A stretch of DNA of 64,000 nucleotides from a virus. The notes beneath the pieces were generated by a model. That model made no database searches and had not been told where the DNA came from. It worked only from the letters and a program-made list of their open reading frames with translations. This document shows positions 1 to 64,000 of the stretch, one piece after another. Each line of letters starts with the position of its first letter. Position 1 is the first letter of the stretch. Position numbers and translations under genes: made by a program. The stretch is from the IMG/VR virus record IMGVR_UViG_3300008952_000030, positions 1 through 64,000 of that record, one strand, 5' to 3'.

Positions 1-134
1 ATGCGGCTAATGCCACGTCCCCCATTGCTTCGATATCATCGTTTGCATTTATAGTTTTGGGTATTTTTACTGTGCCTACCCACACAGCCTTGCACGTATT
101 ATTATCCTTACCCTGTCGATACCTGTTCACCCCC
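1..134 (-). ncRNA. ssrA: tmRNA, 5' part (truncated by window edge); tag peptide ANDDIEAMGDVALAA
   Basis: Minus strand begins GGGGGTGAACAGGTATCGACAGGG (typical tmRNA 5' end). ATAAAT precedes the resume codon GCA at 46, and the frame 46..2 reads ANDDIEAMGDVALAA followed by T at position 1. Confidence 0.9.
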
Positions 135-168
135 ATATTTTATTTTGTCCTGTAAATCTTGGCATTCG

Positions 169-264
169 TTAGCAGCATCCTTTCTCGCATGCGCAACATC
201 CGCAGCAACAGCAGCAGTGAGCTGCATTGAATAAGTTGATTAATTTGTGTAAAAAAGCTTTCAT
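169..264 (-). CDS. 31-aa Cys-rich peptide MKAFLHKLINLFNAAHCCCCCGCCACEKGCC (not in ORF track)
   Basis: Manual translation; GGGGGA SD-like run upstream; 10 Cys in the last 15 residues. Confidence 0.6.
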   Translation of the reverse strand: MKAFLHKLINLFNAAHCCCCCGCCACEKGCC

Positions 265-319
265 ATATATTGTCCCCCATAAGTTCTCTTTATCATAAGT
301 AATTATCATTCTAGCATAA

Positions 320-343
320 AAAGACACGCCTAGGCGTGTCTTT
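320..343. terminator. Perfect 24-bp palindrome, probable intrinsic terminator
   Basis: aaagacacgcctaggcgtgtcttt with A/T-rich flanks, downstream of ORF 422..865. Confidence 0.6.
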
Positions 344-421
344 ATAAACTAATAAACTAAATTTAAACATATTGAATATTAAAAACTTACGAAAACCTTT
401 CACCACAACAAACTAAAGTAA

Positions 422-865
422 CTAGTTACCTAAATCGTAAAAAGCATACCAACCCATACCGCTAAAATCAGGAGGTAACCTAGGATCGACAGGTTTTTGA
501 GACTTAGTGTCGATATACTTAACTGTTAGTTGTTTTTTAGTTCTTTCTGATGTGAACGTTGCATAGTGAGTCACTACTAAATCTGTAAAAATCCTGTCTA
601 ACTTTCTGTTCTTACCTATCCAAGAAACTATCAGAAGTGATTTCGTTTCCAAACACCCATCTATTCTGAGTAGGTGCACTGACGGGCCCGGATCATATAT
701 CGTTTTCGGCATTTGGTAACTTTCCGATAAAGTTTCGCAATACTTAAAAAGTTGTTCTATTGTTGCTTTCTTGACAGTTAAGTTTTTTGGTACTTTAATT
801 TTTTCTGGTGCTTGCTTGGCGACTGGAGGTGCCAATAACGATATCAATAAAAAGAATTTTATCAC
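422..865 (-). CDS. Hypothetical secreted protein
   Basis: N-terminal signal-peptide-like segment MIKFFLLISLLAPP. Confidence 0.6.
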   Translation of the reverse strand: MIKFFLLISLLAPPVAKQAPEKIKVPKNLTVKKATIEQLFKYCETLSESYQMPKTIYDPGPSVHLLRIDGCLETKSLLIVSWIGKNRKLDRIFTDLVVTHYATFTSERTKKQLTVKYIDTKSQKPVDPRLPPDFSGMGWYAFYDLGN

Positions 866-1212
866 TTCTCATCTCCTATTTGCTTAATGCTGAATTGTTT
901 AATGCTTTTTCTTAATTCTGAAAGACTTATTCCAAGTATGTTTGCTGCTTCTTTATGAGATGATGCTGCAGAAAGTGCAAAATTAATTAATGCACTTTTT
1001 ATAATATGAAACGAAGAATTCCATAAAGGAAAACCGAAAAGTTTTCCTCTGAGAGGCTCAGCTGACAATTCCAACTTAAGAGCTATTACCTCCTCTAGTT
1101 TCAAACTAGACAGCATAGCTTCGAACTGTTTTGATGTCTTACCATCCTCCCTAAGCGACCGAGCAAAGCTGTATTGGTGTGTTTTATTCTTTTTAGATCT
1201 AGGATTTTTCAT
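862..1212 (-). CDS. Fis-like helix-turn-helix protein
   Basis: C-terminal ALINFAL...HKEAANILGISLSELRKSIKQF resembles the Fis/HTH_8 motif. Confidence 0.6.
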   Translation of the reverse strand: MKNPRSKKNKTHQYSFARSLREDGKTSKQFEAMLSSLKLEEVIALKLELSAEPLRGKLFGFPLWNSSFHIIKSALINFALSAASSHKEAANILGISLSELRKSIKQFSIKQIGDEK

Positions 1213-1436
1213 TATATACTCAGAATCTTATATTATAAGATATAGCTATACCCTTAACATAGTAAGGCTTCATAGTTCATAATATTAATTTCAAATTAAT
1301 CTTAACAATATCTATAATAATCTTTTCTTCTTTCTTTTCTCTACTTTTAATCTTTCTTTGTTTTAATCAACTCAACAAATGCTTCGTTAATACACAGTAT
1401 TTATAGCACATATTTCAGGAAAAGTAAAGAAAAAAA

Positions 1437-2237
1437 TTAAGCTAACAAGGAATCAAAATCTATGTCGGCTTCTTCTTCGCCAGCGGCAGCAGCATCGGGG
1501 GCTTCATCTGCTACAGCGTCTTTCGCATCTTCATATTCGGGATTAGTTGGCTCTACTATTTTTGTTGAAAGCTCTTCTTCAAATTTATCAAAATATAGTT
1601 TTACATTGGTTATTAGATAGTCATAGAACATTTCTTTGTCTTGTTCGTTCCCTAATACACTAAAATAATCGATTATCGATTGCTCTATTTTATTGTAAAC
1701 CTCAAATGCTCTATTTCTACCAGTCTCGTCTTCACCTTCTAGAGAAAAGTTTGACTTAGGATCCTCTTCTGGTTCCTCTTCCACCTCTACGTCATCGGTA
1801 GGTATAAACTTGTCGTCTTCTATATCAATCTCTATTTCTTCTTCCAAATCAGGAGAAGGAGACTCGCCTACAGATGCCTCATCGTTTGCCATTATCGGAG
1901 CTAGAGTGCTCTGTACAGCATTAACAATATGCGCTCTAAAAGAATCTCTCTGATTTTTATCTGTCGTCAGAGACTTGAAAGCTTGAGAAAGTGTCTTTAA
2001 TATGTTTGAGTTCTTAAGCATATCTCTCAATACATTAATTCCAGTATTCTCGTGAGGATCCTCTTCAGGATCAGCTGCAGCTTCAACGATGAGAGACTGT
2101 ATGATGGAGCGAAGTTTTATTTCTTGCAATATCTCTGCAGTTCTAGCTTGTACGTGTCGATTCTTCACTATCGATACAGCTTTTTGGATGTTTTCTCGTA
2201 AAACCATCTCTTTTGCCATTTCTTCTCTTGATAACAT
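1437..2237 (-). CDS. Acidic hypothetical protein, probably virion-associated
   Basis: Acidic tracts, LRSIIQSLIVE motif, ACTAATTA box upstream (2260-2267). Confidence 0.6.
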   Translation of the reverse strand: MLSREEMAKEMVLRENIQKAVSIVKNRHVQARTAEILQEIKLRSIIQSLIVEAAADPEEDPHENTGINVLRDMLKNSNILKTLSQAFKSLTTDKNQRDSFRAHIVNAVQSTLAPIMANDEASVGESPSPDLEEEIEIDIEDDKFIPTDDVEVEEEPEEDPKSNFSLEGEDETGRNRAFEVYNKIEQSIIDYFSVLGNEQDKEMFYDYLITNVKLYFDKFEEELSTKIVEPTNPEYEDAKDAVADEAPDAAAAGEEEADIDFDSLLA

Positions 2238-2258
2238 CTAAAAGTCTCCCAATTTAAT

Positions 2259-4628
2259 TTAATTAGTTTCTTCTTCTTGGTTTTCGTCTAATTCTTCTTC
2301 GTCTTCTTTTTTGGCAATCGGTGCGGAGTAACCTTGTACCGCACCTCCGCCTGGAGCGCCCATCGCTGAAATTTCCTCAATCTCTTCAGCTTCTTCTATA
2401 TCTTCAACTTCTTTTGCCAAAAAAGCATTCGAGCTTCCTATTTTCGGATCAAGTGTAAAAGGCTTTCCGTATTTAGCGATGTTCTTACTTCCACCTAGCA
2501 CCCTTTTCATACTTTTCTTCATTCTTTTTTTGGCGATAGGCTGCCAGTCTCCCTCTGACATTATAATTTTCTCTATCATAGTAAATAAATTCTCTTTGAT
2601 TTCCTGCGGGGGCTCTTCTTCGCTCGAGAAGAAATTAAGAAGCTGTCGCACTTCGTCTTGTGACACGCCGTCAGGTATGAATCTAGATATGTCTTGCGCA
2701 GCATCCAGCGCAGCGCGAAAGTCACTAGCATTATAAGTCCCAGCTGAATCTAGCTCTGGATCGACAGCCCAATCCTTTACATCTGCGGGAATGACACCTT
2801 CTAGTTTTGGACTATATTGAGAAAATTTTGCGAATCTTTGAATATCTGAGATGCCTCTATCATCCGGCTTAGTACTAGCGACAGGTATTATCATATCTCC
2901 TGCTTGTGGTATGCCGTGATTACGCAATCCCGGTATCGGCTCGTCCATGATAGAGTACGCTGCCATAACAGGGGAGTTATATGGAGATCTCATAACTATA
3001 ACTTTACTAGGATCAACAGCCGACGCTCTCAAGTACAGATTCCATACAGATATAGATTCTTCGGCTGATATGTCTCCCTTTGCAAGGGGAGACACAAACA
3101 CTACCACCATATCCGCTCCTTTTGCTAGAGTCTCTTTTACCAAATGGAGATGTCCGCGATGAGGTGGCTTGAATTTACCGGGAAAAACAGCTATTTTTCT
3201 AGAAGCTTCAGGGATATCTTCTTCTATTTCTGGCTCTGGATCTTCACCAAGGATATCTTCTGATACTTCTTTCTTTGCGCCTCGACTGTATCTTCCAAGT
3301 CCCATAATTTGATTTATTGGTGCGAAATTGCCGGTAAACTTGTAGGTTTTGCCTTCAAATTCAAAAACAAGCCCTTCTACCGCTGTTGTTATCTTTTCTA
3401 CTGCTGCAGTTATCGATGCATCACTGAGCACCTCTTCAGCTGACAACTCTCCGCCTAATATCTTTTGCATGCCAATTTGTAATTTTTGAAGATCGTCGGC
3501 GTCAGCAGCGGCGCGAATATCTTTCATTTTTTGTCCAACCTTTTTCTTGAGCTTGCCAACAGTAACATCAGATTGCATGACATACGCACTTGTGAAATTC
3601 TCGAGAATTTCAACTGCAAATTTATGTATTACGTTGATGAGAGGTTGTGAAGATGCATCAGACAATTCCTTGAGTGCAACCCTATCTCTCAATATGTTAA
3701 CACACACTTCTCTCTCCCGAGTTAAGTGTTCTGGAATTTCAGATAGTGCTATAGCTATTTCCGTCTTGACTCTTGGCATCTTCTTTTCGCTGCCGTAAAA
3801 CACAACAGCCTCAGACATGGCATCTATAGCTTCTTGGTTGAAATTCATATCTGCTAGTTTTCTACTTAGTATCAAAAACACTCTTGATTTAAGATAGTCT
3901 CCAATTGTCTGTCCATGAGACACTCCAACATCACGAATAATGCTGTCGATATTGGATATCGCTCTCTTGTAAGCGTCCTTTTTTTCTATAAAGTCTTTAA
4001 AGTCATTAATAGCATTAACTTTAACAGAGGGCATATTAGAATCAGCAGCCATATTAACCAAAATTTCTTCTAGTTGTATCGCATGTTTTTCTGCTTCAGC
4101 TGATTCTAGCTTGTGAGAGACACCGTCTTTAACAACGACGTGGCCGACTCTATGAATTGCTAAAGTTTGTGCATCATAGTCTACGACGTTTGGACTTCGT
4201 GGATCCATAACTTCCGCGTTATAAAATATCAATCCACCGTCCTCTCGTACGAAAAACTCACCGGGCACAAGCCTAGCAATAGTTTCAAAGTTTGAAAGAG
4301 AATCTGCATATGCATCAACAACATTTTGTGGCACTCTCTTATCCACTGGGCGATCAGTTGTTAAAGCGGCAATAAGGGTTTCCTTATTTATGCCACCCAC
4401 TTTTGCATGTGACTTGTTGCGAACTGCCAAAGACTCTTGCCTAACTGGATCATATGAAATAAATATATTTTGGCCATCAAGCTTCTCCGTAACTTTAAGT
4501 CCGGGAAAGCCTTGCGAAGCTATCTTAAACATTTCCTTAAGTTTAGCAAATGTTAGGGATACGTTCTCATAGGGGTGAGACATGTGCCCAGCTGCACCGC
4601 CCTCAGTTAGAAGTTGCTTTTTAGACAT
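2259..4628 (-). CDS. Fusion of a KxDG ligase-like nucleotidyltransferase domain and an HxGH cytidylyltransferase-like domain
   Basis: GHMSHPYE...VTEKLDGQN in the N-terminal part, AVEGLVF, and a C-terminal FPGKFKPPHRGH ... YNASDFR. Confidence 0.7.
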   Translation of the reverse strand: MSKKQLLTEGGAAGHMSHPYENVSLTFAKLKEMFKIASQGFPGLKVTEKLDGQNIFISYDPVRQESLAVRNKSHAKVGGINKETLIAALTTDRPVDKRVPQNVVDAYADSLSNFETIARLVPGEFFVREDGGLIFYNAEVMDPRSPNVVDYDAQTLAIHRVGHVVVKDGVSHKLESAEAEKHAIQLEEILVNMAADSNMPSVKVNAINDFKDFIEKKDAYKRAISNIDSIIRDVGVSHGQTIGDYLKSRVFLILSRKLADMNFNQEAIDAMSEAVVFYGSEKKMPRVKTEIAIALSEIPEHLTREREVCVNILRDRVALKELSDASSQPLINVIHKFAVEILENFTSAYVMQSDVTVGKLKKKVGQKMKDIRAAADADDLQKLQIGMQKILGGELSAEEVLSDASITAAVEKITTAVEGLVFEFEGKTYKFTGNFAPINQIMGLGRYSRGAKKEVSEDILGEDPEPEIEEDIPEASRKIAVFPGKFKPPHRGHLHLVKETLAKGADMVVVFVSPLAKGDISAEESISVWNLYLRASAVDPSKVIVMRSPYNSPVMAAYSIMDEPIPGLRNHGIPQAGDMIIPVASTKPDDRGISDIQRFAKFSQYSPKLEGVIPADVKDWAVDPELDSAGTYNASDFRAALDAAQDISRFIPDGVSQDEVRQLLNFFSSEEEPPQEIKENLFTMIEKIIMSEGDWQPIAKKRMKKSMKRVLGGSKNIAKYGKPFTLDPKIGSSNAFLAKEVEDIEEAEEIEEISAMGAPGGGAVQGYSAPIAKKEDEEELDENQEEETN

Positions 4629-4643
4629 GATATATCTATCCTA

Positions 4644-5375
4644 CTATTTTTTTGTCCACTTATTAAGCAGTCTTTCAAAAAGTTTATTGTCCCTGCTTGT
4701 GAATCTGTTTTCGTAAATAGTATTCTCTTGCTCTGGAGTTTGAACCTTTGTGTTTTCTGTGTTTTCGTCCGTGTTTTCCGAAGCTTCCTCGTCGAGAGTC
4801 TCCTCTTCATTTTCTTCAAGCGTCTCTTCTTCATCTGTTTCACTGAGAATGGAATCTATAATTGCTCCCTCTTTCTCTGTCAATTCGTTCTCTTTTTCAC
4901 CCTTTTCAATTGTTGGAATTTCGCTTATCGTCTCTTTGATAATCTTCCTTAACAATGCTTTGATTTTGTCGTTCATGTTACTTGACTCCTTTTGTAATCT
5001 ATTTTTTCTATCATGTTCAAAATCTCGTACGTCCAACCCAGAAGCATATGCTTCAAATTCCATTTTTCTCATATGCTCGTCTGTTTGAGCGTAGTCTTCT
5101 CCCAGCTCGCCGATATTATCAAACTCTCCTCTGAGATTTTGCAAGTGGTGAGTTAATTCATGTGCCAAAGAGCGAAGTATGTCTTTCGGGTGTCGATTGG
5201 TTATGTACAGTGTTATTGATTGTTCTCGAGGATCATAATAAGCAGTCTTTCCTAGCGGGTTATTACCATTTTCCTCATCTTCTATAAAATTCATAGCAGG
5301 AGGCTTTTCGAATCCATGCTTCTTTTGACAATAAGACATGAATTCTTCAGCTAGTGGTTTAATCTGATTAATCAT
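4644..5375 (-). CDS. HExxH zinc-metallopeptidase-like protein with acidic tail
   Basis: RSLAHELTHHLQN ... MEFEAY. Confidence 0.7.
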   Translation of the reverse strand: MINQIKPLAEEFMSYCQKKHGFEKPPAMNFIEDEENGNNPLGKTAYYDPREQSITLYITNRHPKDILRSLAHELTHHLQNLRGEFDNIGELGEDYAQTDEHMRKMEFEAYASGLDVRDFEHDRKNRLQKESSNMNDKIKALLRKIIKETISEIPTIEKGEKENELTEKEGAIIDSILSETDEEETLEENEEETLDEEASENTDENTENTKVQTPEQENTIYENRFTSRDNKLFERLLNKWTKK

Positions 5376-5432
5376 AATATGGTGCCTCGAGTAACAATAA
5401 TACTTAGTAATTAGAAGTTTTAATCGTTTATA

Positions 5433-6848
5433 TCAATTTAAAGTGATTTTATAAGGAGTGCCTACGGGGCGCTTTCTTATATTAAATGCTGATATGGATC
5501 CATTCGAGACTTTTGGTTCTCCCTCAACCCTGGTGGTAGTAGTTGTAGAATCATATATATATATTAGCCCCTTATCGTCCAAACTATCCACTTCGAATTT
5601 CGAGCCAATGACAAGTGCGTCTCCATTTATGGCAACAGAACTAGCCATCATTGGCGCATGCGCCGTTTCCTGGCTGTCGGGAGTGTATGTTTGGGAAAGA
5701 GTCCAGTATGTGGAGCCGCTCTCATATAGCCAGGCTCTTCCGTCTTTTGCGCCATTAGTCCCCCCGCCGTTGTAAACCTCTGCCCCGATGATCATGTGAG
5801 TGCTGCCAACGTCTATAGCACTTCCAAACTGAGCGCCAGCCTGATCACCAGCTATGCCCTGCTTAAAGTACCACCCATCCGAACCAAGAGCATACAAATA
5901 TGCTGCCCCTGCATTAGAGCCCCCCACATCATTGCCGGGCGCACCGATGACAAGAGTATCGTTGTGCAAGGCAACTTTCATTCCGAATTCTTCTCCTGTG
6001 GATCCACTGGGGTGTGAAATAGTCCCTTCCAAATCCCACGATGTCGAACCTGAGTTAAAAACAAATACCTTATCTACCCCTGGTGCCCCTACCGCTAATT
6101 TGCTGCCAGTGAGGTATACTGATGCCCCGAATTCAGAACCGTAGTTACCACTACTCAAGGGATTCTCAACACTAGAAGACACCCACCCGGCGCTGGTAGT
6201 CAGAAACATATATACCACGCCTTCGTACGAAGGACTATGATCTCTCGCACCTACTGCTATCCAGTCCCCATTAGTAGAAACCGCAGCACCGAATTCGTCT
6301 CCCGATTCTAGATTTGAAGCAGAAATATGTGTTTCGTTCCAAATGCTGCCTACTTTTTCCCATATGATGATTTCACCGCGATACACGGTACCGTTGTGAA
6401 ACTTCGGACTACCAGCAACTACCCTGTCGTTATATATACTGGCACCTTGGTTCCTATAACCGTACCAGGATCCGCCTTTTGTATAATCTGTGCCCATATA
6501 AAGAGAGATTCCGTTAACCCAAGTTGAGGATGTCAGTCTTGTTTCTGTTGTGGTGCCCCAATCATCTCCAGTCTTTTCAAACAACAGTATAGCACCATGA
6601 TTTGCGTTGCCGCCGCCATGAGCGGGATTAGTGTATCTAGTCTCTACAGCTATAGCCTTGTTGTTGCACAAACCAACAGTCCAGCCAACATACGTTTCAC
6701 CGTTGTCAGTAGAAGATTCTGTTTTATGCTTGTTTGTGTAAGACGATATGGAAGTCTCCACCTTCGTATATTGTCCGCGAAGGGTACTGTGCCTATCGAT
6801 AGAATAATCTGAATTATGGTTATTTAAATTTTCTATTTTTTTCGACAT
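5433..6848 (-). CDS. FG-GAP repeat beta-propeller protein
   Basis: Repeated FGxxV...lvVGAP...GxVY units. Confidence 0.85.
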   Translation of the reverse strand: MSKKIENLNNHNSDYSIDRHSTLRGQYTKVETSISSYTNKHKTESSTDNGETYVGWTVGLCNNKAIAVETRYTNPAHGGGNANHGAILLFEKTGDDWGTTTETRLTSSTWVNGISLYMGTDYTKGGSWYGYRNQGASIYNDRVVAGSPKFHNGTVYRGEIIIWEKVGSIWNETHISASNLESGDEFGAAVSTNGDWIAVGARDHSPSYEGVVYMFLTTSAGWVSSSVENPLSSGNYGSEFGASVYLTGSKLAVGAPGVDKVFVFNSGSTSWDLEGTISHPSGSTGEEFGMKVALHNDTLVIGAPGNDVGGSNAGAAYLYALGSDGWYFKQGIAGDQAGAQFGSAIDVGSTHMIIGAEVYNGGGTNGAKDGRAWLYESGSTYWTLSQTYTPDSQETAHAPMMASSVAINGDALVIGSKFEVDSLDDKGLIYIYDSTTTTTRVEGEPKVSNGSISAFNIRKRPVGTPYKITLN

Positions 6849-6867
6849 GCTATAAGTATATAGCGTC

Positions 6868-7866
6868 TTATATGGAGTCTTTACATGAAGAAAACATTAT
6901 TTCTACGTCTTTATCTTTTAGGTTCTCTTCTATCCAGAATTGCATGTCTCGAGAATTATCAAATTCAAACTGGTTAATACCAGAATAAACACACCACCTC
7001 TCAACTTCTTCGAGAACGTCAACCTTGTTTATTACGAGCTTGTTAACACCGTTAATATCAATAGCCTTTAAAAGATTATCAAAGTCCATCCAATTAACTT
7101 GCCGCGGCCGCCCAGTGGTAGCTCCGAACTCTTCGCCTGCTTTTCTTATTTTAGCGAATATCGGATCTACACCTTCAAAGAGCTTATTTCCAACATATGT
7201 TTCATAAATCTTTGCTACGCCCCAAATATCACGGATGCTTCTTGGTGGTACACCATTCAATATTGCCCCACCGACAGTGCAATGACTTGAAGTTACATAT
7301 GGATAATCACCCCAGTCAATATCAAGCCCGAAGCCTTGTGCTCCCTCGAAAAGAATAACACTCTCATCATAAAATGGACTATCGTGAAGTTCTGTATACA
7401 TGTCGACAATATAGGGCTCAAGTTCCGGAACTTCCATTGCGCGTACACCCTTTCTTGCATACTTATCTCTATATGCGGGCCCGTTGCCTCTCTTCGTGGT
7501 GCCTATCACCTCGTCTTGGCCATCCTGAGCCATATGAAAGTCTGTAATTACATGAGTGTTAGAAGCTACCCCTATTAACTCGAGTGCACTAATTCCATGA
7601 GATTCCAGCTCCTGTATTTCTTCAAAAAATTGTTTAACGTTTATTACACATCCGGGCCCTATAATAGATCTAATACCGAAGAATACACCGCAAGGGATAT
7701 GATGTGTTACGAACTTCTTCCCTTCGTGATATATCGTGTGTCCAGCGTTGCAGCCTCCATTATACCGTATTACATGAGTATAATTACCGTTTTTAGCTAA
7801 ATGGTGTGCAACCTTACCTTTGCCACAGTCGCCGTACTGTAAATCAACAATTACATCTGCTATCAT
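6868..7866 (-). CDS. purA: Adenylosuccinate synthetase (short form)
   Basis: QYGDCGKGK, GGCNAGHT, IGTTKRGNGP, EGAQGFGLDIDWGDYPYVTSS, EFGATTGRPR. Confidence 0.97.
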   Translation of the reverse strand: MIADVIVDLQYGDCGKGKVAHHLAKNGNYTHVIRYNGGCNAGHTIYHEGKKFVTHHIPCGVFFGIRSIIGPGCVINVKQFFEEIQELESHGISALELIGVASNTHVITDFHMAQDGQDEVIGTTKRGNGPAYRDKYARKGVRAMEVPELEPYIVDMYTELHDSPFYDESVILFEGAQGFGLDIDWGDYPYVTSSHCTVGGAILNGVPPRSIRDIWGVAKIYETYVGNKLFEGVDPIFAKIRKAGEEFGATTGRPRQVNWMDFDNLLKAIDINGVNKLVINKVDVLEEVERWCVYSGINQFEFDNSRDMQFWIEENLKDKDVEIMFSSCKDSI

Positions 7867-7868
7867 GA

Positions 7869-8138
7869 TTAGTCCTTTTTTGTTTTAGAAGACAATAACA
7901 TAGTAACAGATTGCGCGAGAGTCTTTAAGACATCTTCAGGTAAAGGTGTCATTTTTTTCAATATAAGCCAGCAATTTAAATAATCTAGAGCTAAAGCTGG
8001 CTCTGTGTCGAGGAGTGAAAGAAATGTGTCTGTCTCGTCTTTAGTGTTTAAGGGGATATCTGGTGTTGTTTTCGTATTGAGGGAATTCGCAAGTTGAGAG
8101 AAAAGATCGGGATAAACGATTCTTTTCTTTTTTTTCAC
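7869..8138 (-). CDS. Hypothetical protein
   Basis: ORF in a tightly packed minus-strand operon. Confidence 0.55.
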   Translation of the reverse strand: MKKKKRIVYPDLFSQLANSLNTKTTPDIPLNTKDETDTFLSLLDTEPALALDYLNCWLILKKMTPLPEDVLKTLAQSVTMLLSSKTKKD

Positions 8139-8320
8139 TTACCGTCTCTTTTTCTTCTTGTAAACTCTTTTTTAGCTGCCATTGGATTTCGAGCTGTCAT
8201 TTCAATGTCTTCCCTTAATTTTGATATTTGCTTAGATAACAAGTAAGGCAAAAACAAACAAAGAGAGGAATTAAATAGAGTAAAGCCAGTTATAAGATAT
8301 AATAGAGAGTCGCTACTCAT
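8135..8320 (-). CDS. Small membrane protein
   Basis: Single hydrophobic helix; overlaps both neighbours. Confidence 0.55.
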   Translation of the reverse strand: MSSDSLLYLITGFTLFNSSLCLFLPYLLSKQISKLREDIEMTARNPMAAKKEFTRRKRDGK

Positions 8321-10775
8321 CGTTCACCTCCCATAAATTAAAGTCTGGATCCATAATATCTATTATTTCATACTTTCTGCTCTTTATTATGTTATCTTTT
8401 TCGTCTAATTCTGACTCTTTTTTAATTTTTGAAAAGAATTCTTCGGCTTCTTCATTCATGTGTTTTGCTGCCCTCGCAGTGTCGCAATCGTCATAACAAG
8501 CAGTCTGCTTCTTTGTGGAGGGATTAAGTACGGCACAGTCGCCCTTTTCGCCTGTTGTTTTCTTAGTGCAGCTTCTTTTAATGTATATTTCTTTAAGCTT
8601 TTCGAAAATATTGATATTCATTTTATTGGACTCCATTGTTAGGCGCATCAAATCATCTATTTCATCTGCATAGAATGGGTTTTCGGCACTTCTATCTCCC
8701 GCTATCTCTCCAATCTCCTTTAATATATTAAAAAGAGGAAGAAGAATTTGAGACTTGAACATGTTCATTGTAGGTATTTCTTCTTTTCTGTTTTTCCACT
8801 CCCCTATCGATATATCATTAACCCTTCTCATTCTCCGCTCAGCGTCGTGATTGGTTGACTTCCTGCCTAACTCAAGCAGATCTTTCGCAGCTTGCGGTAG
8901 GCTGTCCATAAATTCTTTCTGCGCGCTTATAACTTCAGCAGCTACTTCTTGTGCGGACTCTATTGCAGCAGCTGCAACTCTTTCATAATTTTCATCCAGA
9001 AATCGAACAACATCGACAATCATGTCTATCTCTTCTTGATTAGCTTCTGGGTTATCTATCCTTACCGACACTTTGGCAAAGATGGAGTTTTCATCAATTC
9101 GGACGCTATCGTAAAGGACGACTTGCAATGTTTCTGGTATAGTCAACTTTCTGACAACGCGAGGATCAGCTCCGTGAAGAGGCAACTCGAGCTGCTGCGC
9201 TAGGTAAGTCTGTATCGCTTGATTGAGTTCTTTTAATTTTTCAAACATTCTCTGATTAACTTCTTCGCTGACATATTTGCCACCAGCATATACAGCGAAA
9301 TGTTTAACTAAGAATGGACTAGTCTCTGTTATTATTAGATTTTCTTTGCTAGCAAATATTATCTCTTCTTCGCCGGCATACTCACTATAATCGGTGATAT
9401 TGAAATTCTTAAGCTTCTTTTGTAGTTCTTCAAGTGTTGCCTGGAACGTATCGAACGCTCCTTTGGCGATATAACCCTCTTCTGCCAAATGTTTGCTTAT
9501 GATTCGTTGCATCGTGCTGTATTGCTTGTCGTAATCCCAAATCTGGTGCAGAAAAGAGTCATACCCTTGTGGATCCGGTTCAAAACCATCAGTACTTGCT
9601 CTAATTTCGAATGTAACTTTCCCATTATAATCGGATATATCAATGTCTTCGTGATATATTTGAACTCTTTCGAATTTGCTTGATATCTCACGAGACAATT
9701 CACTCAAGTCTCGATAATTATCGGGGAACTCATATTCCCCTCCTTCAAAAATATCTTCATCGAACTCTACTGTGAATCCTCCACTAAACGACACATAATT
9801 GCCCTCACCATAGTCCTCGACTTCTGCACTGTAGTATCCATGTTTAATTTTTTCTTGATATTCGGCTTCTAGATTTGTGATTTCCGAATCCCAACTTCCT
9901 GTTGGATCTGGTGGATTGTCCAGGACGTTCATGTACCCATTCTGGATAATGTCTGCTGCTATTTCATCTATTGGTTCTTTCTCTTCCTCATCTAGCAATT
10001 CATAGTCCCACCTGGCCCCGAGCTTGTTCATCGTCACTGCATCGTAGACAGCGCTTTCACCGGGTTCATCATCTAATGCGTCGAAGACTTGCTGCAAATC
10101 TCCCTCCCTACTATAAACTAGTGCTAGCTTATGCATTTTATGATCAGCAGGAATGTTATCAAATCTCACCATCACAAACGCTTGGTAATCTGAAGTGTAT
10201 TGATCGAAGTAGTTTCTGGACTCAGTTGCTGATATGCACCATCTGGTATTTTTACCATAAAAACAAGAAGCCTCTTTTGTGAGTGGGCGAATCGCAAAAA
10301 TATCATTCTCGTCATATATGAGTTCTGAACCCTCCATTGCTCCTTCTTTTTCTCTCTTTCTTTTCTGGCTTTGCGACAAGCCCAAATCTCTCAACGCTGC
10401 GCGGAGTTCTTCCGGTTCATACTTATATATGTCCTTCTCTTTTAGTCTCTGATGGTGTTGCTGAAATTGTCCAATAATTTCCAACAAGACGTTGGCTATT
10501 TCGAAAACATCCCTATCATGAGGCGCGTTAGCGTGCCAGTGATTGTCTCCTTCAATATCATCTTTAAAATTTTGATGAAGCTCGCGAGCAAACCACATCA
10601 AATACTTTGACACCCCTTTGGGCCCAAAATCGTCATGAAGCGCTTTCTGTGCATATGCAATAAAACCAGCAAGATCCAACTGAGGGTATTTTGCCTTTAC
10701 GTCTTTGACACGTGCTTCAACAAGCAGCGCTGGATCCAGAAATTGTTTCCAAATTTTTTGAAAGGAATTAGACAC
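8313..10775 (-). CDS. Large hypothetical phage protein with 'ASCFYGKNTRWCISA' motif
   Basis: 820-aa ORF; motif type recalled from large-phage hypothetical proteins; small Cys-rich C-terminal domain. Confidence 0.7.
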   Translation of the reverse strand: MSNSFQKIWKQFLDPALLVEARVKDVKAKYPQLDLAGFIAYAQKALHDDFGPKGVSKYLMWFARELHQNFKDDIEGDNHWHANAPHDRDVFEIANVLLEIIGQFQQHHQRLKEKDIYKYEPEELRAALRDLGLSQSQKRKREKEGAMEGSELIYDENDIFAIRPLTKEASCFYGKNTRWCISATESRNYFDQYTSDYQAFVMVRFDNIPADHKMHKLALVYSREGDLQQVFDALDDEPGESAVYDAVTMNKLGARWDYELLDEEEKEPIDEIAADIIQNGYMNVLDNPPDPTGSWDSEITNLEAEYQEKIKHGYYSAEVEDYGEGNYVSFSGGFTVEFDEDIFEGGEYEFPDNYRDLSELSREISSKFERVQIYHEDIDISDYNGKVTFEIRASTDGFEPDPQGYDSFLHQIWDYDKQYSTMQRIISKHLAEEGYIAKGAFDTFQATLEELQKKLKNFNITDYSEYAGEEEIIFASKENLIITETSPFLVKHFAVYAGGKYVSEEVNQRMFEKLKELNQAIQTYLAQQLELPLHGADPRVVRKLTIPETLQVVLYDSVRIDENSIFAKVSVRIDNPEANQEEIDMIVDVVRFLDENYERVAAAAIESAQEVAAEVISAQKEFMDSLPQAAKDLLELGRKSTNHDAERRMRRVNDISIGEWKNRKEEIPTMNMFKSQILLPLFNILKEIGEIAGDRSAENPFYADEIDDLMRLTMESNKMNINIFEKLKEIYIKRSCTKKTTGEKGDCAVLNPSTKKQTACYDDCDTARAAKHMNEEAEEFFSKIKKESELDEKDNIIKSRKYEIIDIMDPDFNLWEVNDE

Positions 10776-11084
10776 TTATCTCGCCTCTAAATCTACATCC
10801 GATATATCAACATCAAATTCTTCTAAAAGCCACTCACATAACGAGCCAAGATGATTTCCTTCTGCCTGAAATGCTACATCTGCCGCAAAATCTTCCGAAT
10901 CCAAAAAATTCGAAGGGCTCTTGAGTCCAATTAGTCGGGCAACTATCTCTGGGGCTATTTCCATAACCATTTGCTGCAATCTTGCAGTTCTCTCTTCTTC
11001 CCTCACCGCTGAGGCCGTCTCTGCTGGCGTGGGTGCATCCGGGTGATCCAAGTAATCATTCCAGTTTTCAAAAAGCTTCTTCAT
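10776..11084 (-). CDS. Hypothetical protein with MKKLFENWxxYL N-terminal motif
   Basis: Shares the N-terminal motif class with 12582..13571 and 11425..11760. Confidence 0.6.
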   Translation of the reverse strand: MKKLFENWNDYLDHPDAPTPAETASAVREEERTARLQQMVMEIAPEIVARLIGLKSPSNFLDSEDFAADVAFQAEGNHLGSLCEWLLEEFDVDISDVDLEAR

Positions 11085-11422
11085 TCTTCATACTCCGTGG
11101 CAAGTCCTTCATTAATTAGTACCCGGTTAACGCTTTCCTTATGTTCTTTTACGAATATTTCCCCCAAACACCTGCCATACTTGCCATCGCCATGGGTGAC
11201 TAGCTCAAATTCATCGTTTGAGAGGGCGAGAATCGCCACTAGACGCTTCGAAGTCTCTTTTCCAGACTTAACCTCACTCTTATCCCTCGAGCGCGTCTCA
11301 GGGGCATTAATTCCCCATAATCGGATTCTTTTTCGCACAAAAATACCAAAACCTATGTCGATTTCCGCATCTATAGTGTCTCCGTCGACAACTCGGATTA
11401 ATTTTGCCTTATATTTAGCCAT
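11081..11422 (-). CDS. Thermonuclease (SNase-like) family protein
   Basis: RVVDGDTID, RIRLWGINAPE, GKYGRCLG, VNRVLINEGLA; start moved to MAKYKAK. Confidence 0.92.
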   Translation of the reverse strand: MAKYKAKLIRVVDGDTIDAEIDIGFGIFVRKRIRLWGINAPETRSRDKSEVKSGKETSKRLVAILALSNDEFELVTHGDGKYGRCLGEIFVKEHKESVNRVLINEGLATEYEE

Positions 11423-11424
11423 TT

Positions 11425-11760
11425 TTACTTTTTGAGTTGCCCTTTGAGGGTTTTCATTCTGGTTTCGTTGGATATCCACTTACTCAATCTGTTCGCAAGA
11501 CTCCCGAACTCTTCTGCGTCCGCCAATTGCTTAGCAGCGTTCCTAAATTCATAGCCTGGATAATATGAAAGCTCTCTGTCTTTGATTTCTTGCTCCATAT
11601 CCATTATTCTCATTGCCATATTCTGAATTTCTTGCAAATACTCGCGGAGGATAGCCAAGTCCCCCTTTTCAACCTCTACTTCGGAGCTATTATCGACGAC
11701 AGCTAGCTCATTTTCCTCTTTTAAGAGAAAGTTCTTCCATTTTTTCATCGAATCATCCAT
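11425..11760 (-). CDS. Hypothetical protein (MKKWKNFLLKEE motif)
   Basis: ORF overlapping the upstream gene; shared N-terminal motif. Confidence 0.6.
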   Translation of the reverse strand: MDDSMKKWKNFLLKEENELAVVDNSSEVEVEKGDLAILREYLQEIQNMAMRIMDMEQEIKDRELSYYPGYEFRNAAKQLADAEEFGSLANRLSKWISNETRMKTLKGQLKK

Positions 11761-12595
11761 TTTTCATGTCTCCTTTACGAAATAGTTTCCAATTTTCAGA
11801 TATATTAACTTTTTTTGTTGGTTTTTGGCTTATCGACATCATCATATCGTATGAAGTTGTCCTTAAGGACATTAAGTCCTTTATCTCATCGTTGTTTCTT
11901 AACATTTTAAATGCCAAGTTCTCTGCAGAGTAGACTCCTTCGTCCTCAAGCCCTGCAATTCTCATGTTTTTTATTTTTTCCTTCAATTTCGACGCATGAT
12001 CATACACTTTTTTGTACTCTTTCTTTTGAAAGAGCTTTGAGAGTTGCATAATTTCAAGCGACAAGGCTTTATATTTTTTTTTCGTGGCATCAAAATCAAT
12101 ATCTATCTCTTCTCGAACCGGCATCTCGAGCCATTCTCCGCTTAACACCGAATGAACTCCATTAGAGAAGTGCTCCTCGTTAATATCTTGTATATATATT
12201 TCTACTTCGTGCCCAAATATTCGAATATTATGGCTATTGTTCCACTGAATTCTCTTGAGGGCGAAAAATTCTGACAAAATATCTTCAGTTTCGCCAATTT
12301 CATTAAAATCTACCAGCAAATGCAAGTCAATGTCGCTAGCATTGTGGTAGTTGTAGCTAGCTAGAGAGCCAGTAAACGTTATATCTTCAAAGTCTGGTAC
12401 ATTTGGCACGCTATCTTGGACAGAAGAGTAAAACTCTTGAGCTATTTCCACCAGTCTTTCGCGAGCTTCTTCATTTAGCTGCCCCCTATTCCAGAATTTG
12501 GAATTAAGTTTATCTTTTATGGTTAACTTTGAGCGATCGAAATCTTGTTCTGTAAGATACTTGCCCCATTTTCTGTTAAAATCAGTCATTTTCAA
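11753..12595 (-). CDS. DNA polymerase beta-superfamily nucleotidyltransferase
   Basis: hGS...SDIDLH signature (TGSLASYNYHNASDIDLHL) plus VEIYIQD. Confidence 0.85.
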   Translation of the reverse strand: MKMTDFNRKWGKYLTEQDFDRSKLTIKDKLNSKFWNRGQLNEEARERLVEIAQEFYSSVQDSVPNVPDFEDITFTGSLASYNYHNASDIDLHLLVDFNEIGETEDILSEFFALKRIQWNNSHNIRIFGHEVEIYIQDINEEHFSNGVHSVLSGEWLEMPVREEIDIDFDATKKKYKALSLEIMQLSKLFQKKEYKKVYDHASKLKEKIKNMRIAGLEDEGVYSAENLAFKMLRNNDEIKDLMSLRTTSYDMMMSISQKPTKKVNISENWKLFRKGDMKNG

Positions 12596-13571
12596 ATATT
12601 TCCTGCGCTATTTTTTCGTATTTGTTGGGATTTTTAATATTCTTTACCTGTCTCATCTTGTGTTCTGAGTGTTCAGAGCTTAATTTTATCTTACCAATTG
12701 GCAATTCCGCCTTGTAGTACTTCTTGCTACCGACATCCTTCACTTTTTCAACGTTGTTTATCGACAGTCCAGTCTCTTCTTTCACCTCTCTTCGAAGTCC
12801 GTCCAAGATGTCTTCCCCTTCGTGCACGTGGCCACCAGGCAAGTCCCACTCTCCGGCATGTTTTTTAACATACGCCGTTCGTTTAAGAAACAAAACCTTC
12901 TGATCTTCGCCGACAAGAATCACTTTAGCCACTATTTTGCTGTCCTCTTTCGCTTCAGATAGAGTGCCTTTCCAGAACTGCCCATGAAAATGCCTGCCAG
13001 CTCTATCTAAATTCGCAAAGTATCCTTGTCCTATCATACTATTGACAACGCTGAAATTTAACCCTAGCATGCTAGCAAGGATTATCCTACCAGATCTGCC
13101 ATTGCCGTCGTCGAAGGGGTGTATTAATTCGTATACAGTGTGAGCTTGGAACTCTCTACCGCTCCAATCTTGACTAATCCACCAATCAAGAGCCTCTGGG
13201 ATATCTTCCGGATTAACGTATTTGGTACCGTGTTCAGATTGTGCACCTCCAGTTCTTAGCATACCAGGCGCCCCAGCATCTAAAGCTCCTGCTCCCATCG
13301 CTCTATGTACATGGAGTATATCAGAAATTTCCGATATTCCCCCTTTGGCTTGCTCTAAACCTGCTAGATGAGAGAATATATGAGGATTTTGTGTAACATA
13401 CCTAAGAGGATATCCCTGTTCTTTACCCTCTATCGCTTCAAGTACTTCTTCCGGAGAGACATCATACCCTTCTATTTTATTCGATTGTACGATAAAAGAG
13501 ACAAGCTCGCTGTTGCTAGCTTCGGACTCCTCTTTAACAAACTTTCGCCAACTTTCTAATATGAGTTTCAT
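12582..13571 (-). CDS. Fic domain - Nudix hydrolase fusion
   Basis: Canonical Fic motif HPFDDGNGRSGR; Nudix box GGHVHEGEDILDGLRREVKEETGL. Confidence 0.92.
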   Translation of the reverse strand: MKLILESWRKFVKEESEASNSELVSFIVQSNKIEGYDVSPEEVLEAIEGKEQGYPLRYVTQNPHIFSHLAGLEQAKGGISEISDILHVHRAMGAGALDAGAPGMLRTGGAQSEHGTKYVNPEDIPEALDWWISQDWSGREFQAHTVYELIHPFDDGNGRSGRIILASMLGLNFSVVNSMIGQGYFANLDRAGRHFHGQFWKGTLSEAKEDSKIVAKVILVGEDQKVLFLKRTAYVKKHAGEWDLPGGHVHEGEDILDGLRREVKEETGLSINNVEKVKDVGSKKYYKAELPIGKIKLSSEHSEHKMRQVKNIKNPNKYEKIAQEIFEND

Positions 13572-13772
13572 ACAATAAATAGTATTTAAATATCTATTAT
13601 AATAACTCTTTTCTCTGGCTTCTTTTCAGTTTTCGGTTTCGGCACTGGAGGCGCCGGAGGCGGAGGACGAACACGTGGCTGCTTTCGTGGTGTTTCAGCT
13701 TCTTTCTTCTTTATCTTTTGCTTGATGCTGCGTATTAAAATATCAATGATGTCTATCATGACTCCACCCCCC

Positions 13773-14090
13773 TTAGCAATCTATATTGTCTGTTATATAT
13801 CTACCATTTATCCAAGCTTGACAGTATGGGCCCACGTCATGTTTGACATTCTTAATTATCCACAAAACCTCATCAATCGCAGAAACTTGGATTACCAGTA
13901 TCTTGCTTTCCCACATTTCTTCTTCTGGTAAGACAAATCCCATTTTAGTCAACATTTCAACGTGCTTACCTGGATCGTGCATAACAACAATGTTTTCTCC
14001 TGGATGCATCATGTCTAACCAAGTTTGCACCAAATCATGCTGACTGACAGTGTAAGACATGTGCATTATATTATTTGATAGATCTATCAT
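13773..14090 (-). CDS. Hypothetical protein
   Basis: ORF downstream of the YkuK-like gene; start moved to MIDLS to avoid overlap. Confidence 0.5.
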   Translation of the reverse strand: MIDLSNNIMHMSYTVSQHDLVQTWLDMMHPGENIVVMHDPGKHVEMLTKMGFVLPEEEMWESKILVIQVSAIDEVLWIIKNVKHDVGPYCQAWINGRYITDNIDC

Positions 14091-14097
14091 GATATCC

Positions 14098-14586
14098 TTA
14101 TTTAGAGTGTTTGTCTGCAACAGATTGAGCTGCCCAACTATCAGGTTTAACCTTACATTCAAAGCCTGCGCCGGTAACATACCCACTCAACATATCGGCA
14201 AAACTGGAAGTTGCAGCCTTTGCATGAAAAGGAGAGACGTCGATGTGAAGCTCTATGCTAGATGGCTCGAGCTTATGCGTATTCATAAAATATTCACCAA
14301 TCTCGACTGAGCGTCTCACTTCTTCGGTTATCCGATACACCAACACGTTAAACTTCTTTTTTGGAAGATACTCCTTGTGAAAGAAGTAGCGGCCGCCATT
14401 ACCATCTCCATAAAGACATATCGCTGTTGCAAAATTAACTTTGTTTTTAGATATAAAAGAGTCGGATCCAACAAAAAGTTTCCCACCGTCGGAAATACAA
14501 GACTTTACCTTCTTAACTATCTCTTCGAAAGTAATGCTGCGATCGGATCCGGTGTGCCATTTGAACTGTTCGAGGGCATGTAACAT
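14098..14586 (-). CDS. RNase H-like YkuK/DUF458 family protein
   Basis: FVGSDS, GGRYFF, RITEEVRRS, IELHIDV, KPDSWAAQSVADKH. Confidence 0.85.
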   Translation of the reverse strand: MLHALEQFKWHTGSDRSITFEEIVKKVKSCISDGGKLFVGSDSFISKNKVNFATAICLYGDGNGGRYFFHKEYLPKKKFNVLVYRITEEVRRSVEIGEYFMNTHKLEPSSIELHIDVSPFHAKAATSSFADMLSGYVTGAGFECKVKPDSWAAQSVADKHSK

Positions 14587-14607
14587 ATGTGTTATATTAC
14601 ATTAATT

Positions 14608-14940
14608 TTAATCATTTTTAAATATCTTTTCGATATGAATCATGAGTATGTTTCGAACCTCAGAATCGTCTGTGATATCTTCCATCATATCTAGCAAGAA
14701 TTCTGAATTTTCTGCAGCTGCCAGAGTCATAGCTCTGAGCACAATATTGCGAAAATGTTCACTGTTTTCTTCTCGCTGGGGATTCAAGGAGTCCAAGACT
14801 TTTCCCCATGATATTTCACGTTCTGCTTCTTTTTCCACTGCATCATCAATATAAGAAGCAGAATCTGGAGTTTTAGCATTAGCCATATCATACATGGCTT
14901 CTTTTATAAGATATTTTAGCGTGTCCTTCGTTATGTTCAC
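14608..14940 (-). CDS. Hypothetical protein with MNITKDTLKYLIKE motif
   Basis: Shared N-terminal motif. Confidence 0.65.
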   Translation of the reverse strand: MNITKDTLKYLIKEAMYDMANAKTPDSASYIDDAVEKEAEREISWGKVLDSLNPQREENSEHFRNIVLRAMTLAAAENSEFLLDMMEDITDDSEVRNILMIHIEKIFKND

Positions 14941-14955
14941 GATAATTGCTCCTGA

Positions 14956-15447
14956 CTACTTACGCTTGATTGTTTTAAGCTCTTGTTGCACCATCTTTTT
15001 AAGAATAGACGTGAAATCATTATTTTCAGCTAGAGCAGCTGGATCGATATCCTCTGGTGATGGCAAATCAGGTGCACCAACGGGCTCTTCCGGAACATCT
15101 ACTGCCGGCTCTTCAGCAGGGCCAGCGTCCTTTTCAGCTTTAGCTAGTCGGCTCTGGATAAGGGTGCGGAACGCCTGCAGCTCGTCTACAGTATCCAATC
15201 CGATGGCTTGCAATATGAGAGTGTATACATTTGCCTTTATTTGCGGAGACTTTTGACTCTCAATAGCGTCAGCGAGTGAATTGAGTATCTCACTTGCTCT
15301 GGGTATATTAAGAACTCTCTTGACTTCTCCTGGAAGTGAAGTAGACGCCATACCAACCACGTCAGGTGCTTCTTCCTCGCTCATATTAAAGCGATTTTCC
15401 AGCGTCTCTCTTATCATATTCTCAAGTGTTTTCTTGGTAATTTTCAT
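14956..15447 (-). CDS. Hypothetical protein with MKITKKTLENMIRE motif
   Basis: Shared N-terminal motif; ACTAGTTA box at 15481-15488. Confidence 0.65.
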   Translation of the reverse strand: MKITKKTLENMIRETLENRFNMSEEEAPDVVGMASTSLPGEVKRVLNIPRASEILNSLADAIESQKSPQIKANVYTLILQAIGLDTVDELQAFRTLIQSRLAKAEKDAGPAEEPAVDVPEEPVGAPDLPSPEDIDPAALAENNDFTSILKKMVQQELKTIKRK

Positions 15448-15518
15448 AGTACTATGAACTCCTTTTCAATATTGATATAATAACTAGTTTGTTTTTTTGT
15501 AATATTGAAGAAAATTGA

Positions 15519-15773
15519 TTATCGAAGGGACATGTCCTTTTTGGTGTCGCGAAGCTTGGGCATAAAATCTTTCTTTAATTTCAAAAGCCTTTGAAACTTA
15601 ACTTTCTGTCGAGCATCTACCCACAACACTTTTGGTTTTCGGACTTTGCCGTCGATAAGTAAATCATCGAAGTTGTAGAATTTTGTTTTGGTGCCTTCGT
15701 TTTGTGCAGACACAGGGATAGGCACGAAGGTGAGGATAAGTATAAGCGTTAATATATTAACGCCCCACTTCAT
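15519..15773 (-). CDS. CglF/GltF-like exported protein (gliding-motility-associated family)
   Basis: Signal peptide, then KFYNFDDLLIDGKVRKP...ARQKVKFQRLLKLKKDF, resembling the CglF/GltF pattern. Confidence 0.6.
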   Translation of the reverse strand: MKWGVNILTLILILTFVPIPVSAQNEGTKTKFYNFDDLLIDGKVRKPKVLWVDARQKVKFQRLLKLKKDFMPKLRDTKKDMSLR

Positions 15774-16081
15774 ATCCTCGCTTTGCCTGACACAATGTCA
15801 TTAATAGATCCGCGACGAACATCAGCCAAAGCTGCATATAAATCAGATTCGAGCCTGTCGAGAGCTTCTTGACTAGGATCGAACTGATACAAGGCTTCCA
15901 AGATAGCATTAACCCCCAATTGAATTGCTTCAGCGGCGTCGTGGTGTGTTGAAAAGTCCTCTTCTGGCTCCCAACTAGTAGCCTCTTCGCCTTCCAAGTC
16001 TGAAAAGTCATCAGGTGTATACTCTTCCAATATTCGAGCTACTTCCTCCTGAATCATTTGAAATATTTTTTCTTTTTTCAT
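15770..16081 (-). CDS. Hypothetical protein (IFQMIQEE motif)
   Basis: Shared N-terminal motif. Confidence 0.6.
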   Translation of the reverse strand: MKKEKIFQMIQEEVARILEEYTPDDFSDLEGEEATSWEPEEDFSTHHDAAEAIQLGVNAILEALYQFDPSQEALDRLESDLYAALADVRRGSINDIVSGKARI

Positions 16082-16239
16082 TTTTCTTCTCCAAGCTCTT
16101 CATGAAATGCAGCAAGTATCGCTGCGGTGATATCATCGATATGTTCTTCTTCAATTGATTCTTTCATTTCCCAAAAGTTTCGCAATGCTTCTGATGCTGT
16201 TAATTTATCTTTTTCAAGCTCAATACATATGATGCACAT
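16078..16239 (-). CDS. 53-aa CxxC protein MCIICIELEKDKLTASEALRNFWEM... (not in ORF track)
   Basis: Manual translation; fills the gap and overlaps the next gene by ATGA. Confidence 0.65.
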   Translation of the reverse strand: MCIICIELEKDKLTASEALRNFWEMKESIEEEHIDDITAAILAAFHEELGEEK

Positions 16240-16240
16240 A

Positions 16241-16672
16241 TTATTCTCCTAGCCAGTCATGAAAGAAGTCCGTTTGCGCCCACTGTACAGCAGATCTGCC
16301 TTGCCCCCACGATGGCAATCCCCAATCTTTGTAATTCTCGAGGAAAGCAGAAGAACGCGGAGGCATGTTTGACGTCAAGATTCCAGTACTACCAAACCAC
16401 TTGCCGTGCACGAATTCACGCATGCGAAAGAACGCGGCGTTATCGGGACCCGAACCCCACTCCCCCTTTCGGACAACTTCATCAGCATGCTGCAGCATTT
16501 TCCGCATATCTGCGACAAACAGCTCAGCAATCTTTCGGGTAGTTTTATCAGCTAGCGCGAATTGATTACTGGGTCCGTTGAACCAGAAGTCCCGCCACAT
16601 GTCAGCAGCAGGAACATCAACACCAAGTTCTTCGCGGATAATTTTTTTAATATAGGAGGTTTTGAGTTTCAT
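16241..16672 (-). CDS. Hypothetical protein with MKLKTSYIKKIIREE motif
   Basis: Shared motif; ACTATTTA box at 16697-16704. Confidence 0.65.
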   Translation of the reverse strand: MKLKTSYIKKIIREELGVDVPAADMWRDFWFNGPSNQFALADKTTRKIAELFVADMRKMLQHADEVVRKGEWGSGPDNAAFFRMREFVHGKWFGSTGILTSNMPPRSSAFLENYKDWGLPSWGQGRSAVQWAQTDFFHDWLGE

Positions 16673-16887
16673 ACATGGGTTCCTTAAGTTATGTTATAAA
16701 TAGTCACGAAAATCTCATTTTTTTCGCGGGGAAATTTTTTTATGTCCACATCTGCACTTTTTGACTCTTTTTTCCAAAATAGTGACTTTTGCCTCGAGAT
16801 CGGAGATGCTATCGGACATTGAATAGTACGTACCGCCCATTGCAATGCTTAAAGTAACAATTGTTATAAGGGTGCCAATTTCAATCT

Positions 16888-17121
16888 TCATGATGAATTT
16901 CCTCGATAATAAAATTCTTTACCATCCGATGCAGCGATAGTTGTGTTGTGCATGTTGAATGATTTTGTTTTTCTTTGCTTTTCAAGCTCTTTGAGAAGTG
17001 CCCCGTTTTGCTCTTCGAATTGCTTAATGGCGTTATTGATTAGCTTAACATGTGCATATACCAAGCACGCTGTCCACAACACCATTATAACACAATGCGA
17101 TATAATCAAGAACGTTGACAT
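16888..17121 (-). CDS. Small membrane protein
   Basis: N-terminal transmembrane helix followed by a coiled-coil-like segment. Confidence 0.5.
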   Translation of the reverse strand: MSTFLIISHCVIMVLWTACLVYAHVKLINNAIKQFEEQNGALLKELEKQRKTKSFNMHNTTIAASDGKEFYYRGNSS

Positions 17122-17149
17122 GGAAATAACTATAAGTCAATTAAATTAA

Positions 17150-17509
17150 TTAAGCCATTTTCGTTGCACGCCGCAGACGAAGCGGCAGCGCTTTTGCGTC
17201 AGGATCAGCTCCAGGACGCAGAGGGCGAGGAACAGGAGTCTTGGCAGCCTCCTTTTTGTCAATTATGGTTTTAACAAGAGAGATGGCTTCAGACAATATA
17301 TTGCTTACTTGAGAATATTCAGGTTCACTAAACTGCCACCCGCTGCGTCTATCGACATACTTCTTAATAACTTCGAAAGCATATATGCATTCTTTATCTT
17401 CAGTGATGACGTCGATGTTGTAGGCACCAATAAGTTGAGAGGCACCGGCTTCATTGAGATACTTGCCGATTTCTTCAGAAATTATAATTTGAAGTTGCTT
17501 AGGTGTCAT
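17150..17509 (-). CDS. Hypothetical protein with MTPKQLQIIISEE motif
   Basis: Shared motif; start adjusted. Confidence 0.6.
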   Translation of the reverse strand: MTPKQLQIIISEEIGKYLNEAGASQLIGAYNIDVITEDKECIYAFEVIKKYVDRRSGWQFSEPEYSQVSNILSEAISLVKTIIDKKEAAKTPVPRPLRPGADPDAKALPLRLRRATKMA

Positions 17510-17510
17510 C

Positions 17511-17855
17511 TTAACCGAGCCTGTCTCTAATAACGCCGGCGATATCACTCAATAAACCGGAAACATCATCTTTGAGGCGTTGACGTGATTCAGGAGATGA
17601 AACTTGGTTCATTGCAGCTTCAATCTCGTCGCTGCCGTCCTTAACAACTTTTTGAAGCTCAGGATCCTCTCGTACTTGCTTGGCAATGCTTTTGCCCAGA
17701 AAAGCCTTAACAAGCCAGTAAGCCAGGCCAAGTCCGAAAACAGTACTAAAGAAGCCTTCTTCGAGGTTTTCGTTCTCTTCGACGTGGTTGTTAATCTCTT
17801 CAGCAATAATTTCTTCATTGATGATATCGCGCAATTTTGATTCTGTGAGTTTCAT
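17511..17855 (-). CDS. Hypothetical protein with MKLTESKLRDIINEE motif and one TM helix
   Basis: Shared motif; ACTACTTA box at 17885-17892. Confidence 0.65.
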   Translation of the reverse strand: MKLTESKLRDIINEEIIAEEINNHVEENENLEEGFFSTVFGLGLAYWLVKAFLGKSIAKQVREDPELQKVVKDGSDEIEAAMNQVSSPESRQRLKDDVSGLLSDIAGVIRDRLG

Positions 17856-17891
17856 AATGCTATAGCTCCCTTTTGCGTATAGTGTAAGTAG

Positions 17892-18332
17892 TTATTTAAT
17901 TTTGATATTCAGCAAAAGATAGACAGTTATTGCTCCGGGCCCAGATCTGACGTCAATGATTGTATTATCTGAACCCAATATCAGCATTGTTGGTACTGCA
18001 TTAATGCCATAAAAGCTAGCTACTGAATTAACCCAGGGTTCATCGATGTTGACGTTTTCAACTGCATTGTGGAGTTCACCCTCGCGCAGAGCGCGGCGCA
18101 AAAACTTGCAAGCTTCACACCACTCAGCGCCAAAAACCAAATATTTTTTGCCGGGTTTTTTAAGCGCTTCCCTTAATCTAGCTTCGTTTGTCCATCTAGG
18201 TTTTTCTTTTTTGATTTCTTTGCCGAAGTACGTAACAGTAAGCTCGGCGTTTCTAGGTGTTGGTGGGGTGCTGCCGCAGCTAGCTATAGCCATAGCCATT
18301 ATTGCAATCATTGCTGCAATAGCTATTCTCAT
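17892..18332 (-). CDS. Thioredoxin-like lipoprotein
   Basis: Lipobox IASC, FGAEWCEAC, cis-Pro motif AVPT. Confidence 0.85.
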   Translation of the reverse strand: MRIAIAAMIAIMAMAIASCGSTPPTPRNAELTVTYFGKEIKKEKPRWTNEARLREALKKPGKKYLVFGAEWCEACKFLRRALREGELHNAVENVNIDEPWVNSVASFYGINAVPTMLILGSDNTIIDVRSGPGAITVYLLLNIKIK

Positions 18333-19117
18333 GCATCATCCTCGCCAATATGTGCAGTTATCTCTTCCTGTATCATTGCAATAATATTTTTCTCTGTTAT
18401 CTTCATACGCCCTTCGAAACGTTGTCCGCGCGCTGCCATACCTAATCGTAATACCCTACCGGCAGCCTGATTAGCGTTCCATGCTGAATTAATTTCGAAA
18501 TCTCTTTTTGCTTTCTTTCTAGCTGCAGCAGCTGCTTTAATTCCCTCTGGCGAGTGTTTGTACAAGTACGGCACTACTATTCTATGTCTATACGCTAGTT
18601 CGTATGTTTTAAGGCTTAGCTTTATAAAGAAGTACTCGTCGCGCAGCTTGCTGTGTGGCATTGCCTCCTGATAAGCCCTATTAGCTGCAGCTCGATCTCC
18701 GGTGGCTTCAAGCACTGTGTCATGTATGGCAGAGTGTATAGCGTCTATTCCTGCAACCATACCGGCTAGCTCCGATATCTTTGTATCTATCTCTTGCACG
18801 ACATCATGTCCGCGTCCCGAAAAGGCGCCTCTACCGGTAGCTTTGGTGATAGCGTCGAATCCGGCTCTGCCGCCCATCGCCATGGCGCCACTCTCCGGTG
18901 CGTTCCTGCCACCAAGCGGCTCTAGAGGCTGCGCAGCATCAATAACGTCCTGCATAAGCTCTTCTAAGCTCTTGCCCTTTTCCGGCTCTTTTTCTCCAAA
19001 CCCTAACATGCTCTTAATTGAATCCATCCACCCTTCGGTTGTTAGATTCTTCTCTTTAAGCTCTTTTGTGAATTCTTCAAGTATTATGCTTTGCAGCTGC
19101 TTTTTATTAATTTTCAT
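18329..19117 (-). CDS. Hypothetical protein with the IIxEE motif at both termini
   Basis: MKINKKQLQSIILEE at the N-terminus and MKITEKNIIAMIQEE at the C-terminus; ACTAGTTA at 19141-19148. Confidence 0.65.
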   Translation of the reverse strand: MKINKKQLQSIILEEFTKELKEKNLTTEGWMDSIKSMLGFGEKEPEKGKSLEELMQDVIDAAQPLEPLGGRNAPESGAMAMGGRAGFDAITKATGRGAFSGRGHDVVQEIDTKISELAGMVAGIDAIHSAIHDTVLEATGDRAAANRAYQEAMPHSKLRDEYFFIKLSLKTYELAYRHRIVVPYLYKHSPEGIKAAAAARKKAKRDFEINSAWNANQAAGRVLRLGMAARGQRFEGRMKITEKNIIAMIQEEITAHIGEDDA

Positions 19118-19225
19118 GGCGCCTCCCAATAATCGTAATATAACTAGTTTACCTATCCCTTAAATCTCGAAATTTCTCAGCGCTATTGAACGTGTCCTTA
19201 GCGCGCTCAGATGCGCTATAGGCGC

Positions 19226-19264
19226 GGGTGGGACTTATATTCCGGGTACGGGGGGGGAGGGGGG
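19226..19264. other. G-tract cluster (G8-A-G6 plus GGG runs), possible packaging/terminus signal or G-quadruplex
   Basis: gggtggg...gggtacggggggggagggggg at the boundary of two gene classes. Confidence 0.4.
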
Positions 19265-19920
19265 TGTGCCGTTTAAAGGCTCACAGAAAAATGATTTAAA
19301 GCCCTAGCGCTAGGAGAAGCGCAGCGTGTGGATCGCTTGGCTTGCTGGTAGGTGCTGGCTTGCTCTCCTCTACTATAGGGAAAGCTAACCCTTCATCAAC
19401 TGGGTTGATGTCTTCGCTGTCATCGTCTAACATGGATAGAAAGAAATCATTGCGTTCTGAATATTTATCTTTTATTTTTTCTTCCTTGTCTCGGATTCTT
19501 TGCATTGCTTCGCGCATCTTATGTACCCCTATCAATTAAACCAAGCGTAATACACGATAGCGATTAAGCTACCAACGAGCGCGCCATCGATTAGCAAGTT
19601 GAGAGGCGCGCGGGCTGCCTGACGTCTGAAATACGTTTTAACACTGTCGAACATGTTATATCCATTAATACGCGTAATACGCAACGATCCAGTAGAATAG
19701 AATCAAAGGTATCGTACCGATGATAACGGACAGGCTCAACAATTTGATAGCTTGCGCGATGTCTTCGGCGAGCTGCTCAACCTTATCGCTGTCATAGCTT
19801 TGACGCTTCATGATATCCCCCGTTAGAAAGTTAACGCTTAAATTAAGTGTTGTCAAGTGTTATGCGGTGGTGTATAAGGACATTCAGTGACAATCACCAC
19901 AACACTCAACCTTTAAAAAC

Positions 19921-19949
19921 ATTCTACCAATTAAACGGTATAAAGTCAA
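19921..19949 (-). promoter_or_regulatory. sigma70-type promoter
   Basis: TTGACT-17-TAGAAT. Confidence 0.7.
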
Positions 19950-20297
19950 GAATATAATACAACCATAAGCACAAATGCAAAAAAAACATTTAAAGCCTAT
20001 TACGGACTACCACGAATCGATACCATAGGGTTAACCATCACTTTAAAGAGAAGCTAGTGTGAGAACCGCAGCACGCTGAAAGGTGTCATCGTCCTTACAG
20101 GGCTTAAGCGCGTCCTTGATACGTGCTACCGCTGCATAGTCGCGCATGCTGTATGCCATCGTAAGGGAACGCTTGGCGTACTTCCTTTGCTCCCTTGTAA
20201 TAGCGTGAGGTGTAGCGCATCCACATTTAACAGTATAGGGGTTGTTCATGCTGAACCTTTCTTATTTATTGTTCCTGTTCTCTCAACCTCTATACAC

Positions 20298-20327
20298 ACT
20301 ATATCAGAGGCGAACTGCCCTTGTCAA
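20298..20327 (-). promoter_or_regulatory. sigma70-type promoter
   Basis: TTGACA-18-TATAGT upstream of 20043..20249. Confidence 0.7.
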
Positions 20328-20861
20328 GCGGTTTCTTTCACGATTAATATAAAGTCTCATTCTCTCGCGCTTCCTTGTTCGCGCTGCCCTGCTCATATAA
20401 GCATTAGGCATTGCGTTGAGAGGATTCAACGAAGGTTCGCCGGTTGTTCGTTCGCCAGTGTCTCGCATGTTTTAACCCTTCTTTGTTTTCTTCCATACCT
20501 TCGATAAACTCGTTCGCTTCTTGCGTCGACTCATTGCGCGCCCCCTGCATAATATGCGTCGATATCGTTCAACTCGTGTTGAACCTGGCGCAACGTGTTC
20601 TCGACTGCAATCATGGCATCGATTGAGCGCCCGGCGTGTCGGTTGCTGTCGATTAGATAGTCGATGAACTGAGTCAGCTCGAAAGCGGCGTGCATGCGGC
20701 TCGCGGCGTCGTTCGCCGGCGTGTCAATGGTTGTAGCATGCTGGTTAATCATCTTTGATGTCCTTCGTGTCGAGTTCTTCAAGTTGCGTGATGTCCAGCT
20801 CTTCACTGTCATCGACGTCGATCGCGGGGCTCTCATCGTCGTCACCATAGGAACGAATACG

Positions 20862-20890
20862 ACTATAATCATCCTCGCTGAACATGTCAA
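20862..20890 (-). promoter_or_regulatory. sigma70-type promoter
   Basis: TTGACA-17-TATAGT. Confidence 0.7.
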
Positions 20891-21022
20891 ATAAATCCTT
20901 CAAAAGCTCTCTCTCCTCTTGTTATTAAAAATGATGTCTGCCCTACCTCTCAGACATCTTGACGCTGTGCGTCTCCACTTGCGACGGGCGGGACAGTTTG
21001 CCGCAAGAACATCGCGAGCGGT

Positions 21023-21310
21023 TTAGGCTCGCGTTAACTTTGAACCGTTCGCGGCGACGAACTCGGCAACCTTGCCAGAGGTGAACATCTCGGAGACGGT
21101 GGGCAGCTCCTCAGTCTTGAAGGTGATAGGGAACTTCCGAACGCCATAAATCGCGAGGTGCCCGTTCTTGGTGATGCCCAGTCGCACCATGTTCTTCGCT
21201 TGAGCGCGGAGAGCCTTCAGCTCTTCCTGGTGTGCCTCAAGCTCAGCTAGTCGCGAAAGAATAGCATCGTTGTTATTGGTTGCGGTTGCTGCGGTGTTCT
21301 TCTTGGACAT
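21023..21310 (-). CDS. Small conserved-looking protein (coiled coil plus 'GHLAIYGVRKFPITF')
   Basis: Strong SD, own promoter (about 21365-21393, TTGACA-17-TATTAT); resembles a bacterial 'KGalSvYGlgRFPVTL' family of unknown function. Confidence 0.7.
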   Translation of the reverse strand: MSKKNTAATATNNNDAILSRLAELEAHQEELKALRAQAKNMVRLGITKNGHLAIYGVRKFPITFKTEELPTVSEMFTSGKVAEFVAANGSKLTRA

Positions 21311-21452
21311 GATGTCCCCTTCGTGTTGTGGTGCGTTGTCTGCACCGTTCTTGATTGTGCCTCTATAATATCAAGGCGAAATGCGTTTGTCAAGAAAAAA
21401 AATTCGGTTGAAAAAAATCGCGCCGAACTCGCTCCCCTCAACTTGTGAACCC

Positions 21453-21481
21453 ATTATATAAAATAGAATTCAACAAGTCAA
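21453..21481 (-). promoter_or_regulatory. sigma70-type promoter
   Basis: TTGACT-17-TATAAT. Confidence 0.75.
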
Positions 21482-21510
21482 GAGGTTTTTAAAAAAAAGT
21501 TAAAAAAGTT

Positions 21511-21699
21511 TTAAACCTTCGTCATTCTAGCCACGATGTACCCCTTGTAAACGTAGCCGGCGGGACTCTCAACCTCTGCCATCGCGCCGCCATAGTAAAG
21601 ACGACGAATCGTGTATACCGGCTGAGTGTCTCGTTTCCTGTCTACGATACGAGGTGCCCTGTAAAGAACCTTGTCACCGACTCTGATTCGCTCTGTCAT
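21511..21699 (-). CDS. xVGDxV-type small beta-barrel protein
   Basis: RIRVGDKVLY; SD GGGGGGA; promoter 21736-21764. Confidence 0.6.
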   Translation of the reverse strand: MTERIRVGDKVLYRAPRIVDRKRDTQPVYTIRRLYYGGAMAEVESPAGYVYKGYIVARMTKV

Positions 21700-21771
21700 C
21701 GCGTCCCCCCTTTCGTTGGGTTTGTTTGTATATATAATGTAACAAACGGGAGACGGGATGTCAAGCGCTTT

Positions 21772-22029
21772 TTAACCGTCGACGATGTCCGCCCACTGCC
21801 GCGCCTGTCCTACGTGACAAGAGGTTGTCTGTGAATAATAGCTGTACTTGTCCGATCCAGCGGTATAGTCTCGAAGAACCTTACCGAGCTTGCCTGATGT
21901 ATCACCGATACAAAGGTTGTACGAATACAGCTTCTCGCCGTCCGTCCAAAAATTGCCGGTGTGCGAATTCGCTGCAACGCCATGAGCCCAACACCGGGGC
22001 ACTTCTCTGTTTGATACTCTCATTTTCAC
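21772..22029 (-). CDS. Hypothetical phage protein
   Basis: LYSY...IG...YSQTTSCHV pattern typical of small early phage ORFs. Confidence 0.65.
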   Translation of the reverse strand: MKMRVSNREVPRCWAHGVAANSHTGNFWTDGEKLYSYNLCIGDTSGKLGKVLRDYTAGSDKYSYYSQTTSCHVGQARQWADIVDG

Positions 22030-22265
22030 TTACTCCTCTTGATTACTGCGCAGTCCTTAAGGTAGACTGAGCAACTGTATAGGGTGCGGACTGTGCCGCC
22101 GTCAATCACTGCCAACTCTATCGGGTAATTTTCGCGCTCCAGCTCGGTGTCTCGTGGCTCACCAACCGAGGCGACGATACCCATCTTGTCGCGCCACCAG
22201 GACGCAGGACAATCAATTTTCAAATGCACCATGTCACCAGGCGAAAGATTACAACTGCTCATCAT
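22026..22265 (-). CDS. xPGDMV-type small beta-barrel protein
   Basis: LSPGDMVHL...MGIVASV. Confidence 0.55.
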   Translation of the reverse strand: MMSSCNLSPGDMVHLKIDCPASWWRDKMGIVASVGEPRDTELERENYPIELAVIDGGTVRTLYSCSVYLKDCAVIKRSK

Positions 22266-22398
22266 TTTTCCCCCTGTGCTTTACTTTGCGTGTGTAGCGC
22301 TTTTTATCCCTGTGTACCTTGACGCCTCCACCGTGTCGTTTTTGCAGAGCGGTTGCGTACGGGTTACGCACAGGAATCTTTTTTCTAGTGCGACTCAC
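22249..22398 (-). CDS. 49-aa basic ArfA-like peptide MSRTRKKIPVRNPYATALQKRHGGGVKVHRDKKRYTRKVKHRGKNDEQL (not in ORF track)
   Basis: GAGGAG SD, GTG start, directly under promoter 22425-22453; the KKRYTRKVKH tail resembles the ArfA C-terminal motif. Confidence 0.55.
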   Translation of the reverse strand: MSRTRKKIPVRNPYATALQKRHGGGVKVHRDKKRYTRKVKHRGKNDEQL

Positions 22399-22424
22399 TT
22401 GCTTTCTCCTCATCTTGTGTAACC

Positions 22425-22453
22425 ATTATATGATATGATTTTCAAGAAGTCAA
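22425..22453 (-). promoter_or_regulatory. sigma70-type promoter
   Basis: TTGACT-17-TATAAT. Confidence 0.8.
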
Positions 22454-22548
22454 GAAAAAATTAAATTTAGTTCTTTTTTTCTCTCACGATGTATGGGAGA
22501 GCCCACACCAGAGCAACCAAGCCGAGTCCAGCACCGAGGCATGCGCCT

Positions 22549-22803
22549 CTAATCAATATGCTCTTCATCATCGCCAAAAATCTCCTCGTGTGGCGTCTTC
22601 ACCCATCCGTACTCAATAAGAGCCTTCGCGGTTCTACCGTAAGAGCCTTGCAGCCTCCATGCCATGCCGGTATCAACCAAACCCTGAAAGAACTCTATCA
22701 CTTCATCCTCTCTCATCTCTCCGTTCTCATAACGGATGATGTCATCAATATCAGGCATCGTCTTGCTTGCTCCTCTTGTTGTTTCTTTCGTCTCTAATCT
22801 CAT
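22549..22803 (-). CDS. Hypothetical phage protein
   Basis: IIRYENGEM...FQGLVDTGMAWRLQGSYGRTA pattern recalled from phage early genes. Confidence 0.7.
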   Translation of the reverse strand: MRLETKETTRGASKTMPDIDDIIRYENGEMREDEVIEFFQGLVDTGMAWRLQGSYGRTAKALIEYGWVKTPHEEIFGDDEEHID

Positions 22804-22964
22804 TCATTCTCTCAATCACTGCGTCTCGCGATGGAGCGTCAAGCGCTTCTAGAAGCTCATTGCACCTCTTAGTCGACAAATCAACCCAGAGGTTAGCCAA
22901 CCTTCTAACACTCGCTATGCTTGACAATCTCATCCCTTTTCTCCCCTATTCTATTCTACCATTC

Positions 22965-23084
22965 GTTCACAGGCGACTGGGTGCGTTGTCGCCCCACCCA
23001 CACGCGCCGAGAGACACTTAACTCGATGCATGGGGCCGTGCGCGATCGACGTGAGATTCCCTACACCCAGTCGCCTACAGGAAC
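22965..23084 (-). ncRNA. Candidate structured RNA (rod-like, about 120 nt) just 3' of tRNA-Lys
   Basis: Perfect 13-bp inverted repeat 22971-22983/23064-23076 enclosing further nested stems. Confidence 0.5.
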
Positions 23085-23093
23085 ATTTTTTCC

Positions 23094-23166
23094 TGGAGCA
23101 TCCGAGACTCGAACTCGGAACCAGCGGATTAAAAGTCCGATGCGCTGCCAATTGCGCCAATGCTCC
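23094..23166 (-). tRNA. tRNA-Lys (UUU)
   Basis: GGAGCAT...TCGGA CTTTTAA TCCG...GTTCGAGT...ATGCTCCA cloverleaf; no encoded CCA. Confidence 0.93.
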
Positions 23167-23231
23167 GCAAGCTGGCCTTTTATCGTGACATGCCAAGGTC
23201 ACTTGTTATTTGTACCTACTTCTTAGAAGGG

Positions 23232-23318
23232 CTACTTCTTAGAAGGAGGGTTGTTATCTCGACCACCACCACTGGGGTTGCCAGTGGTAGAGGGCCATCC
23301 ACCGTTATTGTTACTCAT
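23232..23318 (-). CDS. 28-aa peptide MSNNNGGWPSTTGNPSGGGRDNNPPSKK (not in ORF track)
   Basis: ATGA overlap with the upstream peptide; GGAG SD. Confidence 0.55.
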   Translation of the reverse strand: MSNNNGGWPSTTGNPSGGGRDNNPPSKK

Positions 23319-23413
23319 GGGAACTCCGGGTAGTCATCATTGTAGTAATGTGTTCCATCGTCCCAGTCTTCCTGCTTTCCAGGCTGGGTGTATACTTTGT
23401 AGTAAAAATTCAT
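23315..23413 (-). CDS. 32-aa peptide MNFYYKVYTQPGKQEDWDDGTHYYNDDYPEFP (not in ORF track)
   Basis: AGGAG SD upstream. Confidence 0.5.
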   Translation of the reverse strand: MNFYYKVYTQPGKQEDWDDGTHYYNDDYPEFP

Positions 23414-23424
23414 ATTTTACATTC

Positions 23425-23655
23425 TCCTGTCGGGCTTACCGACTGTTAAAGTGTGGCTTATTTAAAGACAATCTCCACAAAATGTCTTGCCTTTCTGCAT
23501 CTGGCCAAGACCAGAAAGATGACGACAACAGCGAACGACTATACAAAAGACTCTGCCCTTCGTATATCGCTATCAGTTACACCGCTCGCAAGGACTTTGC
23601 CCTTGTAGGCATACGACGTTTTCCGTTTTCTGACGGCTCCCCTTACTGTTTTCGA
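23425..23655 (-). ncRNA. Candidate structured RNA/leader (about 230 nt)
   Basis: Follows promoter 23670-23698 (TTGACA-17-TAGTAT); at least 5 hairpins, twin GGGCA(A/G)AGTC loops, possible pseudoknot. Confidence 0.45.
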
Positions 23656-23863
23656 TTTTGTATATTATAATACTATCATGAATCGATGGCTTTGTCAAGC
23701 TCTTTCTAGCCTAGAAAACTTGATTTTTTCACCGTGCTCTTTCAAAAGTTTCTTTTTCTTCTTTTCACAAATCGCTTTAATCGCATAAATGTGCTTTTTC
23801 TCTCCATTGGAGATTCTATACGTCAAGTGGTATATCATTTCGTCTTTTCTCACTTCTTCACAT

Positions 23864-23892
23864 ATTATAAGTAATTAAATTTTAGAAGTCAA
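23864..23892 (-). promoter_or_regulatory. sigma70-type promoter
   Basis: TTGACT-17-TATAAT. Confidence 0.75.
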
Positions 23893-24114
23893 GAAGTTTT
23901 TTTCTTTTTTTCATTTTCTCGCTGGATCCAGCTTCGGAACGCCTTCACGCATGAGAGCACCAGTGAGTCTTTTTTCTCTGGTGGGCTACCAATGCCCCAA
24001 GTCTCGTTGAATACTTCTAATTCTTTCTTTGTCAAGGCTTGTTCCACCAATCAGTTAATTTTTGCCCCAGAAACAAGCCTAGTGCTATCGCAAACACAGT
24101 ACCAATAAATTCCA

Positions 24115-24393
24115 TTACTCTACCCTCTTCGTTAGTGGAAACGGTACCAGATTGTCATGGTTCCGCTCCTTATTTTCTGCCATCACCCACTTAATCTCTC
24201 CATCTTCGGTGTGCTCTCCCTTAATCTTTCCCTCGCACGCCAGAACCATAAGCCCCATGAAGATGTCGTTGTGCTCTGGCACCTCAATAGCGCCTGAGCT
24301 ATAGTGGCTCATGAGAGCATGAAGTATCTTTACACCTTGCCCAAGCACATTGCGGCGTAACTGCTTCTCTGTAGGCACCTGTATATCGTACAT
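24115..24393 (-). CDS. Hypothetical protein
   Basis: Start moved to MYDIQV (GGGAG SD). Confidence 0.6.
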   Translation of the reverse strand: MYDIQVPTEKQLRRNVLGQGVKILHALMSHYSSGAIEVPEHNDIFMGLMVLACEGKIKGEHTEDGEIKWVMAENKERNHDNLVPFPLTKRVE

Positions 24394-24394
24394 A

Positions 24395-24604
24395 TCAATT
24401 CTCCCATTCGAAGTCTGATTCTGAATTTCCAACCACCCAAGTCTCGACGGCGCTCTCAAGTGCCTCACTTAGGGCAAACTGCGCATCGGGTGGGAAACAA
24501 CCTGATTTAATCTCGGGGTAGCTTTTAGCGATAACCTCCCAAAAGGCAAACTCAGCGTTCTCCGTAATTTTCTGAAGCTTGTCATAATCTAAATTCTTAT
24601 ACAT
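24395..24604 (-). CDS. Hypothetical phage protein
   Basis: AFWEVIAKSYPEIKSG; GGAGG SD; under promoter 24628-24656. Confidence 0.7.
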   Translation of the reverse strand: MYKNLDYDKLQKITENAEFAFWEVIAKSYPEIKSGCFPPDAQFALSEALESAVETWVVGNSESDFEWEN

Positions 24605-24622
24605 TGTTTTCCTCCAACTCTT

Positions 24623-24659
24623 AAACCATTATAAGATATTAAATTTCAAAAGTCAAGAA
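24623..24659 (-). repeat. 37-bp promoter-containing direct repeat, copy 1
   Basis: Identical to 25233-25269; contains TTGACT-17-TATAAT. Confidence 0.9.
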
Positions 24660-24840
24660 GTTTTTTTCGATTCTTTACCACTTCTAGGTGTTGCGGGCAC
24701 TGTTCGCTATAGCCGCAATTACAGTATATCGTGACTAAGCGCACAGCAGGTAACCCGGTTACGACTGCTGTGTCACAACGCTTGTCGCCGGGATCGCCGG
24801 AGCAACTCACCATTGGTTTAACCAAATCACCGACTTTCAC
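24646..24840 (-). CDS. MKVGDLV cassette miniprotein
   Basis: Starts inside the junction repeat at 24821-24843. Confidence 0.8.
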   Translation of the reverse strand: MKVGDLVKPMVSCSGDPGDKRCDTAVVTGLPAVRLVTIYCNCGYSEQCPQHLEVVKNRKKLLDF

Positions 24841-25021
24841 TGACTCTCCTTAGATATTGCGAGTGGACTGCATTTGAACTAGGCGCTCTTCCATCAAAGA
24901 ATCGGACGACATAACAGTTTTTCTGCGCTGCATTGGCGCTAACAATGCCGATGCGATATTCCTGTCGTAGCGGGTGCGATCGCGGCAGAGTAGGACACCT
25001 TACCAAATCACCGACTTTCAC
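24827..25021 (-). CDS. MKVGDLV...SESR cassette miniprotein
   Basis: GTG start in junction repeat 25002-25024; ends RVSESR. Confidence 0.8.
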   Translation of the reverse strand: MKVGDLVRCPTLPRSHPLRQEYRIGIVSANAAQKNCYVVRFFDGRAPSSNAVHSQYLRRVSESR

Positions 25022-25208
25022 TGATAGTCTCCAATTCATCGAGATACTCCCACAAGGTATTCCCCTGTGGTCTGGGTAGATTCCACTTAACTAACACTTT
25101 CTCCAAATAAAGAAAAGTGTCTCTCTCTATCACCAGTCCTACCAAGGGTGATTCACTCAACTCTTTGTGAGGGAATATCGTATACTTCACCAAGTCACCG
25201 ACTTTCAT
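25008..25208 (-). CDS. MKVGDLV...ISESR cassette miniprotein
   Basis: First gene after promoter repeat copy 2. Confidence 0.8.
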   Translation of the reverse strand: MKVGDLVKYTIFPHKELSESPLVGLVIERDTFLYLEKVLVKWNLPRPQGNTLWEYLDELETISESR

Positions 25209-25232
25209 CTTCTCTTGCTCCCTCAATCATTA

Positions 25233-25269
25233 AAACCATTATAAGATATTAAATTTCAAAAGTCAAGAA
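25233..25269 (-). repeat. 37-bp promoter-containing direct repeat, copy 2
   Basis: Identical to 24623-24659. Confidence 0.9.
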
Positions 25270-25366
25270 AAAATGAAATTTAGTGGTTTTAAGCCTCTCT
25301 TCATCCTATTGCATACTTAGAGACACATCACCCCTCAAACTCCCGTTAGAAGAAGAGCCTGACACG

Positions 25367-25603
25367 TTAGGGGACATCCCTGTCTATGATAATTAGCCAT
25401 TCCTCTCGTGGTTCGCAGTATGCATCGATTTCCTCTACGTACACCAGATGCTTAACTACCCTCGATGGCTTGTGTTTGTTTTTCTCTACCCTGTCGACAC
25501 TGTAGGGGCGTAGAACCTCTCCTCTCATACCCCTGACGTTGTGTCCAAATACGTCGTAGTCTGCTGTGATTTCCACAATCATACCCTTAACGTATTTAAT
25601 CAT
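25367..25603 (-). CDS. Small beta-barrel-like protein
   Basis: KGMIVEI...GMRGEVL...HLVYV pattern. Confidence 0.55.
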   Translation of the reverse strand: MIKYVKGMIVEITADYDVFGHNVRGMRGEVLRPYSVDRVEKNKHKPSRVVKHLVYVEEIDAYCEPREEWLIIIDRDVP

Positions 25604-25809
25604 CGAACCTCTCCGAACGGAAGCCTATCGGCTGGTTTTTCTGTACTGGCTGGTACGTCAACTTTCCCCCTGCCAAGAAGGTACTACCAACAATAATAAG
25701 AGGCATTGCTATCATATTATGGAGCACTATCCTCTTGTTATCCGGCAACCTAGCTACCATCTCTCTCACTTTTGCAATAAGCACAATACACCATCCTCTA
25801 TTTTAAAAA

Positions 25810-25962
25810 GTATGTCAGAAAGCCGGCATCCCTGTCCTCATCGGGAAGCCACCACCAGCCTAATCTAGTTTACTTCGCCCACCCAAGAGCCTTGTGTGGT
25901 TCATTTTGGCGCGGTATAGGCATACGCTCCACTTTTATATAATATTAGACTTTCTGACATAC
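25810..25962 (-). ncRNA. Candidate structured RNA closed by a 13-bp perfect stem
   Basis: gtatgtcagaaag (25810-25822) / ctttctgacatac (25950-25962) with nested stems. Confidence 0.45.
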
Positions 25963-25973
25963 GTGAGTCATTA

Positions 25974-27206
25974 TCACATATCTTTTTCTGGAATAGCGAT
26001 AACCCTCTCACTAGTTGTAAAATACGGGCGTTGAGCATAGTATTCCGTTGTAATCCACATCCTTTGAGATTTAGACGGCACCGGCTTGGGTGCCATCAAG
26101 TCAGTCAAAATGATATGTCCGTCATAACTTCTCTCGTTAACCCATCGGGTGGGAGCGTTAAAGCACGTTCCACCGCACGACACACGCTCCCATTTACGAT
26201 TCTCTCCCTTCTTCCAATCAAAGACTTTATCCTCGACGACGACTGTATCAAAGGGAACCACCGTAAACTCTGCAATCTCAGACAACTTATTCAACTCTGC
26301 AAAGAACGCAGACAGCATCTTGTTCGACACCGAACCCGATTGATCGATAGAGATTGCCACTCTAGCAACCCTATCTGACTTTTTTCCAGCATGGATATAC
26401 GGATAACGACGGTTAATGCGTCGGATGCTCGACTTCCTGCTTGACTTCTGAGAAGTCTTGATGAAGTACCTTAGCACCTTTCGCCAGTCTAGGGTACTCT
26501 TAATCCCCTTAAGAATCTCCTCTCTACAAGAGGCAGGGACAGAGCCCCAATTGTTAGACTTTGATGCTTCGTCGGCAGCCTTCTTGATGATATCCTTAAG
26601 ACGCTCTTTAGCAATCTCTCGCGACTCTTCCGATACCTCTCCCCAACCGCTGTGATCGTCGAAAGAGTCATACTCAGTGTCTCCCGGCTCTCCCGAACCT
26701 TCTCCAGAGCCTTCGCCGTCAGTAGGCTCGCCATCTGGATTGGACTTCTTTTTTGGCATCGGTGGCATATTCTTAAGATACCACTCTGCACTTTTGCCGG
26801 AAGGCAAATCAGCAAAAGGGGTATCAGGTACGCCTGGCTTGCAGCATCCCTCTGGCAAATTATGTAAATTGCTGTTAATAGCTAAGTCGGTGGCGATGTT
26901 CCAAAGCTTTGTCATCTTTTTATCGCCATCGACTTCGGGCATCCTATCAGTGACATGCAAAAATACAATGTGATAGAACTCATGCTTAAGTACATCTCTG
27001 CGTTCGTCATCGGTGAGCTTCGCGAAAAACTCAGGACTATACAGCATCTCGAACTGAGATGATTCGGGATTGACGCGGACTCCAGCAGTCGGGACACCAC
27101 TATGGGGACGCTTATCGACTCGACGCGAAATAGCCGCGAAGAAAGGCTCATCCATAAGGAGACGAGCCATGTGTAAATTCAAATCGAAGTGCTTTTTAGT
27201 TTCCAT
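25974..27206 (-). CDS. VWA-like domain protein with N-terminal HExxH metallopeptidase-like domain (DUF2201 type)
   Basis: LKHEFYH, WNIATDLAIN, DDHSGW, MIDAS IDQSGSV, GGTCF, LTD; start moved to METKK because promoter 27244-27272 occupies the extension. Confidence 0.88.
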   Translation of the reverse strand: METKKHFDLNLHMARLLMDEPFFAAISRRVDKRPHSGVPTAGVRVNPESSQFEMLYSPEFFAKLTDDERRDVLKHEFYHIVFLHVTDRMPEVDGDKKMTKLWNIATDLAINSNLHNLPEGCCKPGVPDTPFADLPSGKSAEWYLKNMPPMPKKKSNPDGEPTDGEGSGEGSGEPGDTEYDSFDDHSGWGEVSEESREIAKERLKDIIKKAADEASKSNNWGSVPASCREEILKGIKSTLDWRKVLRYFIKTSQKSSRKSSIRRINRRYPYIHAGKKSDRVARVAISIDQSGSVSNKMLSAFFAELNKLSEIAEFTVVPFDTVVVEDKVFDWKKGENRKWERVSCGGTCFNAPTRWVNERSYDGHIILTDLMAPKPVPSKSQRMWITTEYYAQRPYFTTSERVIAIPEKDM

Positions 27207-27282
27207 CTCGATTTCTCTCTCAGTTATTGTTTGATATATAAAAAGAATATCAGACTTTTTTTTAAATGTCAAGCAATTCTTT

Positions 27283-27504
27283 TTATCGTAGGGAAATTAC
27301 TCTATTGCCATCCTGCACATAGAAGCAACTAACGCCACTCTTTTTCTTTTTAGAGGTGACGCAGAGAATATCGTCTTTGAACGCCTGCTTCACTAGGAAG
27401 TCTCCACAACCCCCCTTGTCATTCAATTTGACATACGAGGGGTTAGTTCCTAAAGAACAACCCGTTGCGAACATCACGGCAAGTGCCAACGAAAGAACCT
27501 TCAT
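27283..27504 (-). CDS. Small Cys-containing lipoprotein
   Basis: MKVLSLALAVMFATGC lipobox. Confidence 0.6.
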   Translation of the reverse strand: MKVLSLALAVMFATGCSLGTNPSYVKLNDKGGCGDFLVKQAFKDDILCVTSKKKKSGVSCFYVQDGNRVISLR

Positions 27505-27505
27505 C

Positions 27506-28582
27506 TTAATTCCCCTTCTTTTCTTCCTGCTCTCCAGCAAGAATGGTAACAATGTAGTCACTAACAGACTTGCCATCAACCATTGCCTGGTGAAGCTTAA
27601 TCGTGTTATTAATCTCTCCTGAACCCAGAACAGTCCACAACTTCATCGCAACCTCAGAGGGGAGGTTCAAGAAATAGCGAGCGAGGTTGTCAACCTGTGC
27701 TTGTGGAAGCTCTTCGACAAAAGACTCTGCTGCATCAAACTTATCAATAAGCGCGGTGTGCTCATTGATTCCAAAGTCCTTTGTTCTGTCAATCTTTCCA
27801 TGCACGAGGATGTCCTCTACGGATACCTGCTTCTCGTAATTTGCAACAAAGTCATTAAACGCGACGGCAGCTTCGAATCCCACGAAAGCACTTGTGAGAG
27901 TGTACATCGCGGGAGAAGTTTCATCCGAATCGAGAATACCAGCCTCAGTGAGACAATCACTCAATCGCTCCCATGAGCGACGTGACGGGTAAACCTTATT
28001 AGGCTCATAGTCATCCTGGTGCTCAAGGTGGTTCCGATTGTGGTTAATAAAATCCCACACCATCCCATGTACCTTGCCCGTTGCCCACGTCAACCAGTCC
28101 TCTAACGTTGGCTCAATGTCAAACACTGTCCACCTGTCAAGCTCGGCTGGATCCATCTCGCCAACCTGATATTGCTCGCCATGCTCGCCGCCATTAACAG
28201 CAGCGAACACAAGAGTGTCAGGATGAAGAACGTGCCCGTTCAGCTTTCGGCTATCAGTCAGCTCAAAGATTCCTTGACGAACCTCAAGCGTTGCCCTGTC
28301 AACCTCATCGAGGAACAGGACTACAGGCTCATCACATGCCTGCTTGAACCAGTCTGGCGGATTGAACTGAGTACTGCTGTCCTCAATAGAGGGAAGCCCC
28401 ACCAAGTCGCCCTCTGTCATTTGTGACGCTCGTCGCTCGACGATGGGCATATTGATGCTGTCAGCGTACTGGTAGACGACGGTGGACTTGCCAATGCCGT
28501 GGCGTCCACGCAGAAGCACGGGCTTTCTTACAGCCGTTACGTGCTTGACAACCTCCGAAAAAGTCTTAAAATCAACTGCCAT
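27506..28582 (-). CDS. MoxR/dynein-related AAA+ ATPase
   Basis: Walker A GRHGIGKS, Walker B LFLDEVDR, AAVN, MDPAELDR, PSRRSW. Confidence 0.92.
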   Translation of the reverse strand: MAVDFKTFSEVVKHVTAVRKPVLLRGRHGIGKSTVVYQYADSINMPIVERRASQMTEGDLVGLPSIEDSSTQFNPPDWFKQACDEPVVLFLDEVDRATLEVRQGIFELTDSRKLNGHVLHPDTLVFAAVNGGEHGEQYQVGEMDPAELDRWTVFDIEPTLEDWLTWATGKVHGMVWDFINHNRNHLEHQDDYEPNKVYPSRRSWERLSDCLTEAGILDSDETSPAMYTLTSAFVGFEAAVAFNDFVANYEKQVSVEDILVHGKIDRTKDFGINEHTALIDKFDAAESFVEELPQAQVDNLARYFLNLPSEVAMKLWTVLGSGEINNTIKLHQAMVDGKSVSDYIVTILAGEQEEKKGN

Positions 28583-28683
28583 GATATTGTCTCCTAAAGT
28601 AATTAGCAGTTATTGGATTCGTTCGATGTGTTTATATCATCTCATAAAAAAAATAATTTGTCAAATTTAAATTTTATTTTTGT

Positions 28684-29250
28684 CTATTCTTGCTCTCTGC
28701 TTACTCGTACCAGGGCTTCCCTACCTCTTTTAGAGACGGCAGCGTCGGAATGTTGGCTTAATTGAATTGCCAACTTTAAATTGCAGTTAGGATGGTTCGC
28801 GATGTTCATGGGTAAAGCGGTACTGTAATAACTGTATAGCCCCCCGCTGGTATTAGCTAGTCTAGCCTTGTATCTAGAATATATATCTTCCAACACATCC
28901 GATGGAGTATTCTTGACAATTCCGCGACCCCATGTGCGAATAAAAAAGTGACTAATCCTCCAAGCTTCAAGCCTGGACTTACACGAGTTATAGATGTCTC
29001 GTATCGCCTCTTCGTTCTCGATAAGGAGAGCACTAACCATAGTGGCTTTCACTATGTTGGATCTACCTTCCAAGAGAATATCAATAGCCTCTTGACATAA
29101 AGATTCATTCTCTGCCAGATAGTATCTGGCTTGAATGTGTCCGTTCTCTGCTATCCACACTTGAATCTCATCATCTGAAAACTTATTCTTTGCTAAGTTG
29201 TTCACTTCGACGCGAGACATGCGCGGTAGATTCTGTATAAGTCGAGACAT
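28684..29250 (-). CDS. Hypothetical helical (leucine-rich-variant-like) protein
   Basis: LAEN, NTPSDVL and IANHPN repeats. Confidence 0.6.
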   Translation of the reverse strand: MSRLIQNLPRMSRVEVNNLAKNKFSDDEIQVWIAENGHIQARYYLAENESLCQEAIDILLEGRSNIVKATMVSALLIENEEAIRDIYNSCKSRLEAWRISHFFIRTWGRGIVKNTPSDVLEDIYSRYKARLANTSGGLYSYYSTALPMNIANHPNCNLKLAIQLSQHSDAAVSKRGREALVRVSREQE

Positions 29251-29457
29251 TTTAAATCTCCTCTATCTTCTCTTTAATACTCTCTATTGCTTCAACAATA
29301 TCTTCGCGAGTAAGCCCCCAAACCGATGCAGCTCGGGACTCAGCTTTTTTGATTTCTTCTTCCAGGATAAGAAAAATTTCCCCCTTTGTCAAGGGTTCTT
29401 TTTCTTTTTCTTTTTCTATTGCCGGGGTATCCGGGTGATTTTCAAAAGGATTGATTT

Positions 29458-30309
29458 TCACTTTTTCTCCCAATTATGCTTTAATTCATCTCGCGCCGTC
29501 CACTGGGGCGCTTTTCGCATCTTGTCCCACTCGGCGGCACCCCTGTCTGGAAAACGAAAATGCCAATGCAAAGTCTGATACCCCGTCAGGCTCAGGGGCT
29601 CAAGCCATCCATCGGGTGGGCATACAGACTGAGCCCAGCATTCAACACTGGCAATCAAAGGGGTGTCTTCAAGCTTCAATCCATGTACGTACTCTTCTCC
29701 AGAAAAATTTCCCGAGTAACCCCTAAGCAAAGGCGACACTGCTGACGGAATAATAGACGCCAAGTGTGTCATATTCAAAGAACTCCTGCCGCCGACTTTA
29801 GGCGGACGATGCCAAGCATTTGATTCATAGTCCTTCAAGGACGCCACACTAGCTATGCGAGTGTGGATAACATCCCGTGCATAGCTTCGCCTAACATTAT
29901 GTTGATTGTACAACACCCCATCGTCGATGCGATCCCAGCGGATATCCTCAATGACGTGAAGAATCGGATACCTTTTATCACAGTTATAATACGCACGTAC
30001 AAGGGCACCTATTCCAATACCGTTTTCCATCATAGAGTTGAGAACTCTTTTGCGAGCGAAAGCAGTGTCGGCAAGAACTGTCCTTTTATCGTCCTGCATA
30101 TCGCTACACTTGCGACGATTGTGTCCGGGTTGTTTGCAGTAGGAACACACTCTTTTTGAGACTGCGGCTTCTCTGCGTTGCTTCTCCCGTTGTATTTCCC
30201 GTGCGAGATATCCACCTTCTTCTGCTTTCTTCTTACGCGATGGGCAGCCAAGCCTGTTATGTCCTAGGACACCGCAATATCCACAATAAACCGTACCGCT
30301 GTATGACAT
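29458..30309 (-). CDS. Protein with two CCHC zinc knuckles
   Basis: CGYCGVLGHNRLGC and CSYCKQPGHNRRKC. Confidence 0.8.
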   Translation of the reverse strand: MSYSGTVYCGYCGVLGHNRLGCPSRKKKAEEGGYLAREIQREKQRREAAVSKRVCSYCKQPGHNRRKCSDMQDDKRTVLADTAFARKRVLNSMMENGIGIGALVRAYYNCDKRYPILHVIEDIRWDRIDDGVLYNQHNVRRSYARDVIHTRIASVASLKDYESNAWHRPPKVGGRSSLNMTHLASIIPSAVSPLLRGYSGNFSGEEYVHGLKLEDTPLIASVECWAQSVCPPDGWLEPLSLTGYQTLHWHFRFPDRGAAEWDKMRKAPQWTARDELKHNWEKK

Positions 30310-30379
30310 TTTCATTTCCCTGTCGTTATTGTTCTTACATATTAAATGATTTTTAAAAAAAGTCAAGTATTTTTTTATA

Positions 30380-30724
30380 TTACCAGTCCAAATAATCACT
30401 GAAATCGTCGGGTGGTATGAGAATTTTCCCTAACTTTTTTCCTTCTTTTTCATCGTACGACTCAATTATGCAAATCGTTTCGATAACCTCATCATGAGGA
30501 CTTCCACCTCGATAGACGCGCATCTTCGTACCGTCTTCCAGCGTAACATAGGGATCGCGCTTTTTCATGTACTCAACAAATTCTTTAGCGGTAAAGGTTT
30601 TTGAAGTGCTTCCCCTGGTAGAGTACCGATTTGCTTTTTTTCTTACTAAATGGAACTTTCCATTTTTTGCTCTCACATGCTGACGCTCGTTTTCGGATAC
30701 CAAATATGATATAGATATTATCAT
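30380..30724 (-). CDS. Hypothetical protein
   Basis: ORF overlapping the upstream gene by 4 nt. Confidence 0.55.
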   Translation of the reverse strand: MIISISYLVSENERQHVRAKNGKFHLVRKKANRYSTRGSTSKTFTAKEFVEYMKKRDPYVTLEDGTKMRVYRGGSPHDEVIETICIIESYDEKEGKKLGKILIPPDDFSDYLDW

Positions 30725-31383
30725 TTTTTGACGCCTCTCGCTCTCTTGATATCTGATTCATGCACGTAATATGACTTAGGAACTCCGACAGGCAATATTC
30801 TATATATCTTTGAGCCTTTAGCAGCACGATGGATTGGTTGTGCGTCACTCTCCAAGACTATTGCGTAATCAACCGAACTGCTCATATACCCACCGTTGTG
30901 AATGTTAGCCAGTACAGCATCAGAATTTACCTTATTGCCCTTCCTCACCTGAATGGCGGAACCTTCAGGATAAAGAGGTTCTGAAAAATGAGACTCTAAA
31001 ACCTTTTTCGCATACTTGTTTTCACAAATCTTCTTGTAAGTTTTTTCCGGCGGAATGTAATCTTTGGTTGTACAATAATCCGCCACGATAGAAGAGAAAT
31101 AACCTGTCGAAGAATAATACTGAACACAAACCTTAAACGCTTCCTGTAAATACTCGCTGCCCAAGTAAGAGACTTTCCACTCCTGTATCGAGTGCAATCG
31201 CTCTGGAGTGTTTTGCGCACACACCTCGCTTAAAACTCTTTCCTGGTTAGGAGTCAGAGAGTACTTCGATGTCTCAAGTTGGTTTAAGATGCTTTTCAGA
31301 AACCCTCGTTGCCAAGACGAAATGTTACACTCTGCCGTGTTCAACTCTAAGAGCGATTTAATTATCTCTTTTTGTTTTTTCAT
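30721..31383 (-). CDS. Hypothetical phage protein
   Basis: SSWQRGFLKSI...LTPNQ; promoter TTGACT-17-GATAAT at 31415-31443. Confidence 0.7.
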   Translation of the reverse strand: MKKQKEIIKSLLELNTAECNISSWQRGFLKSILNQLETSKYSLTPNQERVLSEVCAQNTPERLHSIQEWKVSYLGSEYLQEAFKVCVQYYSSTGYFSSIVADYCTTKDYIPPEKTYKKICENKYAKKVLESHFSEPLYPEGSAIQVRKGNKVNSDAVLANIHNGGYMSSSVDYAIVLESDAQPIHRAAKGSKIYRILPVGVPKSYYVHESDIKRARGVKK

Positions 31384-31456
31384 ACGAAAGTCTCTTCTTA
31401 TTGGAGGTGATATAATTATCACATAAATCTTAAGTTAAGTCAAGAAAAAAATAAAT

Positions 31457-31678
31457 TTATCGTGATGATATCAATACTAAGTCTTCCTCTCTCTGCCAAT
31501 ATGTGCGTTGGCTTGAGCCGACGGACAGATCACTGAAGAACACCAGGCACCTATCCTGTGGCTCGCCTGGGTATGCTGCTTCTTTTTTTAACACTATTCC
31601 ACGATGATACGCTTCTGGTAAGCCATGGTACCTTCTAGCTACCATGTCGCCGACTTTGAATTTATAGCTATCCGTCAT
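31457..31678 (-). CDS. FKVGDMV...LISSR family miniprotein
   Basis: Same N- and C-terminal pattern as the cassette proteins. Confidence 0.75.
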   Translation of the reverse strand: MTDSYKFKVGDMVARRYHGLPEAYHRGIVLKKEAAYPGEPQDRCLVFFSDLSVGSSQRTYWQREEDLVLISSR

Positions 31679-31815
31679 CCTCATCCCTCTGTCTTGCAAG
31701 CCAGTATTTCTCTTCTCTTAGCTTGCTAATCTTTTTGAGTCTTAAAGACTCAAAAATTTTGAGTCTTTTAATAATCTTTTGTTGTATTTTGGCTCTTTCC
31801 TGGTACTTCATTTAG

Positions 31816-32007
31816 TCACCGACTCTCACTGATTAACTCCAAATCGCTTTTCTTAGTAGTAGTTCTTGCGTTGTTGTCCTTACTCCACATAACAACCTTT
31901 CTTTCATCTGTGCCAGGGATGCATCGAATAACAATGCCATACCAATCCTTCCAGCAACTTGAAATAATCCCGTCTGGAGTGTATCGCACCAAATCACCGA
32001 CTTTCAC
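31816..32007 (-). CDS. Cassette miniprotein MKVGDLVRYTPDG...LELISESR (63 aa)
   Basis: GTG start inside the repeat. Confidence 0.85.
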   Translation of the reverse strand: MKVGDLVRYTPDGIISSCWKDWYGIVIRCIPGTDERKVVMWSKDNNARTTTKKSDLELISESR

Positions 32008-32182
32008 TGATAACCTCGTACTCTCTGATCCTATGGACCTCCACCTTCCTACCGGGGTATGCAACCCGGATGAACTCTTCAAAGCTGCCATAGTCAGGGA
32101 TACCAAGACACACAGCCACAGTTTCCTGATGGTGTGGATCGAGGCGACCCCAACGCTTCTGAACCAAATCACCGACTTTCAC
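31994..32182 (-). CDS. Cassette miniprotein MKVGDLVQKRW...YEVISESR (62 aa)
   Basis: ORF track; 14-nt overlaps on both sides. Confidence 0.85.
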   Translation of the reverse strand: MKVGDLVQKRWGRLDPHHQETVAVCLGIPDYGSFEEFIRVAYPGRKVEVHRIREYEVISESR

Positions 32183-32369
32183 TGATAACCTCTGCGCTCA
32201 TTTCTATCTGTCTACCTAATGCAATGTACCTACCATCTGTCATAACAAGCCAGTCATACTCATAAGAATCATCTCTTGGTAGTTTCTTAACTAAGGTGGC
32301 AACATAACTTTTCAAGTTAAAATGATTGTATGTGCCACGAGATAACCTTACCAAATCACCGACTTTCAC
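32169..32369 (-). CDS. Cassette miniprotein MKVGDLVRLSRG...AEVISESR (66 aa)
   Basis: GTG start inside the repeat. Confidence 0.85.
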   Translation of the reverse strand: MKVGDLVRLSRGTYNHFNLKSYVATLVKKLPRDDSYEYDWLVMTDGRYIALGRQIEMSAEVISESR

Positions 32370-32511
32370 TGATAACCTCCGTATCATCTCTATGAACTCG
32401 ATACTCTCCATCAGGAAAGAGAACATAAAACCCGAAAGGAATAACCTTAGTGATAATACCAAGTGTTAGCTGGGGTTGACTTACCTGTTTCACTAAATCA
32501 CCGACTTTCAT
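32356..32511 (-). CDS. Cassette miniprotein MKVGDLVKQVSQPQLTLGIITKVIPFGFYVLFPDGEYRVHRDDTEVISESR (51 aa, not in ORF track)
   Basis: Manual translation between two repeats. Confidence 0.85.
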   Translation of the reverse strand: MKVGDLVKQVSQPQLTLGIITKVIPFGFYVLFPDGEYRVHRDDTEVISESR

Positions 32512-32692
32512 TGAGAACCTCCAAAAACCTAATTCCGAACCTTGTATCTGTACCGTCTACTAGTACCTTCACCACTATAGAGGGGTGATGTGGATTTCTC
32601 GATGGCTCAACAAAACCAACCACCAGTCCACACTTCGATCCCCACCAAAAACAATCATCATCTGGCAGTTTTACTAAGTCGCCGACTTTCAC
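32498..32692 (-). CDS. Cassette miniprotein MKVGDLVKLPDD...LEVLNESR (64 aa)
   Basis: ORF track. Confidence 0.85.
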   Translation of the reverse strand: MKVGDLVKLPDDDCFWWGSKCGLVVGFVEPSRNPHHPSIVVKVLVDGTDTRFGIRFLEVLNESR

Positions 32693-32858
32693 TTAACACC
32701 TCGCAGCGATTTTCGACATAACCTCGATCGAGATAGTCTAACACGCCATTGTTTGCTAGAACACGATAGGCGTTGACGTCGCCATATTCGTCCTTATACA
32801 CAATGATGCCAAAGGCATCGTTGAACTCCTTGTCCACAATCAAATCACCGACTTTCAT
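32658..32858 (-). CDS. Cassette miniprotein MKVGDLIVDK...VLSESR+RLSKTAR (junction stop lost)
   Basis: TGA of the junction replaced by CGA, giving a short read-through. Confidence 0.8.
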   Translation of the reverse strand: MKVGDLIVDKEFNDAFGIIVYKDEYGDVNAYRVLANNGVLDYLDRGYVENRCEVLSESRRLSKTAR

Positions 32859-33057
32859 CTTTGCACTCCTCCCAGCAATTTTCTATCACGTAATAATGGC
32901 AATTTTTGCCGCATCCATTTGGATTTTTATTACAAAACATTTCGCTCTCCTGCTCGCAAGTCATAATTTTCTCATGACAAAGAGAGGCGCTTTCTTCCAC
33001 CGGGCAGCCGGCGAGAACGACACTGACAAGAACCAAAACAACAATCTTAAGCTTCAC
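32845..33057 (-). CDS. Cys-rich small lipoprotein ending in DESR (junction-linked)
   Basis: Lipobox LAGC, 8 Cys; the 3' end is a junction copy. Confidence 0.7.
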   Translation of the reverse strand: MKLKIVVLVLVSVVLAGCPVEESASLCHEKIMTCEQESEMFCNKNPNGCGKNCHYYVIENCWEECKDESR

Positions 33058-33217
33058 TTACAACCTCCATAACCTGTATCTGTATTGGCACCTCGACTCC
33101 GTACACGAACACCCAATCGTTTTCGAGTTCAACTCTTCTCACGATATAAATGCTATCCCCCAAATCGAAAAGCCGATTGACGGATTTAATGTACATAACC
33201 AAGTCGCCTGGTTTCAC
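33047..33217 (-). CDS. MKPGDLV...MEVVSEA miniprotein (56 aa, not in ORF track)
   Basis: Manual translation; its end GAGGTTGTAAGTGAAG supplies the SD and GTG of the next gene. Confidence 0.8.
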   Translation of the reverse strand: MKPGDLVMYIKSVNRLFDLGDSIYIVRRVELENDWVFVYGVEVPIQIQVMEVVSEA

Positions 33218-34667
33218 TATCTCAGCTCCCCACTGAGTACGCTCTGGCGCGTTATATAAAGAGAGTTTATTAAAGCAGTCGTTCCATCGTGCCTCAGTAC
33301 AGTCACGAACCCGGCATACATGCTTTGCCTTTTAATCACCAACACAGGCTTGTAATCATGCATAAAAAGCATGCCCGTGCGAATTTCACTCTCCGACACA
33401 TAACGCATGTCACTGAACCTCCAGCTTCCTAACCGTGTTGAGTCTTACCAACTTCTTAAACCCTACATACCTTGAGTCTGCGTCGTTCCTAGCGTGAACT
33501 ATGACAACAGGCACCATACCAACGAACTCCCCACCGTATCCGAACTCATCAAACGTCTCCACCGTGCGTGGTGAACCAGTAACGATAGCTCGAAATGCGC
33601 TACCGAGCGAAACGAAATCACCTTTTTTAATCATTTTCTTTCCCGCAATTTTGATTTGTTCCTAAGTCTAACAAAGTTTTTTCGAGTTGTCAAATATTTT
33701 TGACTGGAGAAACAAGCTTTAACCATTTCGATCGAACCATTACTTGCTCCGAAGTACCTAGCAGAAGCACACAACAACTATATTCCTCGTTGTGTAGCAT
33801 GTCCTCTGATAAATGTCCGTGAGCCGGCATTTCCAAATAGTGCGTTTCTTGAATGTAGTGTATTTTGTCGACAACTATGCCCGTTGACTCATTGTGAGGA
33901 AGCATAGGCGAGTCGAAACGAACCAAATCACCTACTTGAAAATGTCTTCTTTGCATGCTTGATATCAGATCTGACTAGTCTTGTTTTGTTTGCCTTATGT
34001 CCCGATTTACACCAAGTCACTCGGAAAAAAGCCGATGATTCATATACCAACCCTGTATCGTCTCTCTGTATATGAGAGAGCATCTTAAGCTTTTTGCCAG
34101 AAGCAGAGAGTGTCACCAAGTCGCCCACCTTCATGTGTTAACTCTTTTCAAGTTTGACAATAAGACTGGTTCTGGGCTTGTTCCCCCGGTATAGAGTACC
34201 CTACACACGCAGTCAGATCCTTCAAAGATAGCCTGAGCATCAACGCTGATGAGGATACCGTGTTTTCTGTTGCGGTGGAGAACTAAATCTCCAGCCTTTA
34301 AACTAATTAATTTTAACATTTTACTAATCTCCAAAATCTCTCATCTAAAACAAGTATCTGTCCCTTGTGTTCAAGCTTATAAGCTTTGCTACTCCTTCTA
34401 GTCAATACTCTTATTATTTCACCCTCGCCATAACAACAATCTGTATGACTATTAGTATCATATATTTTTACTTTATCGCCTTTTTTCAGCATGTATCAGC
34501 TCCGAATAAAATTCTAATGATTTTTTGCCAGTCGACGCCCACAAGACAGTGACATATGGCTGCTCAAAGCTGGTTCCCGACGACAAATGAACCTCGACAA
34601 TCAAACCAACCCTTGTTTTGTTGTGCCTGTATTGGACTAAGTCCCCTATTTCAAACTCATACAACAT
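33217..34667 (-). other. Run of seven further small xxGDxV-type ORFs (33217-33408, 33410-33634, 33690-33956, 33928-34134, 34131-34319, 34313-34492, 34473-34667)
   Basis: N-termini IRTGMLF, KKGDFV, QVGDLV, KVGDLV, KAGDLV, KKGDKV (manual ORF) and EIGDLV. Confidence 0.7.
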
Positions 34668-34681
34668 AGCGAACACCATTG

Positions 34682-34754
34682 AGCTGACGGAGAGACTCGA
34701 ACTCTCAACCTGCTGATTACAAATCAGCTGCTCTGCCAATTGAGCTACGTCAGC
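34682..34754 (-). tRNA. tRNA-Thr (UGU)
   Basis: GCTGACG...GCTGA TTTGTAA TCAGC...GTTCGAGT...CGTCAGCT. Confidence 0.95.
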
Positions 34755-34757
34755 ATG

Positions 34758-34834
<77 letters not shown>

Positions 34835-34843
34835 TTAACTGTA

Positions 34844-35065
34844 TCATACCATCCCTTGCACCATAGTTAAAGTATCTTTCATGAAAGTACACACTTGCCC
34901 TGTTTCATTAATGAGAACAAGTGCGCGGCTATCCTTTCTCCCGTATGCATTTTCAAGCCTCAAGAGGACACCCACCTTCCCTTCCCATCCATAGTACCCA
35001 TCCTCCAGCGGATAGTCTCTCCAGCTATTGGGAATGGGGGCCCTGACTAGATCACCAACCTGCAT
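34844..35065 (-). CDS. MQVGDLV family miniprotein
   Basis: Under promoter TTGACA-17-TAGAAT (35089-35117). Confidence 0.75.
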   Translation of the reverse strand: MQVGDLVRAPIPNSWRDYPLEDGYYGWEGKVGVLLRLENAYGRKDSRALVLINETGQVCTFMKDTLTMVQGMV

Positions 35066-35199
35066 TGACTTGCTCCATCTTTTTTAACATTCTATATTAG
35101 TTTTTTTAAATTGTCAAGATTATTTTTGCGAACCACGTAATAATTCACTAACCAACATCAAGGCTACTAGTGTCAAAAGATAGGATGTAAGGAACTCTG

Positions 35200-35394
35200 T
35201 CACGTCTTCTTCCTCAGTATGCGCCAGCGGCGGCATGGATACCACCGTCTATATCCACAATTATCTACTACGAGAATATCTTTAAGACTCATGTTGACAT
35301 CCACAATTATCCCGTACTGCAACAATTCTGGTTCCGCCATCGAAGAATCCAAAATATATGTAACCACTAGATCACCGACTTCATACTCTTCCAT
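35200..35394 (-). CDS. EVGDLV family miniprotein
   Basis: Start moved to MEEYEVGDLV. Confidence 0.7.
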   Translation of the reverse strand: MEEYEVGDLVVTYILDSSMAEPELLQYGIIVDVNMSLKDILVVDNCGYRRWYPCRRWRILRKKT

Positions 35395-35398
35395 ATAC

Positions 35399-35959
35399 CT
35401 ACATAGTGCCGAGAATATGCATAAGTGACGCAAACAGTACAAAAATATGCCACACAGTATGATAATACGGCACATAATCATGTATATAAAAATACAAGCC
35501 CACAAGATATACGGCACAACCAACGATGAACATCGAAGATAGGGGAGCAGATGAAAATAAAACAATTGATAAACACAATAGGCCGTTGGCTACAAAAGTT
35601 TTAACAGCTGCCCTCTCCAGAAGTTTAGTACCATAGTGAGACACAATGTACTGGCACCCTACTGCTCCTGCGAACAAGCAAAGCACACACCAATACAGCA
35701 GGTTGTGCGGAAACAAGTAGGCTATCGAGGTACACGCTATCGTTGCGTGAATTGACGCCATGTCGAGCATCCTATATAAACTCTTTCTTGAACCCCTCTC
35801 TGTGCCGTGGTACAACACCGAGCAGAAAAAAGTACAGCACAACATTGCAGAAATTATCTTCGTTGCTGGTGTGCCCGTGACAAAAAAAGAAAAACACATG
35901 CCCACCCCAAAGGCATGTGTTACTGCATTCCACGTCTCCTCTTGCCTGTGTCTTCTCAT
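35399..35959 (-). CDS. Hemolysin III / PAQR family membrane protein
   Basis: EETWNAVTH, SVLYH, RMLDMASIH, HTVWHIFV. Confidence 0.88.
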   Translation of the reverse strand: MRRHRQEETWNAVTHAFGVGMCFSFFVTGTPATKIISAMLCCTFFCSVLYHGTERGSRKSLYRMLDMASIHATIACTSIAYLFPHNLLYWCVLCLFAGAVGCQYIVSHYGTKLLERAAVKTFVANGLLCLSIVLFSSAPLSSMFIVGCAVYLVGLYFYIHDYVPYYHTVWHIFVLFASLMHILGTM

Positions 35960-36045
35960 TTCACTTTACGTTCTCCCACCAAAAAACCCGTATAAGACAG
36001 CCACAAAGCAAAAGAGTATCATGACATGTAGACAGTTCTCTAAGC

Positions 36046-37305
36046 TCACTTTTTCTTTAACTTTGCCAGTTCGTCCTGCCACTTAAGCATTGTTTCCACC
36101 ATGCTCTTCTTGTTCATCGAACTGATTTCCTTATGAGAAAGCTTGCCATCACTGGTGATGGTTTCTTGACTGCTCGTAACAATCTCTCTCTTGTATCCCT
36201 CTTGCTTAAGCTTTTCTGCAATCTTCATCCTATCCTTCGCCAGCTCAGCATATTTTTGAGAGATATCAATACCAATCCATTTTCTGTCGTTGAGGTGCGC
36301 CATCTTTGTAGTTGTGCCAGAACCCACAAAAGGATCGAGGACAACATCTCCCGGCTCAGTCCAAGTCAAAACGTGATCTTCTACCAGTTTTTCAGGATAA
36401 ATTGCTGGATGTTCAAACGCAATCTTATCCTTTGTTGAAAAGTTCTTTCCTGTGTTGTACTTCCAGATATTGTTTCGCGGGGAGAACTCTGGTACAGGCT
36501 TTTGCACCCGGCTCTTGAGCTTTCCGTCCTTGCCACGCATCGATGAAACACCGAGCCCCAACTTAGAATAGTTAACCTTCCGAAAGTCAAAACCCTCATC
36601 ATCAATAGTCAAGCCATTTTGCGCCTCTTTGTATCCCATCGACTTAAGCGCCTTCCTGATAAGCCCGAACAACTCTTGCTTTTCTGATTCAGTGTGACTC
36701 TCCTCAATTGAGTCAAAGTTGAACTTATCGTTAAAACTGCCCCAACCAGTCCACTTATTTGGCTTGTCACACACAAGCTTGTGAGTCTTTGGCTTGCCCT
36801 TCGAGAACACAAACATATACTCAAATATTTGCGAGTAGCGATTGCCGTCTCTGCGAGCAGGAAACGATGTACCATTCTTCTCGTAAATCATGGTATCGTG
36901 AATATTAAATCCGATATCTTTAAAGTACAAAGCCTGGCGGAAAGAACTTCCAGACTCGCTTCCTTTGTCAACCGCATCTCCAACAACCCACACAACAACC
37001 CCACCTGGCTTAGTTACTCTATAGAGTTCGTCTGCAATGTCCTCAAAAGGAAATGAATATCCATTATTTTCTGTGAGCTTTTCAGCTATCTTCTTTTTCT
37101 TAAATGCTGATAGTTCTCTCTTAAACTCTTTCTCGTCTGAGAAGTCGTCGACTGTCTTGTTGAACGAAGCAGTAAACTCGTCAGAATAAAACCTAATGTC
37201 ATCGTACGGAGGAGAAGTCACCGTCAAATCAACACTACTATCAGACATAAGTTTAAGCTTTTCAACTGAATTTCCACACAGAATTTTATTAAGCGGCAAT
37301 GACAT
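36046..37305 (-). CDS. Beta-class N4-cytosine/N6-adenine DNA methyltransferase
   Basis: VTSPPY precedes HPAIYP and DPFVGSGTT. Confidence 0.93.
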   Translation of the reverse strand: MSLPLNKILCGNSVEKLKLMSDSSVDLTVTSPPYDDIRFYSDEFTASFNKTVDDFSDEKEFKRELSAFKKKKIAEKLTENNGYSFPFEDIADELYRVTKPGGVVVWVVGDAVDKGSESGSSFRQALYFKDIGFNIHDTMIYEKNGTSFPARRDGNRYSQIFEYMFVFSKGKPKTHKLVCDKPNKWTGWGSFNDKFNFDSIEESHTESEKQELFGLIRKALKSMGYKEAQNGLTIDDEGFDFRKVNYSKLGLGVSSMRGKDGKLKSRVQKPVPEFSPRNNIWKYNTGKNFSTKDKIAFEHPAIYPEKLVEDHVLTWTEPGDVVLDPFVGSGTTTKMAHLNDRKWIGIDISQKYAELAKDRMKIAEKLKQEGYKREIVTSSQETITSDGKLSHKEISSMNKKSMVETMLKWQDELAKLKKK

Positions 37306-38044
37306 TGATTTTCTCCTTGTTTGTGTTGTTGACTTTCATTAGCTTATTGTTGTTGTCGCGATACTTGTCAAGAGACTCTTTGACAATCTTACACCACTTC
37401 TTCTTAGGTTCGACGGATCCGAGCGAAATATAGCTGGAGTAAGCTGCAATCCGTGACTTGTGGATCCTTGCTGTGGTAAAGCTACTCTTATCTGTAGCCT
37501 CTCCCTTCCACCCCATGTCAAAGCCATCTACCACCGAAAAGTGCGCAGACTTAAACATGCCATGAATAGCTGAAGTTGAAAGCGGAGGTAGCTCCATCTC
37601 TTTGTCCAACTCATAGTTAACAAGAACATAGTTATCAATCTTGCCGCTGCCCTCAGAGTGTGTTGCTCCAGTCCATCCGTTGCTACTCTGAGTTGTCTTC
37701 ACCTCGAAGTAAACGATGTTTGCCCTGTCCTCCACTCGGACGCCAAAGTCATTTTTTTGTTCCTTTGCGTTATGAAGCTTAGAAACCGTATCAAAACCAT
37801 TATCTGATAATACCCTCTTGATGGCATACTCAAATTCGTACGCAGAACGCACAGTTAAAAAAACAGTTTGCTGTCCCACGTTCTCTTCTACATGCTGAAC
37901 ATAATCGTTGAGAGTCCTTATAGATGGCTCAAGCCTTCGGAGGGACTTGAAGTTATCCCCTACGACGCTCTCCACCAGAGCCATCACATCGATGGCAAAC
38001 TGCTTCGTCCGCATGAACGAAACAAGCTGATTGTAAGTTTTCAT
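37289..38044 (-). CDS. Putative PD-(D/E)xK endonuclease (restriction-enzyme-like)
   Basis: FE...KNDFGV...YFEVKTT; overlaps the MTase gene; promoter TTGACT-17-TATAAT at 38100-38128. Confidence 0.55.
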   Translation of the reverse strand: MKTYNQLVSFMRTKQFAIDVMALVESVVGDNFKSLRRLEPSIRTLNDYVQHVEENVGQQTVFLTVRSAYEFEYAIKRVLSDNGFDTVSKLHNAKEQKNDFGVRVEDRANIVYFEVKTTQSSNGWTGATHSEGSGKIDNYVLVNYELDKEMELPPLSTSAIHGMFKSAHFSVVDGFDMGWKGEATDKSSFTTARIHKSRIAAYSSYISLGSVEPKKKWCKIVKESLDKYRDNNNKLMKVNNTNKEKINVIAA

Positions 38045-38472
38045 TTTAAAGCCTTTCTTGCTTTATTCGAATAGGTTTGCAATTTCTCTTGCTATTGTAA
38101 TTATATCTGAACTCTTCTCCAAAGTCAAGTCTTTGTTGTCTTCTAATAGACTCTTGACTCTCTTAAAGATTTCTTCTTGTGTTATATTCTCTATCTTTTC
38201 TGTCGGGAAGTGAACCACTCGTTCCATACCCTTGGGCCCAGAGAGATATATTCTAGACATCCCATCCACCTCCAACATGCGATCGCAAACCGTTAGCAAC
38301 CAATGTCAGGGCGTCAGCAATATCAAAAGCGTCGTTTGCATGGATTGCCATGCGAAACTTTTCTCCGATTTCCACCACTATCTTACCGTGATGTTCATAA
38401 ATTTCCACAGCCTCTACGTCTCCACCATGCTCGATGAAGAGGCTTTTTGAATTTTCAAACAATTATTTTCTC

Positions 38473-39030
38473 CTACAAGTGCTCATGTAAGCCCTTCCTC
38501 TTTATAGTGCCAAGAGGCAAATAAACGTATTCCACTTCAATGTAAAGTTCGTTTTCATCTGAAAATAGATAAGCATTTATTTCAAACTTCTTGTCTTTAG
38601 TTCTCCACCTTGTCTCAATTTCGGCGAGTCCAACCCTCATCGCATAACACTCACTAACGAAAACCAACTCATCAAGGAGGGACTCCTTCGTAACATTTCT
38701 TCTGTAATATTTTCCGTATTTCGTATTAAGTCCCTCAACAATCTTGTTGTACTGCTTAAAACAATTACTTTCTGTGATTCCTTCTGGGCCCAGTAAAAGA
38801 TATGCTTTTCCTATTCTCTTGCCTGCGAATTCCAGTAGAATTTCTGAGCGGAAATCGTCTCCCAGCCAGCCTAAGAACCTCATGTATCCCCAGTCTGTGT
38901 CTCCCCACAAATACTTATAATCTTTGTATTCCCGATAGGAGTCTGGCACTTCTTCACCCCATGGCAAACCCAGAGGGCTTCCAAAGGCTGCTGTTTGCAA
39001 CATCAACACTGTTAACAGAACTCTTAACAC
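38473..39030 (-). CDS. Exported hypothetical protein
   Basis: Signal peptide, GLPWG...LNTKYG pattern. Confidence 0.6.
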   Translation of the reverse strand: MLRVLLTVLMLQTAAFGSPLGLPWGEEVPDSYREYKDYKYLWGDTDWGYMRFLGWLGDDFRSEILLEFAGKRIGKAYLLLGPEGITESNCFKQYNKIVEGLNTKYGKYYRRNVTKESLLDELVFVSECYAMRVGLAEIETRWRTKDKKFEINAYLFSDENELYIEVEYVYLPLGTIKRKGLHEHL

Positions 39031-39649
39031 TTCACTAATAACTATCCCTTGAATTATATATTTTATGATATCATATCATTTTAAATTTTGCAAGTTCTTT
39101 TTTCCTGTTTCTTGTCTTTTTTCCTGTTTCTTGTCTGATGTCCTTCCTATCTTCTCAACTCGACGAGGAGGAAGAGGGAAGAGAATGTATTTGCGAATGT
39201 TCACTCTAAACCTACGCTGTGTAACATACTAACAAACTCGGACTGAGTATACGGCACTTTACGTATGGCGGGCCCAACTGTCTTAAACCAGTATACACTC
39301 ACACGCCAATCTGCCTCGTAAGGTTCAGCAAAAATATGCCCCAGCACAATACCGTATAAATACACATCTCTCAAGTTAGTGTACATGTTCTTCTTTACCA
39401 AGGCACCTATTGCTATCGGTTGGCGGAACACAGCGCAAGCCTAATCCTTGTCATAGCTTTTTTGATATGTTTTCAGAGCCATAACCAGGCGAGCGTGAAG
39501 ATCCGCGATATGCTTCTCTTGGTGTTCCACGGGCTCAGTAAAATCAATAAAAGACTGTAGAACATTTTCAATGCCGTACCTGCCTATCATTTTTACTAAG
39601 TCCTTGCGTGGGCCGAGTGGCTCTTCCGTAGCTTGAGGATGGCTTTCTT

Positions 39650-39868
39650 CTAATTCTTCTGCCATAATGATTTGCCCCCATTGTATCTCTTATCTATAGA
39701 GCTTATGAGTTCTATGTCTGATTTAAATAAAAAGTGCCGAGTGCCCCTTATCAACACACAGAGTATTCCTACTTCGTTTGCTTCGGAACAAACAAGTCCC
39801 AAATTGTTGAAAAGCCCGTAAGTGTGAAGGGACACCCCTGGCACTTTAACCAGATCTCCTACTTTCAT
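39650..39868 (-). CDS. MKVGDLV...IELISS family miniprotein (orphan copy)
   Basis: Same termini pattern as the cassette proteins. Confidence 0.75.
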   Translation of the reverse strand: MKVGDLVKVPGVSLHTYGLFNNLGLVCSEANEVGILCVLIRGTRHFLFKSDIELISSIDKRYNGGKSLWQKN

Positions 39869-39894
39869 AATAATAAGTAGTATTTAAAGGTATA

Positions 39895-40332
39895 TTACTC
39901 GATGTCAACCACTTCGATGTCGAAGTTTAAAACCTTTCCAGCCATCGGATGATTGAAGTCCACCACAACTGCTTCGCCCTTATCTTCTTGCAGCGTACCA
40001 ACCAGTGGGAAGCCGGCTTCGTTTGTTCCCTGAATTACTTCTCCTTGTGTGAAGACGAAATTTTCCGGGAAGTTCTCTTTCGAAACTTCTACGATTGCTT
40101 CGAGGTTCCTCTCTCCATATGCCTGATCAGGCGATAGATTGATAGTCTTGGTATCTCCCGTCTTCATGCCTGTCAAGGCAGCGTCGAAACCAGCAATAAC
40201 CTGTCCGGCGCCGACTTCAACATCGATAGGGGTTCCACGATCGTACGAACTGTCAAATACAGTGCCGTCGTCGAAAGTTCCCTTATAATGTACCTTAACC
40301 TTGTTTCCTGTCTCTACTGTTTTATTACTCAC
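39895..40332 (-). CDS. FKBP-type peptidyl-prolyl isomerase (SlyD/FkpB-like)
   Basis: VHYKGTFDDGTVFDSS, QVIAGFD, AYGE, VDFNHPMAGKVLNFDIEV. Confidence 0.95.
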   Translation of the reverse strand: MSNKTVETGNKVKVHYKGTFDDGTVFDSSYDRGTPIDVEVGAGQVIAGFDAALTGMKTGDTKTINLSPDQAYGERNLEAIVEVSKENFPENFVFTQGEVIQGTNEAGFPLVGTLQEDKGEAVVVDFNHPMAGKVLNFDIEVVDIE

Positions 40333-40413
40333 TTTTGCTCCTTTAAGTGTTCGACAGCCTTACGTCGAATTTTGTTTGTATATAGTATCACATTATTTTA
40401 AAAAAATCAATTA

Positions 40414-40680
40414 TTATTTTTTGTTTTTTTCTATCTTGTCTCTTATCTCTGAAATATCCTTTTGGAGATTTTTCATTTGTAGAGTCATCAGTCTCATCTC
40501 TTGTACAACTTTTGACTCCTTCTTGCTTCTTATGTTTGTTACGTCGATAGACAGGGAATTAGACTCCGCAGTCGTTCTCATTATCATAAAACTGACACCC
40601 ACCAAGCCCAATAGGAGGACTATTGTAACCGTATTCATCAGAAATTCAAGTTTTCTCTTTTTCTGTCGACTTAACGCCAT
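40414..40680 (-). CDS. Membrane-anchored coiled-coil protein
   Basis: TM helix plus heptad-like tail. Confidence 0.55.
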   Translation of the reverse strand: MALSRQKKRKLEFLMNTVTIVLLLGLVGVSFMIMRTTAESNSLSIDVTNIRSKKESKVVQEMRLMTLQMKNLQKDISEIRDKIEKNKK

Positions 40681-40880
40681 CTCAAACCTTCTCGATATAA
40701 CTATCGCGTGGCCGAAACACTTGTTTCACACGAAAAATCATCTTTTGCGGCATCGTTAGTGAACTATATGCATTGAAGCACACCTCCGTCATAAGTGCGT
40801 CTGCTGGACTTTTAGTCCTCTTATAGTCCAGTTTGTCTTCTGGTGGTATACTCTCACTCTCATGTTTATTATTGCTCAAT

Positions 40881-41180
40881 TTATTTTCTCCTTTCTGGCG
40901 TACATTCCATAAGCCAACAATATGTTCTACTATCTCCAGGCACCATGCACTCCGACGTGCATACCTGATTGTGCATTTTGGTACTAGGACTATGGCATAT
41001 CCACCTGTCCTCACAGGGAACACTAACATCCCCCGACATCTCAAACGTGGCGCAGTCAGTGTCGACATGGCTTATAATTTCAGAAGGAACATGGGTTGCC
41101 CCAACGTCAGCTTCTTCCTGTCCGCATGCCAAAACAAACATGAACAGCAGCACACAACAAAGTATTTTATTCAAAATCAT
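40881..41180 (-). CDS. Cys-rich lipoprotein
   Basis: Lipobox VLAC; WICHSP..H..VC motif. Confidence 0.6.
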   Translation of the reverse strand: MILNKILCCVLLFMFVLACGQEEADVGATHVPSEIISHVDTDCATFEMSGDVSVPCEDRWICHSPSTKMHNQVCTSECMVPGDSRTYCWLMECTPERRK

Positions 41181-41403
41181 AGATAGACTCCTCTACAACA
41201 ATCAAGCTTCCATGATTGTACATGCTTTCATTATAACAGGAGTACTTATAGTTTTTAACAACTTCTTTAACAATCTCTTTCATTTTTTCAGAATTGCCAG
41301 TAATAATCCTGCACGGTGGCTCAGCCCAGTTTAAAAAATTACAAACCAGGTTCTCAACGTCTCCGTGCTTTGTCTTGTGCAAATCCAATGTCTTGAGCTT
41401 CAT
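41167..41403 (-). CDS. Standalone Smr/MutS2 C-terminal-like domain
   Basis: LDLH...IITGNS...NHGSLIV. Confidence 0.75.
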   Translation of the reverse strand: MKLKTLDLHKTKHGDVENLVCNFLNWAEPPCRIITGNSEKMKEIVKEVVKNYKYSCYNESMYNHGSLIVVEESIYDFE

Positions 41404-41409
41404 CCTCTC

Positions 41410-43290
41410 TTAGACTTCCTCAAATTCAGCATCTACGACGTCGTCATCCTGATCCGCAGGCTCTTCACTTGATGGCTCTTGCTTTGCTGCCGACTCATAC
41501 ATTTCTTTGCCTGCAGCCTGCATTGCCTGTGTCAACAGCTCAAGCTCTTTCTTGATTAACTCCGGTGTACTTTCCTGAGTTAAGCACATTCTTGCCGACT
41601 CTATTGCTCTTTGCACGTCGCCGCTGGTAGCTTCTGAAATCTTATCCGGGTTTTCTTTGAGAAGTTTTTCTGCTTGAAATACCGTTGATTCAAGCTTGTT
41701 CTTGTCCTCTACCTGTTGGCGGCGTTCCTTATCTTTCGATTCGTTAGCCTTTGCTTCTGCCACCATCCTATCCACCTCGCCCTTAGACAAGGATCCTCCA
41801 GACTTCTCGATAACAATCTTTTGTTCCTTGTTTGTAGCTTTATCAGTCGCAATTACGCTTACAATTCCGTTGGCGTCGATATCGAACTTAACATCGATTT
41901 GAGGAACTCCGCGAGGAAGAGGCGGGATGCCATCAAGCTTGAACACTCCCAAAACCTTATTATCTGCTGCGAACTCCCTTTCCCCTTGCAAAACTTTGAT
42001 ATCAACGGCAGGCTGACTATCAGCAGCAGTTGTAAAAACCTGTGATTTAGAACAAGGTATCGTTGTGTTCCTGTCGATAAGCCTTGTCATAACACCTCCC
42101 ATTGTCTCGATACCTAGCGATAATGGAGTCACGTCAAGAAGAAGCAAATCCCTTACTTCTCCCGTAAACACTCCACCCTGCACTCCGGCGCCGAGCGCTA
42201 CAACCTCGTCTGGATTGACGGAAGAGTTTGCCTGCTTACCGAAGAAATCTTCCACTGCCTTACGGACACAGGGGATCCTTGTAGAGCCTCCAACCAAAAT
42301 CACTTCGTCTATCTCCGACGATGACATGCTAGCGTCCTCAAGCGCATTCTTGACTGGTTCAATAGTCTTTTTGACTAACTCATCTATCATCTGCTCAAAC
42401 TTGGAGCGGTTCAAGGTGAGCTGCAAGTGCTTTGGGCCGGAGGCATCGGCAGTGATAAATGGAAGATTCACATCCGTCTGCTGAGTGCTTGACAATTCTA
42501 TTTTAGCTTTTTCTGCTGCTTCTCTCAACCTCTGCATTACCATGGAATCTTTCGATACGTCGATGCCAGAATCTTTCTTAAACTCTTCGACTATCCACTG
42601 GATTAGAACCCTGTCAACATCGTCACCACCAAGATGCGTGTCCCCATTCGTACTTAGAACCTCGACTACGCCATCAGCTATCTCAAGCACAGAGACATCA
42701 AAGGTGCCGCCGCCCAAATCGTATACAACAATCTTCTTTTCATCCTGCTTGTCAAGCCCATAAGCAAGAGCTGCAGCAGTTGGCTCGTTGATTATTCTCT
42801 TAACCACAAGTCCAGCAATCTGTCCAGCGTCGCGGGTTGCTTGTCGCTGAGCGTCGTTAAAGTAAGCTGGGACAGTAATGACTGCCTCCTTCACTTCCTC
42901 CCCTAGATAAGATTCAGCTGCTGACTTCAGCTTAATAAGAACCTGAGCGCTGATTTCTTGAGGAGCTAATCCTTTTCCGTTTAACACAATCTCGCAGGAT
43001 CCGGATGCTGACTTCTTTACTTCGTAGGGCATCTCAGATGCCTCTTTCGTCACCTCTTCATAGTTCATCCCCATAAATCTCTTGGCGGAGTAGACGGTGT
43101 TCTTGGCATTCGTAACAGCCTGCCTTCGAGCTGGATTGCCGACAACTCTTTCTCCGCTTTGCAGATACCCCACTACCGATGGAGTAGTTCTGGCTCCCTC
43201 TTCGTTTGTGATTATCTTTGGGCTGTCGCCCTCCATGACAGCGACGGCGCTATTGGTTGTTCCTAAATCAATTCCGATAACTTTTGACAT
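41410..43290 (-). CDS. dnaK: Hsp70 chaperone DnaK
   Basis: [43 protein letters not shown]. Confidence 0.99.
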
Positions 43291-43386
43291 TTTTCAAGTT
43301 TCTCCTTTTTGTGTTCCCGGACTTCATATACTATAAGCACGCATTTCCTGTGTGCAAGCTTTTTTTAAACTATATCAGATTTTATG

Positions 43387-43671
43387 TTATTTTTCAAGAC
43401 TTTTGTCAATTGTTTTGTGACGGATCAGCCAGTTTGTTGTAACCCATCCCCTTCTTGTGCCTTCTTTTTTCGAAAATGCTTTTTCGAAGTAATGCTCATA
43501 TTCAGAGCCAGGAACCATGCACACCAACGCTCGCTTTCTATTTTTTTGAAAGCCGCCGTCGATATTGTCGATTCTTACTACTATGCCTATCCACTCTCTT
43601 CCATAAAGAACGTGATTCACTATGTCTCCCACTTCGATGTCTACGCCGTTCTTCTTCCATATATGAGGCAT
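43387..43671 (-). CDS. EVGDIV family small beta-barrel protein
   Basis: IEVGDIVNH...WIGIVV. Confidence 0.6.
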   Translation of the reverse strand: MPHIWKKNGVDIEVGDIVNHVLYGREWIGIVVRIDNIDGGFQKNRKRALVCMVPGSEYEHYFEKAFSKKEGTRRGWVTTNWLIRHKTIDKSLEK

Positions 43672-43926
43672 TTTTTTCTTGCACCTGTGTTATCTCGGAT
43701 TTACTATCGTTAACTAAAACTAAAATACCTAGACACGCCCAAGCGATGATCCACAAGACAAGAACCAAATTCATAAACTTGCTGTCCACTTATTAATTAT
43801 CTTCCTTACATGTCGTTTGGCAAACTTTTGTCATATCATTTCGCGGTACACATATATTTGATTGCAAATATTGCGGCAGTCAACAGTGCAGCTAGCACAT
43901 GGAGGAGAAAATTTCTCTTAAACCTC

Positions 43927-44526
43927 TCAATCATCCGTTTCATACGTCATAACACCAATAATATCTACCAACTTACCTACGTACATTGATGCCACATCAT
44001 GCCTACCCCTGGCTTTTGCGTCCTCTACTAAGGAGACAAGCTTTTTAAAGCAAAGTTCACAGTTTATATAGAATTCAACTGCCTCAAAAACTGCCCTTGT
44101 GGCAGAAAAGTTTACAGACTTCCCTACCTGGCGGAATATCATTTTCTGATTCCTTTCATTTATAGTCTCCAAAAGAACCAGTGCCTCAGAATCAGAGCCA
44201 GATTGAGTTTTTTTAGTATCAAAGTCCGCTTTTACTACAAAATTACTGAACCGTATCCTGTTCAAAGATTTATATTTCTTTGAATTCGCGGCGCATAAAC
44301 CCGAAAAGAGAGCGTCGACGACGCCGTCTCCGGCACACTTAAGCTTCTTGTTCGTTCCGCTATGCGAGTAAGAACAAGTAACTTCTGACACGCTTTTGTC
44401 GACAGACTCCTTTATAACAATAGAGTCTGGTGTCATGTCACAAATATCTGACAACAATATCTCTTTAAATATTTTCTTTATGCTTTCTTTTTTTACTTCT
44501 TCAGGACGTGTCCGTGTTGGCATCAC
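43927..44526 (-). CDS. Protein resembling the LeuA allosteric (dimerisation) domain
   Basis: AGDGVVDALFSGL...FVVKA...GSDSEALVLLE matches the GxGpvDA...GsdAxa pattern. Confidence 0.5.
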   Translation of the reverse strand: MMPTRTRPEEVKKESIKKIFKEILLSDICDMTPDSIVIKESVDKSVSEVTCSYSHSGTNKKLKCAGDGVVDALFSGLCAANSKKYKSLNRIRFSNFVVKADFDTKKTQSGSDSEALVLLETINERNQKMIFRQVGKSVNFSATRAVFEAVEFYINCELCFKKLVSLVEDAKARGRHDVASMYVGKLVDIIGVMTYETDD

Positions 44527-44897
44527 TCCACACGTTCCAGCGAAGGCGAAACCTTGAATATTCTCTGAACATTTTTTGTCTTTTTCATTGATCTGAGGAT
44601 GTCAATTTTCACATTTTCTGGAGTTTGAAACTCTCCTTGCAAACTGGGGATGAATTTAACGCTCAATCCTGCTACGTATCTCTTTTCTGCTATCGGCTCG
44701 TTGCCCACAACAACCGTAACGATAGTGACGTGAGGAAGCGCTCGAATATCGACTAGAATGTCATCCAAGCCTCGCTGCTTGTCCCCGCCATCGATAGTAT
44801 AGCCTATCATGCAATAAAATTTGTATATGCCGCGTTGACGGCTTCTTCCCTTTTCTTCTGAAATTTCTTTAAAGTATTTCTTTAATTCTCTTTCCAT
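44523..44897 (-). CDS. Hypothetical protein (DIRALPHVTIV)
   Basis: ACTATTTA box at 44926-44933. Confidence 0.6.
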   Translation of the reverse strand: MERELKKYFKEISEEKGRSRQRGIYKFYCMIGYTIDGGDKQRGLDDILVDIRALPHVTIVTVVVGNEPIAEKRYVAGLSVKFIPSLQGEFQTPENVKIDILRSMKKTKNVQRIFKVSPSLERVE

Positions 44898-44950
44898 GAT
44901 TTGTGTCCCTATTCAGATTCTGTAATAAATAGTAAATTATTTCTTCTTTA

Positions 44951-45298
44951 TCATGCATAAATTTGCACAAACATTATAACAAACGATAAAAATACACATA
45001 TCATTGTTTTCGGAGTGAACATGCTTTCTCCGAAAAAGTAGTGAGTCATGATTGGGAATGTCAAGTACGACAAGCCAAAGCTTAAAAAGCGCGCGCCCCA
45101 CAAGGACTTATCAAGAGAGTTGGTGGCTTGCCCCCAAGCGTACCAAAATAGAAGGCCGCAGGGGATTCCAAAAACAATCACGGATAACAGTCCTTTGCCT
45201 GCCCACCACTCACTCAAAAATTGCATATTAAGTTGCAGCCAGCTGAGTATGTGTGCAGATACAAACAAGAGCGCTGCTATAACTATGCCTTTACTCAC
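44951..45298 (-). CDS. Four-TM small membrane protein (DMT/SMR-like)
   Basis: Four hydrophobic helices, FGES...KT pattern. Confidence 0.6.
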   Translation of the reverse strand: MSKGIVIAALLFVSAHILSWLQLNMQFLSEWWAGKGLLSVIVFGIPCGLLFWYAWGQATNSLDKSLWGARFLSFGLSYLTFPIMTHYFFGESMFTPKTMICVFLSFVIMFVQIYA

Positions 45299-45639
45299 TA
45301 ATGTACATCCAGCGACAAGTTTGATAATTTCAAATCTATCTTAATTTCATGTATCAACATTGCTACCTTTGTTAATTTAAGTACGAACTCTGCGTCGATC
45401 TGATATTTTTCTTGTGATAAATCTGGAAATACTTTGTCTAAGTATTCCTCTAGTACATGAGCATTTAAGAAAAGTTCGCAAAGACACCTTATAGTGTATG
45501 CAGAGTACACATTCCTCTTGGAATAGTTGTCTTCCAACAGGCATTCTGCGCGGTGAAACACATTGTCGACATCCTTATAGAAAGCTAGCACATCTTGCCT
45601 GCTTAAAGTCACTTTTCCAGGCGCTGGTGGCTTACTCAT
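45298..45639 (-). CDS. Hypothetical protein
   Basis: Operonic ORF. Confidence 0.55.
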   Translation of the reverse strand: MSKPPAPGKVTLSRQDVLAFYKDVDNVFHRAECLLEDNYSKRNVYSAYTIRCLCELFLNAHVLEEYLDKVFPDLSQEKYQIDAEFVLKLTKVAMLIHEIKIDLKLSNLSLDVH

Positions 45640-46055
45640 TATAGCAACCTTCCCTTCCCCCAGAAATGCCGTTCTTTTCTATTTTGCACAATCAAGAACG
45701 CATCAATGTACTTATCACCCCTTCTTTCTACGATTCTTGCCTGGTAAAGCTCCAAGATTCCGTATTTTGGCTTTGGTTGTCGCTTTGCATACTTCTTTCT
45801 AGGGGGAGGCTTGTTGAGAAAATTTACACAAGCCTGAGCCAACTCTTCGGCGGTTGCTTCAATCCCCTTGTACGCCTCAAAATCCATGTCGATTCTAGCC
45901 GCGATCACCCAGCGCTTGGAGCCAAACTTGGGAATGTCCCAAAAATTGGAACCATGATACTTTCCCCTCTTTAGTTTCAAAGCATTGGTTTCAAAAAAAT
46001 ATTCCGGTATCTCTCTCAAATCACATTCGATTTCATTTAAATTAGACATCGAGCA
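45639..46055 (-). CDS. Hypothetical protein
   Basis: Operonic ORF; start uncertain. Confidence 0.55.
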   Translation of the reverse strand, partial: CSMSNLNEIECDLREIPEYFFETNALKLKRGKYHGSNFWDIPKFGSKRWVIAARIDMDFEAYKGIEATAEELAQACVNFLNKPPPRKKYAKRQPKPKYGILELYQARIVERRGDKYIDAFLIVQNRKERHFWGKGRLL

Positions 46056-46289
46056 TGCCTGAAAGATCATCGTAGCCGCCAATAAAGCTTGTTTTGCCGG
46101 TAAGCTTGTTGTTTTCTAAAATGATGGGGATGGTAGCATGATTGTAATACCTCTTTGCTTCCTCCATGCCTTCGACGTCTTCTTCCATATTCAAAAAAAC
46201 ATATTCAAGACTTGCTTCCTTCAGAAGACGAATGGAGTTGATACAAAACGGACACCTAGATGTTCCATAAATTATATATCTGTTATCCA
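46042..46289 (-). CDS. Glutaredoxin
   Basis: YGTSRCPFC, TIPII, FIGGYDDL. Confidence 0.92.
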
Positions 46290-46579
46290 TGCAACAATGC
46301 CTTTCCCGCCAGTGTATCGTTAATGTCCTCAACATTCCCGACAACCACGATATCAGTACCAGACTGCCCCCTAGACAAAGAAATTGTACAAAACTCCTCT
46401 ATAGTGCTAATGCCGTCTATCATCCCTTCGGCGAGTCTCTTCGACATCGAAGGGTTCTGCCTGATATAAATAACGTGTTCTGGGTTTATGAAGATATCTC
46501 TTAGAGTATACTTCATCTTATTCACTGGTGATGCAGTAGGAGAAACGTTCCTGTACACCTCTTTAAGTTTAACAATCAT
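46283..46579 (-). CDS. Hypothetical protein (FlbD-like 'IFINPEHV' pattern)
   Basis: MIVKL...IFINPEHVIYI. Confidence 0.5.
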   Translation of the reverse strand: MIVKLKEVYRNVSPTASPVNKMKYTLRDIFINPEHVIYIRQNPSMSKRLAEGMIDGISTIEEFCTISLSRGQSGTDIVVVGNVEDINDTLAGKALLHG

Positions 46580-47055
46580 AATCTCATTCCTTCTTCCACT
46601 ATGTACGCTTGTCTCTTGTTAACCAACCATTGTGATCCTTCATATATGATGTTATAAGCGGAGTCAGTGTCGGACACTATCAAAAATACTCCAGGCTCTT
46701 TAAGCTTCTTTACATCCGTCGGATTGTCCCCGTTAAGAAGGACGGTGGCGGAGGGGATGTATATTAAATTGCTCTTATGTCGGTTCTTCATTTTCCTCCC
46801 CCTCGCTTGCTGTATGAATCGCCGCAGCATAATCTGAAATTATCTTAGAGCAATCGTCTAAAAGCATGTCTGCTTTCAGTGCTTGACTTCTGGCGCTCTC
46901 TACCATCTCTAAAAACTTAGAAAAATTTCCACCTGCATCCAGGTTATTGACAGTATCAGATGCGTCTGCCAACTGACAGAGTGCCTTCTTTACTAAGTCA
47001 TCAACCTCTTGAGGTATGTCCTCTATCTCCACAGTATATTGTATTCTCACCTTCA

Positions 47056-47379
47056 TCACTGATCCTTATATTGCCTTAGACATTCATTTCTTAATTTGAA
47101 AAACCTTTCGTTTAGAGGCGTAAGAGACAAAGACACCACCATGTCTTCCGCCATGTTCCAAGCAGCTGTTTCGCTTGTATCAGGATACAAAACGACATGC
47201 GATGCTTCATGCAATAGCGTATGATATTGCTCCTCTTCAGGAGAGGATGAGTTAATCTCTACTATACCAGCGTCGCTAAAAAAGGCGTTATCGCCCACTC
47301 TGTCGTAGTATATCTCTACATCGTACTCGTTATAGAGAAAGCTCTCCAAGATTCTAATACTCTGTTGAATCGTTTTCAT
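47056..47379 (-). CDS. Small HExxH protein
   Basis: TLLHEASH...ETAAW; promoter TTGACT-17-TATACT at 47386-47414. Confidence 0.65.
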   Translation of the reverse strand: MKTIQQSIRILESFLYNEYDVEIYYDRVGDNAFFSDAGIVEINSSSPEEEQYHTLLHEASHVVLYPDTSETAAWNMAEDMVVSLSLTPLNERFFKLRNECLRQYKDQ

Positions 47380-47419
47380 ATTAAAAGTATACCACCAGGG
47401 CTTAAAAAAGTCAAGTATT

Positions 47420-47695
47420 TTATCCAAATTTGGATAGTATAACAGCACCGATAGTGCCGGCGAAGCTTGTAAACATTATCCACATCATTCTTGCAGAAGT
47501 AGACTTCCAAGCCTCTAGTTCTCTCAAACGGGCATACAACCCTTCGTCTGGATGGTACACCGCGTTCTTAATTTCCGCTATGTCTACATGCATTTCGTTC
47601 TGCTTCTCACGTGAGGCGCCTATATCATTCACCAACTGATTCAGCTTTAGATCTAGTCGGGCTTCAAATTCTTTGCTGCAATTCTCTATTGACAT
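47420..47695 (-). CDS. Coiled-coil protein with C-terminal TM helix
   Basis: HPDEGLYARL then a TM segment; ACTAATTA box upstream. Confidence 0.6.
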   Translation of the reverse strand: MSIENCSKEFEARLDLKLNQLVNDIGASREKQNEMHVDIAEIKNAVYHPDEGLYARLRELEAWKSTSARMMWIMFTSFAGTIGAVILSKFG

Positions 47696-47729
47696 GGAAT
47701 ATCCTCCTACCAGGAATGAGACAGAATAA

Positions 47730-49307
47730 TTAGTCTCCCATTTCTATAATAGCGTGGTTAGTTGTCAAAAGAGTGCCTGCTACTGACGCTGCATTGCGCA
47801 GAGCGCTCCTTGTCACCTTAACAGGATCGATGATTCCTACTTCAAACATGTCAACCAATTCGCCGGTTGCAAAGTTGATGCCCGTTCCGGCTGAAGCCTC
47901 TGTGATTGCGCTTAGTGTCTCTTCTACATCCATCCCACAGTTAGTAGCCATTTGGCGGATGGGCTCCTCCAGAGCGCGGCGTATAATAGAAACGCCCGCT
48001 TCTTGATGCTCATTGTCGGTATTTACTTTAAGCTCTGTCGAAGTTCTCAACAAGGCAGTGCCTCCACCTGAAATAACTCCCTCAAGCTGAGCTGAGCGCA
48101 CTGCCTCTAGAGCATCCTCAATACGGTGCTTCTTTTCTATCATTTCAATCTCGGTTGCTGCTCCAACACGAATAACTGCGACGCCGGAAGCCAAACGAGT
48201 AACTCTATCCTGCACTCTCTCCGCTTGATGCAGAGAGTCAGTTTGCTCAACCTCCGCCTTAAGGGCGTCGATTCTATTCTCAACCTCGTCCAAGTCTCCT
48301 GCTCCGCCGACAACGGTTGTCAGCCCCTTCTCAATCTCGATTGTCTTCGAAGAGCCGAAGTCAGTCAACTTAGCCTCCTTAAGCTTGTCTCCGGCTGAGC
48401 GTCGAAAATACTTAGCACCAACTGATATCGCCAAGTCACTCATGATACCTCTTCTTTCTTCTCCGTATCTAGGTGCCTTAACTGCCGCCACCTTCATCGT
48501 CCCTCTCATGGAGTTCATAATCAATGCCGCAAGAGCTTGCCCCTCAATGTCATCGGCTACAATAACAAACGGACGACTCTCGCGGGCAGCAATCTCTAGC
48601 GCTGGTAAAATCTGATCAACAGTTTCAATCTTTTCATCAGTAACTAAGAAAACAGGATCCTCATAGCGCACAACTCCACGCCTGTCATCGGTGATAAAAG
48701 CTGTAGCTGCATAGCCAGAGTCAAACCTGAAGCCCTCCATCAAGTCAAGACTTGTATCTACCGAGCGCGCTTCCTCAATAGTGATGGAGCCGTCCTTCCC
48801 AACCTTGTCGACAGCCAAAGCAACCAAGTTTCCAATGTCTTCGTCTCCATTAGCAGAAATAGTAGCAATGTGAGCAACGTCATCAGCGCTCTGAATCGGG
48901 CGCGCAGCATTAAGAAGCAACTTATTTACTTCCACAACTGCTTTGTCGATGCCTCTCTTTACTTCGATGGGAGCTGAAGAGTCTGCGTTCATCCTGTCGG
49001 AGGCTGCGTTGAAGATGGCGCGAGCTAACACTGTAGAGGTGGTTGTACCATCCCCAGCGTCGACATTAGTCTTTGCTGCTGCCTGCTTAACAACCTGTGC
49101 ACCAGCATTCATGAACTCATCTTCAAATTCAATGAACTTGGCTACAGTGACTCCATCCTTGGTGATGATGGGGCGCTTACCCTTTTCATGAATAATTACA
49201 TTTCTACCCCTAGGGCCCAATGTTGAAGCAACGTTGTCGGCTAAGACATTAACTCCATCAAGTATTTTTTGTCGGAGGCAAGCTCCAGATGCGAATTTTT
49301 TAGACAT
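47730..49307 (-). CDS. groEL: Chaperonin GroEL
   Basis: TLGPRGRNV, ITKDGVTVA, AGDGTTTS, GIIDPVKV. Confidence 0.99.
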   Translation of the reverse strand: MSKKFASGACLRQKILDGVNVLADNVASTLGPRGRNVIIHEKGKRPIITKDGVTVAKFIEFEDEFMNAGAQVVKQAAAKTNVDAGDGTTTSTVLARAIFNAASDRMNADSSAPIEVKRGIDKAVVEVNKLLLNAARPIQSADDVAHIATISANGDEDIGNLVALAVDKVGKDGSITIEEARSVDTSLDLMEGFRFDSGYAATAFITDDRRGVVRYEDPVFLVTDEKIETVDQILPALEIAARESRPFVIVADDIEGQALAALIMNSMRGTMKVAAVKAPRYGEERRGIMSDLAISVGAKYFRRSAGDKLKEAKLTDFGSSKTIEIEKGLTTVVGGAGDLDEVENRIDALKAEVEQTDSLHQAERVQDRVTRLASGVAVIRVGAATEIEMIEKKHRIEDALEAVRSAQLEGVISGGGTALLRTSTELKVNTDNEHQEAGVSIIRRALEEPIRQMATNCGMDVEETLSAITEASAGTGINFATGELVDMFEVGIIDPVKVTRSALRNAASVAGTLLTTNHAIIEMGD

Positions 49308-49382
49308 GTTTTCCTCTCGTTAGTTGTTTAAAACGATATATTATATTATAAACACATTTTAGTGTATTGTAAAGGGGATTCG

Positions 49383-50405
49383 TTATTTATTTTGAACTTT
49401 TTCTGCAGACTTCTTTGTCTTTTCTGCTTTCTTTGCTGTTTTGCCGGCAAGCTTCTTAGTCTTTTTCGGTTCTGTCGTAACATACAATAGATCAGTCACC
49501 TGCGAGTTTAAATCACTCAAAGTTGTCAGTAAATTTTCAAACTTCGCGTTTAGGGCATCAAGTATTGCTTGGGTTTTCCTCTCTATTCCTGAAAACCTAA
49601 GAGTTGTAAGCTTCCTTACTTCCCTTTCTGTTTTCAACTTTTTAAGGGAGACACTGAACTGTGTCTTATAAACTGGTAGCAAGCCCCAATAGTTGGGGGA
49701 CGCTTCATCATTATCGATATCGAATTCGTAAAACTCGATTGCGTCTCCAAGCTTGTCGGCAACAATGTACCGTATGCCCGAAGGGTATGTTTGAAGGGCT
49801 AATTGCAGCTTGTCTAAAGAGCCCTTTATGTTTGTCCTCCTGCTCTTTATCAACTTTAAAGAAACCGGAGTGCCGGGGAAAGCGACGTCTACCACACCAT
49901 TCTCTCTATCATCCGTTGGAATTCTCACGCCTCCGAACACCATTGCCATGAGAGACTCGAACAAGAAGCCGGATATAGACTCGTCTGGAGCTACCGAAAG
50001 ATTATAAAATATCCTTAACAACTGAATTCTAGATATTGCTGCAGCGTGATCTGATACATCCACTCTCCTTTCAGAGAGTATGCTGTTAATTCCTGTTATG
50101 AAGCCTTCTAGGTTCGTTATGTCTCGCGGAAGGCGGGCGCCCTCTATGGCTTTCACCAGCTTTTCGCGCTCAGCGTCGTAGTTGCCTTCGTTAACAGACA
50201 TCCAACTAGGATCAATACGAAAGTCAGGTATTAGTAGGCAAACCTCGTTTTGTGAATCGGAGGCGGGGGTATCCTCAGAGGACTCAGACACCGCAGGAGC
50301 AGCAGTTAGGGTCCGTTCGACAAGCTCCAGCAGGCTTTCCATATCAAAAGCCTGCTTTTGCTTTTTTGCTTTATTAATTATCTCATCCACTCTAGACATG
50401 TGCAC
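49383..50405 (-). CDS. Hypothetical protein, possible PD-(D/E)xK-like fold
   Basis: GFLFE...VVDV...VSLKL spacing; ACTAATTA box at 50417-50424. Confidence 0.5.
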   Translation of the reverse strand: MHMSRVDEIINKAKKQKQAFDMESLLELVERTLTAAPAVSESSEDTPASDSQNEVCLLIPDFRIDPSWMSVNEGNYDAEREKLVKAIEGARLPRDITNLEGFITGINSILSERRVDVSDHAAAISRIQLLRIFYNLSVAPDESISGFLFESLMAMVFGGVRIPTDDRENGVVDVAFPGTPVSLKLIKSRRTNIKGSLDKLQLALQTYPSGIRYIVADKLGDAIEFYEFDIDNDEASPNYWGLLPVYKTQFSVSLKKLKTEREVRKLTTLRFSGIERKTQAILDALNAKFENLLTTLSDLNSQVTDLLYVTTEPKKTKKLAGKTAKKAEKTKKSAEKVQNK

Positions 50406-50429
50406 ACCTCAATACATAATTAGTTCCAT

Positions 50430-51128
50430 TTAAACAATAATGTCAGCAATTCCCAGCTCGACAGCTTGCTCTGCAGACAAATAAACATCAATGTGTTTTT
50501 TGAGGTACTTCTTAATTTCTCTCTCTGTCATATTTGATTCGGCAGCAAGACACTCAACGTATCTCTCTTGGATCCACCTAACTTCTTCAATTTCATTTTC
50601 CATGTTTGTGAGATTGCCATGGTATCCACCATTGACACTATGTATCATAACTCTGCAATTTGCACCTATCTTTCTTTTCCCCTTCGTCCCTGCAGCTAGC
50701 AGCACAACACCGGCAGACATTACCTTCCCCATTCCAATCGTGCTGATATCACAAGATTGTTTCACCATTCCCATAGTGTCATAGATGGCGAACATTTCCG
50801 CCGCGACGCCACCATGAGATGAAATAAGAAATTCAATAGGTTTGCACTCTTGCTCTTCACCGTCGGCATGAAGGCGTCGGGACAATTCCTTAAGGAACAT
50901 AAACGACTGCACAATGTCAGAAGCATTATCCTCAGTCAAATCTCCATACAAAGAGATGCTCCTAATCAAGCTCGAGCCATCGCTTTGCGGCTGCTCAATA
51001 TTGTTGATAATGATAAATCTCTCTTCGGCGTCAAGAAGTCCCTCGTTCGGATTTTCGAGGATAACTTCCTGCTCTTCTACCAGCTCTTCCTCTACTTTCT
51101 TCTTACCCTTGTTTTTTTCTTTTGGCAT
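50430..51128 (-). CDS. clpP: ClpP protease subunit
   Basis: ISSHGG, GKVMSAG, VMIHS, DVYLSAEQAVELGIAD. Confidence 0.95.
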   Translation of the reverse strand: MPKEKNKGKKKVEEELVEEQEVILENPNEGLLDAEERFIIINNIEQPQSDGSSLIRSISLYGDLTEDNASDIVQSFMFLKELSRRLHADGEEQECKPIEFLISSHGGVAAEMFAIYDTMGMVKQSCDISTIGMGKVMSAGVVLLAAGTKGKRKIGANCRVMIHSVNGGYHGNLTNMENEIEEVRWIQERYVECLAAESNMTEREIKKYLKKHIDVYLSAEQAVELGIADIIV

Positions 51129-51399
51129 TGATAATCCTTTCCTTGCCAGTTTTTGATATTTCTGATAAACTAAATGATAATCCGTTCGCGAATTCCTTCA
51201 GAGATTCCTTGTCCTTGAAGTCCCTCTGCAAAAGCACGATTTTTTTATTGTGTGTAGGATCATAGCCACTACCTGATTCCTTGCCACCGACTTCTTTGAT
51301 TGCTCGCTTGAGGAGCCTCTGACTATCGGAAACCAACTGGAACACATAAGTGTCGCTTTCTTTGCTAACCTTCCACGTGACTGCTTTAATTTCTGGCAT
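51103..51399 (-). CDS. Hypothetical protein
   Basis: GGAGG SD before MPEIKA. Confidence 0.55.
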   Translation of the reverse strand: MPEIKAVTWKVSKESDTYVFQLVSDSQRLLKRAIKEVGGKESGSGYDPTHNKKIVLLQRDFKDKESLKEFANGLSFSLSEISKTGKERIINAKRKKQG

Positions 51400-51412
51400 C
51401 TTCTGTCCTCCT

Positions 51413-51793
51413 TTATTTTCTTTTCCTATCTCTCTTTCTTCCATACTGTACCGCTTCGTCCCACGTCGTATAATTTACATACCTATAGAACGTCTCCGGT
51501 AGAGAGACTATCACATTTGCAATGACTGCGTCTCTCCACTTAACAATTATCTCTGAGTCGAGTAATTTACGCTTTTTTATTTCTTCTGGCGATACTCCTG
51601 ACTCTTCCAAATATTTGTATTTTTTCTCTAGCGCTACTCGCATGTCGGTGTCCAGTGCCATCAGCATGTCTAGCATTCCGTCCTCTAGTTTCCTGTAGGC
51701 GCTGGAAGCATAGCCCAGGTTTAAACAATAAGATATAAATTTGTGCGATAAAACGCCCGCAAAAAAAAGCCCAGCTGCAATCCATAAATCCAT
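51413..51793 (-). CDS. Membrane-anchored hypothetical protein
   Basis: N-terminal TM; promoter TTGACA-16-TATAAT at 51800-51827. Confidence 0.6.
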   Translation of the reverse strand: MDLWIAAGLFFAGVLSHKFISYCLNLGYASSAYRKLEDGMLDMLMALDTDMRVALEKKYKYLEESGVSPEEIKKRKLLDSEIIVKWRDAVIANVIVSLPETFYRYVNYTTWDEAVQYGRKRDRKRK

Positions 51794-51827
51794 AACTAAA
51801 TTATACCAGTTTTAAAACATTTGTCAA

Positions 51828-51870
51828 TAAAAAAACCCCCTTTTCTGTTTTTAAAGAAAAGAGGGGTTTG
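51828..51870 (-). terminator. Intrinsic terminator
   Basis: AAACCCCTCTTTTCT...AGAAAAGGGGGTTTTTTT. Confidence 0.7.
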
Positions 51871-51889
51871 TAAGAAGCTGCCACAAGTA

Positions 51890-52495
51890 CTACTTTTTTG
51901 AAGTATTTATACTCTCTCGTAGTATTCTTTTGGTAACACGCTTCAAAATCTCATTCACCATGTTGTCGAAATCTTCGTTAGTCACAACGTCGAGATCCTC
52001 TAGAAGCTCATCGTCGTCGGCAAGCTCGTCACCGGGCATTTCTGCCTCTGGTGGGACTTCGCCCATCTCCATCTCAGCTTCGAGTGGCTCATCCTCCGCT
52101 CCAAGCTCCTCCTCTCCAGCACCGGCAGCGCGGAGTCTATCCCCTAGAGCTACGAGGATTTCTGCTTCCTCTTCGCTAAGAGACATCTCGCCCTCTTCCT
52201 CTGGTGCGTCAAGAGCAGGCTCATCATCAAGAGCAGGCTCATCATCAAGAGCAGGCTCATCATCAAGAGCAGGTTCACCGTCAAGCTCATCTTCTCCGGC
52301 TGGTTCCAACTCCTCCTCGTCTCGGGCGTACGCAGGTGCGCCCATCTCGTTGATCTCTTCCTCTTCAGTGACTGTCTCGTCGATATCGGTGTCTTCTTCT
52401 GACTCCTTTATAAACTTGCTACCACCAATGGTATCGAGGGAAGCCAACTTCATAAATCTACGAATAGTTGCCTCCGAGAGTAGTTTCTTGCTCAT
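51890..52495 (-). CDS. Highly acidic protein with DDEPAL repeats (scaffold/head-internal-like)
   Basis: MSKKLLSEATIRRFMKLA; 18-bp tandem repeats at about 52209-52275; ACTATTTA at 52558-52565. Confidence 0.7.
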   Translation of the reverse strand: MSKKLLSEATIRRFMKLASLDTIGGSKFIKESEEDTDIDETVTEEEEINEMGAPAYARDEEELEPAGEDELDGEPALDDEPALDDEPALDDEPALDAPEEEGEMSLSEEEAEILVALGDRLRAAGAGEEELGAEDEPLEAEMEMGEVPPEAEMPGDELADDDELLEDLDVVTNEDFDNMVNEILKRVTKRILRESINTSKK

Positions 52496-52582
52496 AATGA
52501 CTTTCTCCTTTGTTTAGTTCTTTTTAATTGCAATTAAAGAAACAAATTTTCTTACAGTAAATAGTTTTCACATTGACAAAAG

Positions 52583-52831
52583 TCAGGTTTTTTTAATACA
52601 CAATTCTCTTCCTCTCTTTCGCACCTTTTCTAACGCCTGTTGTTCTATTTGCCTGATTCTCACAAAACTAACTCCCAGTCTTTCCCCTACTTGCTCTAGT
52701 GTCATTTCGCCGTGCTTATAGACAGCTATTAAAGAACAATTAAAATCCTCTTCGAAGTCCATCCACATCCTGCACTCAGTCTGATCACACGCATAATTTC
52801 TTTCCATACACTCTCGAGAACATTGCTTCAT
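52583..52831 (-). CDS. Standalone sigma70 region-4 HTH protein with N-terminal Cys cluster
   Basis: MTLEQVGERLGVSFVRIRQIEQQALEKVR. Confidence 0.85.
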   Translation of the reverse strand: MKQCSRECMERNYACDQTECRMWMDFEEDFNCSLIAVYKHGEMTLEQVGERLGVSFVRIRQIEQQALEKVRKRGRELCIKKT

Positions 52832-53169
52832 TTAATTAACTCCTTCGCTATCATGTCAAACAACTCATCCTTTTCTTCGCTTGAGAGGGAGTAGTCTTCA
52901 AGAAGCTCCCTCCCTTTGTCTAATAACTTTTTTGTCTTCATAATTCTTCTCTTGCCTTGTTTCGCCAATTCAAATTTAATAGAAGTTATATACTCTAGTA
53001 TTCTTTCATCGTTGTTCAGATAGCCAGACACCATGCTCTGAAAGAACTCTGTCTGCGTCAACCCATCGTGACGGAGGCGTATTCTCAAATCAGCATGTCT
53101 CTTGTCATCGTCGATAAAAACTATCGTCTTACCCTCTTTGCCATATTTATATGCTTTCTTATCTGACAT
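52828..53169 (-). CDS. Hypothetical protein, possibly ribbon-helix-helix
   Basis: KTIVF...RHADLRIRL...GLTQTEFF. Confidence 0.5.
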   Translation of the reverse strand: MSDKKAYKYGKEGKTIVFIDDDKRHADLRIRLRHDGLTQTEFFQSMVSGYLNNDERILEYITSIKFELAKQGKRRIMKTKKLLDKGRELLEDYSLSSEEKDELFDMIAKELIK

Positions 53170-54223
53170 TAAGAATATGAGTTCCGCTTTCTCTTTGAGA
53201 GCCCGATGTCTGCAATACAAACCTTCCGTTGTCTCTCAGCTCTTGTGCGTTACGGGCGCCACTATATGAAAAGCCGCTTCGAATATTCTGATGAATATCC
53301 TCGAGAATCGGCTTCACACTGCCTTTGTACGGTATAGTGGTAGCTACCCCCTCAAGCGAGCTAGCAGTGCCTCTCCAAGCCTCCTGAGCCTCTCTAGACG
53401 CCATTCCTCTGTACGCTTTATATGACTTGCCTGCTCCGTTGGTGAACACAGTCCCTGGTGCTTCGGCTGTGCCTGCCAGCATCGAACCCAATATAACAAA
53501 ATCTGCGCCAGCGGCTATAGCCTTCACAATATCTCCAGAGGATCGAATTCCCCCATCTGCGATGATGGGCTTTGGATCAAAGTTATACCTTTCGGATGAA
53601 TGAAACGGAGAAATTGCAGCAGTACGTGCCATGTTGCATGCCATGATTGACTGAAATGTACTTAGTCCGTGCCCAGTCTGTATTCTCGTAGAACAGATGC
53701 TACCTCCTCCAATACCGACGCGGACGGCGTCAGCACCCCAACGGCACAAATCAGCATACCCATCGTCTGTCGCAATATTACCTGCGATGATAGTTACCGT
53801 GTCGCCGAAAGCATCCTTAAGAGTTTTTAGGGCTCTCTCTACGTTCGTATGGTGCCCATGAGCAACATCGATGCATATAATATTTGCACCTGCACTGATA
53901 AGTTCTCTCGCTCTGATTTCGAAATCAACAGTGACACCAACCGCTGCGGCGATGCTCGTTGCCCCAAACTGCCTGGCAGCCTTCACAATCTTAGCTTGCT
54001 CCGCAACATAATTATATCTATGCAAAATACCGAAGCCTCCTGCAGTTGCAAGAGCCGACATCATATCCAGCTCAGTCACGGTGTCCATCGGACTTGAAAT
54101 AACTGGTAAACTAAAACTTGTACCGTTCAACTCCGCACTTGTATCTATCTCTTTTCTACTCTCGATGTCACTCTTTTGAGGCACCAAGAGAACGTCGTCG
54201 AACGACAAAGTCTCACTAAACAT
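53159..54223 (-). CDS. guaB: IMP dehydrogenase (CBS-less) / GMP reductase family
   Basis: [45 protein letters not shown]. Confidence 0.9.
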
Positions 54224-54491
54224 CTTTGTTCTTCAAATCCTTTTCTATGTCTTTAACCATCTCTACCGCGCCGTCCCAGCAGGGAGGACAATAAAGATTA
54301 ACTTTCTTTTGCTTCTTTCGAACTACTATCCGCCAGGTTGATAGTTGATCCGGGTTCGTCCTATCGAACGGTGACAGACAAGCATTACATTCTTCTGGTA
54401 TCTTGTCTACCATCATGTCTATGCCGTCTTCAAACGCCTTTTGCTCTTCGCGCTTTTGCTTTCGTTTAAATTTCCTCTCGAACGAGCCCAT
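54216..54491 (-). CDS. Small zinc-finger-like protein
   Basis: CNAC...YCPPCW. Confidence 0.65.
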   Translation of the reverse strand: MGSFERKFKRKQKREEQKAFEDGIDMMVDKIPEECNACLSPFDRTNPDQLSTWRIVVRKKQKKVNLYCPPCWDGAVEMVKDIEKDLKNKDV

Positions 54492-54940
54492 CAGAAATCA
54501 CCCGTCGAACCAAGAGCGCCTGAGCCTCTTGTTGTCGTTGCGCCGTAAACATCATCATTCTGAATCTCTTCGAACTCTGGGGTTACGACTGGCACTAGCA
54601 CTGCTTGTGCCACCTTCTCGCCTGGTAGAATGGTTTGTGGTGCTCCTCCAATGTTGTGAAGGTTCACAAACACTTCCCCATCGTATCCGCTGTCGACAAC
54701 ACATGCTCCCACTACCAGCGAGCGCTTAAATGCCACCCCTGATTTGTTCTTAATCTCCAGCATGTATCCCTCTGGTACCCCAACCTTTAATCCAGTCGAA
54801 ATAAGCCTACTCTCATTCTGTTCGATTGTGAGCGGCTCCTCTACTTCTGGACAGTAAAACACGTCTGCCCCTGCGTCTGTCGTGTGCGCTCTCGCTGGGA
54901 GCTTTGCATTCTCTCTAACTTTGTAAACTTTAAGTTTCAT
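54491..54940 (-). CDS. dut: dUTPase
   Basis: DAGAD, KSG, VDSGYDGE, AQ, RGSGALGSTG. Confidence 0.97.
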   Translation of the reverse strand: MKLKVYKVRENAKLPARAHTTDAGADVFYCPEVEEPLTIEQNESRLISTGLKVGVPEGYMLEIKNKSGVAFKRSLVVGACVVDSGYDGEVFVNLHNIGGAPQTILPGEKVAQAVLVPVVTPEFEEIQNDDVYGATTTRGSGALGSTGDF

Positions 54941-56132
54941 TTAAAATCCTCTCCCTGTCTGAAATTTCTCTTACTGTATATGGAGTTCCAATCTCCTCCT
55001 TGATACCTTCAGCTAAGCATTGCCCCACGAATAAGAGATTGTATTTTACTGGCTTTGATTTATCCACGTTTCGGTAATCCATGATGTAGATTAATTTGTC
55101 AGCGAGTTTTTTCCTCATATCGAAAAGCTTCTTAAGAGTTCCAGCGTCTTTAATGGCTATTAATACATCGTATTCGTCTGCGTCAAAGTGGTATTTATTA
55201 TAATGATCTGCCAGATCCTTATCGATCTCGGTGAGGGGCTGCCGATAGGCGGATTCGTACTTGATGTTAATCCACTTAACTAGGTGGTGAGCCCCTAGAG
55301 ACTTTTTATGATTTTCTGCAATCTCTTTGAGTGCCTCTTCTTCGTATGTGTGAATCTTCGTTTTCACATGCACAACATTCAAATCACTCAACGCTCTAGT
55401 GATGTTCTGTTTTGCTCGTTTTTCATTCCACCTACCTCCAGTCCAGGCTTGAAGGCTGGGGAGTGCCTGTTCCGTGAGGAGTGCCTTAAGCCTCCTTTCC
55501 TCCGACTTTAACCTCGAGCGATCTGCAGCTGGCGTTGCCGGATTATCTAATTTAACCCCAATAGCTATTAGCTTTTTCGCAACGGGGTGATTCCGGATGT
55601 AAGTTTTCAAGTTATCTTTTATGTCGTCATCACTGCTCGGCATTCCATTTTCAGGATGTGCGTTGTCCTTCATCATGCGGCTTGTTTGCTCATGCTTAGG
55701 CAGACTACGGTACTCCGTGTCCAATTCAGCCACAATATATTTACACTCTGCAGCGATCGCAGCTTTCCACCTATGGTGGCCACATATTCCAACAAAAGAA
55801 GTCTTGTGTATTTCTGGGCTAATTACGACAATTGGCTTCCTGATTCCATACAACCTTTTTCCTTTGGTAGATACCCCATTTTTCGCTTGTTCAGCGTACC
55901 GAGTTACCGTGTCATGATTGAGGTTTTGGCCACGAGGCTGTGCTGTCATGTTCGTATAGTCAAACTCTACATCACCAATCGGCAAAGCCAGCAAGTTTTT
56001 ATTGTCTTCAAATTCATCGGGGGTAAAGCTTGTGTGCTCTTCGCATGCCGCCTCAATAAATTCTGGTGTGCGGTATTTGTCGTAATATTCACCTAATTGT
56101 TCAAAGGCTTTTATGTTTTGTGTTTTACTCAT
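54930..56132 (-). CDS. ParB/Srx-like N-terminal domain protein
   Basis: QPR...PIVV...CGHHRWKAA; start moved to MSKTQ. Confidence 0.6.
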   Translation of the reverse strand: MSKTQNIKAFEQLGEYYDKYRTPEFIEAACEEHTSFTPDEFEDNKNLLALPIGDVEFDYTNMTAQPRGQNLNHDTVTRYAEQAKNGVSTKGKRLYGIRKPIVVISPEIHKTSFVGICGHHRWKAAIAAECKYIVAELDTEYRSLPKHEQTSRMMKDNAHPENGMPSSDDDIKDNLKTYIRNHPVAKKLIAIGVKLDNPATPAADRSRLKSEERRLKALLTEQALPSLQAWTGGRWNEKRAKQNITRALSDLNVVHVKTKIHTYEEEALKEIAENHKKSLGAHHLVKWINIKYESAYRQPLTEIDKDLADHYNKYHFDADEYDVLIAIKDAGTLKKLFDMRKKLADKLIYIMDYRNVDKSKPVKYNLLFVGQCLAEGIKEEIGTPYTVREISDRERILNET

Positions 56133-56182
56133 TGTTTTTCTCTTTTCAAATATTTGTTTAGTTTTTCTGTTTTGTGTTTTAT

Positions 56183-59100
56183 TTACGCCAACATCCTGAA
56201 GGTTCTTCCGATGCTTCTTGTCGAGAAGCCCCACTGAGCGTCCCATTGAAGCTTTGCCAAATAAGGGCGATTAACCCTAACCACGTCCTTGCCTGGGCGA
56301 ACGCCCCAACACTTGATGGTGTTCGTCTCGCTGTTGCTATCAATGACGCGAATCAGATAATAGTCCTTACCGTTGCGCGTCTTCTTCTTGATAACTTCAC
56401 GGGGCACGAACCACACAACACCAGCAGACAACTGAGGATCGTACTCTGAGATAGGTGGAATATAGTTCTTTTCCAAGCTACTCACAATGTGATCAGACAA
56501 CACCAAGTTAAACGGGAACACTCCAGTTAAGTCAACAAGATATTGAATCTCCTCTTCCTCAGTGAAGTCACCCTCTGGTGCATACTTCGTGATGTTCTCT
56601 ACCAGATGTTTTTCCTTGCGCGGGCGATCAACAGCCACTGCACTCCAAAAGTGCTTCGTACCTTCAAAACGATCGTCGACGAGAGGCTTAAGCGCACCTG
56701 AACGTGCTAGCACGTCAAGAGCCTTCTTGTTTAACTTAGAGTAAACGATGTTCTCGTTGAACAGAAACTCCTCCACCTTGTTGAATGGGCGATTGTTGAT
56801 TATTTGCTCAATAGCCTTTTCGCCCAAACCTTTAATAGATGTCAAAGGCTGAATCAATGTCTTGCCGTCTTCTGATATTTCCCAAACAGAACCAGACGTG
56901 TTAATATTCAACGGCTCGACACTGAACCCGTGTGCCTTCGCCACATTAATAGCCTTCTCCTTTCTTGTTTCAGGCTCCTTGTCGAGGAAAGCTGCTACCC
57001 ACTCAGCAGGATAGTAATTCATAAGCCACGCGCACTGAAAAGACAGCACACAATACGATACGGCATGGGACTTGTTAAAGCCATACCCCGAAAAGTACTC
57101 AAAAGTGTCCCAAAGCTCTTTCGCTTGCCACTTCTCAAGTCCCTTCTCCAAGCAGCCATCCAGAAACTTAGAATATATCTTATCCTTCTGCTCTTGCACT
57201 TCGCCTGTGCCCTTCTTTGTCAAAAGCTTACGAAGCTTGTTGCCCTCGTCAAGAGACAAGTCCTTGCCAAGACGGTGAGCCAGCATAGCAATCTGCTCCT
57301 GAAAGATGAGGAAGCCAAATGTCTCCTCTGTCACCTCTCTCACGATGTCATTGACATACTCGACTTCATCGGGAGCGTTCTTTGCTGCAATGAACTTCTT
57401 GTCCACGCCAGCGCCCAAAGGGCCCGGGCGATAAATTGAAGTGATAGCTGCAAGCTCAATGATGTTGTTGGGTGTTGCCCTCTTACAAAAAGACTGTGCT
57501 CCGTTTTCAGTAAACTGAAAAATGCCAACCCACTTGCCATCATGAAAGATGTTGTCCCACACCTGCTTATCATCTAAGTCGATGACTTCCGGGTGCAGAC
57601 GCCTATCGTAGAAAGCTCTTACGTCTTCAAACGTAGGATTCTCAATTCCCTCATGCCTTTGCAGTATGTGCCGCACGGCACCCTCTATCATCCTGAGAGA
57701 AGCAAGTCCCAAAATATCAAATTTAATAAAACCCATTGGTTCCAGATGTCGTACATTTTGTCCTTCACTCCATGGTGTCTGTCGAACACCTCCACTGTTA
57801 ATCATTGGCATCCACTCGTCTAGGTTCTCACCTATCACGACGCCTCCGGCGTGGCGGCTTGCTGAGCGTACTTGTCCATATAGCGCCTCCACGTGAGTCT
57901 TAATTCTCGGATATTTTACTAAGAATTTTTTCAGCGTATCCGAGAATTCCATGACTTCCTCAAACGTGGGAACATACACTCCTGCCGTGATGCCATGCTT
58001 CTTCTTTGCTAAGGGGGTTGCCTCAAAAAGCATCTTACCTGTAACATTGTTTACCTCGGTGAATGGCACTTCATAGAACTTAGAGATGTCCTTTATCAAT
58101 GAGCGCAGCTGCAGGGTGTTCCAGTTTGTAATTGGAACAACCGTGTCATCACCCCACTCATCAATAAGCTCTTCCTTCAAGCTCATTGGAGAACTTACAT
58201 CGTAATCGATATCAGGATAGCCGGAACCACCCTTAGTTAAAAACCTCTCAAACTGTAGTCCATACTTGATTGGATCTACCTGAGTAATACCTAGAGCATA
58301 TGAGACTAGTGCACCAGCTGCTGAGCCTCTGCCTGCGCCGACAAGCTGATTCTTTGTTGCCCTATCTGCGATAGCCTTCATGGTGAGAAAGTATTTACTG
58401 AACCCTCTGCTATCAATAACCTCTATCTCTCTATCGAGTCTGTCAATGTATTCCTGATTGTCTCCGAATCCTAGTATCCTTGCCCCCTCCATACAGAGCT
58501 TTGCTAAAGCGTCGGTTGCAGTGAGCCCATCTGGTACCACAAAGTCTGGTAAACGCACGGTGTTATCCGGAAAGAAAGACTCAATTCTATCGTGAGCAAT
58601 ATGGTACGACTCAGTGATGGACTTCATCACCAAGTCATCGTCATACTCGACTCCGCTCTCTTTTGAATACTTCTTATAAGACTCCCACATCTCATCTCCG
58701 TTTTTCGGATAAAGCTCGTAACCAATCTCTTCAACTTCAATCGGGAGTTCCATACTGAGCCACTCTGGTGAGCCCTTGCCCAGCCAGCCGAGCCTCTTGT
58801 ATAACTCTCTATCCTTCCATGCTTCAGAGTTTGGATAGTGACTGTCAGCAGTAGACAGCAGTGGGATACCGAACTCATGGTGCATCTGAATGATGTATTG
58901 ATTCAAGTCATGTTGCTCTGGTACGTTATTCCACTGCAACTCTCCATACCATTTATCACCAAAAATGGACTGCATCTTTTGCGTTGTAGTCCTCATCGCA
59001 TCTAAAACAGCGTCTGCTCCGTCCTCTCTGTTCTCCCAGTAATTACCGGCATAAATGCCCCCTAAACAAGCTGATGCAGCGATGACACCTTCACTGTGAC

Positions 59101-59629
59101 GTTTAAGCATTGCGTAATCCACTCTAGGGTATCGATAAAAATGATCACCATCGTAGGATGTCGATATCATCTTAAAAATGTTCTTAAGCCCCTCCTGGTT
59201 TTGAGCTAGCAAAATCAAGTGGCGACGTCTATTCAAGATAGATTTTATTTTCTTTTTAGATTCTTCGTTCTCAACCGTTGTGCCGCTTTGCACATCTTCC
59301 TTCTTCTTTCTGGACTTCTTTTCCAGCTTTGACTTTTCATACTCCTCCTTCCAGTTCGCGATTGATGGAATAAAGTACGCCTCACAGCCATAAATCGGCT
59401 TAAAGCTCTTGCCTTCTGCATGCATCTTTTTAGCATGCAGAACTTGATGCGCCAAGCCGTTTGCATTTCCGTGATCAGTGAGAGCAAGGGCGTCCATGCC
59501 ATTCTCATAAGCAAAGTCCATATGTTCTTGAGGGTACCCAAGAGCATCAAAGATGCTGCCTGCCACTGAATGGGCATGTAGCCCAACGAATGGGATTTCG
59601 GGCTTGTTTCTAGTCTCTGATGTCGGCAA
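56183..59629 (-). CDS. dnaE: DNA polymerase III alpha subunit (family C)
   Basis: PHP motifs LHAHS, TDHG and GCEAY; GRGSAAG, PDIDYD, SRHAGG, KFDILGL, YGFNKSH. Confidence 0.98.
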   Translation of the reverse strand: MPTSETRNKPEIPFVGLHAHSVAGSIFDALGYPQEHMDFAYENGMDALALTDHGNANGLAHQVLHAKKMHAEGKSFKPIYGCEAYFIPSIANWKEEYEKSKLEKKSRKKKEDVQSGTTVENEESKKKIKSILNRRRHLILLAQNQEGLKNIFKMISTSYDGDHFYRYPRVDYAMLKRHSEGVIAASACLGGIYAGNYWENREDGADAVLDAMRTTTQKMQSIFGDKWYGELQWNNVPEQHDLNQYIIQMHHEFGIPLLSTADSHYPNSEAWKDRELYKRLGWLGKGSPEWLSMELPIEVEEIGYELYPKNGDEMWESYKKYSKESGVEYDDDLVMKSITESYHIAHDRIESFFPDNTVRLPDFVVPDGLTATDALAKLCMEGARILGFGDNQEYIDRLDREIEVIDSRGFSKYFLTMKAIADRATKNQLVGAGRGSAAGALVSYALGITQVDPIKYGLQFERFLTKGGSGYPDIDYDVSSPMSLKEELIDEWGDDTVVPITNWNTLQLRSLIKDISKFYEVPFTEVNNVTGKMLFEATPLAKKKHGITAGVYVPTFEEVMEFSDTLKKFLVKYPRIKTHVEALYGQVRSASRHAGGVVIGENLDEWMPMINSGGVRQTPWSEGQNVRHLEPMGFIKFDILGLASLRMIEGAVRHILQRHEGIENPTFEDVRAFYDRRLHPEVIDLDDKQVWDNIFHDGKWVGIFQFTENGAQSFCKRATPNNIIELAAITSIYRPGPLGAGVDKKFIAAKNAPDEVEYVNDIVREVTEETFGFLIFQEQIAMLAHRLGKDLSLDEGNKLRKLLTKKGTGEVQEQKDKIYSKFLDGCLEKGLEKWQAKELWDTFEYFSGYGFNKSHAVSYCVLSFQCAWLMNYYPAEWVAAFLDKEPETRKEKAINVAKAHGFSVEPLNINTSGSVWEISEDGKTLIQPLTSIKGLGEKAIEQIINNRPFNKVEEFLFNENIVYSKLNKKALDVLARSGALKPLVDDRFEGTKHFWSAVAVDRPRKEKHLVENITKYAPEGDFTEEEEIQYLVDLTGVFPFNLVLSDHIVSSLEKNYIPPISEYDPQLSAGVVWFVPREVIKKKTRNGKDYYLIRVIDSNSETNTIKCWGVRPGKDVVRVNRPYLAKLQWDAQWGFSTRSIGRTFRMLA

Positions 59630-59837
59630 TTACATTCTCCAGTTCAGCCATAATAGCGGTTAATTCTTCTACCAGATCCACCCCGTTTGAGAGAGGATCC
59701 GGTAATCTTGCCATGTTGTAAATTTCTTGAAAAAGAAACTGTCTATCATGAGAAAGACTTTCAAAGGTGTAAGCCACACCTGCAGAGTCCTTAATATGAT
59801 ACGGAATTTCGTCGTATAAATCTCTAATCTCTTTCAT
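59610..59837 (-). CDS. Hypothetical protein
   Basis: Operonic ORF, start MKEIRD (approximate). Confidence 0.5.
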   Translation of the reverse strand: MKEIRDLYDEIPYHIKDSAGVAYTFESLSHDRQFLFQEIYNMARLPDPLSNGVDLVEELTAIMAELENVIADIRD

Positions 59838-60711
59838 CTCGTTCTCCCTTGAATAAAATTTTACTGTACTCATGATGTTTAAACATCTTCTCTCCAGGGT
59901 GCCTCAACTCTCGAAACTCTTCTGATGCTACATAAGCCGCATACTTTTGCCACGTTTCGATGTCGTAGTGCCAATCCAGTTCGATGACATTTGATTCTTC
60001 TATTCTAGCACAATTATAAATTTCGTCAAGTAAAAAATGCTTCGAACTCCATCTTTTTTCATGATTGATGGTAGTGTCCCCTCCACTACATTTATTCTTC
60101 ATGTTCCACAAGTATTCGTTATATTCTTTAGCATTCATCGTAAACGACAAATGCAAGCCCTCTCGAACTGTCTTACCCTCATACGATAGAAAGAAAGGCT
60201 TTGTGGAGGATATCTCTCTCCTGTATCCCGCAACCACTGAAGGATCATGTATGCCATACGGGAAAGAGACAAAGTACCTACTGGGGCGGAGCCATTTGCT
60301 AATTTTGTCAGACACAATAAAAGCTGTTAGTGCACCATGAAGCGCACTAAACCCGTAACTATCCCTTCGGTTTCTGTCTTTTGGGTGGATTGGCGTATAG
60401 AATATCGGTATCTGTCTCCTGTGTTCCGAGGGGTATTTCACATACGTGTGCTTGTTGAGCCAATACGGATCTTCTATATAGTCCCCCAGCCTTTTCTTGA
60501 GCAGCGGCTGAATGTCGTCATTACAAACCAACCATATCGTTTCACAGCCGGCGTACGCACATTCAACTATAGCCCTCTCAACCGCTAAGTACCGCTCACC
60601 CACCACTTGCATTGAACTGTGCCACGGTAGCCCATAATCAACTCTCGAATTTGCAATAGGCACAACGCCGGCAAGATGAAAGTTGTTTTTAAGATTGCTT
60701 CCCGTCTCCAA
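59824..60711 (-). CDS. Sugar-phosphate nucleotidyltransferase-like (GT-A fold) protein, degenerate
   Basis: AGVVPIA...AIVECAYAGCETIWLV; the canonical GxGxR is absent. Confidence 0.55.
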   Translation of the reverse strand: METGSNLKNNFHLAGVVPIANSRVDYGLPWHSSMQVVGERYLAVERAIVECAYAGCETIWLVCNDDIQPLLKKRLGDYIEDPYWLNKHTYVKYPSEHRRQIPIFYTPIHPKDRNRRDSYGFSALHGALTAFIVSDKISKWLRPSRYFVSFPYGIHDPSVVAGYRREISSTKPFFLSYEGKTVREGLHLSFTMNAKEYNEYLWNMKNKCSGGDTTINHEKRWSSKHFLLDEIYNCARIEESNVIELDWHYDIETWQKYAAYVASEEFRELRHPGEKMFKHHEYSKILFKGERDERD

Positions 60712-61024
60712 CGTCTACCTCTTCCAAAAACACTCTTGCAGTGTATCCCCCCGCATACTTTCTCTTCCTCACCGCAAGCTCAAACAAATCTCTCAGTGGA
60801 ATCTCAGAGTATGCTAACAGCGCCACAATAACTTCGTATACATCTACCAGCTCTTCAATACTGGGATCCTCTACGAACTCTTGCGCCTCTTCAAGCAGCT
60901 TTTCCTTTAAAAGCTCCAAATATTTTTCATCCTCTTCAATAATCTTGAATTTACAAAATCTTCCGTCCCTATCTATAAGCCCTGGTACCTTATCTCTTAC
61001 CAACTTGTTACATGTCTCCATCAT
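60689..61024 (-). CDS. MazG-like/PRA-PH nucleoside triphosphate pyrophosphohydrolase
   Basis: NKLVRDKVP, KLLEEAQEF, EELVDVYEV. Confidence 0.85.
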   Translation of the reverse strand: MMETCNKLVRDKVPGLIDRDGRFCKFKIIEEDEKYLELLKEKLLEEAQEFVEDPSIEELVDVYEVIVALLAYSEIPLRDLFELAVRKRKYAGGYTARVFLEEVDVGDGKQS

Positions 61025-61806
61025 GCCCCTCTTTCTGATGATGTCATAATCTCAATATATTTATTCCCTTTAAATTGCAGCTTACTTATGGAAAATTTCT
61101 CTCTCCGTGTCGGCTCGAGCTTTATCGATAAAAACTTTTGTTTTCCAGCTATCGTCGTGCCATCTTTTGCTCCCCTTATCCCACTATTCTTCATGAGTTT
61201 CTCAACTTTAAATCTAGCGATAGTAGGAGAAGCATCAAAATCGTTCATTTCTTCGCTAGTCATGAAAGATTCAGAAACACAATCTTTAATATTCTTGTTT
61301 CCGTCCACCCTTTCAGATTTATAAAAATACACTTTGTTAACAAAAGGCTCTGAAGTTTTCAGCACATCAATTTCGTGTTTTGCTCCACTTCTTACGTTGA
61401 ACCAATCAAATACCCTGTACTTCTCTCCCTCTTCACCAGAGGACTCCTCCATGGTTACATTCTCGTTGTCGAACATAAAACACTTTTTGAAACTAGCATG
61501 AACACTGAACGCTCCGCCCAAAGAGACAAACATCTTATCCTTTTCGAACCTTATGCTGTCTATTGATGTACCAAACGGCACCAAGCCTGCCATGGCATGC
61601 TCCAGAACCATAAACGACCAAGCAGTCTCGGCATTAGTCGTCTTAAGCTGCAGCTCGGGAATCTCAATCTCCTCTACCTCGTCAAACGGGAAAGGCTTCT
61701 TTCTCGTATTTAATATTAATGGAATTTTGTTTTCATAAGCATGCTTCACAGCTGAGAGGCTGTGTCCAACTACAACTTCTTGAAAATCATATTTATGATT
61801 TCTCAC
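61021..61806 (-). CDS. Hypothetical protein (degenerate Rossmann-like start)
   Basis: VVVGHSLSAV. Confidence 0.55.
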   Translation of the reverse strand: MRNHKYDFQEVVVGHSLSAVKHAYENKIPLILNTRKKPFPFDEVEEIEIPELQLKTTNAETAWSFMVLEHAMAGLVPFGTSIDSIRFEKDKMFVSLGGAFSVHASFKKCFMFDNENVTMEESSGEEGEKYRVFDWFNVRSGAKHEIDVLKTSEPFVNKVYFYKSERVDGNKNIKDCVSESFMTSEEMNDFDASPTIARFKVEKLMKNSGIRGAKDGTTIAGKQKFLSIKLEPTRREKFSISKLQFKGNKYIEIMTSSERGA

Positions 61807-63059
61807 CTACATGCTCCTGAAACTATTGTCATAAGATTTTCATACATGCTGTCCGAGTCGCTTGTTAAATCAAAGTTTCTCCCGCCAGTGCTTACTGCCA
61901 ATTCATCCCAGCCATAAAAAGCAAGAGCAAAAGTGTACATCTTCAACCCCTCTGTAGAAACTAGTGCGGGGCCGACGGCGTGTATCGTATTTGGGGGATT
62001 CATATATGTCCTCTCGGGCTCATCCGAGAATACTACTATAATCTTATCAGCACCCTCTCTCCAATTTATAAAGAACTCAGATAATACTGGGGAAGATACC
62101 GCACCAGATGTCCACCTAGACATATTCAAATCGTTTGTCAACATAGGACTAATATTTCTCAATGCAATATATACTGCATCGAGAAGCATCTCCAGTCCTC
62201 CAACGTGAAGCCTATCAACTTCAAGAAACCTATTCAAAAAATCATTAAAAGGAGAAATGTCAGAAACCAAGCGAAGCATTTCGTAATTATCTCTTGGATT
62301 CTCTTGATCAAGCACCCTTATTGGGCCGACTATTAAACCCCACTGGATAACCTCTTCATCTGCAAACTCGCGAGAAAACCTTTGCAAGGCTTCTATCGTC
62401 GCACCTACTCTCACTCCCATAGAGCTAGACCAGTCGACTACGAATAGAATGTCAGTATTCCGTATGCCTTCGCCAAAGTCCACAACACCATCACAGTCAT
62501 TGTCGACGCCGTCACACACCTCAATAGAAGGAATCACCTCGCCTGGGCACAAGTCCTCTACCCAAATATCATTCTCAAAGTTACCCCACGTGCCATGCAT
62601 GCAAATTTGTTCTCCAGCCAGGCAGTTTCCAACACCAGCGGTTTTAACTGGGCCCGAATAGCAATTGCGGGCAATAGTTTCGTCAACGATCCCGTCGCAG
62701 TCGTCGTCGATATTGTTGCATGCTTCCTCAAAAACCTGCGGAGCAGAACACTCCACAAGGCTGCCCGAGATGCACCGTGAGACACCGGGGCCACAAGCGG
62801 TGTCGCAGTTATATGCTCCTTCGTCAATATTCCCATCACAGTCATTATCAATGCCGTCGCACTGCTCTGTAGTGCATAGCTGTGTTGCTGCATCAATGAT
62901 TTCGGCAATGGCGTCAATGGTAGGCACCGGTATGATAATTGAATCCACAGGCGGCAGAGCGACGTCGCGCACTTTGCCATCGATATCGTGGAGCGCTGGT
63001 GGCGCCGCATCATCAACGCAGGAAACAAGCAATATTAACAATAAAAGTAACTTTCTCAT
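61803..63059 (-). CDS. Lipoprotein with MopE-related 'CDGIDNDCDG' repeats and a VWA domain
   Basis: Lipobox LVSC, three CDGxDNDCDG-type repeats, DILFVVDWSSSM, VFSDE. Confidence 0.85.
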   Translation of the reverse strand: MRKLLLLLILLVSCVDDAAPPALHDIDGKVRDVALPPVDSIIIPVPTIDAIAEIIDAATQLCTTEQCDGIDNDCDGNIDEGAYNCDTACGPGVSRCISGSLVECSAPQVFEEACNNIDDDCDGIVDETIARNCYSGPVKTAGVGNCLAGEQICMHGTWGNFENDIWVEDLCPGEVIPSIEVCDGVDNDCDGVVDFGEGIRNTDILFVVDWSSSMGVRVGATIEALQRFSREFADEEVIQWGLIVGPIRVLDQENPRDNYEMLRLVSDISPFNDFLNRFLEVDRLHVGGLEMLLDAVYIALRNISPMLTNDLNMSRWTSGAVSSPVLSEFFINWREGADKIIVVFSDEPERTYMNPPNTIHAVGPALVSTEGLKMYTFALAFYGWDELAVSTGGRNFDLTSDSDSMYENLMTIVSGACR

Positions 63060-63060
63060 T

Positions 63061-64000
63061 TTAAAAACACATCCGGGAAAGACGCCAGCTCATAGCCACC
63101 GTATAAAACTTCTCGCCACATGATGGAGCTTCTTTTTTTTTTGATTCGAAACATGCCATGCCCGAATCAGCGCCACCAGCATCGGGCTCTGCGTCGGGAG
63201 GCATAGCGTCAGGTACGCCGGCATCTCGGACTCCTGCGTCTTGGACGCCAGCATCCGCATCGGGCTGCCTCTCACGGCCCTGAATACAGGCAGCTTCTTC
63301 TATAGCTTCCGCGACGGCATCTTCAACTTCTTGTTCGTTTTGCCCTGGTGGGCCGCCGACGTTGGCATTCCTATACGCTCCACCGGCGTCAAACAACGGC
63401 TCATAACTTTGGCGTACAAAAATGTTGTCGGGCCCGATGATGAATGCCATACCACCAGTCATGAACATTGCATGCTGAACCGCGAAGGCATCAAAGTTAT
63501 CGCCTTGCGCTCTCTCATCACCTAGCACGACGACGATACGATGGTTATACCTGCTCAAGTCAACCTGCCAGGCATCTTCGATTCCTTGAAGCTGGGCTTG
63601 TGGGCGGTTTGTATTCCAAAGCACTTCATCTGGATTCCCGTCGTTATCCCAATCGATGAGATCGTCGGTGAGAAACATGCCTATTGCGTCAAGAGTATTC
63701 TCTGTGCCGCCGCCGCGATTAATGATTCCGGCATTAATTGATCCTCGAAGTCCGCTGATTGCAGCCCGCATGTCTTCCACTGGAACGACTGGAGGATCCT
63801 CAACACCTGGTACGCAGTTATCTGCTGGATAATATAGGTACGGGTCGAACATGTCGTCATTCCCCACCACAGCTAGCATGTAACATACATCGATGATGCC
63901 GTCGTTAAAGAGTCTTTCGACGGTATTTCTAGTCGCGTCAAAAGCTGCCCACAACTCATCTTGTTGCATTGAGCCGGAAACGTCAATAACCATCATGACT
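63061..64000 (-). CDS. VWA domain protein with DAG-repeat tail (5' end outside the window)
   Basis: IDVSGSM, GGGTE, VLGDE; DAGVQDAGVRDAGVPDA. Confidence 0.8.
   Translation of the reverse strand, partial: VMMVIDVSGSMQQDELWAAFDATRNTVERLFNDGIIDVCYMLAVVGNDDMFDPYLYYPADNCVPGVEDPPVVPVEDMRAAISGLRGSINAGIINRGGGTENTLDAIGMFLTDDLIDWDNDGNPDEVLWNTNRPQAQLQGIEDAWQVDLSRYNHRIVVVLGDERAQGDNFDAFAVQHAMFMTGGMAFIIGPDNIFVRQSYEPLFDAGGAYRNANVGGPPGQNEQEVEDAVAEAIEEAACIQGRERQPDADAGVQDAGVRDAGVPDAMPPDAEPDAGGADSGMACFESKKKEAPSCGEKFYTVAMSWRLSRMCF

Follow-up and report, generated by a model that had tools for sequence, protein, structure and literature searches.

In lambdoid phages, conserved boundary or linker sequences at gene borders are crossover points between otherwise unrelated modules. 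In T4-type phages, short conserved repeats called PeSLs flank small, non-essential and mostly unknown genes (PMC2839356; Comeau et al. 2014, PMC4122927), and close relatives differ by insertions, deletions and replacements of genes that end in these repeats, for which homologous recombination has been proposed (PMC2839356, PMC4122927). PeSLs are intergenic units composed of an early promoter and a stem-loop terminator, and mini-circles have been shown for them (PMC2839356, PMC4122927). This PeSL-mediated modular shuffling is the closest known system to the gene array described here. In both, a short repeat flanks small variable genes of a T4-type phage, insertions, deletions and replacements end in the repeat, and a homology-driven engine is proposed; moreover, a second array in our DNA (array 2), and this one alone, is bracketed by two identical promoter-like 37-mers. 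However, whereas PeSLs are intergenic, the ~20-30 nt junction found here is coding in two frames and contains no promoter or terminator, and, unlike a PeSL, it links members of one protein superfamily, with all recombinants translationally coupled. The connector differs also from lambdoid boundary sequences, which are sporadic and module-specific, in that it is standardized over hundreds of genes and is conserved at silent sites. Our literature search found no paper describing an MKVGDLV/KVGDLV junction or shuffled cassette system.

The window that we analyzed, a stretch of 64,000 nucleotides, covers the first 64 kb of one 76,425-bp viral record (IMGVR_UViG_3300008952_000030; 43% G+C), on which nearly all genes lie on one strand. 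CheckV rated this record ~42% complete, and relatives that it rated 100% complete measure 193-206 kb. The source genome is that of a roughly 190-200 kb uncultured marine T4-like phage (myovirus), the T4-type affiliation being assigned because all three complete relatives encode the Gp23 capsid protein. The sequencing runs with matches to the stretch are marine metagenomes. Encoded within the window are DnaK, GroEL, a PolIII-alpha-like polymerase, a DNA methyltransferase, a MoxR-like ATPase adjoining a VWA/DUF2201 protein and three tRNAs, and a RecA/UvsX-type recombinase gene is found outside the window, at positions 72797-73591 of the same contig. Searches of the cultured phages in INPHARED, made at the DNA level with the array and the 38-nt junction as queries, returned no relative, and the nearest homologs of the ATPase in cultured phages are at most 31% identical. 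The array occupies a small-gene region that is probably early in the phage program.

A sequence-only reading of this DNA had described six genes of 51-66 aa joined by a repeat that is identical over 30 bp at 31988, 32163 and 32350, and our analysis confirmed this description. The six minus-strand ORFs, which we designate cassettes A-F (66, 64, 51, 66, 62 and 63 aa), run head to tail from 32858 down to 31816. The features of the array and its surroundings are as follows, where L055 is the contig of a close relative that is introduced below.

33047..35065, minus strand: upstream run of older family members, with xxGDLV starts at 33217, 33634, 33956, 34134, 34334 and 35065.
32845..33057, minus strand: Cys-rich lipoprotein-like gene of 70 aa, outside the SH3-like family; ortholog at L055 6019-6255.
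32658..32858, minus strand: cassette A, 66 aa, beginning MKVGDLI; ortholog (70% nt) at L055 6596-6775.
32676-32692, minus strand: junction A/B, GGC GAC, without TGA.
32498..32692, minus strand: cassette B, 64 aa; no counterpart in the close relative L055.
32492..32521, minus strand: junction B/C, 30-mer with 3 mismatches; ATG start, upstream tail EVLNESR.
32356..32511, minus strand: cassette C, 51 aa; best homolog (92% aa) in the unrelated locus L087, not in L055.
32350..32379, minus strand: junction C/D, exact 30-mer; EVISESR-stop tail, SD GAGG, GTG start, MKVGDLV.
32169..32369, minus strand: cassette D, 66 aa, predicted SH3-like barrel plus two short helices; ortholog (77% nt) at L055 6928-7131.
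32163..32192, minus strand: junction D/E, exact 30-mer.
31994..32182, minus strand: cassette E, 62 aa; absent from L055.
31988..32017, minus strand: junction E/F, exact 30-mer.
31816..32007, minus strand: cassette F, 63 aa, predicted five-stranded KOW/Tudor-like barrel; last in the array, with a paralog first in the L055 array.
31813..31829, minus strand: dead junction GTGAGAGTCGGTGACTAA, which supplies the ISESR-stop tail of F and whose own start frame (MRVGD-stop) is closed after 5 codons.
31668..31811, minus strand: small coiled-coil-like gene of 47 aa; MKVGD start lost, new ATG in use.
25233..25269, minus strand: promoter-like 37-mer (TTGACT-17-TATAAT) upstream of array 2.
24646..25208, minus strand: array 2, three cassettes with starts at 25208, 25021 and 24840 and the same junction core.
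24623..24659, minus strand: identical second copy of the promoter-like 37-mer, which closes array 2.

The 30-mer shared by the three exact junctions, GAGGTTATCAGTGAAAGTCGGTGATTTGGT, was expected 0 times by chance (100 shuffles), and a further degenerate copy with 2 mismatches is present in array 2, at 25002-25031; its 17-nt core, RTGAAAGTCGGYGAYTT, has 11 matches in the window compared with 0.09 expected. Identity between the copies of the 30-mer ends sharply at both flanks. In the frame of the upstream gene the repeat reads GAG GTT ATC AGT GAA AGT CGG TGA (EVISESR-stop), and in the +1 frame it reads GTG AAA GTC GGT GAT TTG GT (MKVGDLV); the GAGG that forms the SD of the downstream gene lies 7-8 nt before the GTG start, and the two genes share 14 nt, an overlap bounded by the G of GTG and the A of TGA. 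The dual-frame arrangement with a fixed 14-nt overlap that had been proposed for the whole array thus holds at the exact copies, but not at the A/B junction, which has no TGA, so that cassette A reads through to 32658, nor at the last junction, where the start is dead. At the B/C junction the tail of the upstream protein is EVLNESR because the start there is ATG. The core also holds the 7-mers TCAGTGA and TCGGTGA, 10 nt apart, as noted by eye from the sequence. Fusion of neighboring cassettes by a +1 frameshift at CGG-UGA was considered and rejected as unsupported, since the slipped tRNA would pair poorly and the SD lies at too great a distance upstream.

The neighbors of the array carry related signals. 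In L055 the ortholog of the coiled-coil-like gene (7300-7452) still begins with an intact GTGAAAGTCGGTGAT, encoding MKVGD, which explains the dead junction at 31813-31829. At the other end of the array the lipoprotein-like gene ends in ..DESR-stop and overlaps the start codon of cassette A, an ATG, in the 14-nt arrangement of the junctions. Together, these two cases show that the connector can attach to genes outside the family. The upstream run, which is syntenic with L055, has divergent codons and no canonical junction, and is interrupted by two tRNA genes. An Rfam search found no family except the two tRNAs, and no CRISPR direct-repeat family.

Beyond this genome, a 20-mer from the junction, TCAGTGAAAGTCGGTGAYTT, was found in >116 IMG/VR contigs, often as arrays, with start-to-start spacings mostly of 142-199 nt and of 1 mod 3 in 43 of the 60 spacings below 400 nt. 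For a sample that is independent of the junction we picked 80 loci (1.29 Mb) via the neighboring MoxR-like ATPase, relatives of which lie on 350 contigs. The sample contained 467 MKVGD starts, all of them (467/467) on the gene strand and followed by ORFs with a median length of 62 aa. The codons AAA-GTC-GGT (AAAGTCGGTGA) were used at 72% of these starts, compared with 3.6% expected from the codon usage of the clade; usage was 77% where an upstream ORF overlapped and 61% where there was none. At 310 overlapping junctions the Val codon was GTC in 278 cases, GTA in 19, GTG in 8 and GTT in 5, and thus ended in C at ~90%. A change from GTC to GTA is silent twice, as it leaves Val in the downstream frame and turns CGG into AGG, both Arg, in the upstream frame. 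The Val codon four residues on, by contrast, varies freely (GTA 154, GTT 120, GTG 93, GTC 15), and the third codon positions that directly adjoin the core are likewise unconstrained, except for the G of GAG, which is part of the SD. The Val-codon counts at the doubly silent site indicate that the core is conserved beyond the demands of both reading frames, which is the outcome of the synonymous-site check that had been proposed for the repeat. Identity at free sites flanking the core was 0.45 within a locus, 0.50 between adjacent junctions and 0.42 between loci; since it is barely higher within loci, local gene conversion or homogenization is weak. That the core is so uniform at silent sites would fit either pool-wide homogenization or selection for exchangeable cassettes, and the connector may be kept uniform jointly by this exchange of cassettes and by translation signals.

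If the connector is a site of exchange, related phages should differ by whole cassettes, and gain, loss and reordering of whole genes at the repeat had indeed been predicted. The closest relative is the 158-kb contig L055/L119. Its flanks are syntenic with, and 68-75% identical in nucleotides to, those of our array, and of cassettes A-F the contig has orthologs only of A and D; its F-like paralog is first rather than last, B, C and E are missing, it carries four other cassettes (four or five counted as different), and all BLAST blocks between the two arrays begin and end at junctions. Closer pairs resolve single events. L189 and L193 are 97% identical over many kb, with a 148-nt cassette present in L189 only and a 145-nt cassette in L193 only, and diagnostic bases narrow both crossovers to 11-16 nt of TGAA[A/G]GTCGGTGATTT. 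The 97.5% identical pair L143 and L144 differs by one 183-nt cassette bounded by junctions. Conversely, near-identical cassettes occur in divergent surroundings: L120 and L123, whose backbones are ~70% and whose ATPase genes are 69.6% identical, share a two-gene block of 363 nt that is 99.2% identical, lies upstream of the ATPase in one contig and downstream in the other, and loses identity at the last base of the junction. Single-cassette islands that are 94-100% identical within 72-80% backbones and have junctions on both sides were found in the pairs L122/L130, L161/L162 and L164/L169, and a near-identical island in L158/L180 is delimited by a junction on its right side only. The composition and order of the arrays differ in almost every contig. 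These comparisons, all of them between metagenome-assembled contigs, in which short repeats can yield chimeric joins, show that whole cassettes are gained, lost, exchanged and relocated, with breakpoints that fall inside the connector, as predicted.

Logan unitigs from four marine DNA runs of one study match each cassette without differences and break at the identical 30-mers, and the D/E order across the three identical 30-mers is that of the original assembly. In three runs the unitigs of interior cassettes were covered to roughly half the depth of the flanking ones (7-9 versus 17 in X1); this would fit coexisting array variants, of which we take it as only a hint. Unitig joints were rejected as evidence for deletions or circles, as their sides are <30 nt and the content between them is ambiguous.

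The proteins encoded by the cassettes are highly diverse. The 852 distinct cassette proteins from all fetched loci fell into 361 BLAST-unlinked components, including 242 singletons, when their first and last eight residues were trimmed and BLAST E<1e-3 was required, and the interiors of A-F belong to six different components. The claim that the stretches between repeats share no visible similarity therefore stands at the level of BLAST, but profile comparison links two of the subfamilies, those of F and D, with an hhalign probability of 96.9% over the first three strands. Taking the alignments and structural models together, the cassettes are evidently one superfamily despite the BLAST-unlinked groups. 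AF2 models built from subfamily alignments were confident and had five strands for F (pLDDT 88.5) and five strands with two short helices for D (pLDDT 94.2). Foldseek matched F to Spt5/NusG KOW, PWWP, Tudor, L14e and NdhS structures in the PDB and D to FeoA, the SH3-like domain of IdeR and NdhS, with TM scores of 0.6-0.74 and E-values of only 6.5e-3 to 0.14. The SH3/KOW/Tudor-type barrel that had been suspected from sequence motifs is thus supported by models for two of the six cassettes. Like the SH3-like small barrels that are the best structural matches of both models (KOW of NusG/Spt5, Tudor/PWWP, FeoA and NdhS), the predicted cassette proteins are five-stranded and of ~60 residues; unlike them, they stand alone and have no Pfam match. 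Indeed, no Pfam family, KOW, Tudor and SH3 included, scored above cut-off for ten family members, PHROGs matches of family members had only E>0.05, and the 71 clusters that contain D homologs are all unnamed. In the ESM Atlas only unnamed viral clusters were found, the nearest named one having SH3-C_UBE2O on 52% of its members (score 0.90), which we treat as a lead only.

These interiors had been called hypervariable, a term that does not suit them. Within the subfamilies tested, dN/dS of the interiors was 0.06-0.37, that is, each tested type is under purifying selection, and the diversity of the cassettes thus reflects a large stock of old, individually conserved subfamilies rather than ongoing hypermutation. 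On account of their size, fold, position and turnover, the cassette proteins are probably early binders directed at the host or its defenses.

The arrays had also been likened to integrons and CRISPR loci, and this framing was not borne out. Searches of our contig and of four relatives, among them the three rated 100% complete, found no tyrosine recombinase (PF00589), serine recombinase (PF00239) or reverse transcriptase (PF00078). The PF00589 search gave matches in control genomes. RecA/UvsX was present in all five genomes searched (5/5). Like an integron with IntI and attC sites, the array is a row of single-gene cassettes that lack promoters of their own and are transcribed from one upstream, and gain and loss proceed cassette by cassette; however, there is no integrase (PF00589), the cassettes overlap and the process appears homology-driven, and, unlike attC, the junction is predicted to form only a weak 4+3 bp hairpin, shows no covariation and has folding z-scores that are not significant. 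In contrast to CRISPR, both the repeats and the "spacers" are coding here and the interiors are under purifying selection. In contrast to diversity-generating retroelements, there is no PF00078 and dN/dS is 0.06-0.37. Given that none of these recombinases and no reverse transcriptase was found in the relatives, we read the mechanism as homology-driven: the shuffling would be the work of slippage or of recombination between homologous sequences, and would need no dedicated enzyme.

Much of the layout of the junction would be expected if the cassettes were ordinary tandem paralogs that differ between phages through ordinary divergence and random indels, in which the junction is kept for its beta-strands, SD, start and translational coupling and has no special part in recombination. 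The SD, the start, the AAA second codon and the stop 11 nt downstream are a textbook arrangement for coupling, third positions just outside the core are free, and the cassettes are under ordinary purifying selection. This account would not, however, explain why a doubly silent site is 90% fixed, why the core is present at 61% of starts that have no overlapping partner, or why three single-cassette indels between pairs that are 97-99% identical, as well as three two-sided and two one-sided near-identical islands in 70-80% backbones, end inside the junction; we judge it distinctly improbable. Conservation in excess of both reading frames would also result if the core had a sequence-specific function in RNA or DNA, such as a repressor site, a nuclease site or a start/stop hairpin, with recombination as a by-product. 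Several copies are predicted to fold into a small hairpin, AUCA-G-UGA-AAG-UCG-G-UGAU, in which the start codon contributes the G that is paired with the fixed C of GTC, and the core contains the two 7-mers TCAGTGA and TCGGTGA at a distance of 10 nt. Against such a function, the outer stem shows no covariation (odds ratio 0.99, p=1), the inner pair G-U is not favored over G-A, folding z-scores are mostly not significant, no Rfam family matches, and a search for RegA (PF01818), the control for which likewise gave no match, found none. A function of this kind, which would be compatible with the explanation that we prefer, seems to us unlikely.

The breakpoints themselves could have been produced by assembly, with contigs switching between co-occurring strains at the shared 30-mer, and unitigs from the four runs do break at junctions, with many different continuations. 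Yet the sequence on either side of an island belongs to one and the same backbone, the patterns are repeated in contigs that come from different samples and studies, and reads of >100 nt span a 30-nt repeat, and we regard an artefact as the source of the shuffling as very improbable. A uniform short site common to all cassettes, with the cassette as the unit of gain and loss, could also be the mark of a dedicated, integron-like site-specific system in which an unrecognized recombinase cuts and joins at the junction. Three complete genomes contain no tyrosine or serine recombinase, however, the junction has no attC-like paired structure, the crossover intervals are simply the identical stretch, and RecA/UvsX, which all the relatives searched encode, would be a simpler means of exchange; such a system would be surprising in the extreme.

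We therefore favor, as the probable explanation, that the array is a translationally coupled operon segment of six SH3/KOW-like paralogs whose connector serves as portable homology for homology-driven cassette shuffling. The connector of ~20-30 nt brings together the end of one protein, its last strand and tail (LEVISESR-stop), with the SD, start and first strand (MKVGDLV) of the next, and, being common to hundreds of different cassettes across the clade, it would provide homology that travels with each of them. Within a genome, unequal crossing-over or replication slippage between copies ~150-200 nt apart would lead to loss and duplication; between co-infecting phages, double crossovers would lead to replacement and transfer. 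Because each crossover would fall inside the connector, every product would be in frame, equipped with a ribosome site and translationally coupled. The engine is probably the phage's own machinery of the UvsX/RecA type. For UvsX-type recombination to be efficient in T4, 11-30 nt of homology is short, so the events may come about by slippage or in some other way.

Repeat-mediated shuffling in T4-type phages is known for intergenic motifs; here, the crossover site lies within coding and translation signals, and it is conserved at silent positions in hundreds of genes on several hundred marine phage contigs. One tentative extension of the explanation we favor is that the connector is a standard joint kept uniform because it makes SH3-like binder genes exchangeable and ready to express, possibly with the aid of an as yet unrecognized factor that acts on the 20-mer. 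The junction offers a concrete, testable case for selection on exchangeability, that is, on evolvability, in viruses, and the cassettes are a very large, unexplored pool of SH3-like proteins of ~60 residues that could be screened for anti-defense or host-takeover activities. If the connector is such a standard joint, these phages would possess a library of small binders that spans their pan-genome and is built by recombination, an analog, at the level of proteins, of a cassette system that works without an integrase.

Unitigs (Logan assemblies of marine DNA runs) that covered the interior cassettes of the main array (window 31988-32870) had a k-mer depth approximately half that of the flanking contigs in three marine runs. 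Because of this difference in depth, our analysis hints that variants of the array co-exist on one backbone. The conserved core of the junction that joins the cassettes contains two near-identical 7-mers, TCAGTGA and TCGGTGA, at a spacing of 10 nt (for example, at window 31991-32010), and this pair could constitute a tandem protein-binding site.

The connector is also found at a gene outside the barrel family, and the second cassette array lies between repeats of a different kind. The features concerned are as follows:

31668-31829, coiled-coil mini-gene (counterpart at 7300-7452 of L055, the closest relative contig)
23094-23166, tRNA-Lys(TTT), close to the second array
24623-24659 and 25233-25269, identical copies of a promoter-like 37-bp repeat (TTGACT-17-TATAAT)

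The coiled-coil mini-gene is unrelated to the barrel family, yet in L055 the MKVGD connector forms its start; in the window copy, a stop closes the connector and a new ATG, three bases on, is used. The two promoter-like copies exactly flank the second array, a layout like that of PeSLs, the intergenic promoter-stem-loop repeats of T4-type phages, and excision of the entire three-gene array could occur via these repeats.

A 278-kb contig assigned to a 'Euryarchaeota archaeon' MAG carries a homolog of cassette D (72% identical). The contig probably belongs to a phage and was mis-binned; alternatively, the assignment could be a clue to the host.

Other genes of the window include the following:

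25974-28582, MoxR-like AAA ATPase and VWA/DUF2201 metallopeptidase-like protein, a conserved pair
34681-34834, tRNA-Thr(TGT) and tRNA-Arg(TCT), mid-run among the small xxGDLV genes (older family members)
35399-37305, hemolysin-III-family membrane protein (PF03006) and DNA methyltransferase, directly upstream of the small-gene region
41410-43290 and 47730-49307, phage-encoded homologs of DnaK (full-length) and GroEL

The DnaK is ~55-61% identical to DnaK-like sequences from phage records. Relatives of the ATPase and VWA/DUF2201 pair occur on 350 IMG/VR contigs, and the pair is therefore a good marker gene for the phage's own uncultured T4-like marine clade.
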